From the IMG/VR virus record IMGVR_UViG_3300033074_000233, positions 96,001 through 160,000 of that record: DNA of 64,000 nt. One strand, given 5' to 3'. The notes beneath the pieces are model-generated. The model was not told the origin of the DNA. It worked only from the letters and a program-made list of their open reading frames with translations, and did not search any database. How positions within the stretch are numbered: the stretch's first letter is position 1; the number at the start of each line of letters is the position of its first letter. A program made the position numbers and the translations under genes. This document shows positions 1 to 64,000 of the stretch, one piece after another. The DNA is from a virus. Lineage: Duplodnaviria > Caudoviricetes.

Positions 1-237
1 CCAAGGTATCCAAGACCTTAGCGGCTCCAGCCACAGATAAGCAGCGCAAACTACTCCAACTTCGGAAGAAGAAAGAACAGTTGCGCGAAAAGAAGAATGA
101 CATGGCCACACGTATGGCTCATGAGTTGCATGGCATTAATGGCGAGATTCTCAAGATTAAGCACGGCAATAAGCCTAAGCCTAAAAAGAGAAAGCCTGCA
201 AAGGACAAGCCAAAGTCCTATATAGGAGCAAAATAAC

Positions 238-1206
238 ATGAAACACATTGAGACCGCTGTCACGAAACGCCTGTCTAGCGCCAAGAAAAAGGAACTAGAA
301 ACCCTGAACGAACAGCTGGACACGCTGATGGAGGCGTCTCGGCGTGTTACTTCAATGCCGAAGAAAGCCGAGATGAAGGCCCAAATCCAGAGCCTTAAGG
401 ATCGAATGCGGCACCTGAAAGAGCAGTCTGCCGTAGGTCCAGCTAAGTTTTACCCAAGTCCGAGTAAAAAAATGTCTGATAGGCTAAACGCTCTATTAGG
501 AGAACTCAAGGAATTAGAGTCGAAGAAATCCCTCCTCAATAAGGCCAGGGCCAAAGCCAAAAGTAAGTCTGACAAGAAGTCTCTATTAGAAGAAAGCGAT
601 GACCTATACGACAAGATTCTCTTAAAAAAGAACGAAATAAATAAACTGAATAGGAAACTTTCAGGTGAGGAGGTATTTCGGGGTGGACAGCTCCACGTAC
701 AAATAAAGGAACTGAGGCGTGGTGCTAAGGCTTCCGTACAGACAGCCGGCGCTTGGCCGAAGGATTTCTTCACGGCTCTGTGCAAAGCCTCCAAGACCGC
801 TGAGGATGATGACGGCTCATTCACTGAAAAGAAAGCCTCAGCATCAACGCGTGGCCACTATGATGGTGCGGCTGTAGATCAGGGTACGTTTGCCACTCGT
901 TGGCTTCCTATACTCAAGACAAATCGTAACCTGATTAAGCACGATATATCGGTTGAGGTTCTTCACCCAACAAAGCCAGACAAATCGTTTGGTGACATTG
1001 ATCGCCAGACCGAGCACGTACACCTGATTCACGGTTTCTGCCTCAAGGCTTGCAAGCCGTTAAAGATCAAGGTAGCGAAGACCTCAAAGGAATTTCTTGC
1101 ACTAGCAAAGCAACAAAAGCCTGTAATAATTGTCATTCCTCATCCGCACCACGGATTCGAGATTCTAATGTCGCAAGAGGCTGACAAACAAGCATGGACT
1201 AAATAG
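238..1206 (+). CDS. Lys-rich hypothetical protein with MKHIETA N-terminal motif (putative virion internal protein)
   Basis: 322-aa ORF, AGGAG upstream; N-terminus shared with ORFs at 2013, 5056 and 6652. Confidence 0.6.
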   Translation: MKHIETAVTKRLSSAKKKELETLNEQLDTLMEASRRVTSMPKKAEMKAQIQSLKDRMRHLKEQSAVGPAKFYPSPSKKMSDRLNALLGELKELESKKSLLNKARAKAKSKSDKKSLLEESDDLYDKILLKKNEINKLNRKLSGEEVFRGGQLHVQIKELRRGAKASVQTAGAWPKDFFTALCKASKTAEDDDGSFTEKKASASTRGHYDGAAVDQGTFATRWLPILKTNRNLIKHDISVEVLHPTKPDKSFGDIDRQTEHVHLIHGFCLKACKPLKIKVAKTSKEFLALAKQQKPVIIVIPHPHHGFEILMSQEADKQAWTK

Positions 1207-1240
1207 AAAGTCCATTGCGAAATCTACTAAGGAGAACGCC

Positions 1241-2026
1241 ATGGTCAGGAAGAAAATTGAGCCCGACATAGAAAGGAGACCAGTATCCTCTGTCAAAGAT
1301 AAACTGATAGAGGCCTTTCTTCTGGTTACCTTTATTGGGCTAATAGTAACTGTGATACTGTTCCTTACGGTGTCTAACGTCCGTGCCTCAGAATTACCTT
1401 TCATTCCAGATAGAGCCAAGCAGTACCTGCCGAGCGTCATTAAGGCTATTGACGTAATGAAGTTCCCTAAGGAATATCACGAATCAATAGCAGGTCAGAT
1501 AGAACAGGAAACCTGCTACAGTCTCAAGCATAAGAAGTGCTGGAATCCCAACACGGAGTTGAAGACCTCACGTGAATATGGCTTCGGTCTTGGTCAGTTA
1601 ACCATTACGTCCAAGTTCAATGGCTTTCAGGAAGTAACCCAGTACAAAGAACTAAAAGAATGGAAGTGGGAAGATCGCTATAATCCTGAATTGCAGATAC
1701 GTGCCATTCTTCTTAAGGACCGTATTGCCTACAACGCAATTAAATGGCCTGTAGTAAACGAGTACGAAAAACTAGCCATGGCCTATGCAGCCTATAATGG
1801 TGGCGTTGGTGGACTGCTTTCGGATCGTAAACTTACCCAGTTGAACAACGGCGACACAAGTAAATGGTTTGGCGGTATCGAGTTGTACAGCAAGAAGTCC
1901 AAGGTACCTCATCCTGAGTATAAGGTATCCTTCTTCGACATTAACCGTTCCTATCCAAAGAACATCCTAACGGTCAGGATGATGAAGTACAAGCCTTGGA
2001 TGGAGAAAATTCGTGAAACACATTGA
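1241..2026 (+). CDS. SLT-family lytic transglycosylase with N-terminal TM helix (putative membrane-tethered endolysin)
   Basis: QIEQET catalytic Glu motif, GLGQLT, AYAAYNGG; hydrophobic segment at about aa 24-44; AAGGAG RBS. Confidence 0.8.
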   Translation: MVRKKIEPDIERRPVSSVKDKLIEAFLLVTFIGLIVTVILFLTVSNVRASELPFIPDRAKQYLPSVIKAIDVMKFPKEYHESIAGQIEQETCYSLKHKKCWNPNTELKTSREYGFGLGQLTITSKFNGFQEVTQYKELKEWKWEDRYNPELQIRAILLKDRIAYNAIKWPVVNEYEKLAMAYAAYNGGVGGLLSDRKLTQLNNGDTSKWFGGIELYSKKSKVPHPEYKVSFFDINRSYPKNILTVRMMKYKPWMEKIRETH

Positions 2027-2495
2027 GCAGGCGGCCTTATCCAGAATAGCCGCAAAGAAACTCGTAGATCGCCTCAATAATCTGGCTGCAGCCGCACGTA
2101 AAAAGAAAGGTAAGCGTATCCTTTCCTACGGCGACTGTGGCCAGTTTGCGTATGCGCTGTGCAAATATCTCAAGGACCCGAAAGCCAAACTGGGTCTTAT
2201 TTGCAGCATAACGGACGCTGAGGATATTCGGGAACTAGACGACTACGAGCCGTCAGTGTATCACATCTACGTTGAATATGAGGGCATGCTGTTTGATGGC
2301 AACGGCCTCACCGACATGGATGAGATATATGGCTTAATGGAAGGATCAGGTGTCGAGGACGACATTCAGGAATGGGAAGATATTGAAGTAGATGAGAAGG
2401 CCCGTCAACTTATATCTGGTTCAACCAATTGGAAAAACGAATGGACTGTTTACTACAAAATCTTCGAGGCTGCAGAAAAGGTAAAGAAGAAATGA
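2013..2495 (+). CDS. Hypothetical protein with MKHIEQA motif
   Basis: GTG start, GGAG RBS, shared N-terminal motif. Confidence 0.6.
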   Translation: MKHIEQAALSRIAAKKLVDRLNNLAAAARKKKGKRILSYGDCGQFAYALCKYLKDPKAKLGLICSITDAEDIRELDDYEPSVYHIYVEYEGMLFDGNGLTDMDEIYGLMEGSGVEDDIQEWEDIEVDEKARQLISGSTNWKNEWTVYYKIFEAAEKVKKK

Positions 2496-2737
2496 AGAAC
2501 CTAACTTCTACTAAAATGGTTCACCCTGCAGACCACATGGAAATGCAGCAACTTCTAGGTAAGGTGTTACACGGAGTTGACGCGGAAACGGAAGTATTGC
2601 GCGATATTCTAGTTGCGCTTAGTAGAACACCTCCAAAGGTAGATATTGCAAAATCGCTGATTGACCAGTCCATCAGTTCCCTAACGGGTCTAACGTACAA
2701 GGCTAAAATAGCGAAGAAACAAATCGAATCTCGCTAA
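2492..2737 (+). CDS. Hypothetical protein
   Basis: ATG overlapping the upstream stop (ATGA). Confidence 0.5.
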   Translation: MKNLTSTKMVHPADHMEMQQLLGKVLHGVDAETEVLRDILVALSRTPPKVDIAKSLIDQSISSLTGLTYKAKIAKKQIESR

Positions 2738-2780
2738 TTTAATCTCGTGCAGGGCCCTGCACATAATCAGGAGAAATACC

Positions 2781-3146
2781 ATGTCGTTCACTGTAAGAAA
2801 CCTCACTGCAAATGCTGTTGCTGTTGGCAAATTGACCATTCCGGGTAACCAGTCTGCAACCGTTGATTTCATCGACGCTGCAATCGTTGCTGGTGTTAGT
2901 GGTGGCTACCTGTCGGTTACTGGTCAAAGTGCCACTTCGCTGGCTGGTACCAACGTCGCACTCGTTGACAGCACCACAGGTGTAGCCTCTGTTACGAACA
3001 CTCTGGTTGACGTTACGGTTGCTCCCACACAGGCTACCATCAACGCTAACTTTGCTACGCTGGCTGCGCTGATTAACCAACTTAGCGTTCAGGTAAACAA
3101 CAGCAATGCTCTTGTTGCTGCACTGAATGCCCGCATCAACGAGTAA
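2781..3146 (+). CDS. Small virion protein (head fibre/decoration-like)
   Basis: AGGAG RBS; A/T/V/N-rich with a C-terminal coiled coil (NFATLAALINQL). Confidence 0.5.
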   Translation: MSFTVRNLTANAVAVGKLTIPGNQSATVDFIDAAIVAGVSGGYLSVTGQSATSLAGTNVALVDSTTGVASVTNTLVDVTVAPTQATINANFATLAALINQLSVQVNNSNALVAALNARINE

Positions 3147-3202
3147 TTAACCAGTGACTGGGGATTAAGGATGATCCCTTTTCACCTAACAGGAGAATCA
3201 AA

Positions 3203-4483
3203 ATGTCTAGGTATGTTGTATTCAACAACACGCGCGAAGTATTTATATCCGATAATTTTCGTATTCCTCCGGGTAACTACCTAACCTTTGAGGTTCTACC
3301 TGCTTCTATAGAAAGAACCAATCTTCTTTCGGTGACTCATTTAGTCACCAATCCAATTCTGTCCGCTATACTGGCAGCAGATGGCGTTACTCTAACGATA
3401 ACTTTTCAGCGTCCTATTACTTCTGTGGTCGATGCTGCCAGCGGATTCTCATATTCAGGCGGAACTATAGCCAGCGGAGTTCTGGATACTGGGACCATAG
3501 TGCTTACAGTACCTCTTACTTACGAAAATATTCCAGTAAGCATTGAATACAGTGGCGATACCGGAAGTTTGTATTCGAGCCTCGGTGCAGTAGACAGCAC
3601 AGGCTATTTTGTCATTGACAACCAGTCCGCAGTACCTGCTCCTCCAGTACTGGTATCTGCAATTATTCCTGTTGATGGCGATACCTTAGAGTTAACCTTC
3701 ACAGAGGATCTAACTGGTACCGCTGATCTTGGATTCGTTACCGACGTAGTGAACATAACTGGCGGTTCCATACTTAACAATGTTCTAACCCTAACTATAG
3801 ATACGGTATATCAAGATGATGCTGTTGGGGTCATTTCTTATGACTCCATCGTGGGCGATCTAACCGGCCTTGGTGGCGTAGTAGAATCTTTCTCGGACAT
3901 TGCAATTTCTAACCAATCAACACGCGGTCCTGGCGTGTTCGCGGTATGGAATGTCCTAGACTCCAACGATGGCATAGATGTCTCTGGTGGTGGTCTTACC
4001 GCATCTTTCAATAGAGTAGCCGGATGGGCAGCAATTCGGGCTAATGGCAGTGTAGCACCTACAGAGAAGAAATACTACAACGTCATTACAAGTCATGCAT
4101 CGGGTACCATTGTTGGTATCGGTACAGCCGCGGCCTCTATTGCGTACAACGGATTTGTAGGATCAGACACAGAGGGATTCGGTTGGTTTATAGCGGCTCC
4201 TTCTACTATATACACTGGTGGGGGTGGTTCAGCCTACGGGATTGCGGTAACTCCAGGACAGACGATCGGCGTGGCTATAAATAAAGTCGATGATGAACTT
4301 GAATTTTTCATCGACGGAGTAGGTCAAGGTACTATTGATATTTCAAGTCTTACCGCTGATAACATTTTCCCAATGATTTCACTTGAGGGAACAGGCCGAA
4401 CACTAACGGCCAACTTTGGTGGCTCTGCTTGGGGTACTTATCCTCCGCCCGTTGGCTTTACTGGAGTAACTGAAAATGCCTAA
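3203..4483 (+). CDS. Virion surface protein: two SwmB/Ig-like repeats plus a C-terminal SPRY/ConA-like domain
   Basis: Repeats PILSAILAADGVTLTITF and PVLVSAIIPVDGDTLELTF; SPRY-like GQTIGVAIN...LEFFIDG...IFPMIS...ANFG. Confidence 0.6.
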   Translation: MSRYVVFNNTREVFISDNFRIPPGNYLTFEVLPASIERTNLLSVTHLVTNPILSAILAADGVTLTITFQRPITSVVDAASGFSYSGGTIASGVLDTGTIVLTVPLTYENIPVSIEYSGDTGSLYSSLGAVDSTGYFVIDNQSAVPAPPVLVSAIIPVDGDTLELTFTEDLTGTADLGFVTDVVNITGGSILNNVLTLTIDTVYQDDAVGVISYDSIVGDLTGLGGVVESFSDIAISNQSTRGPGVFAVWNVLDSNDGIDVSGGGLTASFNRVAGWAAIRANGSVAPTEKKYYNVITSHASGTIVGIGTAAASIAYNGFVGSDTEGFGWFIAAPSTIYTGGGGSAYGIAVTPGQTIGVAINKVDDELEFFIDGVGQGTIDISSLTADNIFPMISLEGTGRTLTANFGGSAWGTYPPPVGFTGVTENA

Positions 4484-4712
4484 GGTAACCATGAAGTTTA
4501 ATGTTTTAGGTCCCACTGTAACTCAATCCGTAAAGTCAGGTGACGTTGTTACCTATGAACTTACTGAAGGTGTGCTCCTTAAAAAGGCTACCCTCAACGG
4601 AAGTCCGGTAACTGTTAATACGGCCTCGCCTATAACGCACTCAGGTGCAGTATGTAGGTACTGGCTTGAGAGAGTTGCTGAAGGCCCAGGCGAGTCTTGG
4701 TTTTCCGTGTAG
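4476..4712 (+). CDS. Hypothetical protein
   Basis: Coupled ORF with GGAG RBS. Confidence 0.5.
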   Translation: MPKVTMKFNVLGPTVTQSVKSGDVVTYELTEGVLLKKATLNGSPVTVNTASPITHSGAVCRYWLERVAEGPGESWFSV

Positions 4713-4732
4713 TTAGACTAAGGACACTAGGT

Positions 4733-5059
4733 ATGAAAGAGTGGGCGATCAAAAATGCTATTCCTATTGCCTGTGTCCTTGTGCTACTACTTGCAGGATA
4801 TTGGGCAATAGGAAAAGTCGATTCCATGCTGGAAACCCGTAACTCCGAATTACGGGGTCAGCTCAAGGCTGATATGGGCGAAGCGCAGGAAGCACTTAAA
4901 ACAGCCGTAGCGGATGCTGAGAAACATATCAAGGAAGCGAAAGCCGCAGAGAACAACGCGAACACTAATGCCGCGAACGGCAAGGGTAAGACTGATGCCG
5001 CAGCGAAAAAGAAACTGGCCGATATGGTCAACGAATGGAACACAGGAGCGACACCATGA
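4733..5059 (+). CDS. Putative inner-membrane spanin (Rz-like)
   Basis: N-terminal TM helix then Ala/Lys coiled coil; near the endolysin and a lipoprotein gene. Confidence 0.55.
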   Translation: MKEWAIKNAIPIACVLVLLLAGYWAIGKVDSMLETRNSELRGQLKADMGEAQEALKTAVADAEKHIKEAKAAENNANTNAANGKGKTDAAAKKKLADMVNEWNTGATP

Positions 5060-5379
5060 AACACATTGAAACGGCAATAGCAAAGCGTTTGGAAAAGGCA
5101 ACCCCAAAGAGGTCACGAGTACAAGTAATACTTACCAACGGCGTGTCCTTTGAGAACGCGGTTGAAAAAGCTTTATCCTCTGTTCTTATTAGTAAGAACT
5201 ACGAAAAGATTATGGGGCATCGGGTCGTTACTTATTACTTGGACAAGACGCTTTCTGAAAAGAAACTAGAAACTCTAGCCTCGAAAATATCCTCCAAGAT
5301 AGGGGCAAACCACAAGAGCCAACATAGTCTTACAGCCGAGACCGCTGATCGTGTAGTTTTCAATTCGGCCTCGTTGTAA
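5056..5379 (+). CDS. Hypothetical protein with MKHIETA motif
   Basis: AGGAG RBS before ATG 5056; shared motif. Confidence 0.6.
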   Translation: MKHIETAIAKRLEKATPKRSRVQVILTNGVSFENAVEKALSSVLISKNYEKIMGHRVVTYYLDKTLSEKKLETLASKISSKIGANHKSQHSLTAETADRVVFNSASL

Positions 5380-5412
5380 TTAAACAAGGTCCCAAGTAAG
5401 CAGAGGTTATCC

Positions 5413-5904
5413 ATGAGGTATTTACTGCTAGCCTCACTCGTTCTCCTGACAGGCTGCTCTACGTTCCAGTTTCCTAAGTTAGCCGATCCGAGTTTCGATA
5501 CGTCGGACTTACTTGCCAAGCAGCAGCCGTTAGAAGCGTACACCGTACCTGAGCCTGCTACGTTGTCTTCCTATCCAAAGGTCAAGGTAATAGAGGGCCA
5601 GACGAAAGTGTACGCCTGCTTCGAGGAGGAAGGCTTCCGTGACATTGTACGCATTCGTGGCTACAACGAAACGAACGTGCAGGAGGTGAAAGACCTGCAG
5701 GCTGTAATTGACGCGCGTACAAACGTCGCCAATGACTGGCTCAAAGCAGCCCAAGCCTCCGAGAGAGAGGCGAACGGTTTGAAGCAACTGAAGGCCGTAG
5801 ACGCCTCGGATGCAGCAAGAGAAAAACGCGAACTGACCAAAACATTGTGGCGTGATCGCATCATAGGTGCGGCCGCTATTGTCCTACTGATTCTGGCCCC
5901 GTAA
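5413..5904 (+). CDS. Lipoprotein, putative outer-membrane or unimolecular spanin
   Basis: Lipobox LLTGC; coiled coil; hydrophobic C-terminus IIGAAAIVLLILAP. Confidence 0.6.
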   Translation: MRYLLLASLVLLTGCSTFQFPKLADPSFDTSDLLAKQQPLEAYTVPEPATLSSYPKVKVIEGQTKVYACFEEEGFRDIVRIRGYNETNVQEVKDLQAVIDARTNVANDWLKAAQASEREANGLKQLKAVDASDAAREKRELTKTLWRDRIIGAAAIVLLILAP

Positions 5905-5914
5905 GGAGATAGTC

Positions 5915-6643
5915 ATGTCCAAGGTACTTACCCGCACATCACTCGGTTTTACCCATAACTATGCACTGGACATCGTGAACGCTGTTCCTGAGTATTTCAC
6001 GGGCAACTTCGATGGCGTCGCTTATACGACAGGTATCACGGGTCAAATTGATGGCACGATTCCGACTGCTGTTGTGAACGGAGCCTACTACATTTGCACC
6101 CGCGCAGGCTCTACGCCTTTGGTTAGCCCAGTTGTATTCCAACTCGGCCATATCTACAAGGGCAATGGAGGTGAATGGGTAGATCAAGGTATTGCCGATC
6201 AAACCCGCATGGTTCCTACGCTAGCACTTACTGGCAAAGACATTGCCTTTGAAAGTGGCATCGAATACACCTATACGAAAGAAGCGGGTGACAAGTTCCA
6301 CACGATGCAAAACGTCGTGTATAACTACGGCAAAGGTACTTGGAGAATTTCTGGCTCAAGCACTGCTGCTACGCCGACCTCTTACCAAGAGGCCTCAAGT
6401 TCTCCAATGCGCTACGGCGTAGGCACGTACAACGCACAGGCCACACGCGCTGCCGGCACCATCACACTGTCTTACACGGTTGACAGCGTAGAGCAATTCC
6501 GTCAGGACCCAAGAACAGTTACTTGGAAGGCCCTCACTGCACTTAACGGTGGTGATGTTGCTACTCTTTCTTCGCCTGTTACAGCATTCCGAACCGTATT
6601 TAGTGACACTACTCCCGGTCTTCTCGCAATCGTATTGAACTGA
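5915..6643 (+). CDS. Putative virion structural protein
   Basis: AAGGAG RBS; T/G/A-rich beta-type composition in a structural neighbourhood. Confidence 0.45.
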   Translation: MSKVLTRTSLGFTHNYALDIVNAVPEYFTGNFDGVAYTTGITGQIDGTIPTAVVNGAYYICTRAGSTPLVSPVVFQLGHIYKGNGGEWVDQGIADQTRMVPTLALTGKDIAFESGIEYTYTKEAGDKFHTMQNVVYNYGKGTWRISGSSTAATPTSYQEASSSPMRYGVGTYNAQATRAAGTITLSYTVDSVEQFRQDPRTVTWKALTALNGGDVATLSSPVTAFRTVFSDTTPGLLAIVLN

Positions 6644-6651
6644 GGTTGCCA

Positions 6652-7764
6652 ATGAAGCACATTGAGACTGCGGTGCTTGCGAGGCTTGAAGTCGCGTTTG
6701 CACCCGCAAAGAAAGCGGATAAGCCAAAGCCTAAGTATGGCTCAGATAAGTGGTGGAAGTCTCTGAGCAAGAATGAACAGAAGCAGTATCTCAAGGAGCA
6801 CCCGAAGTCAAAGTATAACCCAGCCAATAAGTTGAAGAAATCCAAGAACAAACTGGTTAAGAAGAAAAAGCCTCTTATTCCAGGTGTTGTTCCAGGTAAA
6901 GGCAAGCCACACACTGAGCATCAAATCCGAATGGATGAAAAGCGGAAGATGCGTCAGGCCCAATTACGCAAGGACAAAGAGCGTAAGAAGAAAGAAGCGA
7001 AGAAGAAAGACGAACTCCGCAAGAAGGCTGAGAAACGTGCTCAGGATGAGAAGAAGGCAAAGAAGAAAGAGAAACAGCCTAAGTTGACTGAGGCCCAGAA
7101 GAAGGCTAAACAGGAAGAAGAACGCTTGGCTGAGCAGTACAAGAATACCAAGAAGCCTGAGGACTTTGAGGCCCTTGAGGAACATAAGACAGCCTCACGT
7201 ACTGCCAAGTTTATTGATTGGTATGAGGAAACCGTCAACAAGGCTGTTGACAAGATAAAGCGTGGTACCCTTGAACGCATCGGCAACGTGATTGGCGCTG
7301 ACCTGGAAGACATGCTGGTGGCCAAAGATAGTCATAGGCCTCCCTCCGTTAGGCTGTACGAAGCCCTTAATAAGGCAATCGAGCGTAACGAAGCTGAACT
7401 CGACCAGATCAATGAGAAAATTGCTAAGGCTAAGGATCAACTCAAAATTGCTAAGGGCAAGAAGGATAAGGCAAAGAATCCAGATAGCATAGATGGATGG
7501 AATCAGAAGATTGTAAGCACCAAAGAACTTCTTGGCCGCTTGGGTGTGCAGCGTAAGATATTGATGAAAAAAGTAGAGGAGGGTCACAAGCAGCGCGATC
7601 CACTTAAGGCACGTGCTGATCGTTACCACATCAAGGAAGGTGAGGAAAGAGAGAAGGTTCGTGATCTTAGGTCACTTGGTATAAAGACAGGCCGGGCCAA
7701 GAAGGGTGGGAAAACAAAACCCACCAAGCCTAAGTTGCACAAACTGAAACGCGCTAAACGCTAA
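6652..7764 (+). CDS. Very basic coiled-coil protein with MKHIETA motif
   Basis: GAGG RBS; Lys-rich; WWKSLSKNEQKQYLKEHPKS motif. Confidence 0.6.
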   Translation: MKHIETAVLARLEVAFAPAKKADKPKPKYGSDKWWKSLSKNEQKQYLKEHPKSKYNPANKLKKSKNKLVKKKKPLIPGVVPGKGKPHTEHQIRMDEKRKMRQAQLRKDKERKKKEAKKKDELRKKAEKRAQDEKKAKKKEKQPKLTEAQKKAKQEEERLAEQYKNTKKPEDFEALEEHKTASRTAKFIDWYEETVNKAVDKIKRGTLERIGNVIGADLEDMLVAKDSHRPPSVRLYEALNKAIERNEAELDQINEKIAKAKDQLKIAKGKKDKAKNPDSIDGWNQKIVSTKELLGRLGVQRKILMKKVEEGHKQRDPLKARADRYHIKEGEEREKVRDLRSLGIKTGRAKKGGKTKPTKPKLHKLKRAKR

Positions 7765-8759
7765 AACGATTTGGCTAGTTCTTTAAGGATGTGAGAAGGG
7801 CAGTTTCCTGGGTCGAGATTCTCGTCCAGGGGACCGCCCTTTTTCTTTTCCATCTGACGTTGGATTTCAAGCAACTTAACCAGTTGCCTAGTGATGCGAC
7901 CTTTAAGGTCCTTCATGATCTTGTTACTTGCACTAATACCTGCTTTATCCGCATCCATCATAACGACTACCTTGTCCACAGGCAGAGACAGAACGAGGTT
8001 GCGCTTGTTTACACTCCAGTTACCTGTACCAAGAATGGCTAACGCTGGGATTCCCTTGCGTATCAGACGCAGTGCGTCACGCTGTCCCTCAACAAGGACA
8101 ACGTACTTCAAGCCTCTACGGCGTATCATACGCTCAACGAGGTCATACGGAAACAAACCCTTTTCCTTGATCCATTCACCTTTAAGGTTAGTGTATGACA
8201 GAACCTTCTTGGACGTTGGCTTTGTCCACGTGGCCTTAACTGCACCGACAATCTCATGCTCTACGATGATCGGGATAATCAGGCACTTGTTGTCGAAACG
8301 GTCTACGGCAACAGTGCATCCAATCTTGCGTAACAGTTTGCCTGGCACACTACGCCACGTTTCGTCCTCATCAATCGGCAGAGAGAGCAGAACGTCAAAC
8401 TCCCGCTCAATATCTTCCATGCTTATAGAGCCTGTTCCCAACAACTGGGTTTTCAGTTGCTTGTTCAACGGGTACATGCGCTCTTGCACAGCCGTACCAT
8501 CAGTAGCGCGCACGGCTATCTTGCCGAGGCCTAGTTTCTCGGCAATCTCATTCCAACTGGCATTCTTCTTGGGACACGTTTCACTAAAGCAGTGACCGAA
8601 CCCAATCGGAACGCGCCGATTAGTCTCGTCGATGTTGACGTAGAAACTCGGCGATTTCTCTTGGTGGAAAGGACAGCAAATTGCAATGCTGCTGGCCATG
8701 ACCCTTTTTAATGACAGCCTCATCAATTCGGCTACAACAAAATCTTTGGTGCTGCTCAT
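7761..8759 (-). CDS. DNA primase (CHC2 zinc finger plus TOPRIM)
   Basis: CPFHQEKSPSF...CFSETC; LVEGQRDA; MDAD. Confidence 0.9.
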   Translation of the reverse strand: MSSTKDFVVAELMRLSLKRVMASSIAICCPFHQEKSPSFYVNIDETNRRVPIGFGHCFSETCPKKNASWNEIAEKLGLGKIAVRATDGTAVQERMYPLNKQLKTQLLGTGSISMEDIEREFDVLLSLPIDEDETWRSVPGKLLRKIGCTVAVDRFDNKCLIIPIIVEHEIVGAVKATWTKPTSKKVLSYTNLKGEWIKEKGLFPYDLVERMIRRRGLKYVVLVEGQRDALRLIRKGIPALAILGTGNWSVNKRNLVLSLPVDKVVVMMDADKAGISASNKIMKDLKGRITRQLVKLLEIQRQMEKKKGGPLDENLDPGNCPSHILKELAKSF

Positions 8760-8785
8760 ACGATAAATCTCCGCTGTACCCTCTA

Positions 8786-8816
8786 TTTACAGAATCACAA
8801 ATCAATTCTGTAAAGT
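8786..8816. promoter_or_regulatory. Back-to-back pair of ATTCTGTAAA motifs (putative divergent phage promoters)
   Basis: TTTACAGAAT 8786-8795 and ATTCTGTAAA 8805-8814, between the divergent primase and nuclease genes. Confidence 0.6.
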
Positions 8817-8841
8817 GACTCGTTACCACAAAGGTGCACAA

Positions 8842-9891
8842 ATGGCAACGTCCAGCAAAACAAAAACCGTGACTAAATCATCCAAGTCCAAGGCAGCGCA
8901 TTCTTTCAAGGCGAAGGGAAAGGCTAAACATGCCGAGCGCATGGCCAAGTCTGATCCTATGGACTTCATTATCTCGGACCTGCGGTATTACATCGACCAG
9001 CAGACCAAGATCATCTACACGGACAAAGACCCAAACGAGAAGCCTTCGACACGGGAATCCGAACTGCACCCATCCTCATATCCGTACTGCGGACTACGGC
9101 ATGCCTATCGCCTTCTGTCTGGCATAAAGAAAGAGCCGTTAGACTTCTACGGTGAATACTACACCAGCCTCGGTACCATGAAGCATGAACTCATGCAGAA
9201 GTATCTAGGCCGAGGTAAGAAGATTCTAGGTGACTGGAAGTGCCTTGATTGTTCGCATCGCCTCAAACTCACGACGTATAAGAAGTGCCCCAAGTGCCAC
9301 TCCGTACGGGTCATGTACGAGGAAATTGGTATCAAGTTTGGTAAGTACACACACGGCCATATTGACGGTGTTGTGCAGATCAATGGCAAGTGGTATGTCA
9401 TTGACTACAAGACCACGTCCTCCAAGAAGAATGACCTGCACCGTAAGACAGGCAATGTGTACCCATACGGATACAACGTCGCTCAGATTTCCAGTTACGT
9501 GCCTTACCTCGAGGAATGCTACGACATAGAAATTGCAGGCTGGATTCTTATATACGTTACCCGTGACAGTTCCTTCCGTGACTACGTTATGGTCGGTGCT
9601 GAGATGGATAAGAAAGCCAAGAAAGCCAAACTGGAACAACTGATTCGCTATGATGAGCACTTTGGCAAGGTGATGAAACTGAAGGCCGATCTGCAACTCA
9701 AGTATTTCAAGCGTCTTGTACTGGAAAAGCCGTGCGAGTCCTTGGCACAGTACAAGAAGGAAATGCACAATTACGACTGGTGCGAGTTGGCTAAATCTGG
9801 TGCCTGCTTCGACGAAAGCAAGTTACGCATCGTTTTGGGCAATCTTGTAAATAAGGCGACAGGGAAACCTACCCTAATTGCCGAACTCTAA
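8842..9891 (+). CDS. Cas4-like PD-(D/E)XK exonuclease with inserted Zn ribbon
   Basis: HPSSYPYC, GHIDG, IDYKT, QISSY; C-terminal Cys cluster; internal CxxC...CxxC. Confidence 0.8.
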   Translation: MATSSKTKTVTKSSKSKAAHSFKAKGKAKHAERMAKSDPMDFIISDLRYYIDQQTKIIYTDKDPNEKPSTRESELHPSSYPYCGLRHAYRLLSGIKKEPLDFYGEYYTSLGTMKHELMQKYLGRGKKILGDWKCLDCSHRLKLTTYKKCPKCHSVRVMYEEIGIKFGKYTHGHIDGVVQINGKWYVIDYKTTSSKKNDLHRKTGNVYPYGYNVAQISSYVPYLEECYDIEIAGWILIYVTRDSSFRDYVMVGAEMDKKAKKAKLEQLIRYDEHFGKVMKLKADLQLKYFKRLVLEKPCESLAQYKKEMHNYDWCELAKSGACFDESKLRIVLGNLVNKATGKPTLIAEL

Positions 9892-9903
9892 AAGGAGAAA
9901 ACC

Positions 9904-10857
9904 ATGAGTGTTACCTTTCAAGTAGAAGATTACATCCTGATTCAACAGGATAACAAGAAGCACCTAATACAAGTGGATAAGTCCACAGGCAAAACGGGTC
10001 GTGGTATCAAGCAAGACAAGTTCCCGTACGAGGAGAACGAAATCAAGTTTGAGGCCGATGAAGTAGTAGCCAACTATGGCAAGTATCCGAAGTCCTTTAT
10101 TCACGAGGCCTTCTATAAGGACTTCACTCATCCTGCTTTCGGCTCGGTCAACTTCTTTATGAAGGTGAACAAAGAGGCCAAAGAGGAGATCGAAAAGAAA
10201 CTCACCAAGTGCGCCAAGAAACTCAAGGAACACAACCTTGACGGCTTCCTTCCTGTAAACGTCGAGATACGTCCGTCGAAAGGAAAGATGCTTGGCCACT
10301 ACAAAACCTTCAAGCAAGAAGGTGAACTTGACGTTATGGCATTGCGTCCTTCAACAGACCATCCGCTTGAAGAAACTATCTATCACGAATGTGGTCACGG
10401 CATCTGGAAGCGACTGATTCACCACCGCAAGGCCAAAGCCGCGTGGATTCGTGAGTACAGTCACCATCTGGAAGTGCAACACCTCACCAGCAAGGACCTC
10501 AAGTCGCTGTTGAACGAATTGCTCTCGGCATCACAGACAGTATCAGACTTCAAGAAAGGCCTGAGCGAAAACGACCAGATGATCCTCAGGGAAATCCTGT
10601 CCTATATCAAGAAGTTCCATCGCCTCACAGTGATCGACCTCAACATGCTGCTGGAAAGCGGTGATGAGGATACAGTCACAGAGGTTTGGCCGTGTGATAC
10701 AATCGCACTGTCGAAGATCAAGGCAAACAACATTTCCAACTACAGCCTCAAGAGTGTAGAGGAATACTTCTCCGAGTGCTTGGCGTTCTACCTCAACGGT
10801 GGTAAACTGCCCAAGCATACCGCGAAACTGATGACTAAAACAATCGAATCTCTTTGA
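9904..10857 (+). CDS. Putative zincin metallopeptidase
   Basis: YHECGH (HExxH) plus distal EEYFSE. Confidence 0.6.
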   Translation: MSVTFQVEDYILIQQDNKKHLIQVDKSTGKTGRGIKQDKFPYEENEIKFEADEVVANYGKYPKSFIHEAFYKDFTHPAFGSVNFFMKVNKEAKEEIEKKLTKCAKKLKEHNLDGFLPVNVEIRPSKGKMLGHYKTFKQEGELDVMALRPSTDHPLEETIYHECGHGIWKRLIHHRKAKAAWIREYSHHLEVQHLTSKDLKSLLNELLSASQTVSDFKKGLSENDQMILREILSYIKKFHRLTVIDLNMLLESGDEDTVTEVWPCDTIALSKIKANNISNYSLKSVEEYFSECLAFYLNGGKLPKHTAKLMTKTIESL

Positions 10858-10865
10858 GGTGAAAC

Positions 10866-11498
10866 ATGGCTAAGGAACTTGAAGTAAAAGACCTTAAGGA
10901 AGCCGATTACAATCCACGATGGATCAACGACAAACGGTTGAAGGCCCTGCAGAAGTCCATTGAGACCTTTGGTGATCTGTCGGGTGTTGTGTTTAACAGA
11001 CGTACCAAGCGCCTTGTTTCTGGTCACCAGCGACTCAAGACGGTACGTGACAAGAAGACTCGCATCGTTACCAAGCCATATAGCGACAAGTACGGTACCG
11101 TTGCTATTGGTCACATCGAGGTCAAGGATAAGAAAGGCGTCATCCAGATTCCATACCGTGAAGTAGACTGGGACGACAAGAAGATGGAGATGGCTGCCAA
11201 CATTGCAGCCAATGCTCAAGGTGGTCAGTTTGACAACAAGAAACTCGGCAAGGTTCTCGCCAAGTTGTCCAACGCTACCTTCGATGTTGAACTCGTAGGC
11301 CTTGATGACGTTACTGTCAAGACCCTTGTAAACGACTTTGAGAAGGCCTCAGGTGTTGTAGACGCAAAGGGTAAGCCAGTTGCTTCTGGCAAAGACAAGG
11401 GTAAGAGCAGCAAGTCCGAAGGCTTCCAGAAGATCAGTCCTGAGGACATGGAAGAAGACTTCGAGCACGAATGCCCGAAATGTAATTACAAGTGGTAG
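10866..11498 (+). CDS. ParB/Srx N-terminal-domain protein with C-terminal Zn ribbon
   Basis: ADYNPR...SIETFG...LVSGHQRL; CPKCNYKW. Confidence 0.85.
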   Translation: MAKELEVKDLKEADYNPRWINDKRLKALQKSIETFGDLSGVVFNRRTKRLVSGHQRLKTVRDKKTRIVTKPYSDKYGTVAIGHIEVKDKKGVIQIPYREVDWDDKKMEMAANIAANAQGGQFDNKKLGKVLAKLSNATFDVELVGLDDVTVKTLVNDFEKASGVVDAKGKPVASGKDKGKSSKSEGFQKISPEDMEEDFEHECPKCNYKW

Positions 11499-11506
11499 GT
11501 AACCGT

Positions 11507-12484
11507 ATGAAGTTTACTATGGCGAATGTCAACGCCAAGAAAAAGAAGTACACAGCCGTATCTACTTTCAGTGGCTGCGGTGGTTCGTCGCTTGGCTACA
11601 AGATGGCTGGCTTCAAGATGCTGTGGGCTAACGAGTTCATTCCAGCAGCACAGGATACCTATGAAGCCAATCACATAGGTACCTATCTGGACAAGCGCGA
11701 CATTCGCAAAGTAAAGCCAGAAGAAATCCTCAAGAAAATCGGCCTAAAGAAAGGCGAACTCGACCTGTTCGACGGTTCCCCACCATGCTCGGCCTTCAGT
11801 ACAGCAGGTGCGCGTGACAAAGGCTGGGGTACTGTAAAGAAGTATTCAGACTCCAAGCAGCGTGTGGATGACTTGTTCTATGAGTACATCCGCATTCTCA
11901 AGGGTCTACAGCCCAAAGTATTCGTAGCCGAGAACGTACCAGGTCTTGCGTCTGGTAAAGCCAAGGGGTATTTCGTAGAGATATTCCGTCTTCTCCAGGG
12001 TGCAGGTTACGTTGTAGAGGCCCGCATTCTGGATGCGTCACAACTGGGTGTACCGCAGGCGCGTAAGCGTCTGATCTTCGTTGGGGTACGCAAAGACCTG
12101 AAAATGAAGCCAGTGTTTCCGCAGCCCTTGTCCCGAGTAATTTCGGTCAATGACGTATGCCCAAACATCGCCTACATTAAGACCAAGAAAGACGGTCAGA
12201 TGAAGTACGTGCCTGCGAACATTCCTTCCCCTACCATTACGGCGAGCGATAGCACCAACTCGGAGACAGCCCAGTTCTCCTGCGGTGGCTTTATCGAAAC
12301 CCAAGATGGAGAGCAGCGCAAGTACAAGATCAGCGAACTCAAGAAGATTTTTACCTTCCCACCTGACTTTGAACTCACTGGTAAGTTTGAGCAGAAGTGG
12401 GAACGTCTAGGTAGATCAGTTCCGCCCATGTTCATGTATCATGTGGCCAAGACAATCGGCAAAGAAATTCTGGATAAACTATAA
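11507..12484 (+). CDS. C5-cytosine DNA methyltransferase family protein, probable carboxymethyltransferase
   Basis: Motifs I FSGCGG, IV GSPPC, VI ENV, VIII QARKR; motif X GRSVPP (Asn replaced by Arg). Confidence 0.9.
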   Translation: MKFTMANVNAKKKKYTAVSTFSGCGGSSLGYKMAGFKMLWANEFIPAAQDTYEANHIGTYLDKRDIRKVKPEEILKKIGLKKGELDLFDGSPPCSAFSTAGARDKGWGTVKKYSDSKQRVDDLFYEYIRILKGLQPKVFVAENVPGLASGKAKGYFVEIFRLLQGAGYVVEARILDASQLGVPQARKRLIFVGVRKDLKMKPVFPQPLSRVISVNDVCPNIAYIKTKKDGQMKYVPANIPSPTITASDSTNSETAQFSCGGFIETQDGEQRKYKISELKKIFTFPPDFELTGKFEQKWERLGRSVPPMFMYHVAKTIGKEILDKL

Positions 12485-12494
12485 GGAGAACTCC

Positions 12495-13547
12495 ATGAAC
12501 ATTAAGCGTCCGTTCCTCATGTACGTCGGCAACACCTCAGTTCTAGTAGAAATCAAAACGGCTGCTGGTGTTATTGAGTGGTGTCCAGAAGACGTTGTTG
12601 GTGTGTACACAACAGGTCCTGACGCGCTTACGTTTGGTAAGCCTGTTATCAATGACTTCAATGCCGCAGTGGCTGCTGGCGCCAAGACCTTTGTGGTTGG
12701 CTCTTCACCTACGAGTGGTATGATCGACGACTCGTGGATTCAGATGTTCTTCAATGCAATGGACGCTGGTCTGGACATTGCCTGTGGTCTACATGAAAAA
12801 CTCAACGACATTTCCTTCTTGGTAGACTATGCTAGAAAGGCAGGCGTAGTTATGCACGACTTCCGTCACCGTGAGGACGTGTACCCGAAAGGCACAGGCA
12901 TGAAGCGCCCTGGTATGCGTCTACTCACGGTAGGTACGGACTGTGCTTGCGGTAAGAAGTTCACTGCCATATCCATTGCGCGTGAGTGCAAGAAGCGTGG
13001 GCTTGCAGCCGACTTCCGTAGTACAGGACAAACTGGCTACCTGATTTCGTCTAGCGGCATTAACAACGACACGATTCCTGCTGACTTCCTTTCGGGTGCT
13101 GCTGAGTGGCTGTCGCCTGCGAACGCACCTGATCACTGGGATGTTATCGAGGGGCAAGGCGCTCTTTTTCATCCAGCCTATGCTGGAGGCAGTCTGTCCC
13201 TGCTTATGGGCAGTCAGCCCGACCTCATCGTTCTCTGCCATGATCCTGCGCGTGAGAAAGTACGTGGCCCAAAAGGCATGGACTTCAAGTTGATGTCCCT
13301 GGAAGAGGAGATCGAAGGCAATCTCCTCATGGGTAGTCGCACTAATCCAAAGATTCGACTTGGTGCTATCTCCATAAACGGTCGCTACGCTTTTCCTGAG
13401 GGCAATACGACTGCTTATCTGGATTACAAGAATGGGTTGATGGAACGCTTCGGCGTTCCTGTGTTTGACCCCCTTGTAGATGGCGTGTCATCCATAGTTG
13501 ACGTTATGGAATGTAAGAGCATGACGGTAAACAATGAAAAAGCCTAA
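12495..13547 (+). CDS. DUF1611 / DgcN-like P-loop protein
   Basis: AAGGAG RBS; ACGLH, VGTDCACGKKFT, STGQTG, DFLSGAAE, IEGQG. Confidence 0.85.
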   Translation: MNIKRPFLMYVGNTSVLVEIKTAAGVIEWCPEDVVGVYTTGPDALTFGKPVINDFNAAVAAGAKTFVVGSSPTSGMIDDSWIQMFFNAMDAGLDIACGLHEKLNDISFLVDYARKAGVVMHDFRHREDVYPKGTGMKRPGMRLLTVGTDCACGKKFTAISIARECKKRGLAADFRSTGQTGYLISSSGINNDTIPADFLSGAAEWLSPANAPDHWDVIEGQGALFHPAYAGGSLSLLMGSQPDLIVLCHDPAREKVRGPKGMDFKLMSLEEEIEGNLLMGSRTNPKIRLGAISINGRYAFPEGNTTAYLDYKNGLMERFGVPVFDPLVDGVSSIVDVMECKSMTVNNEKA

Positions 13548-14397
13548 GAACGTACCCAAACCACCAGCGAACGTACACGATGCCTTGCTGGATGAGTTGC
13601 GCTTTGTGCGTGACTCTGGTAAGCGCGCGGCTGTATTCCTCAGCGGTGGCGTAGATAGCCACTCGGTCTTGTTTGCACTGATAGAACTGGGCGTTCCTGT
13701 TACCGCGTATTCATTTACGCTGGACACCCACGAGAGTCGTGACTTCAAGATTGCCAAGAAGACCTGTGAGACAATGCACGTTCCATTTGTGCCAATAGTC
13801 CTTTCGACCGACGTAGCCAAGTTGAAGAAGTACGTTATCTACGTCGTGAAGAAACTGGGTGCGTACAAGAAGGTGGACATTGAATGCCTGTGGCCTATGC
13901 TGTCTACGTTGAAGCAGGTCGAGGAGGAATTTGTCATTACGGCTACCAGTGCTGACAGTCACTTTGCTTTGTCCAAGAAAGCCTGTATGCACTACAAGGA
14001 CAAGGTGGACTACTACAGGACAATCGTTTTCAAGAAGGCGAATACGGGACAGCGCCTTCATATGAAAAGTGAGTGTGCGAAACTGGGTAAGACCTATTTC
14101 ACGCCTTACGATACCACCCGCATGTGCTCGGAGTTGTACGGATATACATGGGACGAATTAAATAAGCCCAAGCAGAAGAATCCTATTCGCATTGCCTTTC
14201 CTGATCAGTTTGAACGCTGTAAAGTGACTCAGCACACCAACCTGCAATTAGGCGATAGCGGCATTGCCAAACACTTCGAGAAGTTGCTTGAAACCGACTT
14301 AAACACCCGGAAATATAAGTCGGTTATCGGCGTTTATAACGAGTTGGCGCGCAAGTATCTTAAAGTGACAGAAACAGAGGAAAACGACGATGACTGA
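13534..14397 (+). CDS. Asparagine-synthetase-like PP-loop ATP-dependent amide ligase lacking a glutaminase domain
   Basis: FLSGGVDS PP-loop near the N-terminus, TATSADSHF; only 287 aa. Confidence 0.75.
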   Translation: MKKPKNVPKPPANVHDALLDELRFVRDSGKRAAVFLSGGVDSHSVLFALIELGVPVTAYSFTLDTHESRDFKIAKKTCETMHVPFVPIVLSTDVAKLKKYVIYVVKKLGAYKKVDIECLWPMLSTLKQVEEEFVITATSADSHFALSKKACMHYKDKVDYYRTIVFKKANTGQRLHMKSECAKLGKTYFTPYDTTRMCSELYGYTWDELNKPKQKNPIRIAFPDQFERCKVTQHTNLQLGDSGIAKHFEKLLETDLNTRKYKSVIGVYNELARKYLKVTETEENDDD

Positions 14398-15109
14398 CGA
14401 CAAAGATAGTGTTGTACCAGGAAATAAGTGGGAATTTGATGCAAGCGTTGCGGCCTGTTTCGATGACATGCTTTCACGCAGCATTCCTTCATACAAGATG
14501 ATGCGTCAGACCACATATGCCCTTGGTACCAACATCATCGGAAATATGACGGCCCCTAAAGTTGTTGACTTGGGTGCTTCGCGTGGTGAGGCTATTTGGG
14601 AGTTCGCCGCACGTTATCCGAGAGGTGATTTCTATGCCCTGGAGATTTCCGATCCAATGCTGGACGTAATGCGAAATCGCTTTCAAGGTCAGACCAACCT
14701 GCATGTATGGCGTGAAGACCTTCGCGTCTGCAACGTCCTGCGTGAGATCAAAAACACCACGGTCGTTCTGTCGATTCTGACTCTCCAGTTTATTCCTATC
14801 GAGTACCGTCAGGCCCTTGTGCAGACCGTATTCGACAACTTGGACAAGGGCGGCGCCTTCATCCTTGTAGAGAAGGTTCTTGGCAATACGCCTTCAATCA
14901 ACTCCAAGTTCGTAGAGGAATACTACGAGTTCAAGCGTTCCAATGGATATTCCTACGAGGATATCGAGCGCAAGAAGGCTTCTCTGGAAGGCGTGTTGGT
15001 TCCGATCACTGCGAAGTGGAACGAGGACATGCTTTACTCAGTGGGCTTCCGTCAAATTGACTGTTTCTATCGCCACCTGAACTTTGCTGGCTGGATCGCA
15101 ATCAAATGA
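14390..15109 (+). CDS. cmoA: CmoA-like carboxy-S-adenosylmethionine synthase
   Basis: WEFDASVAACFDDMLSRSIPSY, DLGASRG, LTLQF, ILVEK, FKRSNGYS...LEGVL, NFAGWIAIK follow CmoA along its length. Confidence 0.85.
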   Translation: MTDDKDSVVPGNKWEFDASVAACFDDMLSRSIPSYKMMRQTTYALGTNIIGNMTAPKVVDLGASRGEAIWEFAARYPRGDFYALEISDPMLDVMRNRFQGQTNLHVWREDLRVCNVLREIKNTTVVLSILTLQFIPIEYRQALVQTVFDNLDKGGAFILVEKVLGNTPSINSKFVEEYYEFKRSNGYSYEDIERKKASLEGVLVPITAKWNEDMLYSVGFRQIDCFYRHLNFAGWIAIK

Positions 15110-15549
15110 TGAATCCATACAAACACCTCCTTACCAAGATGAAGTATCTGGTAAATGAGGACAAACGAGTAGACGACGCCGAGAAGGCAGACTTTCAATG
15201 GAGTATGGTCTTCACCAGAGGACCAGTGAAGTTCATGATAGGCAAAGGTGGTGTCAATACCATCTTCTACATCATGGGAGACAAGCGTGAGGTTTGCTTC
15301 CCTGATGATGCCTTGAAACTCCTTGAAAAGAAGTCGCTCGACAAGTACATTGCCTATGCGATCTATTCCAAGAAAAAGGAATTGGTTGCTGGGCCTTTCT
15401 TGTTTCACGATGATGCGATGGCACTACGCGCAGGTAAAGGCCAGTTCTTTATTGGCATTAAGGCAAGTGGGAAACTTGTTCCACTCTATGCTGCGAAGCC
15501 TAACCTGTTCGACAAACTATCTTGGTCTCCTGTAGTAGAAAAGAAATAA
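15106..15549 (+). CDS. Hypothetical protein
   Basis: Coupled ORF, 147 aa. Confidence 0.55.
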   Translation: MMNPYKHLLTKMKYLVNEDKRVDDAEKADFQWSMVFTRGPVKFMIGKGGVNTIFYIMGDKREVCFPDDALKLLEKKSLDKYIAYAIYSKKKELVAGPFLFHDDAMALRAGKGQFFIGIKASGKLVPLYAAKPNLFDKLSWSPVVEKK

Positions 15550-15560
15550 CGAGGTGAAAC

Positions 15561-17036
15561 ATGCCTGCTCAACGCATTACATACCTAACAAGCAAACCGT
15601 TTACGCTTAGCCAACTGATGGCCAAGACTCCGCGTAACATCCAGTACAACGCGGATGACACTCGCATTAAGCAGGCACGCAAGATCATTGACAAGGATAC
15701 CAACCAGCCAGCAGTAGTAGCCGTTGTTTACTCGACGCACGATGCTGATGGTAATCCAACACGCAATCCAATTATGCACAAGTGCTACATCCTGAGCCTT
15801 GATGCAAACAGGAAGCCGATTAACCAGTGCCACGTTCACCTTTCCTGCGACTGCTTTACGGGAGACACGCGGGTTCTTACGCCGTCTGGTTGGAAAACTA
15901 TATACGAACTAGCCGAACCCCTAGAACTAGGTAAGTTCGAGACTGACTATATCGTCAACGGAAAAGTAGTAAAAGGTTCTGCACCCTTTTATAAGGGTAA
16001 GTCAAAGGTATGGGAAATAGCCTTAGATACAGGATTAAAGATTAAGGCCACGAAAAATCAGAAATTCCTAGTAACACGAAAAGATGGAATTCGTAAATGG
16101 AGAACTGTTAAGAATCTTTCTGTTGGTGACTGGCTTGTTCCTAATTCAACAGAAAACATACCAGAAGTAGATGTAACCAGTAAAGTCTATCAGGATGCAC
16201 ACCTAATAGGCGTGATAATGGGCGACGGAACTGTTTTCTCTAGTGGCTCTCCTGATTTACAACTGTATGGAGATAAACAAACTGAAATTTGGAGTCTCAT
16301 ACAAAAACATCCAGCCGTTAAGGGTAAAAAGGTTGTCCAGCGAGACGGAATACGGGTAGAATTTAATCATACTGGTATGGAGCTTTTCAGTAAATTTAAG
16401 TACGAAAACAAGAAGAATGTACTGTTGTCTTCTCCAGAGTCTATCTTTGGATTCTTGTCAGGTCTAACTAACGCAGATGGAAACTGCGGACGGAATGGTA
16501 TTGTAATTGACGGAGATCTATCTTACCTTAAAATTCTGTTAGACGAACTACTTGCTCTTGGGCTTGTTGGTCCTAAACTGTCCTTATCCGATACAAATCG
16601 TAAGGGCACTCTGACAAATTACGGTGAGAGAACAAAGGATATGTATACACTTGTTATACCTGTTCCGACTATAAGACTAATAAAAAAGAACTTGCTACTG
16701 ACAGAAAAACACCAGAAGAACCTAGAAAAACAAGAAAAAAAGAGGCCACAAAATCGCGTGCCTAAGACTAAAATTACAGGTATTACTTGTGTAGGTAAAA
16801 AGCATGTGTATGATATAACTGTACCTGAAGGCACCAGATTTGTGGCTGAGGGAGTTATAGTCCATAATTGCGCCTACTTCATGTACACGCTGGAGTATGC
16901 TCTTAACAAACGTGGCAATGCAGACATTATCTTCTCCAACGGAAAGCCTGCTGTGGTTCGTAATCCAAGCAACAAAGGCTTTCTGTGCAAGCACCTCTAC
17001 CATCTGGCTGAATCGCTTGTCTCCAGAGGTATGTGA
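15561..17036 (+). CDS. SWIM zinc-finger protein, intein-containing
   Basis: Spliced extein (~152 aa) reads SCD-CAYF...LCKHL (CxC...CxH). Confidence 0.75.
   Translation: MPAQRITYLTSKPFTLSQLMAKTPRNIQYNADDTRIKQARKIIDKDTNQPAVVAVVYSTHDADGNPTRNPIMHKCYILSLDANRKPINQCHVHLSCDCFTGDTRVLTPSGWKTIYELAEPLELGKFETDYIVNGKVVKGSAPFYKGKSKVWEIALDTGLKIKATKNQKFLVTRKDGIRKWRTVKNLSVGDWLVPNSTENIPEVDVTSKVYQDAHLIGVIMGDGTVFSSGSPDLQLYGDKQTEIWSLIQKHPAVKGKKVVQRDGIRVEFNHTGMELFSKFKYENKKNVLLSSPESIFGFLSGLTNADGNCGRNGIVIDGDLSYLKILLDELLALGLVGPKLSLSDTNRKGTLTNYGERTKDMYTLVIPVPTIRLIKKNLLLTEKHQKNLEKQEKKRPQNRVPKTKITGITCVGKKHVYDITVPEGTRFVAEGVIVHNCAYFMYTLEYALNKRGNADIIFSNGKPAVVRNPSNKGFLCKHLYHLAESLVSRGM
15852..16868 (+). mobile_element. Intein with LAGLIDADG homing endonuclease (339 aa)
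   Basis: CFTGDT start, IVHN|C end, LIGVIMGDG and LSGLTNADG motifs; AT-rich. Confidence 0.9.
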
Positions 17037-17042
17037 CGAATC

Positions 17043-18050
17043 ATGGCGCGCATTTATCGCCACTCACACCTAATGGCCAAACTGAAGGCCATCGACGAAC
17101 AGATACAGGACAACTATTCAAGCGCGCAGTATGTGGAAGTCTGGGATACCCTACTCTACAATGCGCTTGAACCAATAGTGACCTGTACCAAAGTAGCCGA
17201 TCTAATTCTCGCGGACGTTCTCCACTTCTACGTGGAGAATCATCGCCGCAAACTTTCCTCGCTTCCAAAAGACCTAGTAATGTCTTCTTTGGTTCGCTTT
17301 CTCATAGCAGAACCCAAGGACAGACTTAAACGCCTGCGTAAGTGCAGGCTGGAGCGCAATGTACTACGCCTAATCATTACAACCTTTCTGGATTCGTCTG
17401 AGGAGTATCGAGCACTCACCCTAAAGAAGATTCACACTAAAGAGGGCACAGCCCATCAAGCCCACATAGATCATAGTCTGTCACACATAGAGACACGCCT
17501 AGGATACAATGGACGCTTGGACTTGTTCTCCGCTATGAGCACGGTAGTGTTCTGGCACGATCAGGCCAATAAGTTCAAGAATATGCTCATGGAAAAGTAC
17601 CTGCGCCTTATCGTGACTCAGGCTCAGATGTACTACAAGTCCAACAACTCAAACATGGACTTGGACGATATTATCCAAAACCTAATCGTATTCACCTCGA
17701 AGGCTTTGGATAAGTACGACGTTCGCAAGGGAACGATAGTCAGTTACATACAGACTTGGTTGCAACACGCCAAGAATGTAACCGTAGTTCAGGAGGATGG
17801 AATAGCATTCCTGCTACCAGTTGCCAAGCGCAGCGAAGTGGCGAATATGTCAGTAGCGATTGATAATGAGGAGGTACTGGAAGTAGAGTATGAGTGCGGA
17901 GAAAACGTGGAACTAGAGTCCACGCGACGCCGTGTTCAATTACTCGCCAAGTTGGTAGACCCTACAGGACTTGGTCGTTTGTCGTTAGGAATTTCGGAGG
18001 TATTAAGTCGGGAAGAATTGGCATTACAGCGCAGACACGCCGTAGGTTGA
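17043..18050 (+). CDS. Phage sigma-70-like RNA polymerase sigma factor
   Basis: Region 2-like LMEKYLRLIV...DLDDIIQN...KALDKYDVRKGTIVSYIQTW. Confidence 0.7.
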   Translation: MARIYRHSHLMAKLKAIDEQIQDNYSSAQYVEVWDTLLYNALEPIVTCTKVADLILADVLHFYVENHRRKLSSLPKDLVMSSLVRFLIAEPKDRLKRLRKCRLERNVLRLIITTFLDSSEEYRALTLKKIHTKEGTAHQAHIDHSLSHIETRLGYNGRLDLFSAMSTVVFWHDQANKFKNMLMEKYLRLIVTQAQMYYKSNNSNMDLDDIIQNLIVFTSKALDKYDVRKGTIVSYIQTWLQHAKNVTVVQEDGIAFLLPVAKRSEVANMSVAIDNEEVLEVEYECGENVELESTRRRVQLLAKLVDPTGLGRLSLGISEVLSREELALQRRHAVG

Positions 18051-18098
18051 TTCTGTAAATTGAGTTCGCTTCACTTCACACCCATCTGGGAGATTGTT

Positions 18099-19613
18099 AT
18101 GACACGCGCAAAGTTCAATACGAAAAAGACGTTTCAAGATTCCAAACCGCGCACAGGCGGTGATGACAACAAGAAACTGGAAGATTTGGTAGACACTATC
18201 AAAATGCCAGAGAAGGAATACGTTTCGATGCGCCTTATTGGCCCAGCGATTCCGTATGCACAACACTGGATCGAGTTCCACTCGTCCAAAGGCAAGGACG
18301 TAAACATCCCGAAAATCTGTCTTGCGTTCGATCCTGATACGGAAGACTTTGATTCGTCCAAGAAGTGCCCGTATTGCGACAACGGCAACAAGGCTAGCGT
18401 AGCCTACCTGACCAACGCAATCATTCGTGATATTCAGGAGAATGAGCCTGCTAAGAAAGGCAAGATGACTGACAGTGAGAAGAAGACTGGCTTCAAGGAG
18501 AAATCCTCGAAGACTTGGACCCCTGTCAAAGTCGTGCGTATCACTTCGACGGTTGCGAGCAAGTTCCAGAACCTGTCCAACGCCAACAAGGTCAAGGACA
18601 AGAAGTCTGGCGAGACTGTTGCCAAGCCTCTCTCGGACGAGAAGTACGGTCGTGATATCCAGATGCTGTACGATTCCAAGGCAGCAGGCTCGGCCAAGTA
18701 CGACGTACAGAAGGGCGATGAGCGTACTCCTCTGACCGAAGAGGAGAGTGAATACCTTGTATGGAATATCGAAGGTCTGTTCGAGCCAGAAGACCTGTCG
18801 CGCGCCAAGCAAGAGGCTGCCAAGTTCTTCGGCAAAGGCGGCAAGAAAGGCGAAGACGCTGACTACGACGAAGAAGATGACACGCCAAAAGGCAAGAAAG
18901 GCAAGAAGGCGAAAGATGAGTACCTAGATAGCGATGAGGACGACGAGCCGAAAGCCAAGAAGGGCAAAAAGAGTAAGAAGCCTGTCGATAGCGACGAGGA
19001 CGATGCGGACTCGGACGATGACGCGGCTGATTCTGACGACGATGCAGATTCGGATGAAGACGAACCGAAGTCCAAGAAGAAGCCTGCGAAGAAAGGTAAG
19101 CCCGGCCTGAGCGCGAAAGATTCGGACGACGACGGTTTCAGCGATGAAGACGACGCTGATGACGAAGACGAAGACTCGGACGAAGACGAACCGAAGAGCA
19201 AGAAAGGCAAGAAGCCTGCAGCCAAGAAGGGTAAGAAAGCAGCAGACTCGGACGAAGACGAAGACGAAGACTCCGATGAAGACGCTGATGATTCGGATGA
19301 GGATGAAGACTCTGATGAAGATGAGCCGAAGTCCAAGAAGAAACCTGCGAAGAAAGGCAAGAAGGCCGCTGACTCTGACGAAGATGAAGATGAAGACTCC
19401 GATGAGGATGATCCCAGGGCAAAGAAAGGCAAGAAGCCAGCAAAGAAGGGTAAAAAGGCCGCTGACTCTGATGAGGACGACGTAGACCTCGACGATCTCG
19501 ATGAAGACGAAGAAGAGGACGAGCCGAAGTTCAAGAAAGGCAAGAAGGACAAGAAAGCCAAAGGTAAAAAGTCCAAGAAGGACGAAGACTCGGACGACGA
19601 TGTGCCTTTTTGA
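18099..19613 (+). CDS. Putative gp32-like ssDNA-binding protein with a very long charged repeat tail
   Basis: H...C...CPYC zinc motif; ends DDDVPF like the SSB C-terminal tip; upstream of recA. Confidence 0.7.
   Translation: MTRAKFNTKKTFQDSKPRTGGDDNKKLEDLVDTIKMPEKEYVSMRLIGPAIPYAQHWIEFHSSKGKDVNIPKICLAFDPDTEDFDSSKKCPYCDNGNKASVAYLTNAIIRDIQENEPAKKGKMTDSEKKTGFKEKSSKTWTPVKVVRITSTVASKFQNLSNANKVKDKKSGETVAKPLSDEKYGRDIQMLYDSKAAGSAKYDVQKGDERTPLTEEESEYLVWNIEGLFEPEDLSRAKQEAAKFFGKGGKKGEDADYDEEDDTPKGKKGKKAKDEYLDSDEDDEPKAKKGKKSKKPVDSDEDDADSDDDAADSDDDADSDEDEPKSKKKPAKKGKPGLSAKDSDDDGFSDEDDADDEDEDSDEDEPKSKKGKKPAAKKGKKAADSDEDEDEDSDEDADDSDEDEDSDEDEPKSKKKPAKKGKKAADSDEDEDEDSDEDDPRAKKGKKPAKKGKKAADSDEDDVDLDDLDEDEEEDEPKFKKGKKDKKAKGKKSKKDEDSDDDVPF
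18835..19610 (+). repeat. Low-complexity Lys/Asp-Glu block repeats (KKPAKKGKKAADSDEDED)
   Basis: Multiple imperfect tandem copies visible in DNA and protein. Confidence 0.85.
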
Positions 19614-20029
19614 TAATCCTTAAGGGTAAAGAAAAGTGGCGTAAAGTTCCATCTATGCCTAATTTGGAAGCCTCTAATTACGGTAGGATTCGTGTTATTC
19701 CCTACCAGAAACAGATGCCGAATGGTGGCCTTAGGTGGTACGGAGGATTTCCTACTAAAGGACAGTGGGGAGGCTCTCGGTATATTTACGTCATAAAGCA
19801 GCACACCTACAAAGTAGCGCGCTTAGTGTGCGAAGCCTTCAATGGAAAGAGTCCGAAAGGCTATGTGTGTATGCACTTGGACGAGAACGTGAGAAACAAT
19901 AAGCCTAGTAACCTGCGCTGGGGAACTCAAAAAGAGAACCTCAATGCTCCTGGGTTTATTGCGTATTGCAAGTCTCGAACAGGCGAGAATAGCCCTCTTA
20001 TAAAGGGAATGCGAAAGCGTAATAAGTAG
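19610..20029 (+). CDS. NUMOD4-HNH homing endonuclease
   Basis: EKWRKVP...EASNYGRIR; VARLV...CMHLDENVRNNKPSNLRWGTQKEN. Confidence 0.85.
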   Translation: MIILKGKEKWRKVPSMPNLEASNYGRIRVIPYQKQMPNGGLRWYGGFPTKGQWGGSRYIYVIKQHTYKVARLVCEAFNGKSPKGYVCMHLDENVRNNKPSNLRWGTQKENLNAPGFIAYCKSRTGENSPLIKGMRKRNK

Positions 20030-20095
20030 TTTCTCCCGTGCGCGTATTTGGAGAGTGGCCTGAACACCCACTCTCCTTCTTTTCACGAGGTACAC

Positions 20096-22699
20096 ATGGC
20101 AATTAAGAAAGGTAAGGACGTAAAAGAGAAGAAGGTCAAGAAGACCAAGGAAAAGCCAGAGAAGAAAGGCAAGAAGGCGAAAGCCGAGAAAGAACCCAAG
20201 GTCAAGAAAGGCAAGAAAGGCCGAGTGATTGATGGTGACACTGGCGAGGTCCTGGATGACGATGACGGCATTGCGCTTCGTGCTCACGCTGCGTCCGAAG
20301 ACATGGATGCGATGCTTGACGCAATCGAGAAGGACGTTGGTATTGTTGCCGTTACCGCAGGTAGTCGTAACACAACCAGCACTGGCCTGCTTTCGCTTGA
20401 CCTGATGCTTTGTGGTGGCCTTGTCTCTGGTGGCTGGTATACCTTCTTCGGCGGTGAGCAATCGTCTAAGTCCACGCTGGCGATGACACAGATCGCACGT
20501 GCGGCTATGCAAGGCAAGATTCCGATCCTGTTGTACTTCGACTTCGAGGGTTCACTCTCCGAGTCGCTGGACTACATGCTGAGTATTGCACGGGCACAAG
20601 GTTTCAAGGGTAACTTGCAAGACCTCTTTGGCATTCAAGACCCGAAGACGGGCAAGTACGTCAAGAAGCCGTTGATTCGTCGGTATCAGGAAAGCGTTGC
20701 CGAGCGTTTCTTCGACCTCGTTGCCAAGCTGGAGCGTAGTCTGCCGGACAAACTCTATCGCAACGAAAAGTGGTGGTACGTTTACGAACATACCAAGGTC
20801 AATATCTCCAAGTACAGCGCCATCTCGGATAAGCAGTTGTACAAGCAGACTGGCAAACTCTGGGTTGAGACTGACAACGGCCACCCACAGGCTATGATAG
20901 TGGTTGACTCCTATCCGGCAATGCTTCCAGAGCGTCTGGATGAGGATGATGCTGGTGCGGGTATGGCTGCACAGGCCCGTATGTTCTCGGACAACATTAA
21001 GCGCGTCAAAGGCAAAATGTCGTCCAAGCGCATTGTAATCATGGGCGTGAACCAGTTGCGTAAAGCACCTATGGTTAAGTACGGCTGTCTACACGGAGAT
21101 ACCCAGATTCCGTTCGTAGATGGTACGTCGCACAGCATTAAGTCTATCGTGGAGCAAAAGATTGAAGGTGAGGTCTGGTCTCTAAACGAGGACACGGACA
21201 AGATAGAGCCTGCAAAGATTACAGGCTGGTTTAACAACGGAGAGGTAGACAAAAAATCGGACTGGATTACGATTACTACCACTAACGTAGTAGAGACACC
21301 CAATGGTGTTGCCTCTGTTACGGTTACGCCTGACCACAAAATCCTTACCCGACGTGGATGGAAAGCCGCGCGTAAGTTGAAAGTTGGCGATAAAGTCCTG
21401 AGTAAGTACGCATCTATCTACGAGGGAGAAATGCGCTCGGTGCTTGCTGGTGTCCTAGCTGGGGACTCTTGTATTGTTGGTGATTGCAGGAATAGTCACC
21501 TTAGACTTCAAGACTCGCAGAATGCCGAGTACGTTGCTTGGAAGCGCGACCTGTTGAAGGACGTTCTATCCTTCAACTTGCGCGGAACTAAGAAGCAAAC
21601 TTGGATTTCCAACAGGTATTACCAGTTGTCCAAGTTGAAAGAAAAACTCGGAGAGCGTGACCCAACTAAGTTCGCTAACGTGTTTGATGCCCGCAGCCTT
21701 GCTATTTTCTACATGGATGACGGTCATTTCAGGTCTGAGAGGAACACAAGTAGTATTTGTATCGGTCGTTTTAAAGGTAAAGAAAAACTTGAGCAGGTAG
21801 CAGAAATGTTGTCTGAAAAGTTCTGTGTGTCTCCAGTAGTTCGCGGCAAAAACCTTATGTTTTCTGCCGAGGATACGCGAGTTATGCACAGTCTAATTGC
21901 CAAGTATGTGCCAGAGCCTATGCAGTACAAACTTCTTCCTGAGTACAGGGGCAAGTATAAGGCGCATAAACTCAAGGCAAAAATCTCTACCAAGAACATC
22001 TGGTGTGAGATAAGTTCCATAGACAAAGGCTCAGACAGGAAGTTCAGGTCTAGGACGAAATACGACATTGAAGTGGCTAGCCATAGTAACTATATGGCGG
22101 GTAACGTAGCCAACGGATTCATTGTCCATAATTCGCCGGAATATGAGCCCGGAGGGGAGGCTGTCAAGTTCTTCTCGGACGTTCGTATCCGTATGGCCTC
22201 GCGTTCAGTTCTGGGTGGCACAGGTCAGATCGAGGAAGAACCGTCAGTAGAGAAACCGGGTGGCAAGGACGTGTACCGTTACGTCAACATGCGCGCAGCC
22301 AAGAACAAGTTGTCTGTACCGAACCTTGAAGGCTGGGCCCGTATCTGGGTGCGTGATGCCTACGGTAAAGCGCGTGGCTACGATCCGGTGTTCGATACCT
22401 TCACCTTCCTCAAGGAACTGAAACTGATTTCGGGTACCAAGAAAAACCTCGTTATCAAGTTGAAGGAGTTTGAAGGCAGCAAAGGCCTGACGTGGGCACA
22501 GTTCAAGATGCTGTGCATTGGCGAAAAGAAAATGGTGTTGCAGGTATTCAAGGACGCCAAGATCAAAGCCAAGCCGTTCAAACTGCGTGAGCGCCTGTTC
22601 AAGATGGTGTCTACGGGTAAGGCGACTGAGACCTACTTTGCTGCGCTTGCTGATGGCAGTGGCAAAGACAAGGACGATGAGGCACCGAGCGATGAATGA
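20096..22699 (+). CDS. recA: RecA/UvsX-like recombinase, intein-containing
   Basis: TGLLSLDL, GGEQSSKST, IVVDS, QARMFS, VNQLR, YG|SPEYEPGG, KNKL. Confidence 0.9.
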   Translation: MAIKKGKDVKEKKVKKTKEKPEKKGKKAKAEKEPKVKKGKKGRVIDGDTGEVLDDDDGIALRAHAASEDMDAMLDAIEKDVGIVAVTAGSRNTTSTGLLSLDLMLCGGLVSGGWYTFFGGEQSSKSTLAMTQIARAAMQGKIPILLYFDFEGSLSESLDYMLSIARAQGFKGNLQDLFGIQDPKTGKYVKKPLIRRYQESVAERFFDLVAKLERSLPDKLYRNEKWWYVYEHTKVNISKYSAISDKQLYKQTGKLWVETDNGHPQAMIVVDSYPAMLPERLDEDDAGAGMAAQARMFSDNIKRVKGKMSSKRIVIMGVNQLRKAPMVKYGCLHGDTQIPFVDGTSHSIKSIVEQKIEGEVWSLNEDTDKIEPAKITGWFNNGEVDKKSDWITITTTNVVETPNGVASVTVTPDHKILTRRGWKAARKLKVGDKVLSKYASIYEGEMRSVLAGVLAGDSCIVGDCRNSHLRLQDSQNAEYVAWKRDLLKDVLSFNLRGTKKQTWISNRYYQLSKLKEKLGERDPTKFANVFDARSLAIFYMDDGHFRSERNTSSICIGRFKGKEKLEQVAEMLSEKFCVSPVVRGKNLMFSAEDTRVMHSLIAKYVPEPMQYKLLPEYRGKYKAHKLKAKISTKNIWCEISSIDKGSDRKFRSRTKYDIEVASHSNYMAGNVANGFIVHNSPEYEPGGEAVKFFSDVRIRMASRSVLGGTGQIEEEPSVEKPGGKDVYRYVNMRAAKNKLSVPNLEGWARIWVRDAYGKARGYDPVFDTFTFLKELKLISGTKKNLVIKLKEFEGSKGLTWAQFKMLCIGEKKMVLQVFKDAKIKAKPFKLRERLFKMVSTGKATETYFAALADGSGKDKDDEAPSDE
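21086..22132 (+). mobile_element. Intein with LAGLIDADG endonuclease (349 aa) in RecA loop L2
   Basis: CLHGDT start, TPDH block B, LAGVLAGD and FYMDDG, IVHN|S end. Confidence 0.9.
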
Positions 22700-23051
22700 C
22701 CTACCGGGAAACACCTACGCAGGTGTGATTGAGCCATTTACGCCTGCGGTTTTTGAGCACTTTCGTACTGAGCATTTCCTCAAGCACAACCTTGCTGTCG
22801 ATAGGATTACGGTGTCTCCCAATGTAGTCGTCTACCTTAAGACAAGCCACCACTGGCCCACGCTCATCGACTTTGCCAACAACTTGAGAGAGATTGAGCG
22901 TGGTCAAAAGGGCCGTCTTCTTGGAATGGAACTCTATGAGGACACGGAACTAAAGACCATAGAAGGCCTTGGTATCCTGAAGATGCAAAACTGGCGCATG
23001 GACAGAACGCTGACAATAGCAATCATGCAAGGAGTAGAACGCAATGACTGA
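22692..23051 (+). CDS. Hypothetical protein (possible major-capsid-like fragment)
   Basis: ATG overlapping the recA end; GQKGRLLGMELYED resembles an HK97-fold capsid motif. Confidence 0.35.
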   Translation: MNDLPGNTYAGVIEPFTPAVFEHFRTEHFLKHNLAVDRITVSPNVVVYLKTSHHWPTLIDFANNLREIERGQKGRLLGMELYEDTELKTIEGLGILKMQNWRMDRTLTIAIMQGVERND

Positions 23052-23388
23052 TCCCATAAGTTCATTGTTGCAGAAGCAGCGGAAGTTGGAACACTACCAA
23101 GTTTCAACTCACCTCCATATGATGTGGGCCATCGTAGCACAGGATACGTTAGCGGAGCCTTCGGATTCCACAACCCGTACTCTGCACGTTGCCCGCTTCA
23201 ATGAAATCCTTACGGGCTACAAGATGGCTCGCGCTTTGGGGGACTTCAAGGTTGTTTGCGACGATTCCAACAACACACCTGAGTACATTGACTCCAAGAA
23301 CTACTGTAAAGTGGATATATGGATTCAGTGGGACAAGTCGTCGGCGAACATGGAACACTTTGAGTTTCCGCCTGAAGGGTTTAGATAA
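23044..23388 (+). CDS. Small protein resembling the tail-sheath C-terminal domain
   Basis: DFKVVCDDSNNTPEYID matches the gp18-type DFxVVCDxxNNTPxxID motif. Confidence 0.55.
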   Translation: MTDPISSLLQKQRKLEHYQVSTHLHMMWAIVAQDTLAEPSDSTTRTLHVARFNEILTGYKMARALGDFKVVCDDSNNTPEYIDSKNYCKVDIWIQWDKSSANMEHFEFPPEGFR

Positions 23389-23400
23389 CAGGAGTAGGTA

Positions 23401-24429
23401 ATGGCCCTCGATTTTCTCGCGGTTGGAGACCTACACACAGACAAACTATCCAACTTGTTCCCCGAAAATCACTTGCAACTGCAGGCGTTTGAATGGGACA
23501 AGGTTTGTCAGTATGCCATTAGGGAGAGCATCACAACGCTCATTTTCCTTGGTGACATATGCGAGAATGCAAGAATGACCAGCGACGCCGAAGAGGTGTT
23601 CGCTCGGTTTCTGGCTAAGTGGGACGGCAAGTTGAACCTGTACTTCATATTGGGTAATCACGATTGGGACGAGGTTGGTGTTCACAGCCTTCGTCCCTTC
23701 GTGACCAACTATGAACTGGGCTACTACAAAACCGTTCACATCATTGCAAAACCTGAGGTAAGGAAGATCGACGGCGTGAAGGTAAACTTCCAGCCGTACC
23801 CGGGTACAACTTCATACCGCGACCATGTCAACATAGGTCACTTCCAAGTGAGTGGCTCTACGAATGACAATGGTCGTAAGGTAAAGAAAGCACATGAGGT
23901 TGTCAAGGGGCACCTATGGATTATGGGTCATCTGCACACGCCACACAGCGTCGGCGACGTGCATTATCCAGGTACGTTATATCAGTTGAACTTCGGCGAA
24001 TCCTTGCCGAAAGGATTTATGCGCGTCCAAGCAAAAATGAAAGATGGACGTTTGAGGTACAAGACGGATCGTCTAAAGAACGAGCCGAGATTCAAGTTGT
24101 TCAACCTGAAGGTCGAGTCCAAGAGAGACCTGAAGGCGATTGATCCGAACCCTCTGTACAAGTACAAGGTGTTCCTCCAGTCAGACTACGCGCCTCCAGA
24201 AGATATGCTGGAGCGTTGGCCAAACATAGTAAAAGTTGAAGGCTTCAAGACTACGGAGGAATATGAGGCTGCTGTCCAAGAGGCCTTCATCGAGATAAGC
24301 AAGCAGACGTTACAACTGCCACCAATGGAAAAGATGCTGACCAAGTTTCTTAGGCGCAGAGGTTTCACGCCGGAACAGGTCAAGCGTGGAAGGCAACTAC
24401 TAGAAAAGGTTACGCCAAGAGCCAAATGA
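23401..24429 (+). CDS. sbcD: SbcD/Mre11/gp47-like nuclease
   Basis: GDLH, LGD, GNHD, GHLH metallophosphoesterase motifs. Confidence 0.85.
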   Translation: MALDFLAVGDLHTDKLSNLFPENHLQLQAFEWDKVCQYAIRESITTLIFLGDICENARMTSDAEEVFARFLAKWDGKLNLYFILGNHDWDEVGVHSLRPFVTNYELGYYKTVHIIAKPEVRKIDGVKVNFQPYPGTTSYRDHVNIGHFQVSGSTNDNGRKVKKAHEVVKGHLWIMGHLHTPHSVGDVHYPGTLYQLNFGESLPKGFMRVQAKMKDGRLRYKTDRLKNEPRFKLFNLKVESKRDLKAIDPNPLYKYKVFLQSDYAPPEDMLERWPNIVKVEGFKTTEEYEAAVQEAFIEISKQTLQLPPMEKMLTKFLRRRGFTPEQVKRGRQLLEKVTPRAK

Positions 24430-24974
24430 ATAGCCAAGTATTAGGGCACCGGGTGTATGCCGCAGAAGCCCGGGCTCATTTAACAACCGAGACAGAAAAG
24501 AAGTTGCTGACTGTGATTGACGCAGTAACCGCGTCCAAGCAGGCTCTGTGTGATTACTTACGCGCTAATCCAGAAGCAACGATGCGCGCGGCCAATGCCT
24601 TTATTTCAGGTGAGTGCTCGGCTATCTCCGCCGTGAACGACCACTTCGTTATTGGCATTCCGATGAACTCATTTAGATTCACACTTCGGGCTGCCGCCTA
24701 TCACTACTTCAACACGATTGTTCCTGAGGTAGCGCACGTACCTTTTAGATGCGGAGCGTTCCAAAGATTCATTAGAGAGCACGAGGAAGTTTTGCTAGTG
24801 TTCCCTGAGGTTAACGGTCTGGACCTAACTGTAGGCGACCTGAAGTTTTCTGTAAATAGACTGAATGCGACGCCAACTTTCGTCCAGTTTGTTCTAAAGG
24901 ACCTGAGTAGCGTCCGTCTATTTTATACGCTGGAAAAGTCCAGCATAGCCCGTCTATCGGAGTATGTATCATGA
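24426..24974 (+). CDS. Hypothetical protein
   Basis: Coupled ORF, 182 aa. Confidence 0.55.
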   Translation: MNSQVLGHRVYAAEARAHLTTETEKKLLTVIDAVTASKQALCDYLRANPEATMRAANAFISGECSAISAVNDHFVIGIPMNSFRFTLRAAAYHYFNTIVPEVAHVPFRCGAFQRFIREHEEVLLVFPEVNGLDLTVGDLKFSVNRLNATPTFVQFVLKDLSSVRLFYTLEKSSIARLSEYVS

Positions 24975-26125
24975 CGATCCACACCTCACTCGCCGTCAAG
25001 TATCGCCCGCACAAGTGGGAGGACGTTGTTGGTCACAGTGCTGCCGTATCTCGCCTACGAGGCATTGTCAAGACAGGCAAAGTACCACAAGCCATCATGT
25101 TCTCAGGTCCGTCAGGCACTGGTAAGACAACGCTCGGCCGTATGCTTGCGCTGTACCTCAACTGCGACAAGAAAACGGCTTGTGGCGAATGTAACAACTG
25201 CAAACTTGGCGACAAGCATCCTGACGTTAAGGAGATCAACGCAGCCGAAGCGCGTGGTATCGACGACGTTCGGAAGATCATTAGCGAAGCCCGTTACAAG
25301 CCGCAGTTTGGCAAGTACCGTTTCGTTATCGTAGACGAAGCCCAACAGTTGACTCCACAAGCAGCCCAAGCCCTGCTCAAGCCGCTCGAGGAGCCACCCG
25401 CGAATACCATCTATCTGATTTGTACGATGGAGCCGGACAAGATTCTGCCTGCGATTCGCGGTCGCTGCAACAAGTTCGAGTTGAACCGAATCGGCAAAGA
25501 CGACATTACTTCGCGTCTCCAAGTGATCGCCAAGAAAGAGAAGGCTTCCTTCATTAGCGAGAAGGCTGCCGGCCTAATCGCAGAGGCTTCTGGTGGTCAG
25601 GTGCGCGATGCCGTTACGATTCTGGAAAGCGTGATCCAGTTCGTTGAAGGCCAAGACGTTAAGGTAGACAAACTCTCCGACGAGAAACTGGAGAAGTTGC
25701 TGTCGAAGGCAATGTCCTCGCTGCTGGAAGTAACGGACGACATGGTAGCAGCCAAAGTCTTGCTGTCTGTATACAAGGGCTCGGTGAAGTCTTTGCATGC
25801 CGCGATTCTAGATGCGAATGATTACAACTCGTTAATTTCAAAGATGGCGTATTTGAGCCTATACCTTTTGGACGCTAGGAACGCACCCGACAACAAAGGT
25901 GTCTGGCACACGGCCAACAATCGCAAGTTCCTGGCGATCTGCAAAGAGAAGGTCGAAGGCTTCGATGATTCCTCGTTCGACACGCTACTGCTTTCCGTGC
26001 TAGACCGCTTGAACGAAATCAAGGTAACGATGGGCACGTTCCTCGCGAACGACCGCGCTATCTTCACAGCAAAATTCGGCCTGCTTGCAACGCAGGTAAA
26101 AGCCAAACAGAAAAAGGAGAAGTGA
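24971..26125 (+). CDS. dnaX: DNA polymerase III gamma/tau-like clamp loader subunit
   Basis: KYRP, GPSGTGKTT, Cys4 zinc site, IVDEA, LLKPLEEPP, GRC. Confidence 0.9.
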   Translation: MTIHTSLAVKYRPHKWEDVVGHSAAVSRLRGIVKTGKVPQAIMFSGPSGTGKTTLGRMLALYLNCDKKTACGECNNCKLGDKHPDVKEINAAEARGIDDVRKIISEARYKPQFGKYRFVIVDEAQQLTPQAAQALLKPLEEPPANTIYLICTMEPDKILPAIRGRCNKFELNRIGKDDITSRLQVIAKKEKASFISEKAAGLIAEASGGQVRDAVTILESVIQFVEGQDVKVDKLSDEKLEKLLSKAMSSLLEVTDDMVAAKVLLSVYKGSVKSLHAAILDANDYNSLISKMAYLSLYLLDARNAPDNKGVWHTANNRKFLAICKEKVEGFDDSSFDTLLLSVLDRLNEIKVTMGTFLANDRAIFTAKFGLLATQVKAKQKKEK

Positions 26126-26126
26126 T

Positions 26127-26546
26127 ATGGAAATGCAACCGCCAGATGTTCCAGTTCAGGAAGAGCCTGTAGACTCAGGTAACGACACAGCTCTTAACGA
26201 GCACCTGCACAAAATGGAAATTGCCCATAGTGGCATGATGATCGGGTGCGATAAAGCAGACAATCCACCTTATCAGCAAGGTTATGTAAAAGGCTACGGC
26301 GATGCCCTGAAAAGCATGAAGGAGTTCTCTGATAACTGTGGAACTACGCCCGCGTCCGAGGCTGTCCACATTCTTATCGCAGCCCTGAGAGCAGACCCGG
26401 ACTGGGCCTGGTCTTACCACTGCAACATTGCAATGGCGTTCCAAGATGAGGGTGGCGACTACAAAACTGCCAACCGTGCCGCAGCCCGCTTTATGAAAAA
26501 CTGGGCCGATGTAGATACAACGAAGTCTCCGCACTACTTTGAGTAA
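26127..26546 (+). CDS. Hypothetical protein
   Basis: AAGGAG RBS, 139 aa. Confidence 0.55.
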   Translation: MEMQPPDVPVQEEPVDSGNDTALNEHLHKMEIAHSGMMIGCDKADNPPYQQGYVKGYGDALKSMKEFSDNCGTTPASEAVHILIAALRADPDWAWSYHCNIAMAFQDEGGDYKTANRAAARFMKNWADVDTTKSPHYFE

Positions 26547-26549
26547 GCC

Positions 26550-28961
26550 ATGAAAGAAGCCCTGGACATAACACTACATAACATCGTCCTCGTAAAGGAT
26601 GCTGTTCTTCCGCTAGACCGAAAGGGCGTCACGGTTATCCATGGGCACAACAAGGATGCCTCAGTTGGTAGTGCGCGTGACGTAAACGCCGCAGGCAAGA
26701 CCTTGATGGTTAAGGGATTTCCTGAACTTGTATTCGCCACTAACCCACTGACGCACGGAACGAAGACCAAGTCCAAGAAGGACCTGTTCACCAAGAAGGA
26801 CTCCTCTATTTCCATGCGCTTCCGTGAGCGCAACCACATCTATCGTTTCGAGAAGAAGGCCAAAGGTAAGTCCTTTGAGTACAAGATAGAAAAGGACGAA
26901 GTAGACATCGGTGTCAGAACCATCAAGTATCCAGACCAAAAAATCCGTTCGTTCTTCGGCATGTCGGAGGACGAGTTCTTTACTCTGTACTACATTGATA
27001 GCGGAAAGCCTTCTGCTCTCCAGTTTGGTTCTCCCACGAAGCGTTTGGAGTTCTTTACCAACCTGTTTCGTCTCAATAACTACGACGCTGTTCGGAAGTT
27101 GTTCAATGGACTGATGCGTGAGGCCAAGGACAGCAATGTGGCTCTCAAGGAAATCATGTCGCAGTTGGATATGATTCAGCGCGACTTGCCCAAGGAATCC
27201 GTTGAGGACCTAGACACTCAAATAGAGAGCCTGACGTGCAAAGCGGACAAGTATTCGCGTGAGTACGGAGAACTCCAGAACAAGGAGGCTCGCCTTCTGT
27301 TCGTAGTAGAGAACCAAGAAAACTACCAGCGTCTAATGAAGATCGTCAGCGATCTGGAGTTGGAAGTAGAAAACGGTGCTGACCTCGCGCACACGATCAA
27401 ATGGGCCAAAGCAAAACTTACACGCTACAAGGGCTCCGAGAAGGCAGCAGCGCAGCACAACGCATACAAAGCCGAACTGGAACGCTATGAGTCCAAGCGC
27501 ATAAAAATCATAGACGACCTGCGCGCTGCAGGTTGGAGCATAAAGCCACAGGCCACTATTGCCTATGCTGACTCTTTGAGCAAGTATCGGAAGCGGGGCC
27601 AGGAACTTCAGGCCAGACTGGAGGAGTTGACTGAACAAGTCAAGGACCTGCCGAAGAAGCCTAAGATAGATGACTACCTGTACACACAGGGTCAGGTTAT
27701 TCTCAAGCGTCTCAAACTGAATCCAGAAGACGCCATTGAAAAACTGGCCTCCGAGAAGTCCAAGATCGTAACCAAGCGGGAAGAACTGGATGAGCAGATC
27801 AATGTCCTTAAGAAACTGAAGGACTGCGCTGAATGTCCTACGTGCCGTCAGGGCCTCAGTAAGAAGGCTACAAAGGCTTTGATAGAAGAACTGGCTGCTA
27901 CCTACGATACCCTTGGTCAGCACATTGACAAGGCTACCCATGAACTGAAGGCAGCAAAGTATTACTCCAACAACGAGCCTGACGTTACAGCCTATGGTCA
28001 GACAGTAGACAAGGACTACAAACTCGGCAACAAGATAGCCCAAGTTCATGGAGACATACGCGACCACGAAGGCCGTGCCGAGAAGTACAAAAAGATAGAA
28101 GCCTTCTTAAACAAGTTCAACCTGCTTACCACAATGGAGCGTCCTGAAAAGCCGGACGTTGAGATTGGTGACTATGATCCAGATCGCGTTGAGAAACTGA
28201 CGCAGTTCATTTCCGTAGCGGAGATCATGTCGTCAGGCTTTGACCGTATCCATGAGGTAGATTTTAAGGCAGCCAAGGTGGAATTGAAAGAGGTAAGACG
28301 TACCCGTGAGGAGTACGTTTCCAAGATCAACAAGTACACGACCAAGATTCCGTCGCTGGTAGCCAAGAGAGAACTTGCAACGAAACTAACTCAGCAGCGT
28401 AAGCACCTGCTGGAGAAGCATAAGAACCTCAAGGAAACGGTAGACGACATTCCGATCATCGAAATGTTGATCGAGGCCTACTCCAACAAGGGAATCAAAC
28501 TGCTCCTGATCAAACAGATTGCGGCTATCATCGAGCGCAACATGAACCAGTATGTTCCGTTGCTCTACACGGAGCCTACCAAGTTTTACTTCGAGGTAAT
28601 TGATGAACGGAACTTCAACATCCTCATCGAACGCAAGCAGCAAGGTCAAAAAACTGTTGCGGACGTTAGGACGTTATCAGGTGCAGAGCGCAGGGCGTTT
28701 ACGTTCCTACTTCCTCTGGCTGTGATGCCTTTGATACCACACGAACGTCGCTTGAACGTGATGATACTGGACGAGCCAACGGTTAACATGGGCAAGAATC
28801 GTGTTGACCTGTTTACACGCAGTTTCATTCCGAAGTTGAACACTGTGATACCGCACATTGTGATCGTTACGCCGCAGATGGAGCACTATGCGAATGCGGT
28901 TACTTACCTAGTAACCAAGCACAAAGGAGTGGCGACACTAACCAAGACAGGAGAACACTAA
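26550..28961 (+). CDS. sbcC: SbcC/Rad50/gp46-like SMC ATPase
   Basis: NAAGKT Walker A, coiled coils, CPTC zinc hook, LSGAE signature, ILDEP. Confidence 0.9.
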   Translation: MKEALDITLHNIVLVKDAVLPLDRKGVTVIHGHNKDASVGSARDVNAAGKTLMVKGFPELVFATNPLTHGTKTKSKKDLFTKKDSSISMRFRERNHIYRFEKKAKGKSFEYKIEKDEVDIGVRTIKYPDQKIRSFFGMSEDEFFTLYYIDSGKPSALQFGSPTKRLEFFTNLFRLNNYDAVRKLFNGLMREAKDSNVALKEIMSQLDMIQRDLPKESVEDLDTQIESLTCKADKYSREYGELQNKEARLLFVVENQENYQRLMKIVSDLELEVENGADLAHTIKWAKAKLTRYKGSEKAAAQHNAYKAELERYESKRIKIIDDLRAAGWSIKPQATIAYADSLSKYRKRGQELQARLEELTEQVKDLPKKPKIDDYLYTQGQVILKRLKLNPEDAIEKLASEKSKIVTKREELDEQINVLKKLKDCAECPTCRQGLSKKATKALIEELAATYDTLGQHIDKATHELKAAKYYSNNEPDVTAYGQTVDKDYKLGNKIAQVHGDIRDHEGRAEKYKKIEAFLNKFNLLTTMERPEKPDVEIGDYDPDRVEKLTQFISVAEIMSSGFDRIHEVDFKAAKVELKEVRRTREEYVSKINKYTTKIPSLVAKRELATKLTQQRKHLLEKHKNLKETVDDIPIIEMLIEAYSNKGIKLLLIKQIAAIIERNMNQYVPLLYTEPTKFYFEVIDERNFNILIERKQQGQKTVADVRTLSGAERRAFTFLLPLAVMPLIPHERRLNVMILDEPTVNMGKNRVDLFTRSFIPKLNTVIPHIVIVTPQMEHYANAVTYLVTKHKGVATLTKTGEH

Positions 28962-29770
28962 TGCGGGCCCTGTATGGACTCGGTAATCACAGCATTTTCC
29001 ACGTCCAGAGAACATTGAAAGCCCATAGTAAGGAACTGCGTTTGCAGACGTTGGGAATCAGCGCAAGCGTAAAACCTAACGCGGAAGTGATCCTGGTTCC
29101 TACTGTGAGTAATTTCATTCGCAAGCGTAAGGACCTGTTGTCTTCTGACGCTATTGTGATCGTGTTTGATACACCCGTGCTCATGGCCACTCTGGAGCCA
29201 CTTGAGATACTGGATGCAAAGAAACTAGGACCTTTAAGGTACTCATTCACTACCCTGTCAAAGGAGACTTTGCTCGCAAAAATACAAACAACAGGTAGCG
29301 TAGATGTGGTTAGATCAGAGGTGGACGTTATCTCAAGCCTTCTGGATTCGACCGCGCCTTCGATTATGAAACCGATACTGTCGTTTCTATATTCAATACC
29401 AAACGCTGAGAAGCGAATTGACTATAGATTTCAACTACTTAGGTACTTGACCAATCCGAAACTTTCACGCAAGGACCTAAGAAAGAGTCTAATTGCATTA
29501 TCACGCCAGAAGGGCTCGTCCTCCAGCGTGGACGACCTCCTAGAGTTTTTTGCTACCGATCAGGTAATCAATACTCGCACAGTTCTAGGCCTTATTCGTA
29601 AGGCTAAGAAATCGGGTAAAGCGCCAAAAGTGGACCGACTGTGTGAGAAGCAAAAGGTCAGTGCTTTCGATGTTAAGTACATCCAGAAGGCATATGCCAG
29701 TGATAAAAAACACGTCGTTGTATGTGAGGAAGAACGCTCTACCGAACGGACGAAAAAGTCACGTTCCTAA
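28961..29770 (+). CDS. Hypothetical protein
   Basis: AGGAG RBS, 269 aa. Confidence 0.55.
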   Translation: MRALYGLGNHSIFHVQRTLKAHSKELRLQTLGISASVKPNAEVILVPTVSNFIRKRKDLLSSDAIVIVFDTPVLMATLEPLEILDAKKLGPLRYSFTTLSKETLLAKIQTTGSVDVVRSEVDVISSLLDSTAPSIMKPILSFLYSIPNAEKRIDYRFQLLRYLTNPKLSRKDLRKSLIALSRQKGSSSSVDDLLEFFATDQVINTRTVLGLIRKAKKSGKAPKVDRLCEKQKVSAFDVKYIQKAYASDKKHVVVCEEERSTERTKKSRS

Positions 29771-29815
29771 TTCGGCCTAACAGGCAGTAATACAACCAAC
29801 AGAGAGAGAAGTAAA

Positions 29816-32188
29816 ATGTCACTTGACCAGTATCAGAGTTACATTCATATTTCCCGTTATGCCAGATGGGACGAAGACAAAGGCCGCCGTGAAACTTGGG
29901 GCGAGACCGTTGACCGTTGGTGCACGTTCTTCGACAACCGCTTTGAGAAGGCGCATTCCGATTACATCTGGAACGTGATCCGTCCAGCAATCTTCAATCT
30001 TGAAGTGATGCCGTCGATGCGAGCCTTGATGACAGCAGGTCCTGCGCTGGAGCGTGAGAACCTTGCTGGTTACAACTGCGCCTACTTGGCCGTTAACAAC
30101 AAGCGTTCGTTCAGCGAAACCTTGTATGTACTCATGTGTGGCACAGGTGTAGGCTTCTCCTGTGAGCGTCAGGAAGTGAACAAACTGCCTGAAGTCCCTG
30201 AGAAGTTCTCGCCAAGCGATGACACCATCGTGGTAGAAGACTCGAAAGAAGGTTGGGCTAAAGCCTACCGCAAATTAGTATCGTCTTTGTACGAAGGCGA
30301 TATTCCTAACATCGACTACAGCAAGGTACGTCCTGCTGGTGCTCGCCTCAAAACCTTCGGTGGTCGTGCCTCTGGCCCGGAGCCGTTGAAGCGTCTGTTC
30401 ACGTTCACGACCAATGTGTTCCGCAAGGCTGCTGGCCGTAAACTGCAATCCATCGAAGTGCATGACATTATGTGCATGATCGGTGACGTTGTTGTAGTTG
30501 GTGGTGTACGCCGCAGTGCTCTTATCTCCTTGTCCAACCTATCTGACATGCGTATGCGTGATGCCAAGTCGGGTGACTGGAGACAAGTAACACCGTGGCG
30601 CGAACTCTCCAACAACTCGGCTACGTACACGGAGAAGCCATCTGCGTCAGTGTTCCTTGAGGAGTGGGTATCGCTGATTAAGTCCTACTCTGGTGAACGT
30701 GGTATCTTCAACCGTGAAGCCGCGCAGAAGCAGGCATCACGTTGGGGTCGTCGTAGTGCAGACCTGTCATACGGCTGCAATCCCTGCTGCTTTACAGGGG
30801 AAACTAAGGTATCAGTACCAGGTGACGAACACGCTATTACAATTAAGGACTTGGCAGAATATAGCGGGGGCGTAAAAAAGTTCCTTGTTTATTCTGCTGC
30901 TTTTACAGAACAGGGTTATTGGACGCCTCAAGTAAAATCTGCTATTGCTAGAGATACTGGGGAAAAGCTCGTTCACGAGGTAGTTCTATCTGACGGTAGC
31001 ACGTTTAGATCCACGGACGATCACTTACTTGCTAAAAAGGCTGGTGGTTACGTGATGGTTAAGGACTCTATTGGAGTTAGTCTTCAGGCTATTATGCCAG
31101 GTAGTGACGTAAGTGTTGTGTCTGTTACGGAACTTGGAATAGAAAAGATTTATGATCTACAGGTAGAGGATAACGAAAACTTCTACATTGTCACTAAGTC
31201 TTCTAAAGCCCCAAGAGAAACATCCCTTGGCATCCTCGTCCACAACAGCGAAATCATCCTGCGCGACAAGCAACTGTGCAACCTGTCTGAGGTAATCATC
31301 CGTCAGCACGATACGCTGGATGACCTGAAGCGCAAGATCGAAATTGCAACTGTGATCGGTACCTTCCAAGCAACGCTGACCAACTTCAAGTTCGTTAGTG
31401 ATTCGTGGAAGAAGAACACCGAAGAAGAGCGTCTGCTTGGCGTTTCGCTGACCGGCATCTTCGACAACCGCCTTACGTCCGGCCTTGAAGGTGTAACCGT
31501 ACTGCGTAACGCACTCAAGGAACTGCGTGACCATGCTCGCGTTGTAAACAAGGAGTGGGCTGACAAACTGGACATACCTGAGTCGGCTGCTATCACCTGT
31601 GTTAAGCCAAGTGGTACTGTTTCGCAACTGTGTGACACGGCCTCTGGCATTCACCCACGCTGGAGTCGTTTCTACATTCGCACGTGCCGTCTGGACAAGA
31701 AGGACCCTGTCTATCGACTCATGAAGGATCGTGGCTTCTACATGGAAGACGCCATGATGAAAGAGGAGACGACAGCAGTAGGTTACTTCCCGACTGAGGC
31801 TCCTGCGTTTGGCGTCACCCGTGAGAAACTGACGGCTCTTGAGCACTTGAAGATGTGGCTTATCTACCAGCAAGACTGGTGTGAGCACAAGCCATCAGTT
31901 ACCATCAACGTGAAGGAGAGTGAGTGGCCTGAAGTTGCTGGCTGGGTGTACAACCACTTCGATGAGATCAGCGGCATTGCGTTCCTGCCGTATGACGATC
32001 ATGTGTATCCGCAGGCTCCGTACAACGAAGTAACGGAAGAGGAATACATGAAGTGGATTGAGGCACACCCGACTCCTTCTGTTGACTGGCTCGATCTGGC
32101 CAAGTATGAGCAAGAGGACAACACGGTGAGTATGCAAACGCTGGCCTGTGTCGGCAACAACTGTGACTGGCAGCCACCAACTGCCTAA
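29816..32188 (+). CDS. nrdJ: Class II (adenosylcobalamin-dependent) ribonucleotide reductase, intein-containing
   Basis: RRETWGETVDR, GTGVGF, GGVRRSA, NPC|SEI, CNLSEV, VKPSGT, WCEHKPS; C-terminal Cys pair. Confidence 0.9.
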   Translation: MSLDQYQSYIHISRYARWDEDKGRRETWGETVDRWCTFFDNRFEKAHSDYIWNVIRPAIFNLEVMPSMRALMTAGPALERENLAGYNCAYLAVNNKRSFSETLYVLMCGTGVGFSCERQEVNKLPEVPEKFSPSDDTIVVEDSKEGWAKAYRKLVSSLYEGDIPNIDYSKVRPAGARLKTFGGRASGPEPLKRLFTFTTNVFRKAAGRKLQSIEVHDIMCMIGDVVVVGGVRRSALISLSNLSDMRMRDAKSGDWRQVTPWRELSNNSATYTEKPSASVFLEEWVSLIKSYSGERGIFNREAAQKQASRWGRRSADLSYGCNPCCFTGETKVSVPGDEHAITIKDLAEYSGGVKKFLVYSAAFTEQGYWTPQVKSAIARDTGEKLVHEVVLSDGSTFRSTDDHLLAKKAGGYVMVKDSIGVSLQAIMPGSDVSVVSVTELGIEKIYDLQVEDNENFYIVTKSSKAPRETSLGILVHNSEIILRDKQLCNLSEVIIRQHDTLDDLKRKIEIATVIGTFQATLTNFKFVSDSWKKNTEEERLLGVSLTGIFDNRLTSGLEGVTVLRNALKELRDHARVVNKEWADKLDIPESAAITCVKPSGTVSQLCDTASGIHPRWSRFYIRTCRLDKKDPVYRLMKDRGFYMEDAMMKEETTAVGYFPTEAPAFGVTREKLTALEHLKMWLIYQQDWCEHKPSVTINVKESEWPEVAGWVYNHFDEISGIAFLPYDDHVYPQAPYNEVTEEEYMKWIEAHPTPSVDWLDLAKYEQEDNTVSMQTLACVGNNCDWQPPTA
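30788..31246 (+). mobile_element. Mini-intein (153 aa, no endonuclease)
   Basis: CFTGET start, TDDH block B, IYDLQV, LVHN|S end. Confidence 0.9.
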
Positions 32189-32202
32189 CCGGAGATAGGA
32201 AC

Positions 32203-32535
32203 ATGGCCGAATCTCGTGATACAGTAAAACTTCTGGACGCTAAGTCTATTCTCAAATTGGAGACCGAGAATTACAAAGGCTTTCAGAATAAGGCTTGCGA
32301 GTTTTGGCCATGTCACCCAGAAGAGGAAATGCAGGGGATGGGGTGTTTGTCCTGCTACTGTCCCCTGTACTTTCTTGCCTGTCCTGGCAACTACACGCGC
32401 CTAGCAGATGGTCGTAAGGATTGCTCGCAGTGTACCATTGTCCACTCTAAGGGTGGATGGGAAATCGTCCAGCAGTATATGTTCGCCAAGGAGGCTCCAC
32501 AGCCGGACAAGTTCATCCAGGTGAAGAACATATGA
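32203..32535 (+). CDS. Cysteine-rich small domain (zf-like) protein
   Basis: NKACEFWPCH...CLSCYCPLY...KDCSQCTIVH. Confidence 0.75.
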   Translation: MAESRDTVKLLDAKSILKLETENYKGFQNKACEFWPCHPEEEMQGMGCLSCYCPLYFLACPGNYTRLADGRKDCSQCTIVHSKGGWEIVQQYMFAKEAPQPDKFIQVKNI

Positions 32536-32729
32536 GCCAGCCTCAGTTTGACACCTACCTGCTGCACCTGCCTCCTATCAACCTGAATAACATTAGCCTT
32601 CTGTATAGGTATAATGGCGAGTTTCACGCAAATCAGAAGGAAAAGGACGTAGGGTTCACTATGTCAAGCAAAGCACCTAAAACCCGTGAAATCTCTCGTG
32701 TTTTGGACGGCCTTTTACGCAACCGATAG
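32532..32729 (+). CDS. Hypothetical protein
   Basis: Coupled short ORF. Confidence 0.35.
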   Translation: MSQPQFDTYLLHLPPINLNNISLLYRYNGEFHANQKEKDVGFTMSSKAPKTREISRVLDGLLRNR

Positions 32730-32738
32730 ACTGATACT

Positions 32739-32773
32739 GGCCTCGCGTCTTTCTAGGCACGAGGCCATTTTTA
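32739..32773 (+). terminator. Putative intrinsic terminator
   Basis: GGCCTCG...CGAGGCC stem followed by ATTTTT at the end of the replication block. Confidence 0.5.
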
Positions 32774-32886
32774 TGCTCAAAATCCACCACTGTACGTCTG
32801 TACAGTACCCTATTCTGCAAACTTTTGATATGAGGGCTGCCACACGTGGTTCTGTAAAATAGCAGTAAATACACGCCTCAGAGGGC

Positions 32887-32916
32887 TTGTTCTGAGGCCG
32901 TCTATCGTGCTATACT
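32887..32916 (+). promoter_or_regulatory. Host sigma-70-type promoter (extended -10)
   Basis: TTGTTC-18 nt-TATACT with TGn; the -35 sits in the loop of a GCCTCAGA/TCTGAGGC inverted repeat. Confidence 0.55.
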
Positions 32917-33000
32917 GTCGATGCTAGACCTCTATAGCAGACGACTATCAAAAGTTTGCAGAGCCTGAATCTAGCAAGACCACACACTACGGAGAACGAC

Positions 33001-33330
33001 ATGGCCAAGGCCAAAGCGAAAGAAAAGAAAGCACCGAAGTCTGCGGGTACTGCGGCCTTCATCGAGGACTACAAAGGCAAGCCAACCTTCGGTATATGGA
33101 ACGTCGATGCTGACGGCGACAAGGTAGGTGACTACCCGTTGATAGCCTTCGGCATGAAGAAGGCCGAGGCCCTCATGGAACACATTGACGATCTTGAGGA
33201 GTACATCGAAAAAGGCGGTGAGGCCGCCCTGGAAGAAAATCCGAAGCGCAAGGTCAAGAAAGAAGAACCCAAGAAGAAAAAGAAGCCCAAGGTCGTTCGC
33301 CGTTCGGACTCGGACAGCGACGAAGACTGA
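33001..33330 (+). CDS. Hypothetical charged protein
   Basis: GGAG RBS; GC3-rich codons. Confidence 0.6.
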   Translation: MAKAKAKEKKAPKSAGTAAFIEDYKGKPTFGIWNVDADGDKVGDYPLIAFGMKKAEALMEHIDDLEEYIEKGGEAALEENPKRKVKKEEPKKKKKPKVVRRSDSDSDED

Positions 33331-33393
33331 TTCACCTGTTCCACGCGTTTCACCTGATCCACAAATTTCAATCCCACGTTAGAGGTAATCACC

Positions 33394-34074
33394 ATGAGTT
33401 CTGCTCCAGCAAAGAAAGTTGCAATCTTGAACACCGGCCTGACCCTGAGCCAGGATGAAGTGGCCAAACTCAAGCCCAAGGTTCTGCGTGAACACCTCAA
33501 GAAGTCGTTGAACGTCCTGAGCGAGGACTGGCATCTTCACCTGATCGTGGAAGTGCTGGCTGATGTTCACGGCTGCGATCTCCGTGCTCTTACTCAGGGC
33601 GTTCGCGTCACCAAGGGTGCTGGCGATACGACCGAGTACTCTTTCCGCAAGGGCTCAGGCACGGACAAGGCAACCAAGCGCGTCGCCAAGTTCTTCTTCC
33701 ACAACGAGGCACTGCTTCGCAATTACGTGACGGCTATCGACCTGGCCATCGGCTCTGCCGGCAAGAAGCCGCTTGTTCTCTCTGCGGCTTATGGCTACGA
33801 CGGAGAGGAAAACAACGGCGAGGTAATACAGGACCGGTACCTGCGCTTTATGAAAAAGAATGATCAGGTGTACGTCACGGAGTTCGACCACGAGTATGTG
33901 GTGCTCGCTGACGCTTTTGGTCATCAAGGTCCCATGATCGACAGCCTGGCCATTCGCCTGCTCAAGCGCGTCGCCGCGCGCTACAACCAGACCGTGTACA
34001 CATCGGACACGACCACTGTAGTGGATGGCAAGGGCAACGAGGTGTTCCTCGTTTCCTTCGCGATCATGGAGTAA
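33394..34074 (+). CDS. Hypothetical protein
   Basis: GAGG RBS, 226 aa. Confidence 0.6.
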   Translation: MSSAPAKKVAILNTGLTLSQDEVAKLKPKVLREHLKKSLNVLSEDWHLHLIVEVLADVHGCDLRALTQGVRVTKGAGDTTEYSFRKGSGTDKATKRVAKFFFHNEALLRNYVTAIDLAIGSAGKKPLVLSAAYGYDGEENNGEVIQDRYLRFMKKNDQVYVTEFDHEYVVLADAFGHQGPMIDSLAIRLLKRVAARYNQTVYTSDTTTVVDGKGNEVFLVSFAIME

Positions 34075-34195
34075 GGCGCAAATCACAAGTTTGCGCTGAA
34101 CAGAATACGGAAGCGTTACGGGCACGGATGCCCAGTGTGTTGCAACCACAAGCAAGTAAATGTTTTACCAATCAAAAACCTCTGAGGTAAGTCAA

Positions 34196-35056
34196 ATGAA
34201 AGTGATTAAAGTTTCCGGCGTCAGCAAGGCAGCAAAAGAACTGGTAACGACCATCGGTGACGATATGTTGGCTCGCGCCTTCCGTAGCGGTCCCAAGGTC
34301 GGTCGCGTTGCTGAGAAACGCTTCGACGCCACGGTCAAGGAACTCAAGAACGGCGACATTGTTTGCGTCAATGCCAAGGGCGCAACCATCGGCTACTTCT
34401 GGGACGAGCACAACTACGGTGTGATCTTCAAGAAGGCAACCGACTTCACCAAGTTCGTGAAACTGGCCGAGGAAGAAGACGAGGAAGAAGCACCGAAGGC
34501 CAAGAAAGCGCCGGCCAAGAAGCTCGCTGCGAAAGCCAAGAAGCCCGTGAAGAAAGGCAAGAAAGCAGCCGCGTCGGATGACGACGATGACGAGGAAGAA
34601 GCCGCACCGAAAGCCAAGAAGGGTGCCAAGAAGCCGAAGCCGGCTCCGAAGAAAGGCAAGAAGGCCGCTGACTCGGACGAGGACGACGACAACGCCTGGG
34701 CGGGTGAAGACGAGGAAGACGACGAAGAAGAAACTACTTCCAAGGGCAAGAAGGCGAAGGCCGGCAAGCCTGCGAAGAAAGGCAAGAAGGCAGCCGAGTC
34801 CTCTGACGACGGCGACGATGACGGCGAGGAGCCGGATATCGAACTCGACGTTGACGACGACAACTCCCCGCAGGACAACATGCGGGCTGTCCTCAAGGCG
34901 CTCAAGAAAGAACTCAAGCGCCTGAAGGTCAAGTCGGGTAACGTCAACGACCTGCTCGAACTCCTCGACGGCTACATCGACGACACCGAAGGTGATGGCG
35001 ACGACGAAGAGGAAGAGGAAACCGATTCCGATGAGGAAGAGGAAGACGACGAGTAA
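34196..35056 (+). CDS. Lys/acidic low-complexity protein
   Basis: GAGG RBS; KKGKKAADSDEDDD blocks; acidic tail. Confidence 0.65.
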   Translation: MKVIKVSGVSKAAKELVTTIGDDMLARAFRSGPKVGRVAEKRFDATVKELKNGDIVCVNAKGATIGYFWDEHNYGVIFKKATDFTKFVKLAEEEDEEEAPKAKKAPAKKLAAKAKKPVKKGKKAAASDDDDDEEEAAPKAKKGAKKPKPAPKKGKKAADSDEDDDNAWAGEDEEDDEEETTSKGKKAKAGKPAKKGKKAAESSDDGDDDGEEPDIELDVDDDNSPQDNMRAVLKALKKELKRLKVKSGNVNDLLELLDGYIDDTEGDGDDEEEEETDSDEEEEDDE

Positions 35057-35079
35057 TCCCAGGTAAGTAACTGAGCGAA

Positions 35080-35105
35080 GCGGGGCCTTCTGGGCTCCGC
35101 TTTTT
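35080..35105 (+). terminator. Intrinsic terminator
   Basis: GCGGGGCC-TTCTG-GGCTCCGC then TTTTT. Confidence 0.75.
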
Positions 35106-35147
35106 CTCGTTTGTTCAACGTGCAAACTTTTGAGATTTGGAGACACC

Positions 35148-35927
35148 ATGACTGAGACAATCGAAAACGAGGTGCATGACGCTGTGGTGAAAGCCGTGGA
35201 CGAAATGCTGCTTTCCAACTACAAGGTTCGCCTGAACCTTATTCTGCGCCTGCAGACCGAGGAACTGGAAGAGCCTACGCTGTATCAGGCACCCTCGGGT
35301 GACGTGTTCTCGTTGGCCTTCCCGTTCACAGGCGTACAGGTTCGTCTGAACCCGAACGACAAGGAGCCGACGAAAGCGAAAGGCTTCCTGTCCTCGCACC
35401 TGATCAAGGTGATGCAGGCGATTGAGAACATGCGGAACACGCCGGTTCTTCGTCTGGGTAAGGCTGAGGACGCTGAGGCCTTCTACAATGGCCTGGGTAC
35501 GCACTTCCACCGTCTTGCGTTGGAAACGATGACGGATGAAGTTCCGCAAATGCAGTCCGTTGCGGAGCTTTCCAAGCCTGAGGAAGAGGAAGACCTTACG
35601 CAGAACTATACCATCGACATTTACTACTGCTTCACGGTAAGTGGCGAGGCTGGTTTTGCGAACCTCGAAAAATGGACCAGCAAGGTTCTGGAGAAGTCGG
35701 ACAAGTTCGTTGTACCGTTCCGCTTCACAGTTGCCGTTCCGTTTGATGATCTCCAGCAAGTGATGGGTGATGCGGCAAGCGGACTTGCTCGCATGGGCTT
35801 TGAGTATTCGCACACCTCTGGCGTCAACCCACCTACTCCGCTGTTTCGTTCCAACGCAATGGTTCTGCTCGGCAAGATGGGCGACGGTCCTGTACCTCAC
35901 GCCTTGTTCACCAAGTCGCTCGGTTAA
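35148..35927 (+). CDS. Hypothetical protein
   Basis: GGAG RBS, 259 aa. Confidence 0.6.
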   Translation: MTETIENEVHDAVVKAVDEMLLSNYKVRLNLILRLQTEELEEPTLYQAPSGDVFSLAFPFTGVQVRLNPNDKEPTKAKGFLSSHLIKVMQAIENMRNTPVLRLGKAEDAEAFYNGLGTHFHRLALETMTDEVPQMQSVAELSKPEEEEDLTQNYTIDIYYCFTVSGEAGFANLEKWTSKVLEKSDKFVVPFRFTVAVPFDDLQQVMGDAASGLARMGFEYSHTSGVNPPTPLFRSNAMVLLGKMGDGPVPHALFTKSLG

Positions 35928-35977
35928 TACAAACCCAGGCTGGGACAGGGAAGTCCCATTACGTTAGGAGAAACAAC

Positions 35978-36214
35978 ATGGCTTCATTCGTAACCAGACT
36001 CGAAGGTCACAAAACACTGTCGTCCCAGTCGGTTCGAGTCCTTTACCGCGGCTACGGTAAAGAGGTAGAGATAACGGGAGTGTTCTTTCTTGACCATAAT
36101 CAAACTCACTTTGACCAAGATCTGAAAACAGAACATCCTGAATGCTGGGACCACTTGTGGCAGCAGGCCATGCAGGACAGCATCGAGAATGCAGGTGAAA
36201 CGGTACAGACATGA
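35978..36214 (+). CDS. Hypothetical protein
   Basis: AGGAG RBS. Confidence 0.55.
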   Translation: MASFVTRLEGHKTLSSQSVRVLYRGYGKEVEITGVFFLDHNQTHFDQDLKTEHPECWDHLWQQAMQDSIENAGETVQT

Positions 36215-36624
36215 CAATCGAAACAATCAAAAATTGCCTCGATGAGGTTCTGCCTGAATGGCGGAAGTTTTCCACAATCGAACTTCACGCTATGCAAATA
36301 GCAATCCGCGCTTTGGCCGCGCGCGCAGGTACGTACAAGCCTGGCTTCAAGAATCGAAAGTTTGTACCCGGTACTCGCGTTTGCGTAAAGCAGACGGCCG
36401 TAGTATATGCTGGACGAAAAGGGATTGTTCAGTCCATAGAGGTTGATGCCTCGAACCAGTCCAAAGTTTGGGTTCTGCTTGACGGTACCAGTCATGCTTT
36501 GTTTTTCATGCCTCGTGAACTCAAATTCGACGAGGAAGTGTCACCTGATCACCAGTGCATTACTCTGGAGAACGGTGACTGCATCAATCCGTACTGCGAT
36601 TTACACGCACCATCCTCAACCTAG
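36211..36624 (+). CDS. Hypothetical protein (KOW/SH3-like segment)
   Basis: PGTRVCV...YAGRKGIV. Confidence 0.5.
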   Translation: MTIETIKNCLDEVLPEWRKFSTIELHAMQIAIRALAARAGTYKPGFKNRKFVPGTRVCVKQTAVVYAGRKGIVQSIEVDASNQSKVWVLLDGTSHALFFMPRELKFDEEVSPDHQCITLENGDCINPYCDLHAPSST

Positions 36625-36649
36625 AAACGCGGGGTACTGTAAAGTGAGT

Positions 36650-36931
36650 GTGAAAATCAAAACCGATATACGCAACATACCCAACATCTGGTACATGGAA
36701 TGTCCTGATGAATCCGAACTCCTGTTGTCCGCAGCATACGACCTCAGTGAAAAAAGGCTGTTCCTGCTTTACGCTCCGAAGGCCGAGAAAGAAGAACAGT
36801 GGTTCCTGTACGAGGAAGTTCCGTCCAAGTGGTGGCGCGATTTTACGCTGGCCTCTGATAAAGACGCCTTCGTGAAAGAGACAAGAAAAAAGGATTTGGT
36901 GAACAAACATCGCGTCCACTTGCTAATTTAA
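36650..36931 (+). CDS. KTSC-domain-like protein
   Basis: SAAYD...LFLLY...YEEVP...FTLASDKDAF; start uncertain. Confidence 0.55.
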   Translation: MKIKTDIRNIPNIWYMECPDESELLLSAAYDLSEKRLFLLYAPKAEKEEQWFLYEEVPSKWWRDFTLASDKDAFVKETRKKDLVNKHRVHLLI

Positions 36932-36951
36932 TAACAGGAGGTAATTCGCCC

Positions 36952-37200
36952 GTGTACAAACATAATAAAGAAGTGCTCTTTATTGAGCGTGAAGAAATGG
37001 TGAAGCATTCCTTCTTCGATCCGTTCTTTCGGGATAATCCCATGAGTCTTCCCGAAGACGTGGTGCGTATCGAAAAGGTCAAGCCGCAAACCATACCAAC
37101 GAAGTACATGATCCAACTCGGTGGCGTAGCGGCTTCCATGAGCAAGGTCATTTATCTGGTTGAGTTCAAGTGTAAGAAAGCCAGAGACTCACGTTTCTAA
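36952..37200 (+). CDS. Hypothetical protein
   Basis: AGGAGG RBS, GTG start. Confidence 0.5.
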   Translation: MYKHNKEVLFIEREEMVKHSFFDPFFRDNPMSLPEDVVRIEKVKPQTIPTKYMIQLGGVAASMSKVIYLVEFKCKKARDSRF

Positions 37201-37221
37201 CTCCAACGTAAGGTGATTACC

Positions 37222-39171
37222 ATGGCCATTGTATTTCGCAAGGCTGAAAAGAGACCAAGCATGACCGAGCGCTTGGCTCTTGTTGACATGATTAAGCAAC
37301 TCCTCAAGGCTGACAAGGCCTATTACAACGGCGACAAGCCAATCATGTCGGACGCGGCCTATGATGCACTACGCGAGCGTGCCTACAAAGCACACAAAGA
37401 CACCAACAACCGCAAGGAAATGCACAAGGGCAAGATTGACGCCAACGCCTACTTCAAACGGGTTGGTGCTCCTGTTCGTGCTTCCAAGCGTAGTGCGAAA
37501 CTGCCTGTGCAACTCGGTTCGCTCAAGAAGGTCAAGTCGGATGACGCCAAGGCCTTGAACCGTTTCTTTGCGAATGCAAGCGCGGCTGCGATTGATCATG
37601 GACGTTACTGTGCCTCTTTGGGCAAAGATTATGCTGGCGTTGCCTCAATCTGGCTACGTGGAGGTGTTACGGTTCTCACGTCGCCGAAACTTGACGGCCT
37701 GACCTTGCTGTTGCATTACCACAAAGGCACGTTGACCAACGCTTTCACTCGTGGCGACGGCGAGAACGCCCAGTCGAAGATGGAACACGCATTGGCCCTA
37801 GTGGCCCTTGGTCGTATTCCGATGACGCTGCCCAAGTCTGCGTTTCACAAGTTTGCTAAGGCTGACTTGTATACGAAAGGTGAGGTCGTCTGTCGTTTGA
37901 AGGCCTTCAAGGCAAAGTGGCAGGGCAAAGGCTATACCAATGCGCGTAACGCGGCAGCGGGCTGGTTGAACAGCGACAAAGCCAAGCATCCGATTCACAA
38001 CGCAATCGACTTCATTGCCTACGACGTATTCACCACTACAGGTGAACTGGGTATTGAAGATGAGCCGCCCTCCACCAACGCAGGTCCTGCAGCGGACAAG
38101 CATCACACGCTGACCTGCCTTAAGAAGGCTGGCTTCAAGACTTACCTGAGCAGCGGTTTCTTTTCTGTCGACCACTTTCCTAGTGGTGCGCCTAGTGCTA
38201 ATTGGAAGGCTATTTTGGAGGAGAAACTTCTTCACCTTAACGACTCACCTTACCAACTTGACGGTCTGGTCATTGAGGTAAACAACAATTACATTCGGGG
38301 CAAGATGGGATCGAAAGACGGTCGCCCGAAGTTTGCTATCGCCTACAAGACCAGTGCAGACGATCTGGAGAACAACGAAGGCGCTGACTCCGAGATCACC
38401 AAGATCGAATACAACACCAGCAAGGTTGGTGCGCTCAAGCCGATGATTCATTACAAGCCTGTGCGTGTGATGGACTCCACTCTGGCTAAGGCGACAGGCA
38501 ACAACGTGTCGTACTTGATCCGTGAAGGTCTGGGCGTAGGCGCAAAAGTTCGTGTAGTGAAAGCCGGTGGCATCATTCCCAAGGTCCACTTGATCGGCCC
38601 GAAGATGAAAGCCGACAAGATCGTTCCTACGCACTGTGAGTGTGGTGCACCTGCTGTGCCTGTAAAGAAAGGCAGCAAGATGATGCCCGACTACTACTGC
38701 TCGAAACCGAGTAAATGTAAAGTGATTCAGCGCGAACTGTTAGGCGCGTCGATCAAGCAACTGGGTATCGTCGGCCTCGCGGGAAAGACCATCGACAAGT
38801 TGTTTGACGCCGGCTTCACCAGTCTCACAAGTTTGCTGTCGGCTGACGCCAAGAAGATTGCGAAGATTCCAGGCTTCGGTCAAGCAATGGTTACCGCAAT
38901 CAAGGTTGCGCTGCCTGCTGCCTTAAAGAAGTGCTCTACTTACGAGGTAATGGATATGTCTGGCGTGTTCATGCAGCCTGGCCTGTCCCTGGGGACTTCG
39001 TCCTTGGTGAAGTTGGAGAAGGTCATTGGAAAGAACATGACCATTACTCCAAAGGATAAGAAACGAATAGTTAAAGCAATTGGTCCTGCTAAGGGCCAGT
39101 TGTTCATTGACAAGTACCCAGAGTGGTGTGAGTACAAGTCCAAACTGATTAGCAAAATACCTTTAAGGTAG
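37222..39171 (+). CDS. ligA: NAD-dependent DNA ligase
   Basis: YYNGDKPIMSDAAYD, KLDG, TRGDG, NARNAAAG, DGLVI, AIAYK, AGGIIP, zinc finger, HhH. Confidence 0.9.
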   Translation: MAIVFRKAEKRPSMTERLALVDMIKQLLKADKAYYNGDKPIMSDAAYDALRERAYKAHKDTNNRKEMHKGKIDANAYFKRVGAPVRASKRSAKLPVQLGSLKKVKSDDAKALNRFFANASAAAIDHGRYCASLGKDYAGVASIWLRGGVTVLTSPKLDGLTLLLHYHKGTLTNAFTRGDGENAQSKMEHALALVALGRIPMTLPKSAFHKFAKADLYTKGEVVCRLKAFKAKWQGKGYTNARNAAAGWLNSDKAKHPIHNAIDFIAYDVFTTTGELGIEDEPPSTNAGPAADKHHTLTCLKKAGFKTYLSSGFFSVDHFPSGAPSANWKAILEEKLLHLNDSPYQLDGLVIEVNNNYIRGKMGSKDGRPKFAIAYKTSADDLENNEGADSEITKIEYNTSKVGALKPMIHYKPVRVMDSTLAKATGNNVSYLIREGLGVGAKVRVVKAGGIIPKVHLIGPKMKADKIVPTHCECGAPAVPVKKGSKMMPDYYCSKPSKCKVIQRELLGASIKQLGIVGLAGKTIDKLFDAGFTSLTSLLSADAKKIAKIPGFGQAMVTAIKVALPAALKKCSTYEVMDMSGVFMQPGLSLGTSSLVKLEKVIGKNMTITPKDKKRIVKAIGPAKGQLFIDKYPEWCEYKSKLISKIPLR

Positions 39172-39200
39172 TGTAAAGTACCGCGAACAGGACCAACCAC

Positions 39201-39788
39201 ATGCAGTACCTGAGGCGGAGTGTAGCATTCTTCTTTGCGCTACAACAACTAAAACTGGACTTAGCCTCGATCTCGGTCGAACAGTACCAGGAGATTTTCA
39301 GTAGCCTGTTGTCCAATGATCCAGGTCTACAGGTCTTACTTACCAAGACGGTAAAGGCCAAGAACATGCTGATGCCATTCTTACGCTATAGAGAGACCAG
39401 CGTAAGGATGGTATCGGACACGGACAACGTCCTGCTAAAGCATCCTCTATACAAGTGGACGCTGACGCAAAGCATGTTGGTCTACATTCAGGACATAATG
39501 AAGATCACCGATGGCTATGCACGCCAAGAGTGGACTCAGGAAATGCGTGAGGATGAAATCCATTTCATGTTCTCACTCCTATCACTCGTTAATTTCTACA
39601 GGGAGAGTCTAGCCAATAAAAAATGTTTCGATCACTTTAGTTCCAACTCGATAGAGGACGAAGCGTTCCTTATATTGAGGGAATACGGAGACGACTTCGG
39701 TATGGACTCCGTGTATTACTTCTACCAACTTGCGTTCTCACCTTTGCCTGAGAAAACCAATAAAAAAGTAAAGAGGCCAAAAAAATGA
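39201..39788 (+). CDS. Hypothetical protein
   Basis: AGGA RBS, 195 aa. Confidence 0.55.
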   Translation: MQYLRRSVAFFFALQQLKLDLASISVEQYQEIFSSLLSNDPGLQVLLTKTVKAKNMLMPFLRYRETSVRMVSDTDNVLLKHPLYKWTLTQSMLVYIQDIMKITDGYARQEWTQEMREDEIHFMFSLLSLVNFYRESLANKKCFDHFSSNSIEDEAFLILREYGDDFGMDSVYYFYQLAFSPLPEKTNKKVKRPKK

Positions 39789-40084
39789 TGATCTTCCTCG
39801 CAATAGTTGCAGTTGTTTTCGCAGTTACCTCGGCCGTTCTCGCTTACCGTCTAGGCAAGTCGGAATCGAGGCTCAAGACAAAGACTGAGTATGCTGGAGA
39901 ACTTGAGGAGAAAGTTGCAGACCGCGACGAAAAACTCAAGGAATCTCAGTTCCGCGAGTCTATTCTCGTGGCGAAGTTGGAACAGATAGACAAGGTACTC
40001 ACGGCTACTGGTGCCTCGTTTATCCGTAAGCAAGTTGAACCCTTCCTTTTGCGCGTTGTTGGAGAGAAAAATGGCTCGCGGTAA
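39785..40084 (+). CDS. Membrane-anchored coiled-coil protein
   Basis: N-terminal TM helix. Confidence 0.55.
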   Translation: MMIFLAIVAVVFAVTSAVLAYRLGKSESRLKTKTEYAGELEEKVADRDEKLKESQFRESILVAKLEQIDKVLTATGASFIRKQVEPFLLRVVGEKNGSR

Positions 40085-40700
40085 GTTCATCGTAATTGAA
40101 GGATGTGATGGCAGTGGCAAGTCAACCCTAGCAAGGGCTCTTGTGGAAGAACTGAATAACCAACAGCGTGGTACGATGTTACTGCGTGAACCTGGTGGCT
40201 GTCACCGTAGCGAGTCTATTCGTAACCTCGCATTATCGAACGACATGATGGGCGCAAACGCCAATGCCCGTATGCTCCTGATGTTTGCTGCGCGCATTCA
40301 ACTGTGCAAGGAAACCATCGAGCCTGCCCTGGAACAAGGCCTCAACGTGGTATGCGACCGTTACTACATCAGCACTGGTGTGTATCAGGTAATCGGTGAA
40401 GGTGCCAGTAGCGATCTGTTTGAGTCTCTGATTCAGCACGTTACAGTACCCGACCAGATTTACCTGCTCAAGGCTACGTTCGAGACCTCGTACACGCGAA
40501 CTCTTGATCGTGACCAGAAGGACCGCAACGGCTATGACGACATTTCGCTTGGCCGTAAAAAGAAACTTTGGTCTGCATACGATGACATGGATAAGTTCGA
40601 CCTGGAATACAACTCCATGGGCGGAACCACTGGCATCCTGCTGGATTCTGAAACGAAAGGCTCATCCGCACTCGTAGCGGAAATACTTACTACCCTCTGA
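40071..40700 (+). CDS. tmk: Thymidylate (dNMP) kinase
   Basis: IVIEGCDGSGKST, REPGG, CDRY. Confidence 0.9.
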   Translation: MARGKFIVIEGCDGSGKSTLARALVEELNNQQRGTMLLREPGGCHRSESIRNLALSNDMMGANANARMLLMFAARIQLCKETIEPALEQGLNVVCDRYYISTGVYQVIGEGASSDLFESLIQHVTVPDQIYLLKATFETSYTRTLDRDQKDRNGYDDISLGRKKKLWSAYDDMDKFDLEYNSMGGTTGILLDSETKGSSALVAEILTTL

Positions 40701-40721
40701 GGTAATTAAAGGACTTGAACG

Positions 40722-41006
40722 ATGACAACAAACACAATGACCCGCAATTACGATCCAATCGAAAGACCGAAAGACCCCGTTGACCTTAGCAAGGAACACG
40801 TTGAGCGTGAAGTCCACGATCAGATACAACGTATTCAGGCTCAGGCCAAGAAGGTAGATGCAACCGCAAAAGGTGAGTGCCTTAACTGCGGAAAGGTATT
40901 CAAGGAGGAAGACAGACGCCGTTGGTGCAACAATGTCTGTCGTGATGAATGGCAAGAAGTCATGGACCACAGTAAGAAAAACGCAGGAAAGACGAGGCGT
41001 AGGTAA
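40722..41006 (+). CDS. DksA/TraR-like C4 zinc-finger protein
   Basis: DPVD helix; CLNC...RRWCNNVCRDEW. Confidence 0.55.
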   Translation: MTTNTMTRNYDPIERPKDPVDLSKEHVEREVHDQIQRIQAQAKKVDATAKGECLNCGKVFKEEDRRRWCNNVCRDEWQEVMDHSKKNAGKTRRR

Positions 41007-41009
41007 CGC

Positions 41010-41333
41010 ATGAAGACCCGCGAAATTTCACCGGCCCGAAAGGGCGGCCTTATGTATCTGGACATATACTTCGTTGAGGAACTTCTAAGGTCCCTTAACA
41101 AGACTATTCCAGAGTCGGTCCTGAAAAGGGAAAAGAAACTCGCGGGTCTCATCGAAAGTTTGCAGATTTGTGTGAACACTCACCGAGAAGACATACGCAC
41201 AGGTCGCGGTATTGTTATCGGCAGAGACATACAGGAAGTAAGATACATAAGAGACCCAGCACAGAATCAACCTACCAAGCCTATCAAACCTACAAAGAAG
41301 GCTAAGGCCAAGACAAAATCTAAAAGAAGGTAA
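41010..41333 (+). CDS. Hypothetical protein
   Basis: ORF in the operon. Confidence 0.5.
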   Translation: MKTREISPARKGGLMYLDIYFVEELLRSLNKTIPESVLKREKKLAGLIESLQICVNTHREDIRTGRGIVIGRDIQEVRYIRDPAQNQPTKPIKPTKKAKAKTKSKRR

Positions 41334-41335
41334 CC

Positions 41336-41737
41336 ATGAAAATTTTCATCGCGGTTCCTTACACAGGAACAAAAGAACAGCAGGAAGAACGCTTCAACTT
41401 GGTGAGGACTCATGCACTTACGCTTGCACGTATGGGCCACTATCCTGTTTCACCTGTTTTTACTTTTCATCCTCTGGTAGACGAACTACCTGAGGTACCG
41501 TATGAGTTCTGGATTGAACTCAGCAAGGAATATCTCGATGGATGCAATACTATCCACGTGATAAAGGCTGAGGGCTGGAAGAAGTCAACAGGTGTTCATC
41601 ACGAACTGGTCAGGTCGTTGACACTTGACATACCTGTGTTCCTTGTTCCAGAAGACCACGTTGACAAGCCTGTTCTTGCCAGAGACTATACCCAGCCGCT
41701 TGACGTGCGGGCTTTTCTGGCTGACTCGCTGGAATAA
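41336..41737 (+). CDS. DUF1937/DUF4406-like (nucleoside deoxyribosyltransferase-fold) protein
   Basis: IFIAVPYT...SP...H...GWKKSTGVHHE. Confidence 0.65.
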   Translation: MKIFIAVPYTGTKEQQEERFNLVRTHALTLARMGHYPVSPVFTFHPLVDELPEVPYEFWIELSKEYLDGCNTIHVIKAEGWKKSTGVHHELVRSLTLDIPVFLVPEDHVDKPVLARDYTQPLDVRAFLADSLE

Positions 41738-41743
41738 TTTTCA

Positions 41744-41820
41744 GGGCCTGTAGTTCAGTTGGTTAGAACAGCGGACTCATAATCCGTTGGTCCTCGGTTC
41801 AAGTCCGAGCAGGCCCACCA
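41744..41820 (+). tRNA. tRNA with CAT anticodon (Ile2 or Met)
   Basis: Full cloverleaf, GCGGA-CTCATAA-TCCGT, encoded CCA. Confidence 0.9.
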
Positions 41821-41838
41821 TTTCAACCACACCAAAGG

Positions 41839-42090
41839 ATGAGTATCGTGCTTATAGGTAGTATCGTGTTCTGGCTGTTTGCCTACGCCTTCACAGGCGG
41901 CTGTATGTACTCGATATACGCAAGGCTGGAACATGAGAACATTAAGCACCCTGTGTGGATTGTGTTTCTCGGTTTGTTTCTTGGCCCAGCGATTCTGCTT
42001 GGCCTCGCTCTGATAAGTATCTTCGCTATAGGCATGGGTATCTGTCAGACTATCATTGATGCGCTCTTTCCAGTGAAATCTGTAAAGTAG
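41839..42090 (+). CDS. Small membrane protein
   Basis: Two hydrophobic helices. Confidence 0.5.
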   Translation: MSIVLIGSIVFWLFAYAFTGGCMYSIYARLEHENIKHPVWIVFLGLFLGPAILLGLALISIFAIGMGICQTIIDALFPVKSVK

Positions 42091-42094
42091 TGTA

Positions 42095-42392
42095 TACAGG
42101 TTTGGGTGTTGTGTGGTCCATGAGTAGGCCTAGTGAGTTCCCAAAGACTCAAGGTACAATGCGAAGGGTGTGCCTGCCTACGAATAACTGTCGCGCCACG
42201 GGATGGTGATCCTTCGGTTCGCCCCGACTAGGCCCGTGAAGGAAGAAGTTTACTTGTGCTAGAAGCCTCGCGTGGGTGCGATGCTCGCCTGTACGGCCTT
42301 AGGGCTATTGGCGGAGGTCCGCGAAATAGGGTCATGTACCCGTGCATGAGTTAGCCTAAGCCTTTTGCTGACAGCCTGGAAAGACAGGCACC
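42095..42392 (+). ncRNA. Putative ~300-nt structured non-coding RNA
   Basis: ORF-free gap after a TCTGTAAAGT motif; nested long-range helices; terminal GCCTG-GAAAGA-CAGGC hairpin. Confidence 0.55.
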
Positions 42393-42413
42393 TAATTCAT
42401 CAGGAGTGAAAGA

Positions 42414-42977
42414 ATGTCGGCCATTTCCAAAAGTCCTATCTTTGCGCCTAACGTGACCCATGAAATCTGCATTGATATGGATGGTCCGACAGTGGACCTC
42501 GATGGGTACTTCGAGCGCCTGTTCGGCACGTCACTCTGGAACATGACAGTTGAGGAAAAGCATCGTCATTGGGACGAAATGTTTGAGCCGGAATGGTTCC
42601 TTGAAGCCCCAATGAAGCACGACTTTCCTGTACTGATAAAGTTCATCCTTGACAACTTTACGCACGTCCGTTTCCTTACTGCTCTGCCTCACCGTCGAAA
42701 GGATAAGGCTTGGCAAAGCATGGTAACCAAGATTGCGTGGATACACAGACACGTTGGTCACCGTATACCCGTGACGTTCGGTCCGTATGCTGAGGACAAG
42801 CAGAAACATTGCGGTGGTCCTACGTTTGTACTGATTGACGACAGAAAGATGAACATTGAACAATGGGGTGCTGCTGGCGGTATTGCTATCTACCACACTA
42901 GCGCACTTGAAACCATTGAGGCCTTAGCTCAGTATCTGAAAGTAATTGCAGAGCGTCAGCCTTTTGGTAGACGCTAA
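42414..42977 (+). CDS. 5'(3')-deoxyribonucleotidase-like HAD phosphatase
   Basis: IDMDG, FLTA, K...WI, LIDD...N...W...GG. Confidence 0.8.
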   Translation: MSAISKSPIFAPNVTHEICIDMDGPTVDLDGYFERLFGTSLWNMTVEEKHRHWDEMFEPEWFLEAPMKHDFPVLIKFILDNFTHVRFLTALPHRRKDKAWQSMVTKIAWIHRHVGHRIPVTFGPYAEDKQKHCGGPTFVLIDDRKMNIEQWGAAGGIAIYHTSALETIEALAQYLKVIAERQPFGRR

Positions 42978-42983
42978 AGTTTC

Positions 42984-43059
42984 GCTGGCATAACTCAGTC
43001 GGTAGAGTAACTGCCTTGTAAGCAGTAAGTCGCGGGTTCGATCCCTGCTGCCAGCACCA
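42984..43059 (+). tRNA. tRNA-Thr(UGU)
   Basis: Cloverleaf, ACTGC-CTTGTAA-GCAGT, CCA. Confidence 0.95.
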
Positions 43060-43080
43060 AATTCTCAGGAGAAATTTTCC

Positions 43081-43692
43081 GTGGAAAAAGAACTCGCTAT
43101 GCCAATGTTGATACCGGACGTAGAGCATGTTACGCCCGAGAAGACAGACAAGTTTTTTCTTCCAAAGATCAAGTCAAAACAGGCTAGGCAAAACGAAAAG
43201 CAATTACGTCCGGAAGTGAACACTCTCTTTAGTTACGGGGATGATCGCAACGGTGGCTACTTCATAACGCCGAAAGACGAATCCTATGTTGCTTACTTTG
43301 TCCAGTACAAACCTATCACCTATTCTAAACTCGGACTTAAAGCCTTAAGACAGGCCCTAGTCTGGCGGAAGACAAAGGGAGATATAGTAGCAACCTCCAT
43401 GCCACTGAGAGTTTTCTTTGAGATTCTGTTGCCGAAGTTTGGTCAAATTATTTCAGACTACGAACAGACAGAATTTGGTAGAGACTTCTGGCTACGCGCC
43501 GTAGACATGGCTTTCGAGAAAAACCTGTTCGTTTACGTTGTGAATCGAATCGGAAAAGACGGAGACAAACTTATACGTCTAGACTCTTTCTCTGACTTAG
43601 TAGATTTGAAAGACTTTCTGTGGGCACCGATAGAAAGAAACAAACGTGTCCTTTTGTTGATATCCAACAAGGAACTAAAAGAGGTTAAGTAA
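43081..43692 (+). CDS. Hypothetical protein
   Basis: AGGAG RBS; AT-rich. Confidence 0.55.
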   Translation: MEKELAMPMLIPDVEHVTPEKTDKFFLPKIKSKQARQNEKQLRPEVNTLFSYGDDRNGGYFITPKDESYVAYFVQYKPITYSKLGLKALRQALVWRKTKGDIVATSMPLRVFFEILLPKFGQIISDYEQTEFGRDFWLRAVDMAFEKNLFVYVVNRIGKDGDKLIRLDSFSDLVDLKDFLWAPIERNKRVLLLISNKELKEVK

Positions 43693-43751
43693 ATGAAAAC
43701 TCATAGTGAGGTAATTGCCATGATATAAACTGTCACTCTTCGGAGGCTTTT

Positions 43752-44114
43752 ATGTCACGCACGATTCGCAGGAAAGGTTTTAACTACAAAGGCAACCGTA
43801 ATTCGTTCGACCACGAGGCTGAAAAGGACCTTAAGCGTAGCGCACGGTGGGCCGAGTTTTGGGAGCAGCAAACTGGTCGTACTGTTGTCAAGTCTAATCG
43901 TCGTTGGGACAATCCCAACTGGTGTGAGTGGCGTTACCATGCTGACCGTGGCAAGTATCGTTCCATTCCTCACTGGTTCTGTGTTCTGCGGTACTACGCT
44001 CCTGAACGTGCTGCAATGCGCGCTGTCCTTCAAGGATTCAAGCGTTGCGAGGATTGGGAAGACGTAGACGTTCACACGGATATTCACACCGACCTCTGGA
44101 ACGACTGGTGCTGA
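43752..44114 (+). CDS. Hypothetical protein
   Basis: GGAGG RBS; MSRTIRRK start. Confidence 0.6.
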   Translation: MSRTIRRKGFNYKGNRNSFDHEAEKDLKRSARWAEFWEQQTGRTVVKSNRRWDNPNWCEWRYHADRGKYRSIPHWFCVLRYYAPERAAMRAVLQGFKRCEDWEDVDVHTDIHTDLWNDWC

Positions 44115-44267
44115 TAAGGAGGTGCCAATGAAACTTAGGAAACTTATCAAGATCAAGCGGCTACAGAAGCAGTACGTCGAAAGGAAGAAGAAGGAAACCC
44201 AGCAAGAGTTTGGCCCGGAAACACTGGAAGGGTACGGAGGCTGGCCTTACCCTTGGTAAACACACGT

Positions 44268-44344
44268 GCCCCGATAGCCCAACTGGTCGAGGCAAGGGAC
44301 TTAAACTCCCTCAAGTGCGGGTTCGAGTCCCGCTCGGGGTACCA
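44268..44344 (+). tRNA. tRNA-Leu(UAA), short variable loop
   Basis: AGGGA-CTTAAAC-TCCCT, T-arm GCGGG/CCCGC, CCA. Confidence 0.85.
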
Positions 44345-44723
44345 CTACGTGGAGTTAAACATGAACATGAAAATGCTAGTCTATATCCGATGATAGCCGC
44401 ATTCCTTTTAGAGCGTGAAAAACTTCACGCGGGAATGTGGCAGGAATGTGATATAGGGCTAAGTCTGCAAAACGCCGTCACCACATTGAACGGCTGAAAA
44501 AGAAGCGCAAGCACTACTGGGGCCGCGACTATCCACGTTCCACTATGGAGCCGTTGACGCCTAAGCAACTGAATCAGGTAGTAAGTTACCCGAAGTTGTG
44601 TGGGTGCTGGATGTGCAGTCGTAACAAGAAGAAAGTTTTTGGCGGTACGTTTTACCAGTATAAGCAGGATGCTATCTGCCGATTCGAGACAAGCACTGAT
44701 AACACTACGTTAGGAGAATAAGG

Positions 44724-44927
44724 ATGAATTTTTTCTCAGCCGAAAGGAAAGAGGCTGCTTGTTCCTGCTCGATCTGTGAACAATATCCTCAGTATCCTGC
44801 ACAGGAACCTATACACGTTAAAGCCAAAGACCCAAGCGGTCAAGAGGTTATGGTCGAACTGAAAGGTAAGACCGCTGAAAGATTTCGTGCCTTCATGGAC
44901 GAACTCAATCAGGAAAGCACAAGTTAA
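44724..44927 (+). CDS. Hypothetical protein
   Basis: AGGAG RBS. Confidence 0.5.
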   Translation: MNFFSAERKEAACSCSICEQYPQYPAQEPIHVKAKDPSGQEVMVELKGKTAERFRAFMDELNQESTS

Positions 44928-44932
44928 GTTTC

Positions 44933-45016
44933 GCGCCCGTGGCGGATCGGTAGACGCGCTGGGTTTAGGTCCCAGTGCCGCAAGGCGTGGGGGTTCGATT
45001 CCCTCCGGGCGCACCA
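44933..45016 (+). tRNA. tRNA-Leu(UAG)
   Basis: CTGGG-TTTAGGT-CCCAG, variable arm, CCA. Confidence 0.95.
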
Positions 45017-45039
45017 TTTCTTACGTTAGGTAATCAGCC

Positions 45040-45348
45040 ATGACGTTTCCTATTCCCGATGACCAACTTGAAGCCGAGGCGCGCAAACTGTTCAACCCTG
45101 AACTGATCTACGCTGTCACAGGTGCCCAAGGCAAGCAACTTGGCCTTGTGATAAAGGCTTTCACCAAGGCTTGGTTCACGCCTGAACACTTCAACCACTG
45201 GTGTGTTACAGTGGGTGAGGAACTGGTACATAGCACCTTCAAGGAGTGGTGGGCTAAGGAGTCGAAAGACCCGAACAGCGAACTTATGATCGGATTCAAC
45301 ATTCACGCCGAGAACATGCGAAAAGGAACTACGAAACATGACAATTAA
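45040..45348 (+). CDS. Hypothetical protein
   Basis: ORF coupled to rtcB. Confidence 0.5.
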   Translation: MTFPIPDDQLEAEARKLFNPELIYAVTGAQGKQLGLVIKAFTKAWFTPEHFNHWCVTVGEELVHSTFKEWWAKESKDPNSELMIGFNIHAENMRKGTTKHDN

Positions 45349-46531
45349 AACGACCTTTCAAGGACACGAGGTTCCTGTCTTTGCTTGGACGGAGGATATT
45401 GAATACTCCGCGATAGAACAGTTGCTGAACCTTAGCCGACTTCCTATCATGTTCAAGCACGTTGCTGCAATGCCTGACGTACACATGGGCGTAGGGGCCT
45501 CAGTAGGAACCGTCATTGCAACCAAAGGCGCTATCATTCCCTCGGCTGTTGGCGTAGACATTGGCTGTGGTATGATTGCAGCCAAGACAAACCTCAACGC
45601 GAGTGACTTACCTGACAATCTACACGCGCTGCGCCATAGCATTGAGCGTTCCATTCCACTAGGTGCAGGTGGTGCGAACTCTAAGGAGTCCGAAGACATT
45701 CGCAAGCCTTGGATGGCAAGCCTTGATGCCGACCACGAAATACTTATCGCTTTGCATCCTGAGTTGAAAACGAAGTACAATCCAAGACAGCAGTTGGGAA
45801 CGCTGGGCTCAGGCAACCACTTCATAGAGGTCTGCCTTGATACCAATGACTCCGTCTGGATAATGCTTCACTCAGGTTCGCGAGGTATCGGCAATCTTAT
45901 TGGCCGCGCTTTCATATCCAAAGCCAAGAAGTATGCTGAGGAGTTTGAGATTCACTTGCCTGATCGTGACCTTGCGTATCTGAATGACGGAACAAAGGAG
46001 TTCGCCGAGTATGTCTTTGCCTTGAACTTTGCTCAAAGGTTCGCAGAGATAAACCGTGAGGTGATGTTTAGTCGTGTTATAAAAGACCTTACTCACTTTA
46101 TGAAGCGTCCTGTAGAAATACTTGGGCACACGGTCAACTGCCATCACAACTACTCCACCATTGAGAATCACTTTGGTGAGGACGTATGGATCACCCGTAA
46201 GGGTGCGGTGAATGCAGCTAAAGGAACTTGGGGTATTATTCCTGGGTCTATGGGCACTAAGTCCTATATCGTTGAAGGCAAGGGTGAAGAAAACTCCTTC
46301 TGCTCTTGTTCGCATGGTGCAGGACGTAGAATGTCCAGAGGAGACGCAAAGCGCAAGTTTACCTTGCAGGATTTGATTGACCAGACCTCAGGTGTTGAAT
46401 GCCGAAAGGACGCTAATGTGATTGACGAAATCCCAGGTGCGTATAAAGACATTGACGTGGTAATGGAAAACCAATCTGACTTGGTAGACGTGCGCGCTGT
46501 TTTGCGTCAAGTCCTTTGTGTGAAAGGGTGA
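45338..46531 (+). CDS. rtcB: RtcB RNA ligase
   Basis: MPDVHMG, VGVDIGCG, GSGNHFIE, HSGSRG, HN, PGSMG, SHGAGR, YKD. Confidence 0.95.
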   Translation: MTIKTTFQGHEVPVFAWTEDIEYSAIEQLLNLSRLPIMFKHVAAMPDVHMGVGASVGTVIATKGAIIPSAVGVDIGCGMIAAKTNLNASDLPDNLHALRHSIERSIPLGAGGANSKESEDIRKPWMASLDADHEILIALHPELKTKYNPRQQLGTLGSGNHFIEVCLDTNDSVWIMLHSGSRGIGNLIGRAFISKAKKYAEEFEIHLPDRDLAYLNDGTKEFAEYVFALNFAQRFAEINREVMFSRVIKDLTHFMKRPVEILGHTVNCHHNYSTIENHFGEDVWITRKGAVNAAKGTWGIIPGSMGTKSYIVEGKGEENSFCSCSHGAGRRMSRGDAKRKFTLQDLIDQTSGVECRKDANVIDEIPGAYKDIDVVMENQSDLVDVRAVLRQVLCVKG

Positions 46532-46534
46532 AGC

Positions 46535-47062
46535 ATGAATAAGCCGAAGGAGTATGAACGGACCGTTATCCGAATTAAGGGTCCCTTCCGAATCCTAAAC
46601 TACGAACTGAACCCTCGACCCATCTTTTTGGCTCATGGTTTGTTCAAGCGCATGATGACCAATGCTGGCGGTCGTCTTCCTCTTGCTGGTGTACCTGCAG
46701 GGGTAGACATTGATCTGGAAGTCAAACTGGATGCTGAGTTACGCTGGCGAGACAAGAAGGCCGTGAGCAAACTTGCTGACCTTGCTTCGTATCCAGTCAA
46801 GGGTCTTGCACCGGGCACTGTATTCGTAGAGGAGGCACGCAGCAACTTCCTCTTTTACGGCAACTGTTGGTGGCACCTAGACCAGACTGTGCGTAACACC
46901 GAATCTCCAACAGAGGATGAGGAGGGGCAGCAACGCTTTACCAAATCCATTGAGAAGATGGAGAAAGAGCAAAGCAGGATCGCTGGGACGAGCATTGTGC
47001 GAGAGTCCAGTGGAACATTAACCATGCGCGATAGACCCTACTATCGCAAAAACGGAGAGTAA
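46535..47062 (+). CDS. Hypothetical protein
   Basis: 175-aa ORF. Confidence 0.55.
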   Translation: MNKPKEYERTVIRIKGPFRILNYELNPRPIFLAHGLFKRMMTNAGGRLPLAGVPAGVDIDLEVKLDAELRWRDKKAVSKLADLASYPVKGLAPGTVFVEEARSNFLFYGNCWWHLDQTVRNTESPTEDEEGQQRFTKSIEKMEKEQSRIAGTSIVRESSGTLTMRDRPYYRKNGE

Positions 47063-47280
47063 TATGGACTTTGATACTTGGATGAAAGAGTGCCGGCGCT
47101 TGGCCCTTGAGAAGGGTCTGCGTATTCCTGATGACCTGGACGAGGAACAGGCCTTCTTCTGGAAGAACCAGCATGACAACGCTATGATGGCCACAGAGGC
47201 CGTGTTCTACTACCAACAGACGCTGAACGAAGGAGGCTAATGGGCAATTCTGTAAAGTAAGTGTGCAAGAAGCGTAACCA

Positions 47281-47357
47281 CGGGGATTAGCACAGCCTGG
47301 TAGTGCGTCTGCTTTGGGAGCAGAAGGTCGCAGGTTCAAATCCGTCATCACCGGCCA
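47281..47357 (+). tRNA. tRNA-Pro(UGG) with stem mismatches
   Basis: TCTGC-TTTGGGA-GCAGA; one acceptor-stem and two T-stem mismatches. Confidence 0.75.
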
Positions 47358-47364
47358 GTTCAAT

Positions 47365-47482
47365 GGGGTTGGCGAGGACGTATCTTCGCTTTGCAATGGA
47401 GAAGGACTGGACGAAATTCTCCTGAGGTGCAGCAATAGGTGTGAAAGCCTGTTGCGCGGGTTCGACTCCCGCAACCCCACCA
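47365..47482 (+). ncRNA. 118-nt tRNA-like RNA with non-canonical D and anticodon arms
   Basis: GGGGTT/AACCCC-ACCA, T-arm GCGGG-TTCGACT-CCCGC, three internal hairpins. Confidence 0.65.
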
Positions 47483-47486
47483 TTTT

Positions 47487-47518
47487 GCGCCCGTGGCTCA
47501 GATGGATAGAGCAACGAC
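47487..47518 (+). pseudogene. 5' half of an interrupted tRNA-Arg
   Basis: GCGCCCG-TG-GCTC-AGATGGATA-GAGC-A-ACGAC; pairs with the 3' half at 48098-48130. Confidence 0.8.
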
Positions 47519-47534
47519 TATTTATAGGCTATCT

Positions 47535-48008
47535 ATGTGGAAGATTGAGAAAATCGTCAGCAAGGGTGCCTATAACTATGCTGTAGTTAGAGATCATCCA
47601 AATGCAATCAAATACGGATACGTGTTACACCATAGGATAGTTGTAGAAAATCACCTTAAAAGACTTCTGAAAAGAAATGAAGTAGTACATCACATAAACG
47701 GAAAAAAGAAAGACAATCGCCTTAAAAACCTGAAGGTTGAGGATGCTATAACACATGGCAGACTACACGGAATTGAGCAGGGTCGCTTATGGGTAAGTCT
47801 TAGATGTCCTTGGTGCGCCTGCACTTTTCAGCGACCTAGAAACACAACTCACTTGCAGAAGCCCTCAAATCTGAAGGTAACGTGTTGTGGTCCGTCGTGT
47901 AGAGGAAATTTTTCTAGGTACGTTCAGTTGCACGGCAAAACCTTGAGGCTAAAATTAGCAGTTGATGCTAATGTTCAGAAAATATATCGAATATATCAAA
48001 AATTATAG
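47535..48008 (+). CDS. HNH homing endonuclease inserted in tRNA-Arg
   Basis: HPNA...YVLHHRIVVE...EVVHHINGKKKDNRLKNL; C-terminal CxxC...CC...C. Confidence 0.85.
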   Translation: MWKIEKIVSKGAYNYAVVRDHPNAIKYGYVLHHRIVVENHLKRLLKRNEVVHHINGKKKDNRLKNLKVEDAITHGRLHGIEQGRLWVSLRCPWCACTFQRPRNTTHLQKPSNLKVTCCGPSCRGNFSRYVQLHGKTLRLKLAVDANVQKIYRIYQKL

Positions 48009-48085
48009 GGCTGTATCGGAACGGCCTTCTAAGCCGTAGTACCGTAACTGGATCAATGCGAGTTCGAGTCTCGCCAGTCCTACCA
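48007..48085 (+). tRNA. Non-canonical tRNA-Arg(UCU) lacking a normal D-arm
   Basis: AGGGCTG/CAGTCCT-ACCA, ACGGC-CTTCTAA-GCCGT, GCGAG-TTCGAGT-CTCGC. Confidence 0.7.
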
Positions 48086-48097
48086 AGAATTTGCGCT

Positions 48098-48130
48098 AGG
48101 TCGCTGGTTCGAGTCCAGCCGGGCGCACCA
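48098..48130 (+). pseudogene. 3' half of an interrupted tRNA-Arg
   Basis: AGGTC-GCTGG-TTCGAGT-CCAGC-CGGGCGC-ACCA. Confidence 0.8.
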
Positions 48131-48181
48131 CCGAGTTCGATTGTACAGTCGGACAAATGTCAACCACAGAGGTAAGTACCC

Positions 48182-48679
48182 ATGGGTATCAAAACGAAAG
48201 ACAAGAAGTCCACCAAGTCGAAAGGCAAGGAAGAGATCGTGAAGAAAAAGAAGAAGTCGAAGGAAGGCGAGAAAGTAGAACGCTCGTCCAAGAAAAAGAA
48301 GGGCGAGAAGAAAGCGCGCAAAGTAAAAGCCGTGATCGAAGTCAAGCCGATCAAGGAAAAACTGAGCCGCATGGGCCTTATCAATCACCTGGTTGATGAG
48401 ACCGCTGTCGAAGCCAAGTCTGTCAAGAAAGTCCTGGCTGCCCTGGAAGCCACGATCAAGGGTTCGATTATGAAGAAAGGTCTGGGCGAGTTCACCTTCC
48501 CAGGTCTGTTCAAAGTCAAAACCAAGTTCAAGCCGAAGCAGAAAGGCGGCGAGAAGAAGAAGAACCCGTTCAAGCCGGGCGAGTTCATCATCACCAAGCC
48601 GAAGCCCGCTTCGATCAAGGTCAAAATCCTGGCAATGAAGCGTTTAAAGGATGCGGCTGCCCTGCCGCCGAAAGAGTAA
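48182..48679 (+). CDS. HU/IHF-family DNA-binding protein with Lys-rich N-terminal extension
   Basis: LINHLVDET...VKKVLAAL...FTFPGLFK...NPF...KVKI. Confidence 0.8.
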   Translation: MGIKTKDKKSTKSKGKEEIVKKKKKSKEGEKVERSSKKKKGEKKARKVKAVIEVKPIKEKLSRMGLINHLVDETAVEAKSVKKVLAALEATIKGSIMKKGLGEFTFPGLFKVKTKFKPKQKGGEKKKNPFKPGEFIITKPKPASIKVKILAMKRLKDAAALPPKE

Positions 48680-48919
48680 GCACGGTTCAGAGAGTCAGGT
48701 GCTGCCTTCACGCGGGCACCTTATCCTCTGCATAGCAGTTCTGTAAAGTAAACGCACAACAGGAGAAGCAAACTTGTGATTTAGACTGTCCGCGCTATAC
48801 CCTAACCCATGAGACACAGGAGGTACTCGTATGTCACAAATCCGTTAGACCCGAGCCTAATACCAATAGCCTCGGGTCTTTTTGTTTCCTAAACCCATTT
48901 CCAAGCGCGGAGAAGAACA

Positions 48920-49291
48920 ATGACTGACGTTGCACCGACCAAAGAAAATACGCTGCACATGAAGAACAATAGAAAGCCGAAAGGACACGCCGCGGATAAG
49001 CCGTTAGAAGTTCCCAGACATGAGAAGGCCGACATTGCTGATCGTCGTCCTCAGAAGAAGCCCAAAGACTACAAGTTGCAATATAAGGGTAAAGAAGGTA
49101 CTCCAATGGAGACCTCACACAAAGAGTGGCGTCACCTAGATGCCTATTCAAGTATAGAAACGGCGCGACAAAGTGCCCACACTCGAATGACTGGTAATGC
49201 CCTAACCAAGATGTTTGACTACCGCATTCTCGACAAAGATGGCAAGGAATGTCCACTCAAAAAAGACGGTAAGGAGAGACTACTCAAATGA
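48920..49291 (+). CDS. Hypothetical protein
   Basis: GGAG RBS. Confidence 0.5.
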   Translation: MTDVAPTKENTLHMKNNRKPKGHAADKPLEVPRHEKADIADRRPQKKPKDYKLQYKGKEGTPMETSHKEWRHLDAYSSIETARQSAHTRMTGNALTKMFDYRILDKDGKECPLKKDGKERLLK

Positions 49292-49953
49292 AAAATCCAA
49301 TCGTAATGGATGAAGGTGATCTAGCCTACAGTCGGTGGACTATACGCATACTGGCTGGCTTATGCGTTATGCTCGGCATCGTGGCCGGCGTAAGCATACT
49401 GCAGGTTGATCGTGTGACACAGAAGGTTAAAGACCTTCAACAGGAGAACGAGGATCTTAAAGCCAAGTTGTCTTTGCATGAGATCAATCTCGGTGACACA
49501 CAGAGAACGATTGATGCTGTGACAAACATGATTGTGAAACTAGGTAAGAAAACTCCGCAGGAAGCCGAGAGACTGGCTATACTTGAAGTTGTTTCTGCCG
49601 AGAAACACGGTGTTGATCTACCAACAGGCTTGGCTGTATCCTTTGAAGAATCTAAGTGGAAGACAGCCGTAGTGTCATCCAACGGTTCCTCTATTGGAAT
49701 TAAACAAATCAACTTGTCTGCTTGGCGGGATCGCTTCAAGGATATGACTGTGAAACGTCTGACCAATCCTGCATACAACATCGACATTGGATACACGTTG
49801 CTGGCTGAGCACATAAAGGAATATGGCACGATCAATCGAGCCCTGCAGAGGTATAGAGGATCGAAAGACGCGGGCATAAACGAACGGTACGCAGACGGTG
49901 TTCAGAAAACGGCGCAAGCAATACGGAAACACCTATCGTTCTCTCAGACCTAA
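49288..49953 (+). CDS. Membrane-anchored SLT lytic transglycosylase
   Basis: TM helix, coiled coil, EES, GIKQIN, NIDIG, ALQRYRG. Confidence 0.75.
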   Translation: MKNPIVMDEGDLAYSRWTIRILAGLCVMLGIVAGVSILQVDRVTQKVKDLQQENEDLKAKLSLHEINLGDTQRTIDAVTNMIVKLGKKTPQEAERLAILEVVSAEKHGVDLPTGLAVSFEESKWKTAVVSSNGSSIGIKQINLSAWRDRFKDMTVKRLTNPAYNIDIGYTLLAEHIKEYGTINRALQRYRGSKDAGINERYADGVQKTAQAIRKHLSFSQT

Positions 49954-50008
49954 GTCCTGGGTTAGGTAAAGACCCGCATCAGGACCAACAACCTAAAAGG
50001 TAAAGCAC

Positions 50009-50470
50009 ATGGCTTCTCCAACTGTTGTACGTTTCAACTCTGCCCGCAGTCAAATGGCTAACGGTGATTCTCGCAAGCAACTCCGTGTCATGGCTGCGGA
50101 AGTAGCCTTGAACAAGATGTTCTCTGGTAGGCATTTTGATATTTGCGCTGTTCGCGAGGCTTGCGAGGTAATGGGTGCAACGCTTACGCCTGACGCCGAA
50201 GCAATTCTTCGGCCATTGCACTGTGTGAACTGGGACCAGATTCCACCTGCGATCAAAGACGAAATCCCTCACCTGCTTAAGGAGTCTTTCCAACGTAGTC
50301 AGATTGTTCGTGGGATGGTGCAGGACATTATTCTCGGCGACTTCGTTGAGAAAGAACCAGAAGTAGAAATCCTATTCGAGCAGGCGAAAGAATCTAAGCA
50401 GGAACTCCTCACGCAAGACGTTAGAGAGCGCGCGAGTGAAATCAAAAAGAAAACCTGGAAGTGGTGGTGA
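50009..50470 (+). CDS. Hypothetical protein
   Basis: 153-aa ORF. Confidence 0.55.
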   Translation: MASPTVVRFNSARSQMANGDSRKQLRVMAAEVALNKMFSGRHFDICAVREACEVMGATLTPDAEAILRPLHCVNWDQIPPAIKDEIPHLLKESFQRSQIVRGMVQDIILGDFVEKEPEVEILFEQAKESKQELLTQDVRERASEIKKKTWKWW

Positions 50471-50471
50471 C

Positions 50472-50777
50472 ATGAACATATGGGACTTTGCTGACAAGAA
50501 TCCTTGGTTTACCTTCTTCTTGGGCTTTTGGGCCTTGATTATGGTTGCATTCGTTGCCGTAGCCTTCAGGACTATCTTTACTACCTTGAACGTACTGGTT
50601 CGAGGCTGGCCTCCGCCGCATCTGGATGCAAACGGTGAGTTCAAGAAAGAACCTGAGGAGAAAAAGGAAGATAAGAAAGAAGAACCAACGGACACTCGGA
50701 TTGTAGGTGCTATGCCACACGGTGCTCCGTATGCCGGCCATAACAAGGACAAACTTCCAACGGGAATGTTTAGGTGA
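50472..50777 (+). CDS. Small membrane protein
   Basis: TM helix followed by RGWPPPHLDANGEF. Confidence 0.55.
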   Translation: MNIWDFADKNPWFTFFLGFWALIMVAFVAVAFRTIFTTLNVLVRGWPPPHLDANGEFKKEPEEKKEDKKEEPTDTRIVGAMPHGAPYAGHNKDKLPTGMFR

Positions 50778-50780
50778 CTT

Positions 50781-51062
50781 ATGACTTCACGACGTATTGG
50801 TTCTTTCACAGTAAAAAATCGGTTCTTCCTGAATCTTGAAGGTGGCGCAGGCACTAACCTGTTTCATGGAATGGTTGTTCTACGCGCTGAGCCTGACTGG
50901 TCAATGGATAACACTCGCTATATGGCACATCATCAGGATTTTGACTTGGTTCACAGTGGCGAAATGATTCCTGAATATGAACCTGTATTCGCAGAAGAAC
51001 CTGACGGATATGGATACGCTTATGGCGTTCCAAAGTGGGTACGCAAAAATGAGAAAGGTTGA
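50781..51062 (+). CDS. Hypothetical protein
   Basis: ORF in a tightly packed run. Confidence 0.5.
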   Translation: MTSRRIGSFTVKNRFFLNLEGGAGTNLFHGMVVLRAEPDWSMDNTRYMAHHQDFDLVHSGEMIPEYEPVFAEEPDGYGYAYGVPKWVRKNEKG

Positions 51063-51294
51063 AGTTACATGCGACAACTGCCAACGTCAGTTGTCTGATA
51101 CGGGCTCAATGCCTGCGTTCCGTGTAGTTCTGAAGTCAGAGCAAATTCCAAGCAGTAGTCCTTACCGTAACGCAGTACACATTGAGCCTCAGGTACGTGA
51201 TGAACAGCATTTCTGCGGTATAGACTGCCTGTACTCTTGGCTGGATAAAACTTACCCAAGACTCCACGTAACATGAAAACTAAGGAGAAGGACT

Positions 51295-51543
51295 ATGTCA
51301 GAACTTGATTTCGAGAAAGAACGAGCCAATTCCGTTCCAGGCGATTGGGTTCCTATTGATGGCGTTATGGAAGTGATACAAAAGATGAGAGACAAGAAGT
51401 GGATTTGGCCTTTCAACTCTCATTGCAAGTACATAACTTTGCGTGTTGACATGCGTGATGGTCATTGCGTAATACGTAACCGTAATGGAAACATAATTTC
51501 ACTTGACCAACTTAACCGACAGGCGAATCAAAATGACGGATAG
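51295..51543 (+). CDS. Hypothetical protein
   Basis: AAGGAG RBS. Confidence 0.5.
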   Translation: MSELDFEKERANSVPGDWVPIDGVMEVIQKMRDKKWIWPFNSHCKYITLRVDMRDGHCVIRNRNGNIISLDQLNRQANQNDG

Positions 51544-51742
51544 AGTGAACTACCTAACTGTGGCCCTTGAGAAGGACATGCGTATTGAAGATGCTCAAGC
51601 CTTGGTCCAAGCAATACGTTGTATGCGTAATGTGCTGGACGTAAAAGAAAACGTAGCCGATCCACTGGGCTTCGTTGTTGAAGAACGTGTAAGACAGGAA
51701 ATGTCACGAAAACTAATTGAAGTTGTTAGTAGGAGGTCATAG

Positions 51743-52060
51743 ATGACTGACTACATTGGCCAGGCCAAAATAGCTCTGGAGATTTGGGAAGCAGGTGACA
51801 CGCGCACGATAGAGTCCTGTATAGAACTGACGAAAGGCCTGCTAGGTCTGCTCACGTTAAAGCCGATTGAGACAGCGCCGAAGACTGGCGTTGATCTGCT
51901 TCTGGCTGTAGTTAAGGACGGACTCCTTATGACAGCAGTGGTTGGCTGCTGGGCGCACTCTGACGGTGAGGAAGAACCTCGCTGGCACTTCGTCAACGAC
52001 GAAGACGGAATAAAGCCTACTCACTGGATGCTTCCTCCAAAGATTGAAGGAGAAGATTGA
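51743..52060 (+). CDS. DUF551-like protein
   Basis: PIETAPK...PTHWMLPP. Confidence 0.55.
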   Translation: MTDYIGQAKIALEIWEAGDTRTIESCIELTKGLLGLLTLKPIETAPKTGVDLLLAVVKDGLLMTAVVGCWAHSDGEEEPRWHFVNDEDGIKPTHWMLPPKIEGED

Positions 52061-52243
52061 TGAGCAACAGGAAGCAGCGCATAAAGAACCGTAACACTTA
52101 TAACGCGCTTATGGGCAAACTTGAGGCACAAGGCAAACTGAATCGTCCACCTTGTTCCAACTGTGGTAAACCCGGTGCTCACTTTGTAATGGCTTGCTTT
52201 GGACAAGAGGGCTACTTTGCCTGCGCTAAAAAGGAGAAACAAG

Positions 52244-52876
52244 ATGATAGTGTGTAAGTGCTGTGGCGAAGAAGCCCGCTGGTGTGGTCCAACGTGTGGA
52301 ACAGAAGAATGCGACCAGATTACTTGCGATCACTGCGGTATGCAGTACGACTGCCAAAGTGAGGCAGCGCAAAACGCAGAGACCTTCGAAGAAGCCCGTG
52401 CTGCTATGCTGGCTTGCTACAACAAGTTGGAGCGTACACCACAGACGCTGAAACTTGTCCTGCAGAAACTCAAGGAAGCCCGTGACGTGCTGGCAGACGT
52501 TGCTGCTATCAGTGGCGACCTGAAGAACTTTGATTCTCTAAGCGAACGGGTGCAAAAGGTGTTGAAGTCTCAAACCTTGACCGAGCCACCTACAACGCTC
52601 CGAGAGTTAGAGCATGACAACGAGTCTGGCGGAGTAGTAACTAAACTTCCAGAAGGAATGTCCTGCGGAGGTCTGAGCAAGTGTGGTTTTGAGAACTGCC
52701 AGAACACTAAAGGAATAACGTCTCGCCTAGTCGGCTTTAACAACGGTCTGGGTGAAGGCGTTATCACTGTGTGGCTGTGCGAACTCCACAAAGACTACGT
52801 TGACCAGAGTTACCAACCCACCAACTATTCAATAGGCTGCAAACAAGAAGGAAAGAACGACAATGAAAACGACTAA
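52244..52876 (+). CDS. Cys-rich hypothetical protein (Lar-like zinc ribbon)
   Basis: AAGGAG RBS; CKCCG...CDHCG. Confidence 0.45.
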
Positions 52877-53447
52877 GGTCCACTTCTTTCAGAAAGGCAA
52901 TACACATAAATCAATCTGTGGTCAACCAGACTACATGGTCAATAAAATTGCCAAGACTCCTGAAGAGGTTACGTGTAGTAACTGTTTACGTTCAATGGAG
53001 ACCGCCAAGAAACTGGATACCAACGCTGTCTTCCGCGACCTTGTTGGGATGAAAAAGCGTTTCGCTAGTAACCAGGATTGGAAGTCAGTGACTACGCTCC
53101 AGAACGCCATCAAGTACATGACCGAACTTGAAGGTCGTCTTGGTATCCAGAATCTGGCTGCACTGCAGGAACGCTTCATGCCTGTAGTGATCCCCAAGTC
53201 CTTCGACCGTGAACGCTGGTTGCGAGTCTGTAAAGTATTCGTAGATAATCTCGGTATCAAGCCGGAAGAATGCAAGCCTGATTCCGACATTATCGAAGAC
53301 CTCGGCGCAGACAGCCTGGACACTGTGGAACTGGTGATGGGCCTTGAAGAGGAGTTTGAAATTCAGATTCCAGACGAAGACGCAGAGAAGGTAACCACGC
53401 TGGGCAAGGCCTATGAGGCTGTGACGAAATTACTCGCAGGGAGATAG
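52863..53447 (+). CDS. Zinc-finger/acyl carrier protein fusion
   Basis: C-terminal [31 protein letters not shown]; N-terminal H...C...CxxC. Confidence 0.85.
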
Positions 53448-54481
53448 TATGCAGTTACGCGGACTACATGAGAACAGGTGCAAGCATTGTAATCTATGGA
53501 AGGACCAGCATAACAGCTCCAATCTGGCTTGTCCTATTGGAAGTAAGCACCGCACGTTAGGCTACACGCAGTACAGTGAAACAACCAAGTACGAATCCAA
53601 ACAACGCAAACAACGAGGCAAATGATATGAGCGAACTTGATCCGAAAGTAATTGAGCAGACCAGCAATCTTGCAGAGGGCGTTAGCCAACTGGCTGAGGG
53701 CTTCAAGCGAAAAGCCGAAGCAATGGATCGAATCAAGGCTATTCTCGCTGATCCTGACAAGTACACCGTGTACGATCTTCTTAATGCCTCAGTTGCAGGT
53801 GGCTACCAACTGAAACTGAACTTCCATGAGATCGGAGCAGAGGGCTGAGGTTACTTATGGGAAACAATAAGGAACGGCCCGAAGGCCGTTTCCACATTCA
53901 CTTTGATGAAGACGGTAAAGCCGTCCGTTGCTACCACGATTGCAAGAACATCGTGCGTCAGCCTTCCTTCTGGGTCATTACTACGCTTTCGTTTCCAATA
54001 GAGCACGGAATCTGGACGCTTATCTATCGTCTCTTTGGGCTGGAGCACTGACATGAGCGGCAGGCCTACGAGAATGATTGATATGTGGGGACCCTGTCGT
54101 CGTTGTGGGAACGTAAAGGAAGACGAACTTAACTTCGAGGGACGTATCCATCACGGAACCAAGGTTTTGTGCTTCGACACTAAAGCCTGCGCTAAACGGG
54201 TCAAAAAGAGTAAAAAGAAATGAGGCGAATCGAGAGATACTGACATGACAGATGTATTGCAACCTGCATTTGACAAGTGCTTTGATGAAGGCTGGCACGG
54301 TCTCCACGATTGCCTGGTAGAGTTCGAGCCTAGAAATTACAGTAAGGAAGAAGTCCGAAAAATCTTTGACCTTCTGCCACGCAACATAAAGATTGAAGCC
54401 GTTGAATGGGGTCTTAATGACACCGTAGTAGGCGACTCTTGCTGCACTTATCTAAAGAATATAAACTGGAAGCCCGACTGA

Positions 54482-55054
54482 ATGGGACACTACACAGGTT
54501 TCTGTTTCAATCTGCACCTTAAGCAGGAAACACCTCCAAGCGTTATCACGCTGTTGAATATGTTTGTTGGACCAGAAGAATCCAACAAGACTGATGAACT
54601 CGCCAAGGATATTCCAGGCTACGACAGATACTGGAGCATAATGTTCGCTGGTCAGTCTTATTACTTCGGTAAGTGGACGACTTCACGAGTTGATTCCTTA
54701 CCTGACCAGACCACACACTTGTTATCTGCGGCCTCATGCAAATTTGGTGATAACTATATATACGACCTTCTCGAATGGCTAAAACCCTGGCTGGTTCCAT
54801 CAGAAGACTTCGTTGCCTTCCATATATACGAAAGTTCCAATACCTTCTATGCCTATTACCTATCTGGTGACAAGATCATACAGAAGGCCATTCGATTCAA
54901 GTACAGCGACTACAGTGATGACATTCATCCTAAGGACGTAGACCTTGACGAAGCCATAAAAAACTGGCAGTACGGATCAATCATACACATTCCGATATGT
55001 GACCTTGCTTTACCAAATCCATCTGGATACAACGATAATGACCAAGACACCTAA
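54482..55054 (+). CDS. Hypothetical protein
   Basis: 190-aa ORF. Confidence 0.5.
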   Translation: MGHYTGFCFNLHLKQETPPSVITLLNMFVGPEESNKTDELAKDIPGYDRYWSIMFAGQSYYFGKWTTSRVDSLPDQTTHLLSAASCKFGDNYIYDLLEWLKPWLVPSEDFVAFHIYESSNTFYAYYLSGDKIIQKAIRFKYSDYSDDIHPKDVDLDEAIKNWQYGSIIHIPICDLALPNPSGYNDNDQDT

Positions 55055-55909
55055 GCAAAGAGTAGACGCTATACTGGAGGAGGCCGTAGGCAGTGACTTG
55101 AACTCCTGGGAGAAGCATGAGTTTCTTCCTAGCGTTAGTAAGCGTACACCCTACAACCTAACACAGGGTCAGAATCAGAAACTAAAGGAAATCGAACGCA
55201 AGATATTTGGAGATAAAAATGTTTAATTGGATTAAAGCCTTATTCAAGGAGCCCGAAGCCAACAAAAGCATTCTTCGTCAGGACTACGAATTTGTAGCGG
55301 TAGCCACTTCTGCTAATAACGAGGTTATCCTTTTAGTGAAAATACAGGAAGTAGAAGTTAGATTTGTAGGCAGTGGCTCTGTTTGGTATCGTTTGCCCGA
55401 GTTTCAGCGGTGCCCATCTTCGCAAGAAATGAAACTTGCTGATATTTGGAGCAAACTAAAGCACGAAAAGAGAATCTAAGGTATAGTCTCAGGGTCGAAC
55501 TTTCTCAACAAGTATGCAACATGCTACTGGATTTCACCAAGTTCGAGCGTGAGACTACTCCTACCTGTGAGAACATAACAGGCGATACGTGGTCTGACTA
55601 TGTGGATTGGAAAAGGATTCACGTTACTTACGGATACAAGTTGGGCCTTCTTGGAGATCAAATTTACGAAATCACCAAGCACGGACTAATCAATCCAAGA
55701 CCATATGACCTCAGCCTAAAATATTTCGTTTCGGACTACACAGGAAGATAAGCCATGTGTTCTACAACTTGTTTAGATATGTACTCACTACCAGTGTGTA
55801 ATGCCATTACCATTTTTGGTATCTTGATAGCGGCTGTAGGTATATTTGTGCTATGTATCGTAGGCTTCCGTAAATTTTCCAGCTCCTTGTACAAGGAAAG
55901 GGACAAGCC

Positions 55910-56293
55910 ATGATTTCTATCATAGACTTAGATCCAGTGTTGGTCGCTGAACAGATTGAAAAGAGATGTGCTGAATACGAGACCATACGTGTACGAAAAG
56001 TTGCTGAGGCTGAGGCTTGGACCCTTGAATACGAAGCCTGCGTTGCTAACGGAACAGTAGGCAGAAAGTTTATTAGGCGGCCAACTTCGGTAGAACAAGA
56101 AAATGACTTTTACAAAAAGCGCATAGCCCAAGAACGCGAAGTGTACAGTCGGGTTCGTATCGTTGAGTTAACTCTGCCCTTGGAGAAAAAATTTGTTCTT
56201 GTCTACGGCAAGTCCCCTACGGACACAGAAGGAACTGGCCCATTTGAGTCTGTTGAAAAAGCATCTAACTGGTTCTTTCGCGGAGGAAGATAA
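55910..56293 (+). CDS. Hypothetical protein
   Basis: 127-aa ORF. Confidence 0.5.
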   Translation: MISIIDLDPVLVAEQIEKRCAEYETIRVRKVAEAEAWTLEYEACVANGTVGRKFIRRPTSVEQENDFYKKRIAQEREVYSRVRIVELTLPLEKKFVLVYGKSPTDTEGTGPFESVEKASNWFFRGGR

Positions 56294-56562
56294 GCCATGA
56301 AACTTTGCAAGAACTGTAAGCACTGCGTACAAAGCCTAACATACGATAGTTGCCGAAAGGTACACGAGGAAATTGGAGAGGTATCCTTCGTTGACGGAAA
56401 GAAAAGGTGGAAACCAGCCAGCGACGGCTGGAACTCCTTAGAATACGTCAGGAAATATTACTGCGGTGTAGAAGAAGCCAAATGGTTTGAACCTGTAGGG
56501 AGATTCTCCTTCTTTGCATCCCTTGGACAAATTCTCTTTGGTGGTGTTAGCGAGACTAAGCC

Positions 56563-57408
56563 ATGACAACCCCGCACTGGTACGTAGATACCTACATTCT
56601 GGAAGGCAAGCCTGAGGCCTTTGACAAGATTCGCAAGGCTCTTGAGAACTATCAGACGACATACACAAAGTACATTCCATTTTCCGAAAGACAAGAGGGT
56701 CTGGACTCAGTATTCAATCCGTATCAGTTGAACCTTGTGTATGGAACGCACGGATTTGTTCGCAATATGCAGAACACCTTTGGTAAAGGTTCTATCAGTC
56801 CGTATATAACTGAATCCGAAATGGAGTGCACACATTACTATCCCAAGTTGCCTGCAGAGTGGCTGCTAAACGCAGGCTGCTTCTTTGTACCGTTCGGAAT
56901 GCTCGCTGCATCGGTTGCTACTTTTTGTGGTCATTCGGAAAAAATGTTTGTTCGTCCGAACTCTGGATTCAAGTCTTTTATTCCGACACAGATTGATACC
57001 ACGAGACAGTACAAAATTCAAGAGGGCGTCAAAGAAATAGCCGATAAGTATCAGGTAACTCCAGACACTTTATGTCTGGTTGCTTACCCTCGGGAACTTT
57101 CCTTTGAGATTAGATACGTTATCGTAGACCGTGAAGTTGTCTCCGCTTCTTACTACCGTCTTAACGGAAAACACTATTTAAAGGAATGCTTGGAAGTAGG
57201 ACCTTATGAGGCCAAACGGCTAGCCGAAAGGATGGCAGCGCATGCCTGGCAACCAGATGTGGCCTATATGTGTGACATTGCACTGACATACCCTGGACTC
57301 TGTAAAATAGTAGAGTTGAACGCCTTCTGTTGTGCTGGTCTTTATGAATGCGACTACGACAAGGTTTTCAAGGCCGTTACCGAAGCCTATATGCGGAGAG
57401 AGGCATGA
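56563..57408 (+). CDS. ATP-grasp domain protein (DUF4343/R2K-like)
   Basis: MFVRPNSGFKSF, EIRYVIV, CDIA...IVELN. Confidence 0.7.
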   Translation: MTTPHWYVDTYILEGKPEAFDKIRKALENYQTTYTKYIPFSERQEGLDSVFNPYQLNLVYGTHGFVRNMQNTFGKGSISPYITESEMECTHYYPKLPAEWLLNAGCFFVPFGMLAASVATFCGHSEKMFVRPNSGFKSFIPTQIDTTRQYKIQEGVKEIADKYQVTPDTLCLVAYPRELSFEIRYVIVDREVVSASYYRLNGKHYLKECLEVGPYEAKRLAERMAAHAWQPDVAYMCDIALTYPGLCKIVELNAFCCAGLYECDYDKVFKAVTEAYMRREA

Positions 57409-57959
57409 ACTATCTGACCGATCCAGAAGGTTCCAACCACAAGGTTGATACTGACACCCACGTTTTCTTTTATGAGCAGGACTTTTACGTTCTCTCGAAC
57501 TTCTCCTCGTTTGAGGTATTCTGGCCATACGTAAGGGATGACGATTACATTACTATGTGGCATAAGACCTCAGAGCATCTGTACCACTTCCTTAAGTTTT
57601 GGTTCCACATGAGTACCAAGCAACAAAAAGAAGTTGCCTTGAAGATATACCACGCAAGGTCAGCGCACGACGCCTTCAATATAGCACAGACTTACAAAGG
57701 TCTACGTCGTCCTGATTGGGACAGTGTAAAATTCGTCAACATGAAACAGATCCTAATTGAAAAGGTCAAGTGCCACGAATACGTGAGGCGTAAACTCCTT
57801 CAGACAGGTGATCGTATCCTTGTGGAAGATTCCTGGCGCGATGATGTTTGGGGCTGGGGTCCAAACAAAGACGGACAGAACATGCTTGGCAAACTCTGGA
57901 TGGAAGTACGCGAGGAAATTAGGCAGCAGGAGAGTCAGAATGGACAGCCAAAAGTTTAG
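57405..57959 (+). CDS. NADAR (YbiA-like) family protein
   Basis: LSNF, TSEH, RPDWDSVK, LLQTG...LVEDS..D..WG...GQNMLGKLWMEVR. Confidence 0.9.
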   Translation: MNYLTDPEGSNHKVDTDTHVFFYEQDFYVLSNFSSFEVFWPYVRDDDYITMWHKTSEHLYHFLKFWFHMSTKQQKEVALKIYHARSAHDAFNIAQTYKGLRRPDWDSVKFVNMKQILIEKVKCHEYVRRKLLQTGDRILVEDSWRDDVWGWGPNKDGQNMLGKLWMEVREEIRQQESQNGQPKV

Positions 57960-58720
57960 GTCATTGAGTGCTATTGCCTGGCCTGAGCCTTTCTTTATCA
58001 AAGCGTCTTACGAGATCAATTCGGACTTTTCTTTACGGCTAAGACCAAAAAGAAGAAGGTGGCTTAACAACGCGAGCCTTACCAAGAAGAACGTCACGCG
58101 AAAGATTTGGCGCGCAGAAAGACAGGCAATGAAACAAGCACAGGTTGACCTCTGCGCTGCCGAAGACAAACGATTCCTAGATATGTTTCTTAAAGGTGAT
58201 ATACATGCCCATTGAATGGTATTGGCCCAGACCTTCTTCGGGTCCTATTCCATGCACATGGAAATGCTATGACTCTCAAGGAAATCCTATATACATAAGT
58301 ATCATACGAGGATAACAGTCATGTACACAGTAAAGACCCTAGGCTGTACCTGCCCACCGAGCGCGCAAACCTGTTCCTGTGTAAGACATGCAATAATGTT
58401 GGACGGAAAAGAACTTATTGCTATGGGTCGAGAGCACGGACTCATCAATCAGATAGTAAACGCGGCCAATATGGGCTTAGAGACAATAGAGAAAGAAGTT
58501 AAGGCTCTGATTAAAGAACAAATGGAAGACGAATGAAACTTCTGTGGATATTCTTAACAGTTGTCGGGTGCTGGATAAGCAGTCACATTACGCCGTATGT
58601 CGTTGCGACGCAGGAATATCCAGCACATGTGGCTCATGCAGAAACACTGACAGTACGATCCCACGGACACAGTGAGCGTAATATACGGCGCTGGTCCAAG
58701 AAATTCAAGAGGAAAAAGTC

Positions 58721-59332
58721 ATGACCAATCTAACAAGTGAAACCAATGATGCCGACCCTACACCTGAGCCTGTCGTAGCACCACCTAACGATTCGATCCC
58801 TGAGACGGAAGTAGAAAATGATTGGGAGAATACCTGGATTTGTACTAAGGAAAACGGAGACTGGACGCAACATGACGGAGATCGTTTTGAGATTACCCCG
58901 TCAGGCGTAGCCCTTTTCTATCAAAAAGACCGACTTACGGGCGCCTCAAAAGATTACGAAGCCATTTTTCGCAAAGACCTCATTGATGTTGAGTGGTTAT
59001 ATGATAATGAAGTTGCACCTCGCCCGAAGCCTGAACCTACAAAGAAAGCCTTAGAGGTTGATATTAAACTGCCAGATATCAACAAATCATCAGTGCATCC
59101 AACAGACGCTGATGGTTTCTATTCCGTAACCGACTGTCTGCCTAAGAGATTGGCTGGCTTCTCGGGTATAGGTTATACAATGTTTGTCACGTTGAAGTAT
59201 GTGGATGGAAGAACGGAAACTGGAATCTTTCTCTCGGACAAACTAGTGTTCCAGCGCAGTCGTTTTTCATGGGCTCCTAATCTTGCCTTTGCCAAGACCT
59301 TAGATGAGGTTGTTGGCTGGAAGTACAGGTGA
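58721..59332 (+). CDS. Hypothetical protein
   Basis: GAGG RBS, 203 aa. Confidence 0.5.
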   Translation: MTNLTSETNDADPTPEPVVAPPNDSIPETEVENDWENTWICTKENGDWTQHDGDRFEITPSGVALFYQKDRLTGASKDYEAIFRKDLIDVEWLYDNEVAPRPKPEPTKKALEVDIKLPDINKSSVHPTDADGFYSVTDCLPKRLAGFSGIGYTMFVTLKYVDGRTETGIFLSDKLVFQRSRFSWAPNLAFAKTLDEVVGWKYR

Positions 59333-59453
59333 TTTATGCCCTATGATATGTCACAACATTTAGTGGGCTGGTCCTGTGATAAAAACAACCTCAGTCGAAA
59401 GCAAGCCGAAGTGATGTATCAGAAACTTAGGGCTACGATACGTGGAAGGAAAA

Positions 59454-60008
59454 ATGAACCTGCCAAATCTAACTAAGGAACAAGGACTCTTGTGGGGCAA
59501 GTCCTTAGTCTCGGATTCCAAGATTCTGGAGCAAGTAAACGTCCGTAGACTAATGATTGAACTGGAAAAGTTTGTGTCTGAGGCCCTGTCCAAAAAGTTG
59601 TTTGTAGATTCCAAGTTGGATCAACTAGGTATCTTCCAGCGACCTAGTATGCAGGAACAACTAGCCGAGTACGAAGGCTACTTGGACTTGACTATGCGTA
59701 AGGCCAAAGACGCAGGTTATATATCGGAGTTCACTCGCCACACAAAAGGGTTCGTGGAGTCCTTCATTCACAAGCGTGATGGCACAATCATTGTTATGTG
59801 GCACGACGGGTCCATACAGGAAATGTCCTCGTGGAAGTACAAGCCCCGACGTAAGGCACGTGTGTGGGCTAAACAAGCCAAGCGTTGCACTATAGGTTTC
59901 GACACTACGGTCAAGCCTGTAGTTTCTGTAAATTACGTCGAACTGAATCTTGTTCTCACCAAGCAAGGCGCAGACTTTAGTCAAACCAAAGGAGTTGAAC
60001 CATGTTAG
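59454..60008 (+). CDS. Stand-alone tail-sheath C-terminal-domain-like protein
   Basis: [12 protein letters not shown] and [24 protein letters not shown] resemble the gp18-type sheath C-terminus. Confidence 0.6.
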
Positions 60009-60205
60009 TTCTTACAAGGCGTGTAGGCGAGAAAATCCGAATCGGCGACGACGTTGTTATCACACTGCTAGGTGTTCGAGGTAATCAATACAAGGTTGGC
60101 ATTGAAGCGCCAAACCACATTAAGGTTAACCGTGAGGAGATCTGGGAGCGTATACAGGAGTCCAAGCGTTTGAATGAGGAAGAAGAAAGCGACAACGCTG
60201 CATAA
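60002..60205 (+). CDS. csrA: Carbon storage regulator CsrA/RsmA
   Basis: [18 protein letters not shown]...VGIEAP...REEI. Confidence 0.95.
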
Positions 60206-60231
60206 TCAATCACCTACAAAGGTAAATCAAA

Positions 60232-60558
60232 ATGAAAGCCTTAACACTGATCTTCGCTCTGGTATTCTCGGTAGCAGCAAATGCCGAGGGTGTGGTATTC
60301 AAGATAGTCTCTGACAACGGCTCCGTGTTTAACTTCCGGGATAGTACCTGTCCGAACTCAAACTTTTTTCGTGCCGTTGCTGTTGAACCGAACGGAAAAA
60401 TGCACTTGGGGTGTTACGTTGTTGATGACGAGGAAAGAGTCGTAGCCGTTGCCTGGCCAGGCGGCGTTGATGGTCTTAGGCAGTACAGTTTTGATAACGT
60501 CGAAGTAACCAAATACGGAGAACGCTACTTCGATCCTGCAACTATGGAGCGTCGATAA
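60232..60558 (+). CDS. Secreted/periplasmic hypothetical protein
   Basis: Sec signal peptide ending in ANA. Confidence 0.55.
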   Translation: MKALTLIFALVFSVAANAEGVVFKIVSDNGSVFNFRDSTCPNSNFFRAVAVEPNGKMHLGCYVVDDEERVVAVAWPGGVDGLRQYSFDNVEVTKYGERYFDPATMERR

Positions 60559-60763
60559 ATGACTCCTGAGGAAGATAGATACAGAAGGTACAAGGAGTTC
60601 AATCGGGATCGCTGGTCTAGTGCGGAACTTTATGCAGGCATCTTTGTCGTAGGCCTTATTACTTGTGGTGCCCTTTGGTGGCAATACTACAAGTTCTGCG
60701 AGTGTCGCCAAGTAGGCCACGGTATCCTGTATTGCTTAGCCAGTTTGTTTTAGGGAGGTTGGC

Positions 60764-61120
60764 ATGAACAGGAACAAACTGATTATCCAGTTGCAAAAAG
60801 AACTCAAGCAAATGAAATGGGCTGGTTGCTCAGGCGATCAAGCAATGGACGAACGCTGGGACGAAGCCATCGCTGCTGTCCAGAACCGTATCGAACAGTT
60901 ACTTTCACTGGACGCATTAGATACCGTGCGCGAGACTCTGATACCTATAGGTAACATTATACCTCCGTGTACTAGCCCTGAGCACAATCCACCAAGTCAA
61001 CTGTACGTTCCTCCTGATACCAATTATACCCACACTTGTCCATCATGTGGTGCTAAATCTACTCTGGGTACACCTATAATGTTTCTTGGCAAATCACTTG
61101 GTGGACTAGATGGCCCTTGA
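60764..61120 (+). CDS. Hypothetical protein
   Basis: GGAGG RBS; CPSC motif. Confidence 0.5.
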   Translation: MNRNKLIIQLQKELKQMKWAGCSGDQAMDERWDEAIAAVQNRIEQLLSLDALDTVRETLIPIGNIIPPCTSPEHNPPSQLYVPPDTNYTHTCPSCGAKSTLGTPIMFLGKSLGGLDGP

Positions 61121-61451
61121 TATAGAAAAGCCAACCTTCACGTACTTCGTCAAAGATAAACCTGAGTGGATCAAACTTGGTAAGTACGTCAACTGGCTGT
61201 TGAAAGAGCAGATTACAGGTGCGCCCGGTGTCTCTGGTACCTTTGCCTTGAAGATGTGTCCTGGTCCTGATGGATGTTTTCTCAGTGCCGACTTTTGGGC
61301 TTCACCTCTTGGTCAAGGTTATCAAACATCTATCACGGGTTATAAGGAACTGGACGTATGGCAGCGTTCTGTAAAGTATGCAGACGATTTACGCAAGCAA
61401 GCAATAAAATACATAGCCAAGACTGCCAAGAAAACCAAGAGGAAAAAATGA
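61110..61451 (+). CDS. Hypothetical protein
   Basis: Coupled ORF. Confidence 0.5.
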   Translation: MALDIEKPTFTYFVKDKPEWIKLGKYVNWLLKEQITGAPGVSGTFALKMCPGPDGCFLSADFWASPLGQGYQTSITGYKELDVWQRSVKYADDLRKQAIKYIAKTAKKTKRKK

Positions 61452-62614
61452 AACAAACTAGTGCTGTCACCACTTATGGTTCTGTGGAAATGCCCAATAG
61501 CATTAAAGACTTCCTAGATAGAGGAGGTGTTAGACGCCACACTCTATATAAAGAGCCTCACGACGAGGATGATATTCCAAACGCAAATCCAAAGAACAAA
61601 AAGATTGTTGTCCTGTATCACGATAAGTGCTGGGACGGAACAACGGCTGCTTGGTGTGCCTGGCTCAAGTTGAAACACTCTGCTGTTTATATTCCAGTGA
61701 ACTACAAGAAGCCTCTGCCTAATGTAGATTGGACGCGAGTGAAACAGGTTTACATTCTGGACTTCTCCTATAACCGTGAAGTCCTTGACGAACTCTATGC
61801 AGTAGTCAATGGCAACCTCGTTGTCCTCGATCACCACAAGACGGCCGCGAAAGAATTGAAAGACAGGCACTACGCTTGCTTCGCAAAGAACCTTTCCGGT
61901 GCTGGCATGTCGTGGATGTATTTCCATGAGAAGTTTACGCTGCTTGGCTTGTCTCGGTGCTCTCACCAAGGCTGGGGATCGAGCAAGGCCTCAGGCACAA
62001 TGCCGAAATTTGTTTACTTCGCCCAGGATTACGACTTGTGGAAGTTCAAGGATAAGGATACCAAAGCGTTCCGTGCTGCACAGGATATGTTTCCTCGCAC
62101 GATAGACACAATACAGAAGATACACGACGCTCGGGTTAACGGAACGAACCCGATGAACATGGACCAATTGATTAAAAAGGGCAAGTTCATCCTCGAACAG
62201 AAAACGAAGATGGTCAATGAAGCAGCCTCTACCGCTTTCAGAATGACCTTCCCAATTCCAGGTGTGAATGAGTCTGAGACACTACTTGCAGAAGGCTATG
62301 GTGTAATCTCCTCAAATCCGAGCATTACCTCTGATCTTGGCAACGTACTTGCAAAGCGCGCAGCGAAAGAAGGTCTGGGTGGCTACTCCGTTGTGTTCAG
62401 CCTAAACGGCAAGTCTATGCAAAGTGGTGAGGTCTTTCTGTCGATTCGATCCGTTAAGCACGTTGACATTTCGGACTTCGCTCTTGCTTATGGTGGAGGC
62501 GGTCATGCACAGGCTTCTGGCTGTACCTGGAACTACGCTTTCTTCCTGCAGTTCCTGGGTCACCTGGGCATAAAGGCCCTGGACAAACAAGATGAAAAGG
62601 TTAAGAGGAAGTAA
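61448..62614 (+). CDS. DHH/DHHA1 phosphoesterase (NrnB-like)
   Basis: YHDKCWDG, ILDFS, LDHH, SGA, DLW, GGGGH. Confidence 0.85.
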   Translation: MKQTSAVTTYGSVEMPNSIKDFLDRGGVRRHTLYKEPHDEDDIPNANPKNKKIVVLYHDKCWDGTTAAWCAWLKLKHSAVYIPVNYKKPLPNVDWTRVKQVYILDFSYNREVLDELYAVVNGNLVVLDHHKTAAKELKDRHYACFAKNLSGAGMSWMYFHEKFTLLGLSRCSHQGWGSSKASGTMPKFVYFAQDYDLWKFKDKDTKAFRAAQDMFPRTIDTIQKIHDARVNGTNPMNMDQLIKKGKFILEQKTKMVNEAASTAFRMTFPIPGVNESETLLAEGYGVISSNPSITSDLGNVLAKRAAKEGLGGYSVVFSLNGKSMQSGEVFLSIRSVKHVDISDFALAYGGGGHAQASGCTWNYAFFLQFLGHLGIKALDKQDEKVKRK

Positions 62615-62948
62615 GATACTTCGCAAAGGCTTCTGCGTGTTCTGTGGCTACAACGTAGTTCACACTGACACAATAATGCCTTCAAAGGAAAGAGAAACGC
62701 AATGCCTTCATTGCGGCTATCAAGAAACGTATTCTGTAAATAAAGATGAGAAGGACACAGGTGAAGGCGAAACGACCCAACTGGAAATATAGTTTGTCTG
62801 TGTCCTTGTTCAAGATATGTGCGGTGTTACTACTGGCCTCGTTTGCAACACCCGACGATTGGTCAACTAGCCTACAGTGTGCTTTCTTGACTCTGTTTAT
62901 TCCCGCTTTCGCTTTATACACCTATTACTACGACGAGGAGTCACGAAA

Positions 62949-63776
62949 ATGCAAATGACCAGTTTCGCCGAGCGCCTGATTGCGTTCAACGATATGTACC
63001 GCCTTCCGATCAGTCTGTCGCCGACGCTGAGTTGGGCACATGCTAGTAAGCACCCTCGTGGTAACAACACCGAAATTCCCAGCAGCGTTCAGGTTCACGA
63101 AGACTGGGCTGTTCAGGTCAACAACTTCTTCAACATTCTGCGTGAGGAACTTGGCGAACTGGACGACCTCCAAGAAATGTTTGACTCGGAGTCCGAAGCG
63201 GACGAGTTCGACATTCTCACGGCCATTGCTGACTGGCTGAGCGACATTGCCGTATACTCAATGTCTGAGGCTACCAAGTACGGCGTAGCGGACTACGTTC
63301 CGAACTTCATCTATACAGATCATGCCTCACTTGGAGTTGCCTACTCGGAACTCGACCAGATGGAAAGCGCGATCATGTCAGTAGGCGAAGGTCTGACGCA
63401 ACTGGTTGACTATCACGAAACGATCCTTGTTGGTCAGCCGTCAGCAAAGAACATGGCCAAGTTCCTTACGGCTCTTATCGCACGTTGCTTCCACGAGGCC
63501 GAGCACTTCGGCTTCAACCTGTATGACACTCTGGAAATCGTAATGGATTCCAATATGTCGAAACTGGGCGAAGACGGCAATCCGATCTATGACGAGCGTG
63601 GCAAAGTCAAGAAAGGCCCAGGCTACTGGAAGCCTGAGCCGAAGATTCGTGAGTACATCACGTCCTTGTTTGAATTGGATGATTCCGAAGACGAAGAACT
63701 GGAAGACGACGAGGAAGATGAAGACGAAGAAGATGACGACCTCGAAGTCGATGGTACTGAGGAGATTGAGAAATGA
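62949..63776 (+). CDS. MazG-like all-alpha NTP pyrophosphatase with acidic tail
   Basis: EELGEL...DWLSD; VMDSNMSK...DERGKVKKGPGYWKP. Confidence 0.75.
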   Translation: MQMTSFAERLIAFNDMYRLPISLSPTLSWAHASKHPRGNNTEIPSSVQVHEDWAVQVNNFFNILREELGELDDLQEMFDSESEADEFDILTAIADWLSDIAVYSMSEATKYGVADYVPNFIYTDHASLGVAYSELDQMESAIMSVGEGLTQLVDYHETILVGQPSAKNMAKFLTALIARCFHEAEHFGFNLYDTLEIVMDSNMSKLGEDGNPIYDERGKVKKGPGYWKPEPKIREYITSLFELDDSEDEELEDDEEDEDEEDDDLEVDGTEEIEK

Positions 63777-64000
63777 AACTGCCTACTGGTCAGACAATAA
63801 TGCCGCACCAGTTTAACGTAACCTTCAATGGAAATCCCGTTGAAGGTCTTACGGAATGGATTGACGATGTTTGCATCGACTACGTTGAACAGAAAATCGG
63901 CCTGTCTTTCCTGCTTGCTTATGACAAAGACCCCGATAACACACTGTCCCACCAGAAGTTAGTGGCTCTTATGTCTGTTCCAGAGACAACCATGGAAGTG

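Follow-up and report, generated by a model that had tools for sequence, protein, structure and literature searches.

A DUF1611 gene placed before cmoY in a predicted phage cytosine carboxymethylation locus probably yields an undescribed DNA base

The jumbo-phage locus described here joins the enzymes of a known pathway of DNA cytosine carboxymethylation to a gene of the DUF1611 family, placed before cmoY. Four of the five genes match a published phage system, CmoA/CmoX/CmoY together with the ParB gene often found beside it (PMC12783734). Given this match, with the CmoX structure 8YF3 as the best hit of the methyltransferase, the SPPC motif and the carboxy-SAM arginine in place, the core is already known, and the three-gene phage core mentioned in a sequence-only reading of this DNA is indeed CmoA-CmoX-CmoY. 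The addition is the DUF1611 gene in its position before cmoY, and the system that carries it probably yields a DNA base so far undescribed, judging from sequence and gene context.

The locus lies in a window of 64,000 nucleotides (positions 96,001 to 160,000 of the IMG/VR record IMGVR_UViG_3300033074_000233), and ORF analysis confirms five ORFs at 10866-15109, all on the plus strand and without internal stops. These encode a ParB-N-like protein of 210 aa with a C-terminal CxxC (10866..11498), the C5-MTase CmoX (ATG 11507, alternatively GTG 11492, to 12484), the DUF1611/DgcN-like protein with its GINNDT motif (ATG 12495..13547, preceded by an AAGGAGA ribosome site), the amide ligase CmoY with an SGGVDS PP-loop (13534..14397) and a homologue of the carboxy-SAM synthase CmoA (14390..15109). 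The DUF1611 and ligase genes overlap by 14 nt and the ligase gene and cmoA by 8 nt; the five genes are intact and tightly coupled, and their earlier description as abutting or overlapping and co-directional is borne out by the coordinates and the family matches. The block is enclosed in a longer co-directional run, in which a 317-aa gene stops 8 nt 5' of parB and a 147-aa gene (15106..15549, plus strand; PHROG 23597) overlaps cmoA by 4 nt; promoter and terminator matches across the locus are at chance level and so mark no operon boundaries. The whole record comprises 216 kb and is 84% complete, so that absences in it are not proof. A search of sequencing runs for the locus listed, as the largest shares, two unlabelled runs with full matches and two wastewater runs at ~0.2, and it yielded no RNA evidence that could be used.

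Among the core enzymes, CmoX matches PF00145 (E 6e-54), its top PDB match is CmoX 8YF3 (E 1e-67), and the catalytic motif SPPC corresponds to S91-P92-P93-C94. R303 aligns with R350 of SpCmoX (ERLGRSVPP vs ERVGRMVPP), a position occupied by Asn in M.HaeIII, and is invariant among 9 homologues. The ligase matches PF00733 (E 7e-7) and shows 34% identity to SpCmoY (E 2e-34), with AsnB, carbapenam synthetase and beta-lactam synthetase as the best folds (Z 17-20); it consists of the AsnB-type synthetase domain only, in agreement with the proposed lack of a glutaminase domain. Tyr161 of CmoY, tried as a marker of DUF1611-linked ligases, was present in 9/9 at first and then failed in L294. For CmoA, the TIGR00740 match (E 5e-40) scores 138 bits, below the curated cut-off of 193 bits, the top PDB matches (1IM8 and 4GEK) are both CmoA, and identity is 27-29% to SpCmoA and 44-53% to most other phage CmoAs. 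Lys196 occupies the position of E. coli Arg199; the active SpCmoA has Glu there and likewise lacks the Arg, and K195 and R228 are invariant across 15 phage CmoAs. The estimated dN/dS is 0.03 for CmoX, 0.07 for DUF1611 and 0.02 for CmoY. The absence of CmoB, first noticed in the window, extends to the entire 216-kb record, 84% complete, where no PF08003 match was found, nor was a chorismate mutase. Like the S-B43 system, the locus thus combines three clustered enzymes, SPPC and the R350 equivalent, a ligase without glutaminase, a ParB neighbour and no detected CmoB; unlike it, the window adds DUF1611, has a different gene order and a CmoX recognition region of the PaBG type, and its CmoY belongs to another branch.

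In S-B43, CmoA, CmoX and CmoY make 5-carboxymethylcytosine and then its glycine amide, 5gcxmC (Yang et al., Nat Commun 2025, PMC12783734). By homology, CmoA would convert SAM and host prephenate to carboxy-SAM, the reaction shown for the S-B43 homologue; CmoX would transfer the carboxymethyl group via C94 to cytosine C5, with R303 holding the carboxylate, a step proven for the homologue and with the residues verified here; and CmoY would adenylate the carboxylate and couple an amine, which in S-B43 is glycine. We are highly confident that these three steps operate as proposed, and the original reading, from Cx-SAM through 5-carboxymethylcytosine to amidation, is supported by the published pathway and the diagnostic arginine. 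A very improbable alternative is that the core does not carboxymethylate at all, the methyltransferase making ordinary 5mC and the CmoA-like protein being a plain methyltransferase; the score of CmoA under the curated cut-off, its low identity to SpCmoA and the strong palindrome avoidance that persists in the genome fit this possibility, whereas both published CmoX criteria, SPPC and the Arg, are found here, wild-type SpCmoX uses Cx-SAM only (PMC12783734), and cmoA, cmoX and cmoY co-occur at dozens of loci.

The modification would be post-replicative and would serve to shield the DNA from host nucleases; protection from HhaI has been demonstrated for 5cxmC DNA (PMC12783734). As the target-recognition region of CmoX is of the PaBG type rather than the S-B43 type, a GC target motif cannot be assumed, and the GC dinucleotide ratio is 1.02 here, that is, without depletion, compared with 0.65 in the S-B43 locus. 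In word counts, AGCT depletion is restricted to the present genome and a close relative and is not seen at other DUF1611 loci. Many palindromes are still strongly avoided in the genome, and protection of the DNA is therefore partial at best.

The ParB-N-like gene is a usual neighbour of cmoX. The assignment of its product comes from a PHROG 620 match (E 6e-33), a Pfam search with the protein gave no match, and it shares 49% identity with PaBG_00176. The earlier statement that ParB-N genes often accompany phage DNA-modification clusters agrees with the association of ParBc with phage cmo genes that is already in print (PMC12783734). The 147-aa gene usually adjoins or separates cmoY and cmoA in related jumbo phages, in the order cmoA-147aa-cmoY in PaBG and L231-L236 and cmoY-147aa-cmoA in L017, L193, L197 and L229; it was not found in the S-B43 locus, and an atlas search with the protein gave no matches. 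It is possibly a sixth member of the system or merely a conserved neighbour.

DUF1611 lies upstream of cmoY in all 16 inspected lineages, directly in 15 (window, L017, L021, L191, L193, L195, L197, L198, L200, L201, L291, L292, L294, AD1-type and SNUABM_7-type, with 40-51% identity to the window protein) and across an alanine-racemase-like gene in one. The pairing is kept where cmoA sits upstream (L191, L292 and the Alexandraviruses) and where cmoX is ~17 kb off; in L294, two tandem DUF1611 paralogues accompany cmoY 15-20 kb from cmoX and cmoA, and DUF1611 occurs with at least two separate CmoY lineages. In the SNUABM_3-type phages, a GT4 glycosyltransferase gene stands in front and the racemase-like gene separates DUF1611 from cmoY, an arrangement that points to a putative amino-acid tailoring chemistry at this spot. 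No racemase, arginase or GT4 glycosyltransferase was found in the 84% complete record of the window phage, and no arginase in four Alexandraviruses. The synteny across phage lineages supports the earlier suggestion that the five-gene set recurs and may make a different base.

Metagenome and genome scans, with only bacterial-type members among the matches listed, served as controls: cmo genes are present at 0/160 bacterial-type DUF1611 loci, and 113/160 have a neighbour from one and the same family, of which the member tested is the racemase DgcA. No DgcA-type gene (PF13378) was found in the record, 84% complete. Among the viral contigs searched, no DUF1611 gene was found apart from cmoY; single-sequence scans of viral contigs gave no matches. 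DUF1611 was not found in S-B43, PaBG, Y3 or any of the 80 closest viral cmoY loci, and it is dispensable for the cmo system. Seven DUF1611-positive lineages fall in one CmoY clade, and because many positives are related, the 16 lineages are not 16 independent events. This relatedness, the patchy distribution of DUF1611 and the occurrence of passengers in phage operons would agree with an unrelated host-takeover gene, acting in D-Glu/peptidoglycan metabolism, that landed before cmoY by chance and was co-inherited. Such an origin is quite improbable, given that the adjacency to cmoY survives several rearrangements, one duplication and two CmoY lineages, and that DUF1611 was found nowhere else in the viral contigs searched. 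DUF1611 is likely to be part of the cmo pathway.

The DUF1611 protein matches PF07755 (E 6e-55) and PF17396, and resembles the DgcN structure 7XRJ closely (E 3.5e-72; fold Z 40.4, rmsd 2.6 over 331 residues). DgcN is a D-glutamate N-acetyltransferase (EC 2.3.1.312) that works on free D-amino acids and is the sole characterized relative. Like DgcN of the DgcN-DgcA pathway, the window protein has the two-domain fold of DUF1611_N and P-loop; ~45 residues are common to the phage proteins and bacterial DgcN, including K21, H100, D149, D192, D197, E219, H226 and D243. Unlike DgcN, it misses the NF041892 equivalog cut-off (355.7 < 480 bits; other phage members, 274-312 bits), no DgcA partner was found, and its neighbours are cmoX and the gene of the DNA amide ligase CmoY. 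In a quick tree, the phage proteins form a distinct clade (SH-aLRT 99), in which the gene context of 13 non-INNDT rows is known only via close relatives in L292-L294. In the phage clade, INNDT replaces the bacterial VAIDAV-type motif, and the changes A>T193, hydrophobic>N191, V>G232 and G>S235 and the loss of R328 are near conserved motifs; these clade-wide substitutions suggest a changed acceptor. The predicted complex of CmoY and DUF1611 scored 0.00, which counts neither way.

Under the preferred reading, DUF1611, a DgcN descendant minus its DgcA partner, would cooperate with CmoY, most likely by N-acylation, probably acetylation, of an amino acid or diamine that carries a further amino group. 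The acylation would occur ahead of ligation or once the adduct is on the DNA, and the end product would be an N-acylated 5-carboxymethylcytosine amide instead of plain 5gcxmC. As a full explanation this is the best available, with the chances evenly balanced. Another role within the pathway, unlikely in our estimate, is that of a P-loop ligase or transferase that extends the chain at the terminal carboxylate of the glycine (or other amino-acid) amide, such that tandem paralogues, as in L294, would add two units. By fold, the C-terminal domain belongs with the P-loop proteins of the ParA/BioD/CTP-synthase type (Z 12-13.5), and enzymes like BioD make amides via acyl-phosphates. Furthermore, DUF1611-positive and DUF1611-negative ligases cannot be told apart reliably by any residue of CmoY, and the ligase may therefore still use glycine, consistent with the failure to find an altered CmoY pocket. 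Against chain extension, Lys stands in place of the Walker-A Ser/Thr (GKKFT), a feature shared with most close bacterial homologues (Met in 7XRJ), so that nothing indicates a change to ATP chemistry, and the characterized relative is an acetyltransferase.

It is rather unlikely that the product is simply 5gcxmC, already known, or 5cxmC with one amino acid, and that DUF1611 leaves no mark on the DNA and only manages the amine pool of CmoY, for instance through acetylation of D-amino acids that compete or through provision of the substrate. The free D-amino acids used by DgcN, a racemase-like neighbour that likewise works on free amino acids and the clear homology of the window CmoY to SpCmoY would accord with such a helper; however, a racemase would increase D-amino acids rather than clear them, other phages make 5gcxmC without it (PMC12783734), and the substitutions in the clade suggest a changed acceptor. 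On balance, we favour the broader view that a DgcN-fold phage clade derived from D-amino-acid catabolism has become a dedicated partner of CmoY and places on DNA acylated amides of amino acids or diamines that have not been described, which racemase, glycosyltransferase and duplicated DUF1611 would diversify; the base of the window phage would then be among those unreported.

Cultured jumbo phages related to the window phage have a common sigma-like gene family and the same CmoA/CmoX/CmoY families. The cmo loci of PaBG and Y3 are without DUF1611, those of AD1 (AD1_017 carries the DUF1611 annotation) and Alexandra contain it, SNUABM_7/13 have GT4 and DUF1611, and SNUABM_1/3/17 have GT4, DUF1611 and the racemase-like gene; in the Alexandraviruses, cmoX is an unlinked gene split by an insertion, and their CmoY represents a different lineage, with 24-28% identity to that of the window. 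No chemical characterization of the DNA of these phages was found in the papers searched, nor, in coverage that lies mostly outside subscription journals, any link of DUF1611 or DgcN to DNA modification; DUF1611 goes unmentioned in the available text and supplements of PMC12783734.

According to the same paper (PMC12783734), other amines and further 5cxmC modifications are still to be found, and the locus offers a specific candidate enzyme family for such a further modification. The cultured Erwinia, Dickeya and Pseudomonas phages make up a graded set for what each accessory gene adds to the DNA base. If the proposal is wrong, the locus is merely one more member of a known system; if it is true, it would bring a new DNA base, the first role of DUF1611 beyond D-glutamate catabolism and more DNA-labelling enzymes.

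All five genes that the sequence-only reading placed at window positions 10866-15109 (plus strand), namely, a parB-like gene, cmoX, DUF1611, cmoY and cmoA, were found intact, with neighbors abutting or overlapping. They belong to a longer co-directional run, and a promoter and terminator scan detected no signals bounding the block. The record that holds the window (216 kb, 84% complete) has relatives among jumbo phages of the PaBG, Y3 and Xanthomonas types. Comparison with a close relative, L016 (protein identity 96-98%), indicates purifying selection on each of the four enzymes tested, with dN/dS values of 0.03 for CmoX, 0.07 for DUF1611, 0.02 for CmoY and 0.03 for CmoA. In related jumbo phages, cmoY and cmoA are repeatedly found interleaved with a 147-aa gene (PHROG 23597; window 15106-15549) that has no match to families or the atlas. 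Two intein genes lie nearby, one without an assigned function (15561-17036) and one RecA-like (20048-22699; families taken from the L016 relative), and inteins also occur in several cmoX homologs elsewhere.

The three-gene core, described in the sequence-only reading as already reported in phages, has indeed been published for Synechococcus phage S-B43 (Yang et al. 2025, PMC12783734). According to that paper, CmoA produces carboxy-SAM (Cx-SAM), CmoX carboxymethylates cytosine within GC motifs, and CmoY ligates glycine, yielding 5gcxmC, the glycine amide of 5-carboxymethylcytosine (5cxmC); SPPC and R350 together identified 5,615 CmoX candidates, many of which have ParB as a neighbor. The window transferase (top match 8YF3, E 1e-67) retains SPPC and the R350-equivalent Arg; the ligase is 34% identical to S-B43 CmoY and, as the sequence-only reading stated, has no glutaminase domain, its fold being that of the AsnB synthetase domain alone; CmoA matches TIGR00740 and CmoA structures, with Lys at the position of E. 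coli Arg199, where the proven active S-B43 CmoA also lacks Arg. As in the window, no cmoB was found in the entire record (84% complete). Given the tested homologs and the conserved residues, the sequence of steps in which Cx-SAM would be made, 5cxmC formed and the amide joined is predicted with high confidence to operate here; it is very improbable that the core makes ordinary 5mC. In one relative, a chorismate mutase directly upstream of cmoA (L191:36-317) is a likely source of prephenate and fits the requirement for this compound.

Compared with S-B43 CmoX, the recognition region of the window enzyme is PaBG-like, so that the S-B43 target motif is not transferable to it. In the entire record, window included, AGCT is found at 61 sites vs about 725 expected (O/E 0.08), CCWGG is at 0.5, counts of many 6-mer palindromes approach zero (ATCGAT 0/50) and GGCC-core palindromes show no depletion. 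The palindrome depletion probably reflects avoidance of host restriction; GGCC or AGCT could be the CmoX target.

The DUF1611 protein is a full-length homolog (E 3.5e-72, fold Z 40.4) of DgcN (7XRJ), which is described as a D-glutamate N-acetyltransferase acting with the racemase DgcA. Filing it as DgcN was rejected because its score is below the family cut-off and DgcA was not found in the record (84% complete). Relatives with the INNDT-type motif form one clade separate from the bacterial-type sequences (SH-aLRT 99 in a quick tree), with about 45 shared residues kept, N191, T193, G232 and S235 changed, and R328 lost; the changed residues may line the acceptor site.

In all clade members with context examined, DUF1611 is upstream of cmoY, with direct adjacency in 15 of 16 lineages, which are not independent of each other but cover at least two CmoY branches. 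The expected co-occurrence of the five genes is borne out by the exact order parB-cmoX-DUF1611-cmoY-cmoA in L016, L021, L195, L200, L201 and L291; the 147-aa gene precedes cmoA in L017, L193 and L197, cmoA is shifted upstream in L191 and L292, and the L198 locus is cut on the upstream side. In the Alexandraviruses, the order is cmoA-DUF1611-cmoY, and an Arg-bearing cmoX lies about 17 kb off. L294 encodes two tandem DUF1611 paralogs followed by cmoY (5983-9203); its cmoA and two cmoX genes are at a distance of 15-20 kb. Among the matches listed, none of the 160 bacterial-type DUF1611 loci contains cmo genes, and 113 share one neighbor family, the tested member of which is DgcA. DUF1611 is missing from all 80 of the closest viral cmoY loci, so the module is optional and goes with the ligase, rather than with cmoX or cmoA. 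Given this synteny, DUF1611 is likely to serve the ligase step, and its being a passenger gene is quite improbable.

Other genes accompany the cmo loci. A GT4 glycosyltransferase precedes DUF1611 in SNUABM_7-type phages; the SNUABM_3-type has, besides this GT4, a divergent alanine-racemase-like gene placed between DUF1611 and cmoY. In Erwinia phage SNUABM_3, both (L003:4718-5980 and L003:7008-7943; 21 and 12 Erwinia phage records, respectively) lie within the cmoA-DUF1611-cmoY cluster and are annotated as hypothetical; such phages possibly carry a glycosylated D-amino-acid base. In phage Y3, a 2OG-Fe(II) oxygenase follows cmoY (L004:7077-7715), where other phages have DUF1611 ahead of cmoY; it may be a further accessory module of this ligase. 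In a subgroup with divergent CmoA, the gene after cmoA encodes a HAD_PNKP-family phosphatase (L017:6366-6854, L193:10149-10655, L197:10071-10526), and a candidate ORF resembling it is present in the DUF1611-negative L229. Many of the viral contigs L241, L244 and L250-L282 have cmoY, then two tandem Arg-bearing cmoX genes, then cmoA.

As for the chemistry, the simplest reading retains the reaction known for the family, N-acylation of an amino acid: CmoY would ligate an amine bearing a second amino group that DUF1611 would cap before or after ligation. The chances of this reading appear even. The racemase neighbor fits amino-acid tailoring and the DgcN preference for D-amino acids; the lack of a robust DUF1611-linked change in CmoY among the ligases compared, and of an amine-supplying gene in the record (84% complete), point against N-acylation. 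Chain extension by the P-loop domain of DUF1611 seems unlikely, and it is rather improbable that DUF1611 manages the amine pool while the base remains plain 5gcxmC.

The available text of PMC12783734 contains no mention of DUF1611, acetylation or racemases, and, among the papers searched, the one phage paper that uses the term DUF1611 gives AD1_017 without a function. The core is known, and the conserved DgcN-like module is undescribed. This module probably changes the final base, an effect that is testable in cultured phages.

Follow-up and report, generated by a model that had tools for sequence, protein, structure and literature searches.

The DUF1611 gene at positions 12495 to 13547 (plus strand) of the window, the 64,000-nucleotide stretch of jumbo phage DNA analysed here (positions 96,001 to 160,000 of the 216-kb IMG/VR record IMGVR_UViG_3300033074_000233), may have been recruited as the fourth enzyme of a CmoA/CmoX/CmoY cytosine-hypermodification operon. 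With a probability of about 0.45, we propose that its product is a soluble acyl-CoA N-acyltransferase preparing the amine that CmoY couples to 5-carboxymethylcytosine (5cxmC), a reading drawn from sequence comparison, predicted structure and gene context.

A DgcN-family protein encoded within the cmo operon

The list of open reading frames extends this gene from 12441 to 13547. From reading the sequence, the start was placed at the ATG at 12495, which lies 6 nt past a strong Shine-Dalgarno sequence (AAGGAG, 12483 to 12488, plus strand) and 10 nt past the stop codon of CmoX (TAA, 12482 to 12484). This position supports the coordinates 12495 to 13547 (350 aa) given in the preliminary description, whose claim of a complete DUF1611 gene between the MTase and the amide ligase also agrees with the intact reading frame and with the matches in Pfam, NCBIfam and the PDB. 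The predicted protein (pI 5.5, net charge −7) carries both Pfam domains, DUF1611_C (PF07755, E 6.6e-55) and DUF1611_N (PF17396, E 5.9e-16). It aligns end to end with the NCBIfam DgcN model NF041892 (1 to 325 of 326), with a score of 355.4 bits that falls below the equivalog cut-off of 480 bits.

PDB entry 7XRJ, the structure of DgcN, the D-glutamate N-acetyltransferase of Pseudoalteromonas sp. CF6-2, matches the protein over its full length (phmmer, E 3.5e-72), and the identity to characterised DgcN is about 47%. The AF2 model (pLDDT 95.2) has the same entry, labelled "N-acetyltransferase DgcN", as its best Foldseek match (E 1e-37, TM 0.82/0.86), followed by 2OBN and 2G0T. Common to DgcN and the window protein are the two-domain fold, the P-loop GTDCxxGK and the TGQTG, EGQG and HxxxxxxxxxxxxxxxxD/C/R motifs. 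Indeed, all 43 columns that are invariant in a 60-sequence family alignment are kept (43/43), including GxDxxxGK, FRxTGQTG, DF, HW, EGQG, H226, D243, C248 and R253. The protein is a predicted catalytically intact member of the DgcN family, with a CoA-binding-like Rossmann domain and a BioD-like P-loop domain. A pseudogene or inert hitchhiker was rejected because the invariant residues are all kept and the reading frame is intact and preceded by a strong Shine-Dalgarno sequence. Yu et al. reportedly described in ISME J in 2023 that DgcN acetylates D-glutamate with acetyl-CoA; papers that cite this work give no active-site residues for it.

The genes around DUF1611, all on the plus strand, correspond to a pathway described for Synechococcus phage S-B43, in which CmoA, CmoX and CmoY produce 5cxmC and then 5-glycylcarboxymethylcytosine, and for which an association of ParBc with CmoX was reported (Yang et al., Nat Commun 2025, PMC12783734). 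As in that system, CmoA, CmoX and CmoY are adjacent in the window and a ParB-like gene is associated with them; unlike it, the window has a fourth enzyme, DUF1611, inserted after CmoX and before CmoY. The block opens (10866 to 11498) with the gene for a ParB-N-like DNA-binding protein (210 aa, pI 9.2; phrog_620 "ParB-like partition protein", E 6e-33), and the ParB-CmoX order recurs in phage PaBG and in the phage lineage L221. Next comes a CmoX-type DNA cytosine C5-carboxymethyltransferase (11492 to 12484, 330 aa, pI 9.6; PF00145, E 6e-54) with the motifs SPPC (FDGSPPCSAF), ENV and QxRxR. Its motif X has Arg in place of Asn (WERLGRSVPP; ERLGRSVPP at 12401 to 12427), and the two features by which Yang et al. 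recognise CmoX, the SPPC motif and the motif-X Arg, are both present.

Downstream of DUF1611, and overlapping its stop by 14 nt according to our reading of the sequence, starts the gene for a CmoY-type ATP-dependent amide ligase (13534 to 14397, 287 aa, pI 9.0; PF00733, E 7e-7; phrog_26038, E 3e-73). This is an Asn_synthase/QueC-type PP-loop protein (PF00733, PF06508) from which the glutaminase domain is absent and which retains the SGGxDS PP-loop and the conserved Lys/Arg residues. Its identity is 32% with the S-B43-type ligase and 36 to 41% with the ligases of PaBG and Y3. It falls into a group with 71 further CmoY-like sequences of viruses, and a CmoX gene adjoins CmoY in 76 of 80 viral loci. 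The CmoA carboxy-SAM (Cx-SAM) synthase (14390 to 15109, 239 aa, pI 5.6) aligns with TIGR00740 over residues 13 to 239 of 239 (E 4.6e-40), with a score under the equivalog threshold of 193 bits. It shares 44% identity with Alexandravirus CmoA and 53% with that of L221, the range across cmo clusters being 24 to 53%. The block ends with a basic protein of unassigned function (15106 to 15549, 147 aa, pI 9.5; phrog_23597, E 5e-17), which accompanies the cluster in related jumbo phages whether DUF1611 is present or not and has weak homologues in PaBG gp307 and AD1_021. A scan for promoters and terminators gave nothing over shuffled expectation.

Linkage to CmoY and separation from bacterial DgcN

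A phage-type DUF1611 gene lies upstream of CmoY in the window, in four further loci (L195, L199, L200 and L221) and in 34 of 34 GenBank phage records, although these records are approximately one lineage, so that the independent contexts number about five and not dozens. In 12 of the 34 records an alanine-racemase-like (Alr) gene, with the PLP-Lys and Tyr motifs, separates the two; elsewhere they adjoin directly. Their order is kept across five gene arrangements, for example X-N-Y-A (that of the window), X-A-N-Y, A-N-Y and A-420aa-N-Alr-Y, where N stands for DUF1611. Ordinary viral CmoY loci almost always lack the gene (79 of 80).

Searches for relatives elsewhere returned little. With the cluster as query, megablast gave no near relative among phage records, and neither a single-protein scan of IMG/VR nor one with the canonical DgcN motifs gave a match. 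An alignment-based IMG/VR scan recovered nine genomes, all Alexandravirus-like. A P-loop pattern scan added one new phage lineage, L221, and also picked up seven proviral contigs on which a distant DUF1611 (34% identity) adjoins NhaA and UmuDC; these were read as host flank and rejected as phage genes. Across 50,697 phage records and 2.9 million contigs of IMG/VR, no phage was found to carry DUF1611 anywhere but in a cmo cluster. The phage-type clade, which holds 20 metagenomic members and for which gene context was read at L195, a locus that falls among them, has so far been observed only beside phage cmo genes where context is known.

The bacterial homologues present a different picture. In two trees, bacterial DgcN splits from the side that contains every phage protein (SH-like support 100, SH-aLRT 99), and the window protein falls outside the bacterial clade. 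The phage-containing side shares V123F, Y156F, A190N, A193T, V232G and G235S, and the window protein additionally has H238M, R281S and R328V relative to DgcN. Judged from these alignments, the phage-type clade is marked by distinctive substitutions adjacent to the catalytic motifs, and the G-x-x-N-D-T motif occurs in none of 80 bacterial genome loci. In 61 of these 80 loci a DgcA-like gene was present within 6 kb, in most cases as the next gene downstream; no cmo genes were found near bacterial DUF1611 in any of the 80.

DgcN of bacteria pairs with DgcA, an N-acetyl-D-Glu racemase of the enolase superfamily, and the DUF1611 of the window with the amide ligase CmoY, which in phages occupies the position that DgcA has in bacteria. 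Neither the 216-kb record of the window phage nor the genomes of three relatives yielded a DgcA-type gene (MR_MLE or MR_MLE_C), in agreement with the preliminary description, which had noted the missing DgcA partner. That description had also considered that phage homologues might usually be unlinked to the modification genes, an outcome that would have spoken against its reading; the neighbourhoods point the opposite way, with phage homologues consistently linked to CmoA and the amide ligase. The score below the DgcN cut-off, the position outside the bacterial clade, the substitutions and the presence of CmoY instead of DgcA suggest that D-glutamate is probably not the substrate of the window enzyme.

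The same observations bear on the idea that this is a true D-glutamate or D-amino-acid N-acetyltransferase, carried in a variable region and acting on host metabolism rather than on DNA, either to drain a peptidoglycan precursor or to detoxify D-amino acids. The protein is acidic and soluble, its similarity to characterised DgcN extends to every invariant residue, and the interval between CmoA and CmoY is an insertion hot spot in relatives (the 420-aa protein, the racemase and, in Y3, a 2OG oxygenase). However, the lack of any phage occurrence outside cmo clusters, the survival of the place directly upstream of CmoY through several rearrangements and a clade signature that sets the phage type apart from all bacterial DgcN sampled make such a takeover of host metabolism quite improbable.

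A candidate step in preparing the amine for CmoY

In the reading that we prefer, the DUF1611 enzyme would act on a free metabolite and not on DNA. It would acylate one amine of an amino acid, in the simplest case with the acetyl of acetyl-CoA as DgcN does, and CmoY would then attach this amino acid to the 5cxmC carboxyl via the amine left free. The end base would be an N-acyl-aminoacyl amide of 5cxmC rather than the published 5-glycyl derivative. Since the known reaction of DgcN on D-glutamate yields a product without an amine, this reading presupposes a different acceptor, and plain N-acetyl-D-glutamate was rejected as a CmoY substrate for want of a free amine. N-acetylation of any mono-amino acid would consume the sole amine available to CmoY, so that either the acceptor has a second amine or the enzyme acts otherwise. 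The need for a free amine would make a diamino acid with a centre of D configuration the most likely acceptor, such as meso-diaminopimelate (at its D-centre), D-lysine or D-ornithine. It could come from the pools of the host or, in certain relatives, from a phage racemase; in the 216-kb genome of the window phage, no Alr, Asp/Glu racemase, class IV aminotransferase or GNAT was found.

The ligase of the window looks ordinary. Its nearest relatives are the ligases of PaBG, Y3 and SNUABM_5, phages without DUF1611, and its conserved basic residues are retained, which would fit an unchanged alpha-amino-acid substrate. An ordinary CmoY is also expected where the ligase substrate is not modified beforehand, and it therefore counts in favour of a different order of events, in which a diamine or diamino acid is first coupled by CmoY and its dangling amine is N-acetylated afterwards, on the DNA, by the DgcN-like enzyme (+42 Da). 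Such tailoring after ligation draws on the same family chemistry and explains the gene linkage equally well, and in thymidine hypermodification post-replicative tailoring is the rule.

The charge of the proteins stands against it. All 29 phage-type DUF1611 proteins are acidic to neutral (pI 5.1 to 7.1, net charge −15 to 0), unlike the CmoY, CmoX and ParB of the operon. In median pI, CmoA (5.2) differs from CmoY (9.1) and CmoX (8.3): DUF1611 is acidic like the small-molecule enzyme CmoA, and the DNA-acting CmoX and CmoY are basic, an argument that is statistical only because some CmoX are acidic. Moreover, no DNA-binding domain was detected in the DUF1611 protein with Pfam. We therefore regard tailoring on DNA as unlikely, if less so than the takeover of host metabolism. 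The earlier suggestion of an additional tailoring enzyme is supported in part, through DgcN-family membership in a carboxymethyl-cytosine operon, the linkage and a net charge that fits small-molecule supply.

Preparation of a free amine has also to be weighed against a partnership in which DUF1611 binds a D-amino acid, the acyl acceptor of its ancestors, and presents it to the 5cxmC-adenylate that CmoY forms. The amino acid would then receive the cytosin-5-yl-acetyl itself as its acyl group, and acetyl-CoA would go unused. On chemical grounds, (cytosin-5-yl)acetyl is a substituted acetyl, and the product would be analogous to N-acetyl-D-glutamate. Translational coupling with CmoY, the racemase in relatives and the co-divergence of DUF1611 and CmoY are consistent with such a partnership, and all three are also among the grounds for our preferred reading. 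The co-divergence is seen in Alexandravirus, where DUF1611 has lost otherwise invariant residues (R175C, W215I and D216Y, hence R175 and the HWD motif) and CmoY has lost conserved pocket residues (K149N, R219T and N236G); the window proteins keep both sets. The supplement of PMC12783734 gives no residue numbers for the CmoY pocket. However, SpCmoY ligates glycine unaided (PMC12783734), and full conservation of the P-loop and of the CoA-type N-terminal domain suggests that the cofactor site is still used. A search for fusions of DUF1611 to the ligase found four long proteins, none of them fused to an Asn-synthase domain. An amine-delivery role of this kind has, in our estimation, only a slim chance of being correct.

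Comparison with other phages and significance

The trio of CmoA, DUF1611 and CmoY is common to the window and to the Alexandravirus-like jumbo phages of Erwinia and Dickeya (AD1_016-018; PMC6143709, Day et al. 2018), where the DUF1611 gene has no annotation beyond hypothetical or DUF1611. Their DUF1611 proteins are 40 to 47% identical to that of the window and lie on the same side of the tree. The systems differ in that their order is A-N-Y, with an intein-bearing CmoX about 17 kb away, and in that their CmoY forms a divergent long branch only 27% identical to the CmoY of the window. Many of them add the 420-aa protein, and 12 records add the Alr-like racemase, which the window lacks. Phages PaBG (Pseudomonas), Y3 and pEa_SNUABM_5 (Erwinia) share with the window a backbone of peptidase, ParB, CmoX, CmoA, a basic protein of about 150 aa and CmoY, and their CmoY are the nearest to that of the window. 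DUF1611 is absent from them, which makes these phages natural controls for its effect on the DNA adduct. Cultured representatives exist on both sides, with the gene in AD1, Alexandra and the pEa_SNUABM series, of which pEa_SNUABM_3 has the racemase as well, and without it in Y3 and PaBG.

Glycine was the single amine proven in the December 2025 paper, whose authors consider it probable that amines still unknown are used by other ligase clusters (PMC12783734). DUF1611 is nowhere mentioned in that paper, in line with the earlier expectation that this gene was the component of the system most likely to be undescribed. A DgcN-type enzyme tied to CmoY is the first concrete lead to an amine other than glycine. 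Its addition to the three-enzyme carboxymethyl-amide kit suggests that the phage DNA probably carries a modified base as yet undescribed.

A more specific picture is possible but doubtful, although we give it better odds than any of the alternatives weighed above. In it, cytosines would bear an N-acylated, D-configured or diamino amino acid, a lineage of D-amino-acid N-acyltransferases would have turned into tailoring enzymes of DNA hypermodification, and related phages would vary the side chain via swappable accessory genes (the racemase, a GT-B-like protein and the 2OG oxygenase). We know of no D-amino-acid or diamino-acid chemistry in DNA modification. If true, this would be the first DNA base derived from a D-amino acid, within a family of undescribed 5cxmC-based bases. 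Such new adducts would be relevant to phage resistance against restriction and CRISPR and as tools for enzymatic DNA functionalisation, and the large DUF1611 family, with one characterised activity, would gain a second biological role.

Gene model and place in the DUF1611/DgcN family

The window belongs to an IMG/VR jumbo-phage record of 215,992 bp with an estimated completeness of 84%. Mechanical ORF calling placed the DUF1611 gene at 12441-13547 (+). The true start is the ATG at 12495, which has AAGGAG (12483-12488) ahead of it and stands 10 nt beyond the stop of the upstream methyltransferase gene; therefore, the coordinates of the preliminary description, 12495-13547, are correct, and the product has 350 aa. 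It contains both DUF1611 domains and matches, end to end, the NCBIfam DgcN model (355 bits, where the equivalog cut-off is 480) and the solved DgcN structure (PDB 7XRJ, E 3.5e-72). The AlphaFold2 model obtained from a 60-sequence alignment (mean pLDDT 95) has as its best structural matches 7XRJ, "N-acetyltransferase DgcN" (TM 0.82/0.86), and two structural-genomics DUF1611 entries. Outside the family, only partial domains were matched, namely, the succinyl-CoA synthetase/ACD CoA-binding domain, Mur ligases, and cyclic-DPG synthetase. The 60-member DUF1611 alignment has 43 invariant columns, and the window protein retains 43/43, including the BioD-like P-loop GTDCxxGK, together with FRxTGQTG, DF, HW, EGQG, H226, D243, C248, R253, and N284. 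Given this complete retention, the protein is taken to be catalytically competent.

Trees built with FastTree (128 sequences) and IQ-TREE (47 sequences) share a strongly supported branch (SH-like 100 and SH-aLRT 99) that splits the family into two sides. Bacterial DgcN proteins make up one side, whether or not DgcA lies near them. The other comprises the proteins of the Erwinia/Dickeya phages, 20 metagenomic proteins, and the window protein together with a metagenomic twin 96% identical to it; phage DUF1611 is thereby set apart from bacterial DgcN. The preliminary description had also noted that the usual partner DgcA, an enolase-superfamily racemase, is missing, and indeed no enolase-superfamily gene was found in the window phage or in three related phage genomes. 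The window protein is a member of the DUF1611/DgcN family but no DgcN equivalog: tests of its score against the cut-off, of its clade placement, and of its partner gene each pointed away from DgcN.

The substitutions shared on the phage side affect positions whose conservation among the bacterial proteins is 86-100%. These are V123F; Y156F, two residues beyond the P-loop lysines; A190N and A193T, by which G-[IV]-A-x-D-A becomes G-I-N-N-D-T beside the invariant D192; and V232G and G235S, just past EGQG...HP. The N-D-T motif was found in none of 80 bacterial genome loci. The window protein also replaces H238, R281, and R328, conserved basic residues of bacterial DgcN, and in the Alexandravirus proteins (from Erwinia and Dickeya jumbo phages) R175 and the HWD motif are lost. 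These patterns point to a change of substrate, with the cofactor machinery apparently unaltered. N-acetyltransferase or DgcN activity is named in the PDB and NCBIfam titles of the matches. A role as an amine-delivery partner working without acetyl-CoA is, in our judgment, distinctly improbable.

The operon and its charge pattern

The gene lies in a tight, same-strand block in which neighbors overlap or are separated by at most 10 nt. A ParB-N-like protein (10866-11498, +) is followed by the C5-methyltransferase CmoX (11492-12484, +), which has SPPC and an Arg in place of the motif-X Asn. After DUF1611 come the glutaminase-less AsnB/QueC-type PP-loop ligase CmoY (13534-14397, +), whose ATG sits within the DUF1611 gene (14-nt overlap), the carboxy-SAM synthase CmoA (14390-15109, +), and a basic 147-aa protein (phrog_23597; 15106-15549, +). 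Weak homologues of the latter, PaBG gp307 (between CmoA and CmoY) and AD1_021, are found in or beside cmo clusters, and Y3 gp023 and pEa_SNUABM_5 gp022 are candidate counterparts by size and position alone. This protein may serve the Cmo system as a DNA-binding accessory not yet described. Just downstream, inteins occur in two genes: the product of one has 491 aa and includes an intein splicing domain (15561-17036), and the other encodes an intein-bearing RecA-like protein of 883 aa that also has a LAGLIDADG endonuclease (20048-22699). An HNH/NUMOD4 homing-endonuclease gene is at 19610-20029.

The proteins of the operon that must bind DNA are basic (pI of 9.2 for ParB, 9.6 for CmoX, and 9.0 for CmoY), as is the 147-aa protein (9.5), whereas CmoA (5.6) and DUF1611 (5.5, net charge -7) are acidic. 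Among homologues, the median pI is 9.1 for CmoY (76% above 8), 8.3 for CmoX, and 5.2 for CmoA (3% above 8), and all 29 phage-type DUF1611 proteins fall between 5.1 and 7.1. This contrast, a purely statistical argument, favors a role for DUF1611 like that of CmoA, in supplying a small-molecule co-substrate. Acetylation of the adduct by the DUF1611 enzyme on the DNA itself, after ligation, is a rather unlikely alternative.

Linkage of DUF1611 to CmoY

In bacteria, a DgcA-like gene lies within 6 kb of DgcN in 61 of 80 loci, usually no more than 100 bp downstream, and no CmoA, CmoX, or CmoY relative was found near DgcN in any of the 80. DUF1611 occurs in 34 of 50,697 phage records, all of Alexandravirus-type Erwinia/Dickeya jumbo phages, with a CmoY-type ligase just downstream in 34/34 and a CmoA-like gene upstream. 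The slot that CmoY occupies is that of bacterial DgcA, which consumes the DgcN product. When DNA was scanned for the pattern of the clade signature, three metagenome contigs proved to encode a relative, with DUF1611 followed by CmoY in all three. In one of them (L195), the only one of the 20 metagenomic clade members for which gene context was covered, the DUF1611 protein groups with those 20 and CmoY is 57% identical to that of the window. Scanning IMG/VR with a P-loop pattern brought to light a fourth jumbo-phage lineage (L221, 261.8 kb), in which the genes run ParB-CmoX-121aa-CmoA-DUF1611-CmoY. Thus, across about five independent phage contexts, DUF1611 stays directly upstream of CmoY throughout at least five arrangements of the remaining genes, and the linkage to the modification genes noted earlier is borne out. 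A takeover of host D-amino acids by DUF1611, unrelated to DNA, is quite improbable. Among 80 viral CmoY loci, CmoX adjoins in 76 and DUF1611 in only 1 (an Alexandravirus); thus, the system is common and DUF1611 a rare addition to it.

CmoX of the Alexandravirus-type records lies about 17 kb away and has an intein at its catalytic cysteine. It measures 717-725 aa (in Dickeya phage AD1, L014:118-2271, about 29.9-32.1 kb of MH460463.1), with an intein-like insert of ~350 aa exactly at the SPPC cysteine (SPP|CFTEDT...VVHN|CKGF), and retains the carboxymethyl-binding Arg (WERLGRICVP). The same type is present in Alexandra, pEa_SNUABM_13, and IMG/VR 3300011226. A distant DUF1611 (34% identity, 382 aa) adjoins Na+/H+ antiporter and UmuD/UmuC genes at predicted provirus edges in IMG/VR (L206, L209, L210, L212, L214, L218, and L219), and is most likely host flank wrongly taken into the viral call.

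The DUF1611-linked ligases of the window and L195 form a pair in the CmoY tree, placed inside the PaBG/Y3/SNUABM_5 group, itself without DUF1611, whereas the Alexandravirus ligases form a separate long branch; therefore, DUF1611 is attached to two ligase lineages. The window CmoY retains the residues conserved in ordinary CmoY (SGGxDS, K148, K149, R219, and N236) and so may still accept an ordinary alpha-amino acid. The Alexandravirus ligases carry S42G, K149N, R219T, and N236G, so that the most diverged DUF1611 and the most diverged ligase occur in the same phage group, as expected if both handle the same molecule.

Natural variants and proposed reaction

In 12 Erwinia phage records, a shortened alanine-racemase-like gene (311 aa) lies between DUF1611 and CmoY (L006:9008-9943 in pEa_SNUABM_3, and 11 others), with intact PLP-lysine (VVKGNFYGHG) and catalytic-Tyr (FGYGA) motifs; it is absent from the window phage. 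Its position at exactly this gap is independent evidence for D-amino-acid handling by the module. In Vibrio ruber (L119:3966-8845), a dgcN-dgcA pair has as its flanking genes a class IV (D-amino-acid) aminotransferase and a divergent full-length alanine racemase, so the racemase-DgcN linkage exists in bacteria too.

The phage enzyme is intact, acidic, and of a separate clade, its coupling to CmoY is obligate, and relatives carry a racemase. DgcN reportedly converts acetyl-CoA and D-glutamate to N-acetyl-D-glutamate. In the scheme that we propose, the DUF1611 enzyme would N-acylate a free amino acid on one of its amino groups, and CmoY would then join the product to 5-carboxymethylcytosine via a remaining amine, so the acceptor would need more than one amino group. 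Candidate acceptors are D-lysine, D-ornithine, and meso-diaminopimelate (its D-centre is akin to a D-amino acid), possibly drawn from the host peptidoglycan-precursor pool or made by a phage racemase. We put this general scheme at somewhat below even odds (about 0.45), and any particular substrate at much less.

Many Alexandravirus-like clusters and one metagenome contig encode, between CmoA and DUF1611, a 420-423-aa protein without family assignment (L006:6718-7980; L002:5718-6980, another such cluster; L200:6194-7465, -, the contig) that gave only faint GT-B/glucosyltransferase matches (Pfam E 0.12; PDB 9V0L E 0.31). Three genes downstream of DUF1611-CmoY on that contig (Ga0183099_1000908) is a 302-aa RimI/GNAT-like acetyltransferase (L200:2709-3617, -; E 2e-10). 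Pseudomonas phage PaBG shares with the window phage a backbone of peptidase, ParB, CmoX, CmoA, a ~150-aa basic protein, and CmoY; DUF1611 is missing from PaBG, Erwinia phage Y3, and pEa_SNUABM_5, all of which have CmoA and CmoY. Y3 gp020 (L102:6077-6715), two genes past CmoY and annotated as a 2OG-Fe(II) oxygenase, might tailor the same handle in another way. Day et al. (2018, PMC6143709) noted that AD1_017 (DUF1611) is found in AD1 only and that AD1 and Y3 share methyltransferase, asparagine-synthase, and cytosine-methylase genes that JA11 lacks.

The CmoA/CmoX/CmoY system was published in December 2025 for Synechococcus phage S-B43 (PMC12783734). There, CmoA produces carboxy-SAM, CmoX writes 5-carboxymethylcytosine, and CmoY ligates glycine with ATP; the paper reports an association with ParB and considers that other ligase clusters probably use unknown amines. 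DUF1611 is never mentioned in that work, and our literature search found no other paper tying it to phage DNA modification. The window operon, with CmoA, CmoX, CmoY, and a ParB-like gene, belongs to the CmoA/X/Y kind; DUF1611 is its fourth, undescribed enzyme.

Follow-up and report, generated by a model that had tools for sequence, protein, structure and literature searches.

A phage tRNA-Arg(UCU) gene split by an HNH endonuclease of probable intron descent and accompanied by a rearranged replacement tRNA

Intron homing and intronless homing are both established modes of endonuclease spread (PMC3984707). An example from a tRNA gene is the cyanobacterial tRNA-fMet intron with its anticodon-region endonuclease (Bonocora and Shub 2001, cited in PMC3984707), and further group I introns of tRNA anticodon loops occur in tRNA-Leu(UAA) and in the tRNA-Ile of Azoarcus (PMC13168695). 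The SegB protein of phage T4 is a free-standing homing endonuclease located in the T4 tRNA cluster (PMC2330249). The intron-encoded HNH endonuclease gp210 of phage PhiPA3 interferes with a gene of the co-infecting phage (PMC11620839). It has long been asked how such endonucleases pass from introns to a free-standing existence and back (PMC3984707). The locus described here is best read as an intron-derived homing endonuclease in which the ribozyme has been overwritten by an immune replacement tRNA. A literature search, conducted mostly outside subscription journals, found neither the rearranged tRNA nor HNH introns at U34 of tRNA-Arg(UCU) nor replacement-tRNA cassettes described.

The window, which is the whole stretch of DNA analysed, comprises 64,000 nt of the 215,992-nt virus record IMGVR_UViG_3300033074_000233. 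The split tRNA-Arg locus (47487-48130) lies inside a cluster of tRNA genes (Met, Thr, Leu, Leu, Pro), flanked on one side by rtcB (45338-46531), which is located 956 nt upstream of the 5′ remnant, and on the other by an HU-like gene (48182-48679). A sequence-only reading had proposed a tRNA-Arg gene divided by an HNH cassette with a second tRNA-Arg nested in it, and all of these pieces are present where it placed them, in the following order:

47487-47519, plus strand: 5′ remnant of the canonical tRNA-Arg(UCU), with the acceptor strand, the complete D arm and the 5′ anticodon-stem strand; the former 5′ exon
47520-47534, plus strand: putative eroded 5′ end of a group I intron (P1 guide/ribosome-binding site), holding the upstream repeat copy
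47535-48008, plus strand: HNH_3 homing endonuclease ORF (Pfam), 157 aa (P0001), ATG start
48007-48085, plus strand: rearranged (segment-swapped) tRNA-Arg(UCU) of 79 nt with encoded CCA
48086-48096, plus strand: spacer at the right junction, closely resembling the junction of the sister locus L175
48097-48130, plus strand: 3′ remnant of the canonical tRNA-Arg, with the variable loop, 5-bp T arm, acceptor strand and encoded CCA

The outer acceptor stem had been described as perfect, and indeed the acceptor strand of the 3′ remnant pairs at 7 of 7 positions with 47487-47493; the overlap of the inner tRNA with the HNH stop codon also holds and amounts to 2 nt. The 5′ remnant matches the 5′ exon of the intron allele L145 and keeps the D-arm consensus AGAGCA, and the 3′ remnant is the former 3′ exon, shortened by 9-10 nt at its start. 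The insert has a lower G+C content than the genome (39% vs 48%), and AGA serves for 7 of the 14 arginine codons of the HNH gene, compared with 13% genome-wide. The genome contains no canonical tRNA-Arg(UCU) gene.

Several other features of this region were recorded. A tRNA-like RNA of 118 nt (47365-47482, plus strand), composed of an acceptor stem, a T arm, CCA and three inner hairpins, ends 4 nt before the 5′ remnant and folds better than 200 of 200 shuffled sequences (z -3.9). Beyond the T arm it has no Rfam or phage match, and a motif scan gave mostly tRNA-Ser variable arms. The tRNA-Pro(UGG) gene (47281-47357, plus strand) carries mismatches in the acceptor and T stems and may be decaying. 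The HU-like protein has a long Lys-rich N-terminus, and the protein encoded at 52863-53447 has a C-terminal acyl-carrier domain.

The HNH protein matches Pfam HNH_3 at E 1.8e-5, with 24.7 bits against a cut-off of 24.8. Its family-invariant residues H52, H53, N65, H74 and H78 are intact, the His, Asn and Cys residues are kept, and the C-terminal part forms a Cys zinc-finger region, without the tail that overlaps the ribozyme core in the intron alleles. Comparison of solved structures with the HNH profile gave only weak zinc-finger matches. In the family census, homologues were traced back to their DNA and classified, which gave 88 distinct full-length members. The larger part of them (54/88) is of intron type, within group I-type introns between U34 and C35 of tRNA-Arg(UCU), and the other 34 are free-standing. 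A tRNA-Arg neighbour is present in 30 of the 34 free-standing members, rearranged in 7 cases and canonical in 23. In the breakdown of this class, 20 adjoin a canonical Arg(UCU) recognized by ARAGORN and six a rearranged one recognized by the structural filter; three adjoin a tRNA-Arg identified by eye (L226, L176 with anticodon CCU, and the rearranged L185), L229 adjoins an antisense piece of Arg(UCU), and two are truncated starts of intron-type loci. At L225, a tRNA-Arg is split by the same HNH family with neither an intron nor a replacement tRNA nearby. Altogether 84 of the 88 members are found inside or next to a tRNA-Arg gene that is either complete or split by an intron, and 3 more beside tRNA-Arg fragments. 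Judged by this placement, the family is a tRNA-Arg(UCU) specialist, and P0001 is a probable free-standing homing endonuclease by its homing-family nuclease domain and consistent association with a single target.

The introns of the relatives are 593-651 nt long. Their joined exons give tRNA-Arg(TCT) in 48 of 49 complete loci, both P7 strand motifs are found in 53 of 54 alleles, and the distance from the 5′ splice site to the ORF start is 15-21 nt in 33 of 48. Rfam group I matches were obtained in 5 loci (E 4.5e-8 to 0.005), all under the gathering score. Such core motifs and rejoined exons, seen for example in L145, L147 and L170, mark the relatives as apparent mobile group I-type introns, for which self-splicing is predicted. 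In this intron family (L145, L147, L150-L152 and about 50 more loci), mostly under the Rfam threshold, the HNH frame runs into the ribozyme core and the guide sequence doubles as the ribosome-binding site. Two intron-type loci, L319 and L320, come from bacterial MAG contigs, and L147 carries a second group I intron (3134-3588, 68.8 bits) 500 nt downstream of the tRNA-Arg intron.

The relation of the window to these introns is seen in its closest sister. P0001 is sister to P0002 (62% identity, SH-aLRT 95), which is intron-borne in L145, and the quick locus tree groups the window with L145 and L175 (SH-aLRT 88). The window and L145 align over the 5′ exon, the few nucleotides ahead of the start codon and the ORF; their similarity ends where the ribozyme core starts and resumes 9-10 nt into the 3′ exon. 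Such a pattern suggests that the ribozyme was lost by overwriting with a tRNA gene. The probable origin of the HNH gene from a group I intron at this very site had been overlooked in the sequence-only reading. L175 has the layout of the window and a similar right junction but a canonical replacement tRNA. Since the locus tree is unrooted, quick and weakly resolved, with 13 changes of intron label needed and 3 of them forced by strong branches, the probable direction from intron to free-standing gene rests mainly on vestigial spacing: the segment 47520-47534 has the position and spacing of the GGAGC motif of 53 of 54 intron alleles. The ribosome-binding site of the HNH gene is eroded, and the element may no longer be active. 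An intact syntenic allele, sought by means of the downstream HU-like gene, was absent among L001, L155 and L157, which are not syntenic here, and L154, which starts after the tRNA.

The segment before the ORF also bears on the repeat TTATAGG, noted earlier at both ends of the HNH gene. The repeat is present; its upstream copy occupies the place of the intron guide and ribosome-binding motif, and a 7-mer common to both ends arises in 4.3% of shuffles. It is probably eroded intron sequence plus chance, and a reading as a target-site duplication, though conceivable, is not needed to explain it.

The nested gene had been identified as a tRNA-Arg(UCU), and both gene and anticodon stand; that its fold is rearranged and not a cloverleaf had been missed. 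ARAGORN misses this tRNA, and the Rfam match (40.7 bits) involves deletion of the D arm and an insertion of 17 nt. Its parts, all on the plus strand, are:

48007-48013 paired with 48075-48081: acceptor stem
48017-48019 paired with 48042-48044: D-stem equivalent of 3 bp, enclosing the anticodon arm
48021-48037: anticodon arm, with UCU at 48028-48030
48045-48057: D-loop-like linker before the T arm, with GG at 48050-48051 and the A20 equivalent at 48052
48058-48074: T arm

The acceptor stem of 7 bp, the anticodon and T stems of 5 bp, the 7-nt loops and CCA are all those of a tRNA, but the D hairpin between the acceptor and anticodon arms is absent. Its place is taken by a 7-nt connector, and a 20-nt linker with the D-loop-like GG follows the anticodon arm. 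The canonical bacterial or phage tRNA-Arg(UCU) of the argU type shares with it the acceptor, anticodon and T arms, U8-A9, the GG followed by A, A73 and CCA. It differs in that the argU type is a four-way junction, whereas the inner tRNA has no D hairpin and is a three-way junction, with the D-stem placed around the anticodon arm and the D-loop sequence after it. The metazoan mitochondrial tRNA-Ser(AGY) is D-armless, and like it the inner tRNA has a short connector instead of the D hairpin. The two differ in that the inner tRNA has moved its D elements instead of losing them, has a canonical T loop and would serve in bacterial translation. The identity set of tRNA-Arg consists of A20, C35, U/G36 and A/G73, with A20 as the main determinant for ArgRS (PMC9976931). 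The inner tRNA carries C35, U36 and A73, as well as an A after the relocated GG, which would take the place of A20 in space. Charging by ArgRS through these positions is predicted.

Rearranged tRNAs of this type were collected by two pattern scans of viral contigs, together with the GenBank phages SOVA965, DC31, Atu_ph04 and Slicko01, followed by a structural filter. Among the 105 distinct copies, 101 have Arg anticodons (UCU 67, ACG 19, UCG 9, CCU 5, GCG 1) and 4 have Ile anticodons. Positions 11-13 are Watson-Crick paired with the three bases before the conserved linker UA in 91% of cases, as measured on the 61 copies whose D-stem letters were not set by the search pattern, and in 35% after shuffling (maximum 49% in 2000). 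In a gap-free alignment of 32 copies, double changes occur in all four helices, and the D-stem columns 11-38 and 12-37 are paired in 32 of 32, with 7 and 19 double changes, respectively. The rearranged fold is shown by this covariation. A pseudoknotted tRNA was also considered; the four covarying helices are nested, without crossing, and the fold is therefore a three-way junction. The base after GG is A in 99 of 101 Arg copies, a count that one of the two search patterns partly presupposes, and U in 3 of 4 Ile copies.

The neighbourhood of the rearranged genes was compared with that of canonical ones. HNH or RAP-type nucleases stand beside at least 11 of 53 rearranged Arg(UCU) loci, and the Pfam families of the ORFs there include HNH_2 in 7, HNH_3 in 4 and RAP in 3. 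Beside 52 canonical loci, no Pfam family has more than 1 member among the 25 of 43 families listed. A split canonical gene with a rearranged Arg(UCU) inside recurs with unrelated nucleases, RAP/DUF559-like in L058 and L010 and HNH_2-type, on the other strand, in L035. Most of the 105 copies have no adjacent nuclease, and the fold therefore need not have arisen for immunity to this HNH protein.

Individual members of the set show further variation. L023 (1175-1539, minus strand) holds a tandem of three rearranged tRNA-Arg genes (UCU, CCU, ACG) with different but compensating D-stems, and the copies with Ile anticodons (GAU, UAU) from L060, L062, L131 and L097 mostly have U instead of A after GG. 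In phage DC31 (L003, 2151-2574), an HNH gene precedes the rearranged tRNA and the first 9 nt of the tRNA are duplicated upstream; L047 is a nuclease-free allele of this site. In L024 (3201-3375), a decayed rearranged tRNA-Arg is followed directly by an intact canonical Arg(UCU), and the swap seems reversible.

The replacement tRNAs differ from the presumed targets in sequence. Immediately ahead of the insertion point, 36 of 41 intron hosts and 44 of 59 background viral Arg(UCU) genes carry the motif AGAGCA-N5-YTT, but 1 of 21 canonical replacements does (Fisher p 1e-10 against intron hosts and 1.5e-8 against the background, in tests that take related sequences as independent and with a background that includes prophage and host tRNAs). 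AGAGCA is kept in the abandoned 5′ halves of 7 of 8 free loci where it was not cut off. The full motif is absent from the 216-kb genome; within the window, the outer remnant alone has the D-arm part and the rearranged gene alone the anticodon part. Such a pattern would be expected of an enzyme that reads the 3′ strand of the D arm and the anticodon loop, with the replacement as its putative immune allele.

With a probability of roughly 0.7, the locus is an allele of a phage tRNA-Arg(UCU) gene that carries a homing endonuclease and makes up for the damage with a spare tRNA, where splicing formerly did so. By homology, the HNH family resides mainly in group I-type introns of about 600 nt between U34 and C35, where the ORF begins shortly after the 5′ splice site, and this would be the starting state. 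Recombination may then have put a complete tRNA-Arg(UCU) in place of the ribozyme core and the initial 9-10 nt of the 3′ exon. With its ribozyme core overwritten, the old gene could no longer be spliced and was left as two halves. The avoidance pattern suggests that the HNH protein recognizes a stretch of consensus tRNA-Arg(UCU) DNA that runs from the 3′ part of the D arm to the anticodon loop. Since the rearranged tRNA keeps the anticodon arm without the D-arm sequence before it, the genome holds no full site, and the cassette could home into intact alleles of co-infecting phages while AGA decoding is kept. The rearranged RNA would be processed from the transcript of the tRNA cluster, adopt a tRNA-like L shape with the relocated D-loop, and be charged by the host ArgRS through the A20 equivalent, C35/U36 and A73. 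The idea of a homing element that destroys the anticodon of its target and supplies a resistant tRNA had already been raised, and it is supported by the family census, the sister alleles and the target avoidance, with cleavage itself at the level of prediction. An evenly balanced case can be made for a broader proposal: that a segment-swapped tRNA-Arg without the cloverleaf order occurs naturally in phages and serves in bacterial translation, that the HNH family switches repeatedly among three occupations of one tRNA-Arg(UCU) anticodon (self-splicing intron, diverged canonical replacement and rearranged replacement), and that the rearranged tRNA is a topological immunity allele against nucleases reading the D arm and anticodon.

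Other explanations differ in what they take to be selected. The rearranged tRNA may itself be the selected unit, for instance by escaping a host anticodon nuclease or a modification-dependent defence at the RNA level, with the HNH gene hitch-hiking and immunity as a side effect. The many copies without an adjacent nuclease and the range of anticodons (UCU, ACG, UCG, CCU, GCG and Ile) speak for it, as does the presence of a canonical Arg(UCU) in only 2 of 39 records, many of which are fragments. Yet in the HNH family canonical replacements outnumber rearranged ones threefold (23 vs 7), and these too avoid the consensus, which points to avoidance at the DNA level. The explanation is unlikely, and it is not exclusive of the homing reading. 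Somewhat less probable still is a dead relic, in which ordinary recombination within the tRNA cluster brought a tRNA gene next to a decayed intron allele and the HNH protein has ceased to home. Such decay would fit the eroded ribosome-binding site, the long terminal branch and the split halves without replacement at L225, but the ORF is intact with all family-invariant residues, and chance decay does not predict that 30 of 34 free members, on many branches, stand against a tRNA-Arg. An assembly artefact joining similar tRNA sequences is conceivable for a single metagenomic contig; the identical order of parts in the independent contigs L175, L058, L010 and L035 and the match of the halves to the exons of a sister intron allele make it the least credible explanation.

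A spliced tRNA had been offered as the second interpretation, in which the insertion would be cut out and the phage RtcB would join the two halves, either directly or with the inner anticodon arm between them. In its favor, the ligase gene is close, the outer acceptor strands can pair in the precursor, and ARAGORN calls tRNA-Arg(TCT) when the 5′ half, the inner anticodon arm and the 3′ half are joined, as had been stated. Such a three-piece join, however, needs two excisions that destroy a conserved gene, and the breakpoints differ among the twin loci. The outer halves have neither the anticodon loop nor the 3′ strand of the anticodon stem, their best stem pairing is 3 of 5, and none of the single joins tested yields Arg(UCU). 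No group I core is found either: a search of 47200-48250 with Rfam RF00028 gave nothing up to E 10, and the core motifs are absent. RtcB is nearby in 0 of 46 other HNH-family loci and 1 of 127 rearranged-tRNA loci, and its closeness here is therefore not part of the system. With no intron core, no anticodon in the halves and no linked ligase elsewhere, splicing has very little probability. The two corresponding classes were rejected for the window itself, the group I intron because the catalytic core P3-P9/P7 is absent and the exons do not rejoin to a tRNA, and the protein-spliced tRNA intron (endonuclease plus RtcB) because the exons have no full anticodon arm and the ligase does not co-occur. 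Folding of the 644-nt precursor did not recover the inner tRNA, although such long-range prediction is unreliable.

The homing reading gives the locus a wider meaning, as the change of a homing endonuclease from an intron-borne to a free-standing gene could be followed at one site within one small clade, where the three states can be compared directly. It predicts a mappable target and an immunity rule, and an unannotated tRNA architecture gains a functional context. If the rearranged tRNA is charged, ArgRS, EF-Tu, RNase P and the ribosome could all do without the cloverleaf order, and phage arginine tRNAs would be undercounted by tRNA finders.

Among known systems, the mobile group I introns of tRNA anticodon loops resemble the locus in having an endonuclease aimed at the anticodon region, and the 54 intron-type relatives are of this kind; the window, in contrast, has no ribozyme core and cannot splice. 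The relatives themselves differ from the known tRNA introns by their site at U34|C35 of tRNA-Arg(UCU), their occurrence mostly in phage-like contigs and the HNH_3 tail overlapping the core. The closest free-standing counterpart in a phage tRNA cluster is T4 SegB (PMC2330249), with which P0001 would share the cutting of tRNA genes of co-infecting phages and spreading together with flanking tRNA genes. SegB, however, is a GIY-YIG enzyme of intergenic location that reads a T-arm motif and tolerates sites in its own genome, whereas the HNH gene of the window lies inside its broken target and is paired with an isoacceptor-specific replacement without the presumed site. The PhiPA3 gp210 is likewise a phage intron HNH endonuclease acting against a co-infecting phage, which makes it a model for the benefit to the carrier, but its target is a protein gene and it has remained in an intron that splices. 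Compared with these systems, the locus is best taken as intronless homing in which an unusual tRNA, probably immune, serves as the compensating allele.

What the first reader, a model, noticed from the sequence alone, without database searches (positions are those of the whole stretch)
48007..48085. Rearranged tRNA: the D-loop sequence lies after the anticodon arm
Seen: acceptor, anticodon and T arms are intact, but only TATCGGA links the acceptor to the anticodon arm, while the variable position holds AGTA-CCGT-AACTGGAT-CAAT, which resembles U8A9 plus a D-stem strand plus a D-loop with its GG. CGG before the anticodon arm can pair with CCG after it. Inference: an L-shaped tRNA with swapped connectivity that may evade the HNH or host anticodon nucleases and would be poorly scored by standard tRNA finders.
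Basis: partly seen in the sequence, partly recalled or inferred. Interest (0 to 1): 0.72.

Follow-up and report, generated by a model that had tools for sequence, protein, structure and literature searches.

The report
Rewired phage arginine tRNA beside nuclease
This 79-base phage gene is very probably a working arginine tRNA with half of its D-arm moved behind the anticodon arm, a non-cloverleaf layout shared by over 200 mostly phage sequences and missed by tRNA finders; here it arrived with a DNA-cutting gene and replaced an ordinary arginine tRNA.

Summary
Observation confirmed. 48007-48085 is a tRNA-Arg(UCU) in which block 10-21 (5' D-stem strand plus D-loop) lies between positions 47 and 48, not after position 9.

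I collected 214 distinct homologues, mostly from phages: 183 with Arg anticodons, 31 with Ile/CAU. Displaced D-stem pairs 23:12 and 24:11 are Watson-Crick in 214/214 and 212/214, with all four pair types. The Levitt pair 15:48 co-varies (A-U 189, G-C 19). Position 20 follows synthetase identity: A in Arg, U in Ile. Clusters carrying the rewired gene rarely keep an ordinary tRNA-Arg(UCU) (4/66 against 37/85). ARAGORN misses 207 of 213.

Here the gene and an HNH nuclease sit inside a broken ordinary tRNA-Arg(UCU); one contig from a related phage has that gene intact. Seven of eight inspected close HNH relatives lie in group I introns of that tRNA.

One correction: U8-A9 stay after the acceptor stem. 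Folding, charging, decoding and nuclease immunity are inferred; no RNA data were found. I found no paper describing the layout. This scan has reported the class repeatedly on other DNA, and one later check of that claim says part of it fell (which part, I could not retrieve).

The parts
48007..48085 (+). Rewired tRNA-Arg(UCU) gene, 79 nt with encoded CCA
   Evidence: family model R1 92.6 bits against at most 33.5 for the genome's ordinary tRNAs (the window was in the training set)
48007..48013 (+). Acceptor stem 5' strand (pairs with 48075-48081)
48014..48015 (+). U8-A9, in their normal place
   Evidence: invariant in alignment A1
48016..48020 (+). Positions 22-26: 3' strand of the D stem (CGG = 23-25), then A26
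   Evidence: covariation with 48042-48044
48021..48037 (+). Anticodon arm; anticodon UCU at 48028-48030, A37 A38
48038..48041 (+). Positions 44-47: variable spacer that now leads into position 10
   Evidence: 3-5 nt in 206 of 214 members
48042..48056 (+). Displaced block 10-21: CCG (10-12), U13, A14, A15, G18G19 (48050-51), A20 (48052), A21 (48056)
   Evidence: the nucleotide before 48 is A in 211 of 214
48057..48057 (+). U48, Levitt partner of A15 (48047)
   Evidence: A-U 189, G-C 19 of 214; p 4e-10 on 81 representatives
48058..48085 (+). T arm, acceptor 3' strand, A73, CCA
47535..48008 (+). HNH endonuclease gene (157 aa); its stop codon overlaps the first two bases of the tRNA
   Evidence: Pfam HNH_3, E 1.8e-5, just under the cut-off; close relatives in group I introns of tRNA-Arg(UCU)
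47487..47519 (+). 5' remnant of an ordinary tRNA-Arg(UCU): acceptor strand, D arm, 5' anticodon strand
   Evidence: intact allele in a related phage
48097..48130 (+). 3' remnant of the ordinary tRNA: variable loop, T arm, acceptor strand, CCA

Best explanation
The gene encodes a working tRNA-Arg(UCU) whose core is a block transposition of the ordinary class I tRNA. The chain runs acceptor - 8,9 - 22-26 - anticodon arm - 44-47 - 10-13 - D-loop 14-21 - 48 - T arm, with three new backbone links (9 to 22, 47 to 10, 21 to 48). Shown by comparison: the D-stem pairs and the 15:48 pair persist. Inferred: U8-A14, G18-U55 and G19-C56 also form, so the RNA keeps the L shape; it is matured by RNase P, charged by host ArgRS through A20 and C35, and reads AGA. 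At this locus it came with a free-standing HNH nuclease descended from a family that homes into tRNA-Arg(UCU) genes. The cassette overwrote the middle of the ordinary gene (supported by one empty-allele contig). The rewired gene restores the tRNA and probably lacks the DNA sequence the nuclease cuts (inferred; about 0.55 on its own).
For: Covariation that the search patterns did not select, except: 23:12 WC 214/214, 24:11 212/214, 25:10 161/214, 15:48 208/214. Mutual information of the first two pairs ranks among the acceptor-stem pairs. 0/500 shuffles reach the covariation score and slid controls fall from 0.56 to at most 0.13. The layout occurs with five Arg anticodons and three Ile/CAU anticodons. 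N20 is A in 182/183 Arg and U in 30/31 Ile/CAU; N73 is A in all 31 Ile/CAU. This matches the identity table of PMC9976931 (Arg A20, C35, A/G73; Ile U20, A73). A scan demanding non-A at 20 returned only Ile/CAU members. Near exclusion with the ordinary UCU gene: 4/66 against 37/85 clusters, p 1e-7, and 2 of 27 whole phage records. No other Arg tRNA was found in this 216-kb record, where AGA is 12% of Arg codons. Empty allele: a contig from run X1 joins the same flanks through an intact 77-nt tRNA-Arg(UCU). HNH relatives at 47-62% identity: 7 in group I introns after base 34 of tRNA-Arg(UCU), 1 free-standing beside another rewired tRNA-Arg(UCU).
Against: No transcript, structure, charging or decoding data. 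RNAalifold does not predict the 3-bp D stem, and in the window a local CC/GG hairpin has the same energy. Pair 25:10 is broken in a quarter of members (G-G 29, C-A 14). A20 was built into the pattern that fetched most UCU members. Members are related and no tree-based correction was possible on 79 nt. Control clusters hold more tRNAs (15.3 against 11.3), which inflates the exclusion test. The empty allele is one contig at depth 5.9. The HNH target was not determined, and the anticodon arm it may recognise is still present. The record is an estimated 84% complete. An earlier check of the same claim on other DNA found that part of it fell (detail not retrievable).
Confidence: 0.7

Rival explanations
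1. The RNA folds into an L shape and may be charged, but acts as a tRNA mimic or decoy (for a host nuclease, synthetase or sensor) and does not decode on the ribosome.
For: Plant-virus tRNA-like structures are charged but do not take part in protein synthesis (PMC9976931). Some irregular tRNAs are charged but not used (PMC5389517). The rerouted 44-47 linker lies on a face that ribosomes and modifying enzymes may contact (inference).
Against: Ordinary 7/5 acceptor-T branch, ordinary 7-nt anticodon loop with U33 and A37, a full set of Arg isoacceptors (four in L084), and near exclusion with the ordinary gene.
Confidence: 0.15
2. It is a working tRNA, but the rewiring was selected mainly to escape host tRNA-cutting defences that read the core; the HNH neighbour is incidental.
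For: Only about 5 of 160 rewired UCU genes have this HNH family beside them, and Ile and other Arg isoacceptors are rewired too. Septu cuts a variable loop (PMC13096335 abstract), and T5 tRNAs differ from host tRNAs around the D-loop (PMC12475279).
Against: No nuclease was identified. The anticodon loop is unchanged. At this locus the link to a tRNA-Arg(UCU)-associated HNH is specific. This rival concerns why, not what, and can hold together with the best explanation.
Confidence: 0.3
3. It is a D-armless tRNA, like mitochondrial tRNA-Ser(AGY), with a long variable loop and no restored core.
For: Only three arms appear in single-sequence and alignment folding.
Against: Strict linker-to-strand covariation, the Levitt pair co-varying within both Arg and Ile members, identity-linked N20, and invariant A14.
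Confidence: 0.05
4. It is a precursor that is cut and re-ligated into a cloverleaf, as permuted tRNA genes are, perhaps using the phage RtcB 1.5 kb upstream.
For: RtcB at 45338-46531. Moving the block back in silico gives a cloverleaf that ARAGORN accepts (199/214).
Against: It needs three cuts and three joins inside the core. Five complete phage genomes with the gene have no RtcB, although a host could supply it.
Confidence: 0.03
5. It is a recombination scar, pseudogene or assembly artefact.
For: It lies in a disrupted tRNA locus beside a mobile nuclease.
Against: 214 distinct homologues, the nearest only 80% identical, with compensated stems; present in cultured phages; no differences in two DNA runs.
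Confidence: 0.02

Closest known systems
Ordinary class I bacterial and phage tRNA-Arg(UCU) (Rfam RF00005; E. coli argU type, recalled from memory)
   Same: 7-bp acceptor stem, 5-bp T and anticodon stems, U8, A14, R15-Y48, G18G19, A20, C35, U36, A37, T-loop, A73, CCA; length 79 against 73-77 nt
   Different: No D hairpin. The D stem encloses the anticodon arm and the D-loop lies just before position 48.
D-armless mitochondrial tRNAs (PMC9976931)
   Same: No D hairpin after the acceptor stem
   Different: Here the D stem and D-loop are kept but moved, the length is not reduced, and the T-loop is fully standard.
Allo-tRNAs and irregular tRNAs (PMC5389517)
   Same: Non-canonical bacterial or phage tRNAs missed by finders; some read AGA/AGG
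   Different: Those have 8/4 or 9/3 acceptor branches, a D hairpin in place and a long variable arm; the window gene is 7/5 with changed strand order.
Circularly permuted and split tRNA genes of algae and archaea (PMC3978253, PMC3218864; titles and abstracts only)
   Same: Gene order differs from the cloverleaf
   Different: Those are processed back to a cloverleaf. Here the ends are normal and an internal block is moved.
Plant-virus tRNA-like structures (TYMV, BMV) and the tmRNA tRNA-like domain
   Same: tRNA-like function reached with other connectivity
   Different: TLSs sit at genome ends and do not decode. tmRNA has no anticodon arm and its D-loop lies 5' (own knowledge).
T4 SegB and intronless homing (PMC2330249, PMC3984707)
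   Same: Free-standing homing endonuclease in a phage tRNA cluster that spreads with its flanks
   Different: SegB is GIY-YIG and reads the T arm. This HNH family is tied to the tRNA-Arg(UCU) anticodon, mostly inside group I introns; here a rewired gene stands where the intron core would be.

Membership tests
Canonical cloverleaf tRNA (RF00005) | 7-bp acceptor stem, discriminator, CCA | tested here: met
Canonical cloverleaf tRNA (RF00005) | D hairpin between acceptor and anticodon arms | tested here: not met
   7-nt linker only; Rfam deletes the arm
Canonical cloverleaf tRNA (RF00005) | 5-bp anticodon stem, 7-nt loop with U33 and purine 37; T arm with TTCRA | tested here: met
Canonical cloverleaf tRNA (RF00005) | Tertiary core: D-stem pairs and Levitt pair 15-48 | tested here: met
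   covariation
Canonical cloverleaf tRNA (RF00005) | L-shaped fold with U8-A14, G18-U55, G19-C56 | tested here: inconclusive
   the bases are invariant and partly required by my patterns, so they carry no covariation; no 3D tool for RNA
Bacterial tRNA-Arg identity set | A20, C35, U/G36, A/G73 (PMC9976931) | tested here: met
   all four in the window; A20 tracks Arg anticodons
Bacterial tRNA-Arg identity set | Arginylation and decoding | not testable with these tools
   needs experiment
D-armless mitochondrial-type tRNA | Loss of D stem and D-loop | tested here: not met
   both kept, displaced
Allo-tRNA | 8/4 or 9/3 acceptor branch, long D stem with tetraloop, long variable arm | tested here: not met
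   7/5 in the window; definition
Permuted tRNA gene | 3' half upstream of 5' half, restored by processing | tested here: not met
   5' and 3' ends are in normal order
Group I intron in tRNA-Arg(UCU) | Ribozyme core between HNH gene and 3' exon | tested here: not met
   no RF00028 match in the window; core motifs seen in relatives (Rfam confirms weakly for L607 only)
Free-standing HNH homing endonuclease | HNH motif in an intact ORF, and an allele lacking it at the same site | tested here: met
Free-standing HNH homing endonuclease | Cleaves the empty allele but not its own | not testable with these tools
   needs a cleavage assay

The most novel reading that the evidence does not exclude
A natural class of elongator tRNAs that cannot be drawn as a cloverleaf, made by moving block 10-21 behind the anticodon arm, decodes on bacterial ribosomes. 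It occurs almost only in Arg and Ile, two families with an identity base at D-loop position 20, and is spread at some loci by tRNA-targeting homing nucleases because the rewired gene is immune to them.
Probability: 0.5. Interest if true: 0.88.

Novelty: new variant of a known kind. Interest (0 to 1): 0.74.

Why it matters
If it decodes, the cloverleaf strand order is not required for tRNA function on bacterial ribosomes, and the tRNA core tolerates a three-link rewiring. That bears on tRNA evolution and on the design of orthogonal tRNAs. Phage tRNA sets are undercounted or misnamed (ARAGORN misses 207/213; records say tRNA-Ser or tRNA-OTHER), which affects codon-compensation and defence-evasion arguments. 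The locus also shows a way for a homing nuclease to lose its intron ribozyme and still keep the target gene's function. Cultured phages carry the gene, so it can be tested directly.

Tried and rejected
Single-strand folding: not significant and blind to the D stem. RNAalifold: recovers only three stems. Local CC/GG hairpin: possible in only 102/214 members; a self-contained D hairpin in the variable region in at most 52/214; both rejected. In silico un-permutation: 199/214 recognised by ARAGORN, against about 100 with a shuffled block, but 186-197 with a mismatched block from another member, so it tests D-loop likeness and not stem pairing. A scan for rewired genes with a C13-A14-G15 D-arm gave no new amino-acid class; it added only further Arg and Ile members, including one Arg(CCG). 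Expression: no RNA holder listed; contigs cannot show it. ARAGORN with introns at relaxed score: noise. No promoter-like site on the + strand in 46800-48800. The TTATAGG repeat at both ends of the HNH gene: 8 copies in the window against 4.15 expected, and the upstream copy matches the ribosome-binding region seen in L616; not treated as a target duplication. Relatives of the HU gene gave no usable allele: different tRNA content or too little DNA. HNH tree: quick method only, labels not clustered. Ten literature searches; those aimed at the layout found no description, but the library lacks most subscription papers. I could not find which part of the earlier-checked claim fell.

Full report
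Observation. The window is part of a 216-kb virus record. Positions 41.7-48.2 kb hold a tRNA cluster. ARAGORN finds five tRNAs and misses 48007-48085. Rfam RF00005 matches it at 40.7 bits by deleting the D arm and inserting about 17 nt in the variable region. Acceptor, anticodon (UCU) and T arms, A73 and CCA are intact; a 7-nt linker precedes the anticodon arm and 20 nt follow it. The single sequence folds no better than shuffles, so the case rests on comparison.

Family. Pattern scans of viral, genome and metagenome contigs and a parser that ignores linker pairing, position 20 and position 48 gave 214 distinct members. Of these 183 have Arg anticodons (UCU 162, ACG 9, CCU 6, UCG 5, CCG 1) and 31 have UAU, GAU or CAU; one Lys(CUU) gene was also seen. 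Only about 14 members came from 185,579 cellular genomes, and 4 of 5 such genomes tested also have an ordinary UCU gene. Cultured carriers include SOVA965, DC31, Atu_ph04, Slicko01, Mildred21 and TomSawyer, where the gene is unannotated or misnamed.

Structure. The fourth and fifth linker bases pair with the two bases before the conserved U-A-R motif in 214/214 and 212/214 members, with all four Watson-Crick types. The third pair holds in 161/214. In an all-against-all analysis of 93 UCU members the first two pairs ranked 10th and 5th of 1891, among the acceptor-stem pairs. On a 50-sequence alignment no shuffle reached the covariation score and slid partners lost it. The third base of the motif co-varies with the base before the T stem (A-U 189, G-C 19, G-G 4), which is the Levitt pair. 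This holds within Ile members (G-C 8, A-U 6) and on 81 representatives (p 4e-10). The base before 48 is A in 211/214, as expected for A21. The simplest description is one block move: 10-21 sits between 47 and 48. The D stem is nested around the anticodon arm, so no pseudoknot is needed in this subclass. From established tRNA structure (own knowledge), A9 contacts 12-23, 45 contacts 10-25 and A21 stacks by 48, so the three new links join neighbours in space; I could not model this. RNAalifold does not predict the short stem.

Signs of function. Position 20 is A in 182/183 Arg and U in 30/31 Ile/CAU members, and all 31 of the latter have A73. This matches the bacterial identity sets in PMC9976931. 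Most UCU members were fetched with A20 in the pattern. The unbiased support is that the scan free at 20 gave Arg with A and Ile with U, the scan demanding non-A gave only Ile/CAU, and the ACG, CCU and UCG genes, found as neighbours or in the anticodon-free scan, carry A20. Among dereplicated clusters of six or more tRNAs, an ordinary tRNA-Arg(UCU) is present in 4/66 with the rewired gene and 37/85 without (p 1e-7; other anticodons differ much less). In 27 whole phage records only 2 hold both. This is what functional replacement predicts, but it is indirect and not corrected for relatedness.

This locus. An HNH gene (47535-48008) ends in the tRNA's first two bases. Gene and tRNA lie between the 5' (47487-47519) and 3' (48097-48130) remnants of an ordinary tRNA with a 7/7 acceptor stem. 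A contig in run X1 matches 47398-47494 and 48098-48331 with 36 other bases between; assembled, it is an intact 77-nt tRNA-Arg(UCU). This is the empty allele, from one low-depth contig. Of eight close HNH relatives inspected (47-62% identity), seven lie in group I introns inserted after base 34 of an ordinary tRNA-Arg(UCU), and one (L617) is free-standing beside another rewired tRNA-Arg(UCU). The window has no ribozyme core. More distant HNH genes (32-36%) flank rewired UCU genes in L095, L161, L120 and L623, and a further profile hit does so in L257; none flanks any of 76 intact ordinary ones. I infer that the nuclease cuts the intact ordinary gene and that the rewired gene does what the intron did: it keeps the tRNA while breaking the target, as in intronless homing (PMC3984707; SegB, PMC2330249). 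This explains a minority of loci, not the class.

Mechanism, by status. Shown in sequence: the layout, its conservation, the D-stem and Levitt covariation, identity-linked position 20, near exclusion with the ordinary gene, and the replacement at this locus. Inferred: L shape, RNase P maturation, ArgRS charging, AGA decoding (0.7 together) and HNH immunity (0.55). Unsupported so far: escape from anticodon nucleases.

Comparison and novelty. It works like a tRNA-Arg but fails the cloverleaf test, and it is not a D-armless, allo- or permuted tRNA. I found no description in the papers searched, including the allo-tRNA paper (passages read) and the outline of a 2020 review. The library is incomplete. 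This scan has reported the same class, and the HNH link, on many other genomes. Those notes are not independent evidence, and one later check of the claim says part of it fell, without detail available to me. Verdict: a real, strongly conserved new structural variant of tRNA with untested function; interest 0.74.

Noticed in passing
window 47365-47482 (+): 118-nt RNA with tRNA acceptor stem, T arm and CCA but three other arms and no normal anticodon loop; fold z -4.15. The related contig keeps it with one compensatory change, one consistent change and one broken pair.
   Followed up: partly
window 47281-47357 (+): tRNA-Pro(UGG) has one mismatch in the acceptor stem and two in the T stem; possibly decaying.
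   Followed up: no
window 48006-48008: The HNH stop codon overlaps the tRNA 5' end, so RNase P cleavage would leave the HNH message without a stop, a possible brake on the nuclease. SOVA965 lacks the overlap.
   Followed up: no
L027:4738-4822, L057, L091, L109, L115, L127, L130, L144, L145, L164, L183, L188, L195: Second UCU subfamily with a 9-10-nt linker, a longer linker helix and apparently an 8/4 acceptor-T branch.
   Followed up: no
L607-L610, L616, L618, L619: HNH-bearing group I introns in the anticodon of phage tRNA-Arg(UCU) genes; these split genes are missed by ARAGORN where tested.
   Followed up: partly
L084; L149:11000-11080; L484:3109-3206: One phage with four rewired Arg isoacceptors; a rewired Lys(CUU) candidate; a possible rewired Tyr gene with a longer insert.
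   Followed up: no
L122:1501-1579, L740:697-774, L742:896-975, window 48007-48085: Misannotations: tRNA-Ser in Slicko01, tRNA-OTHER in Mildred21, an overlapping coding gene on an Arg(CCU) member in TomSawyer; ARAGORN in mitochondrial mode calls the window gene Gly(acc).
   Followed up: yes
window 45338-46531 and 48182-48679: RtcB RNA ligase and an HU-like protein with a lysine-rich N-terminus flank the tRNA group.
   Followed up: partly
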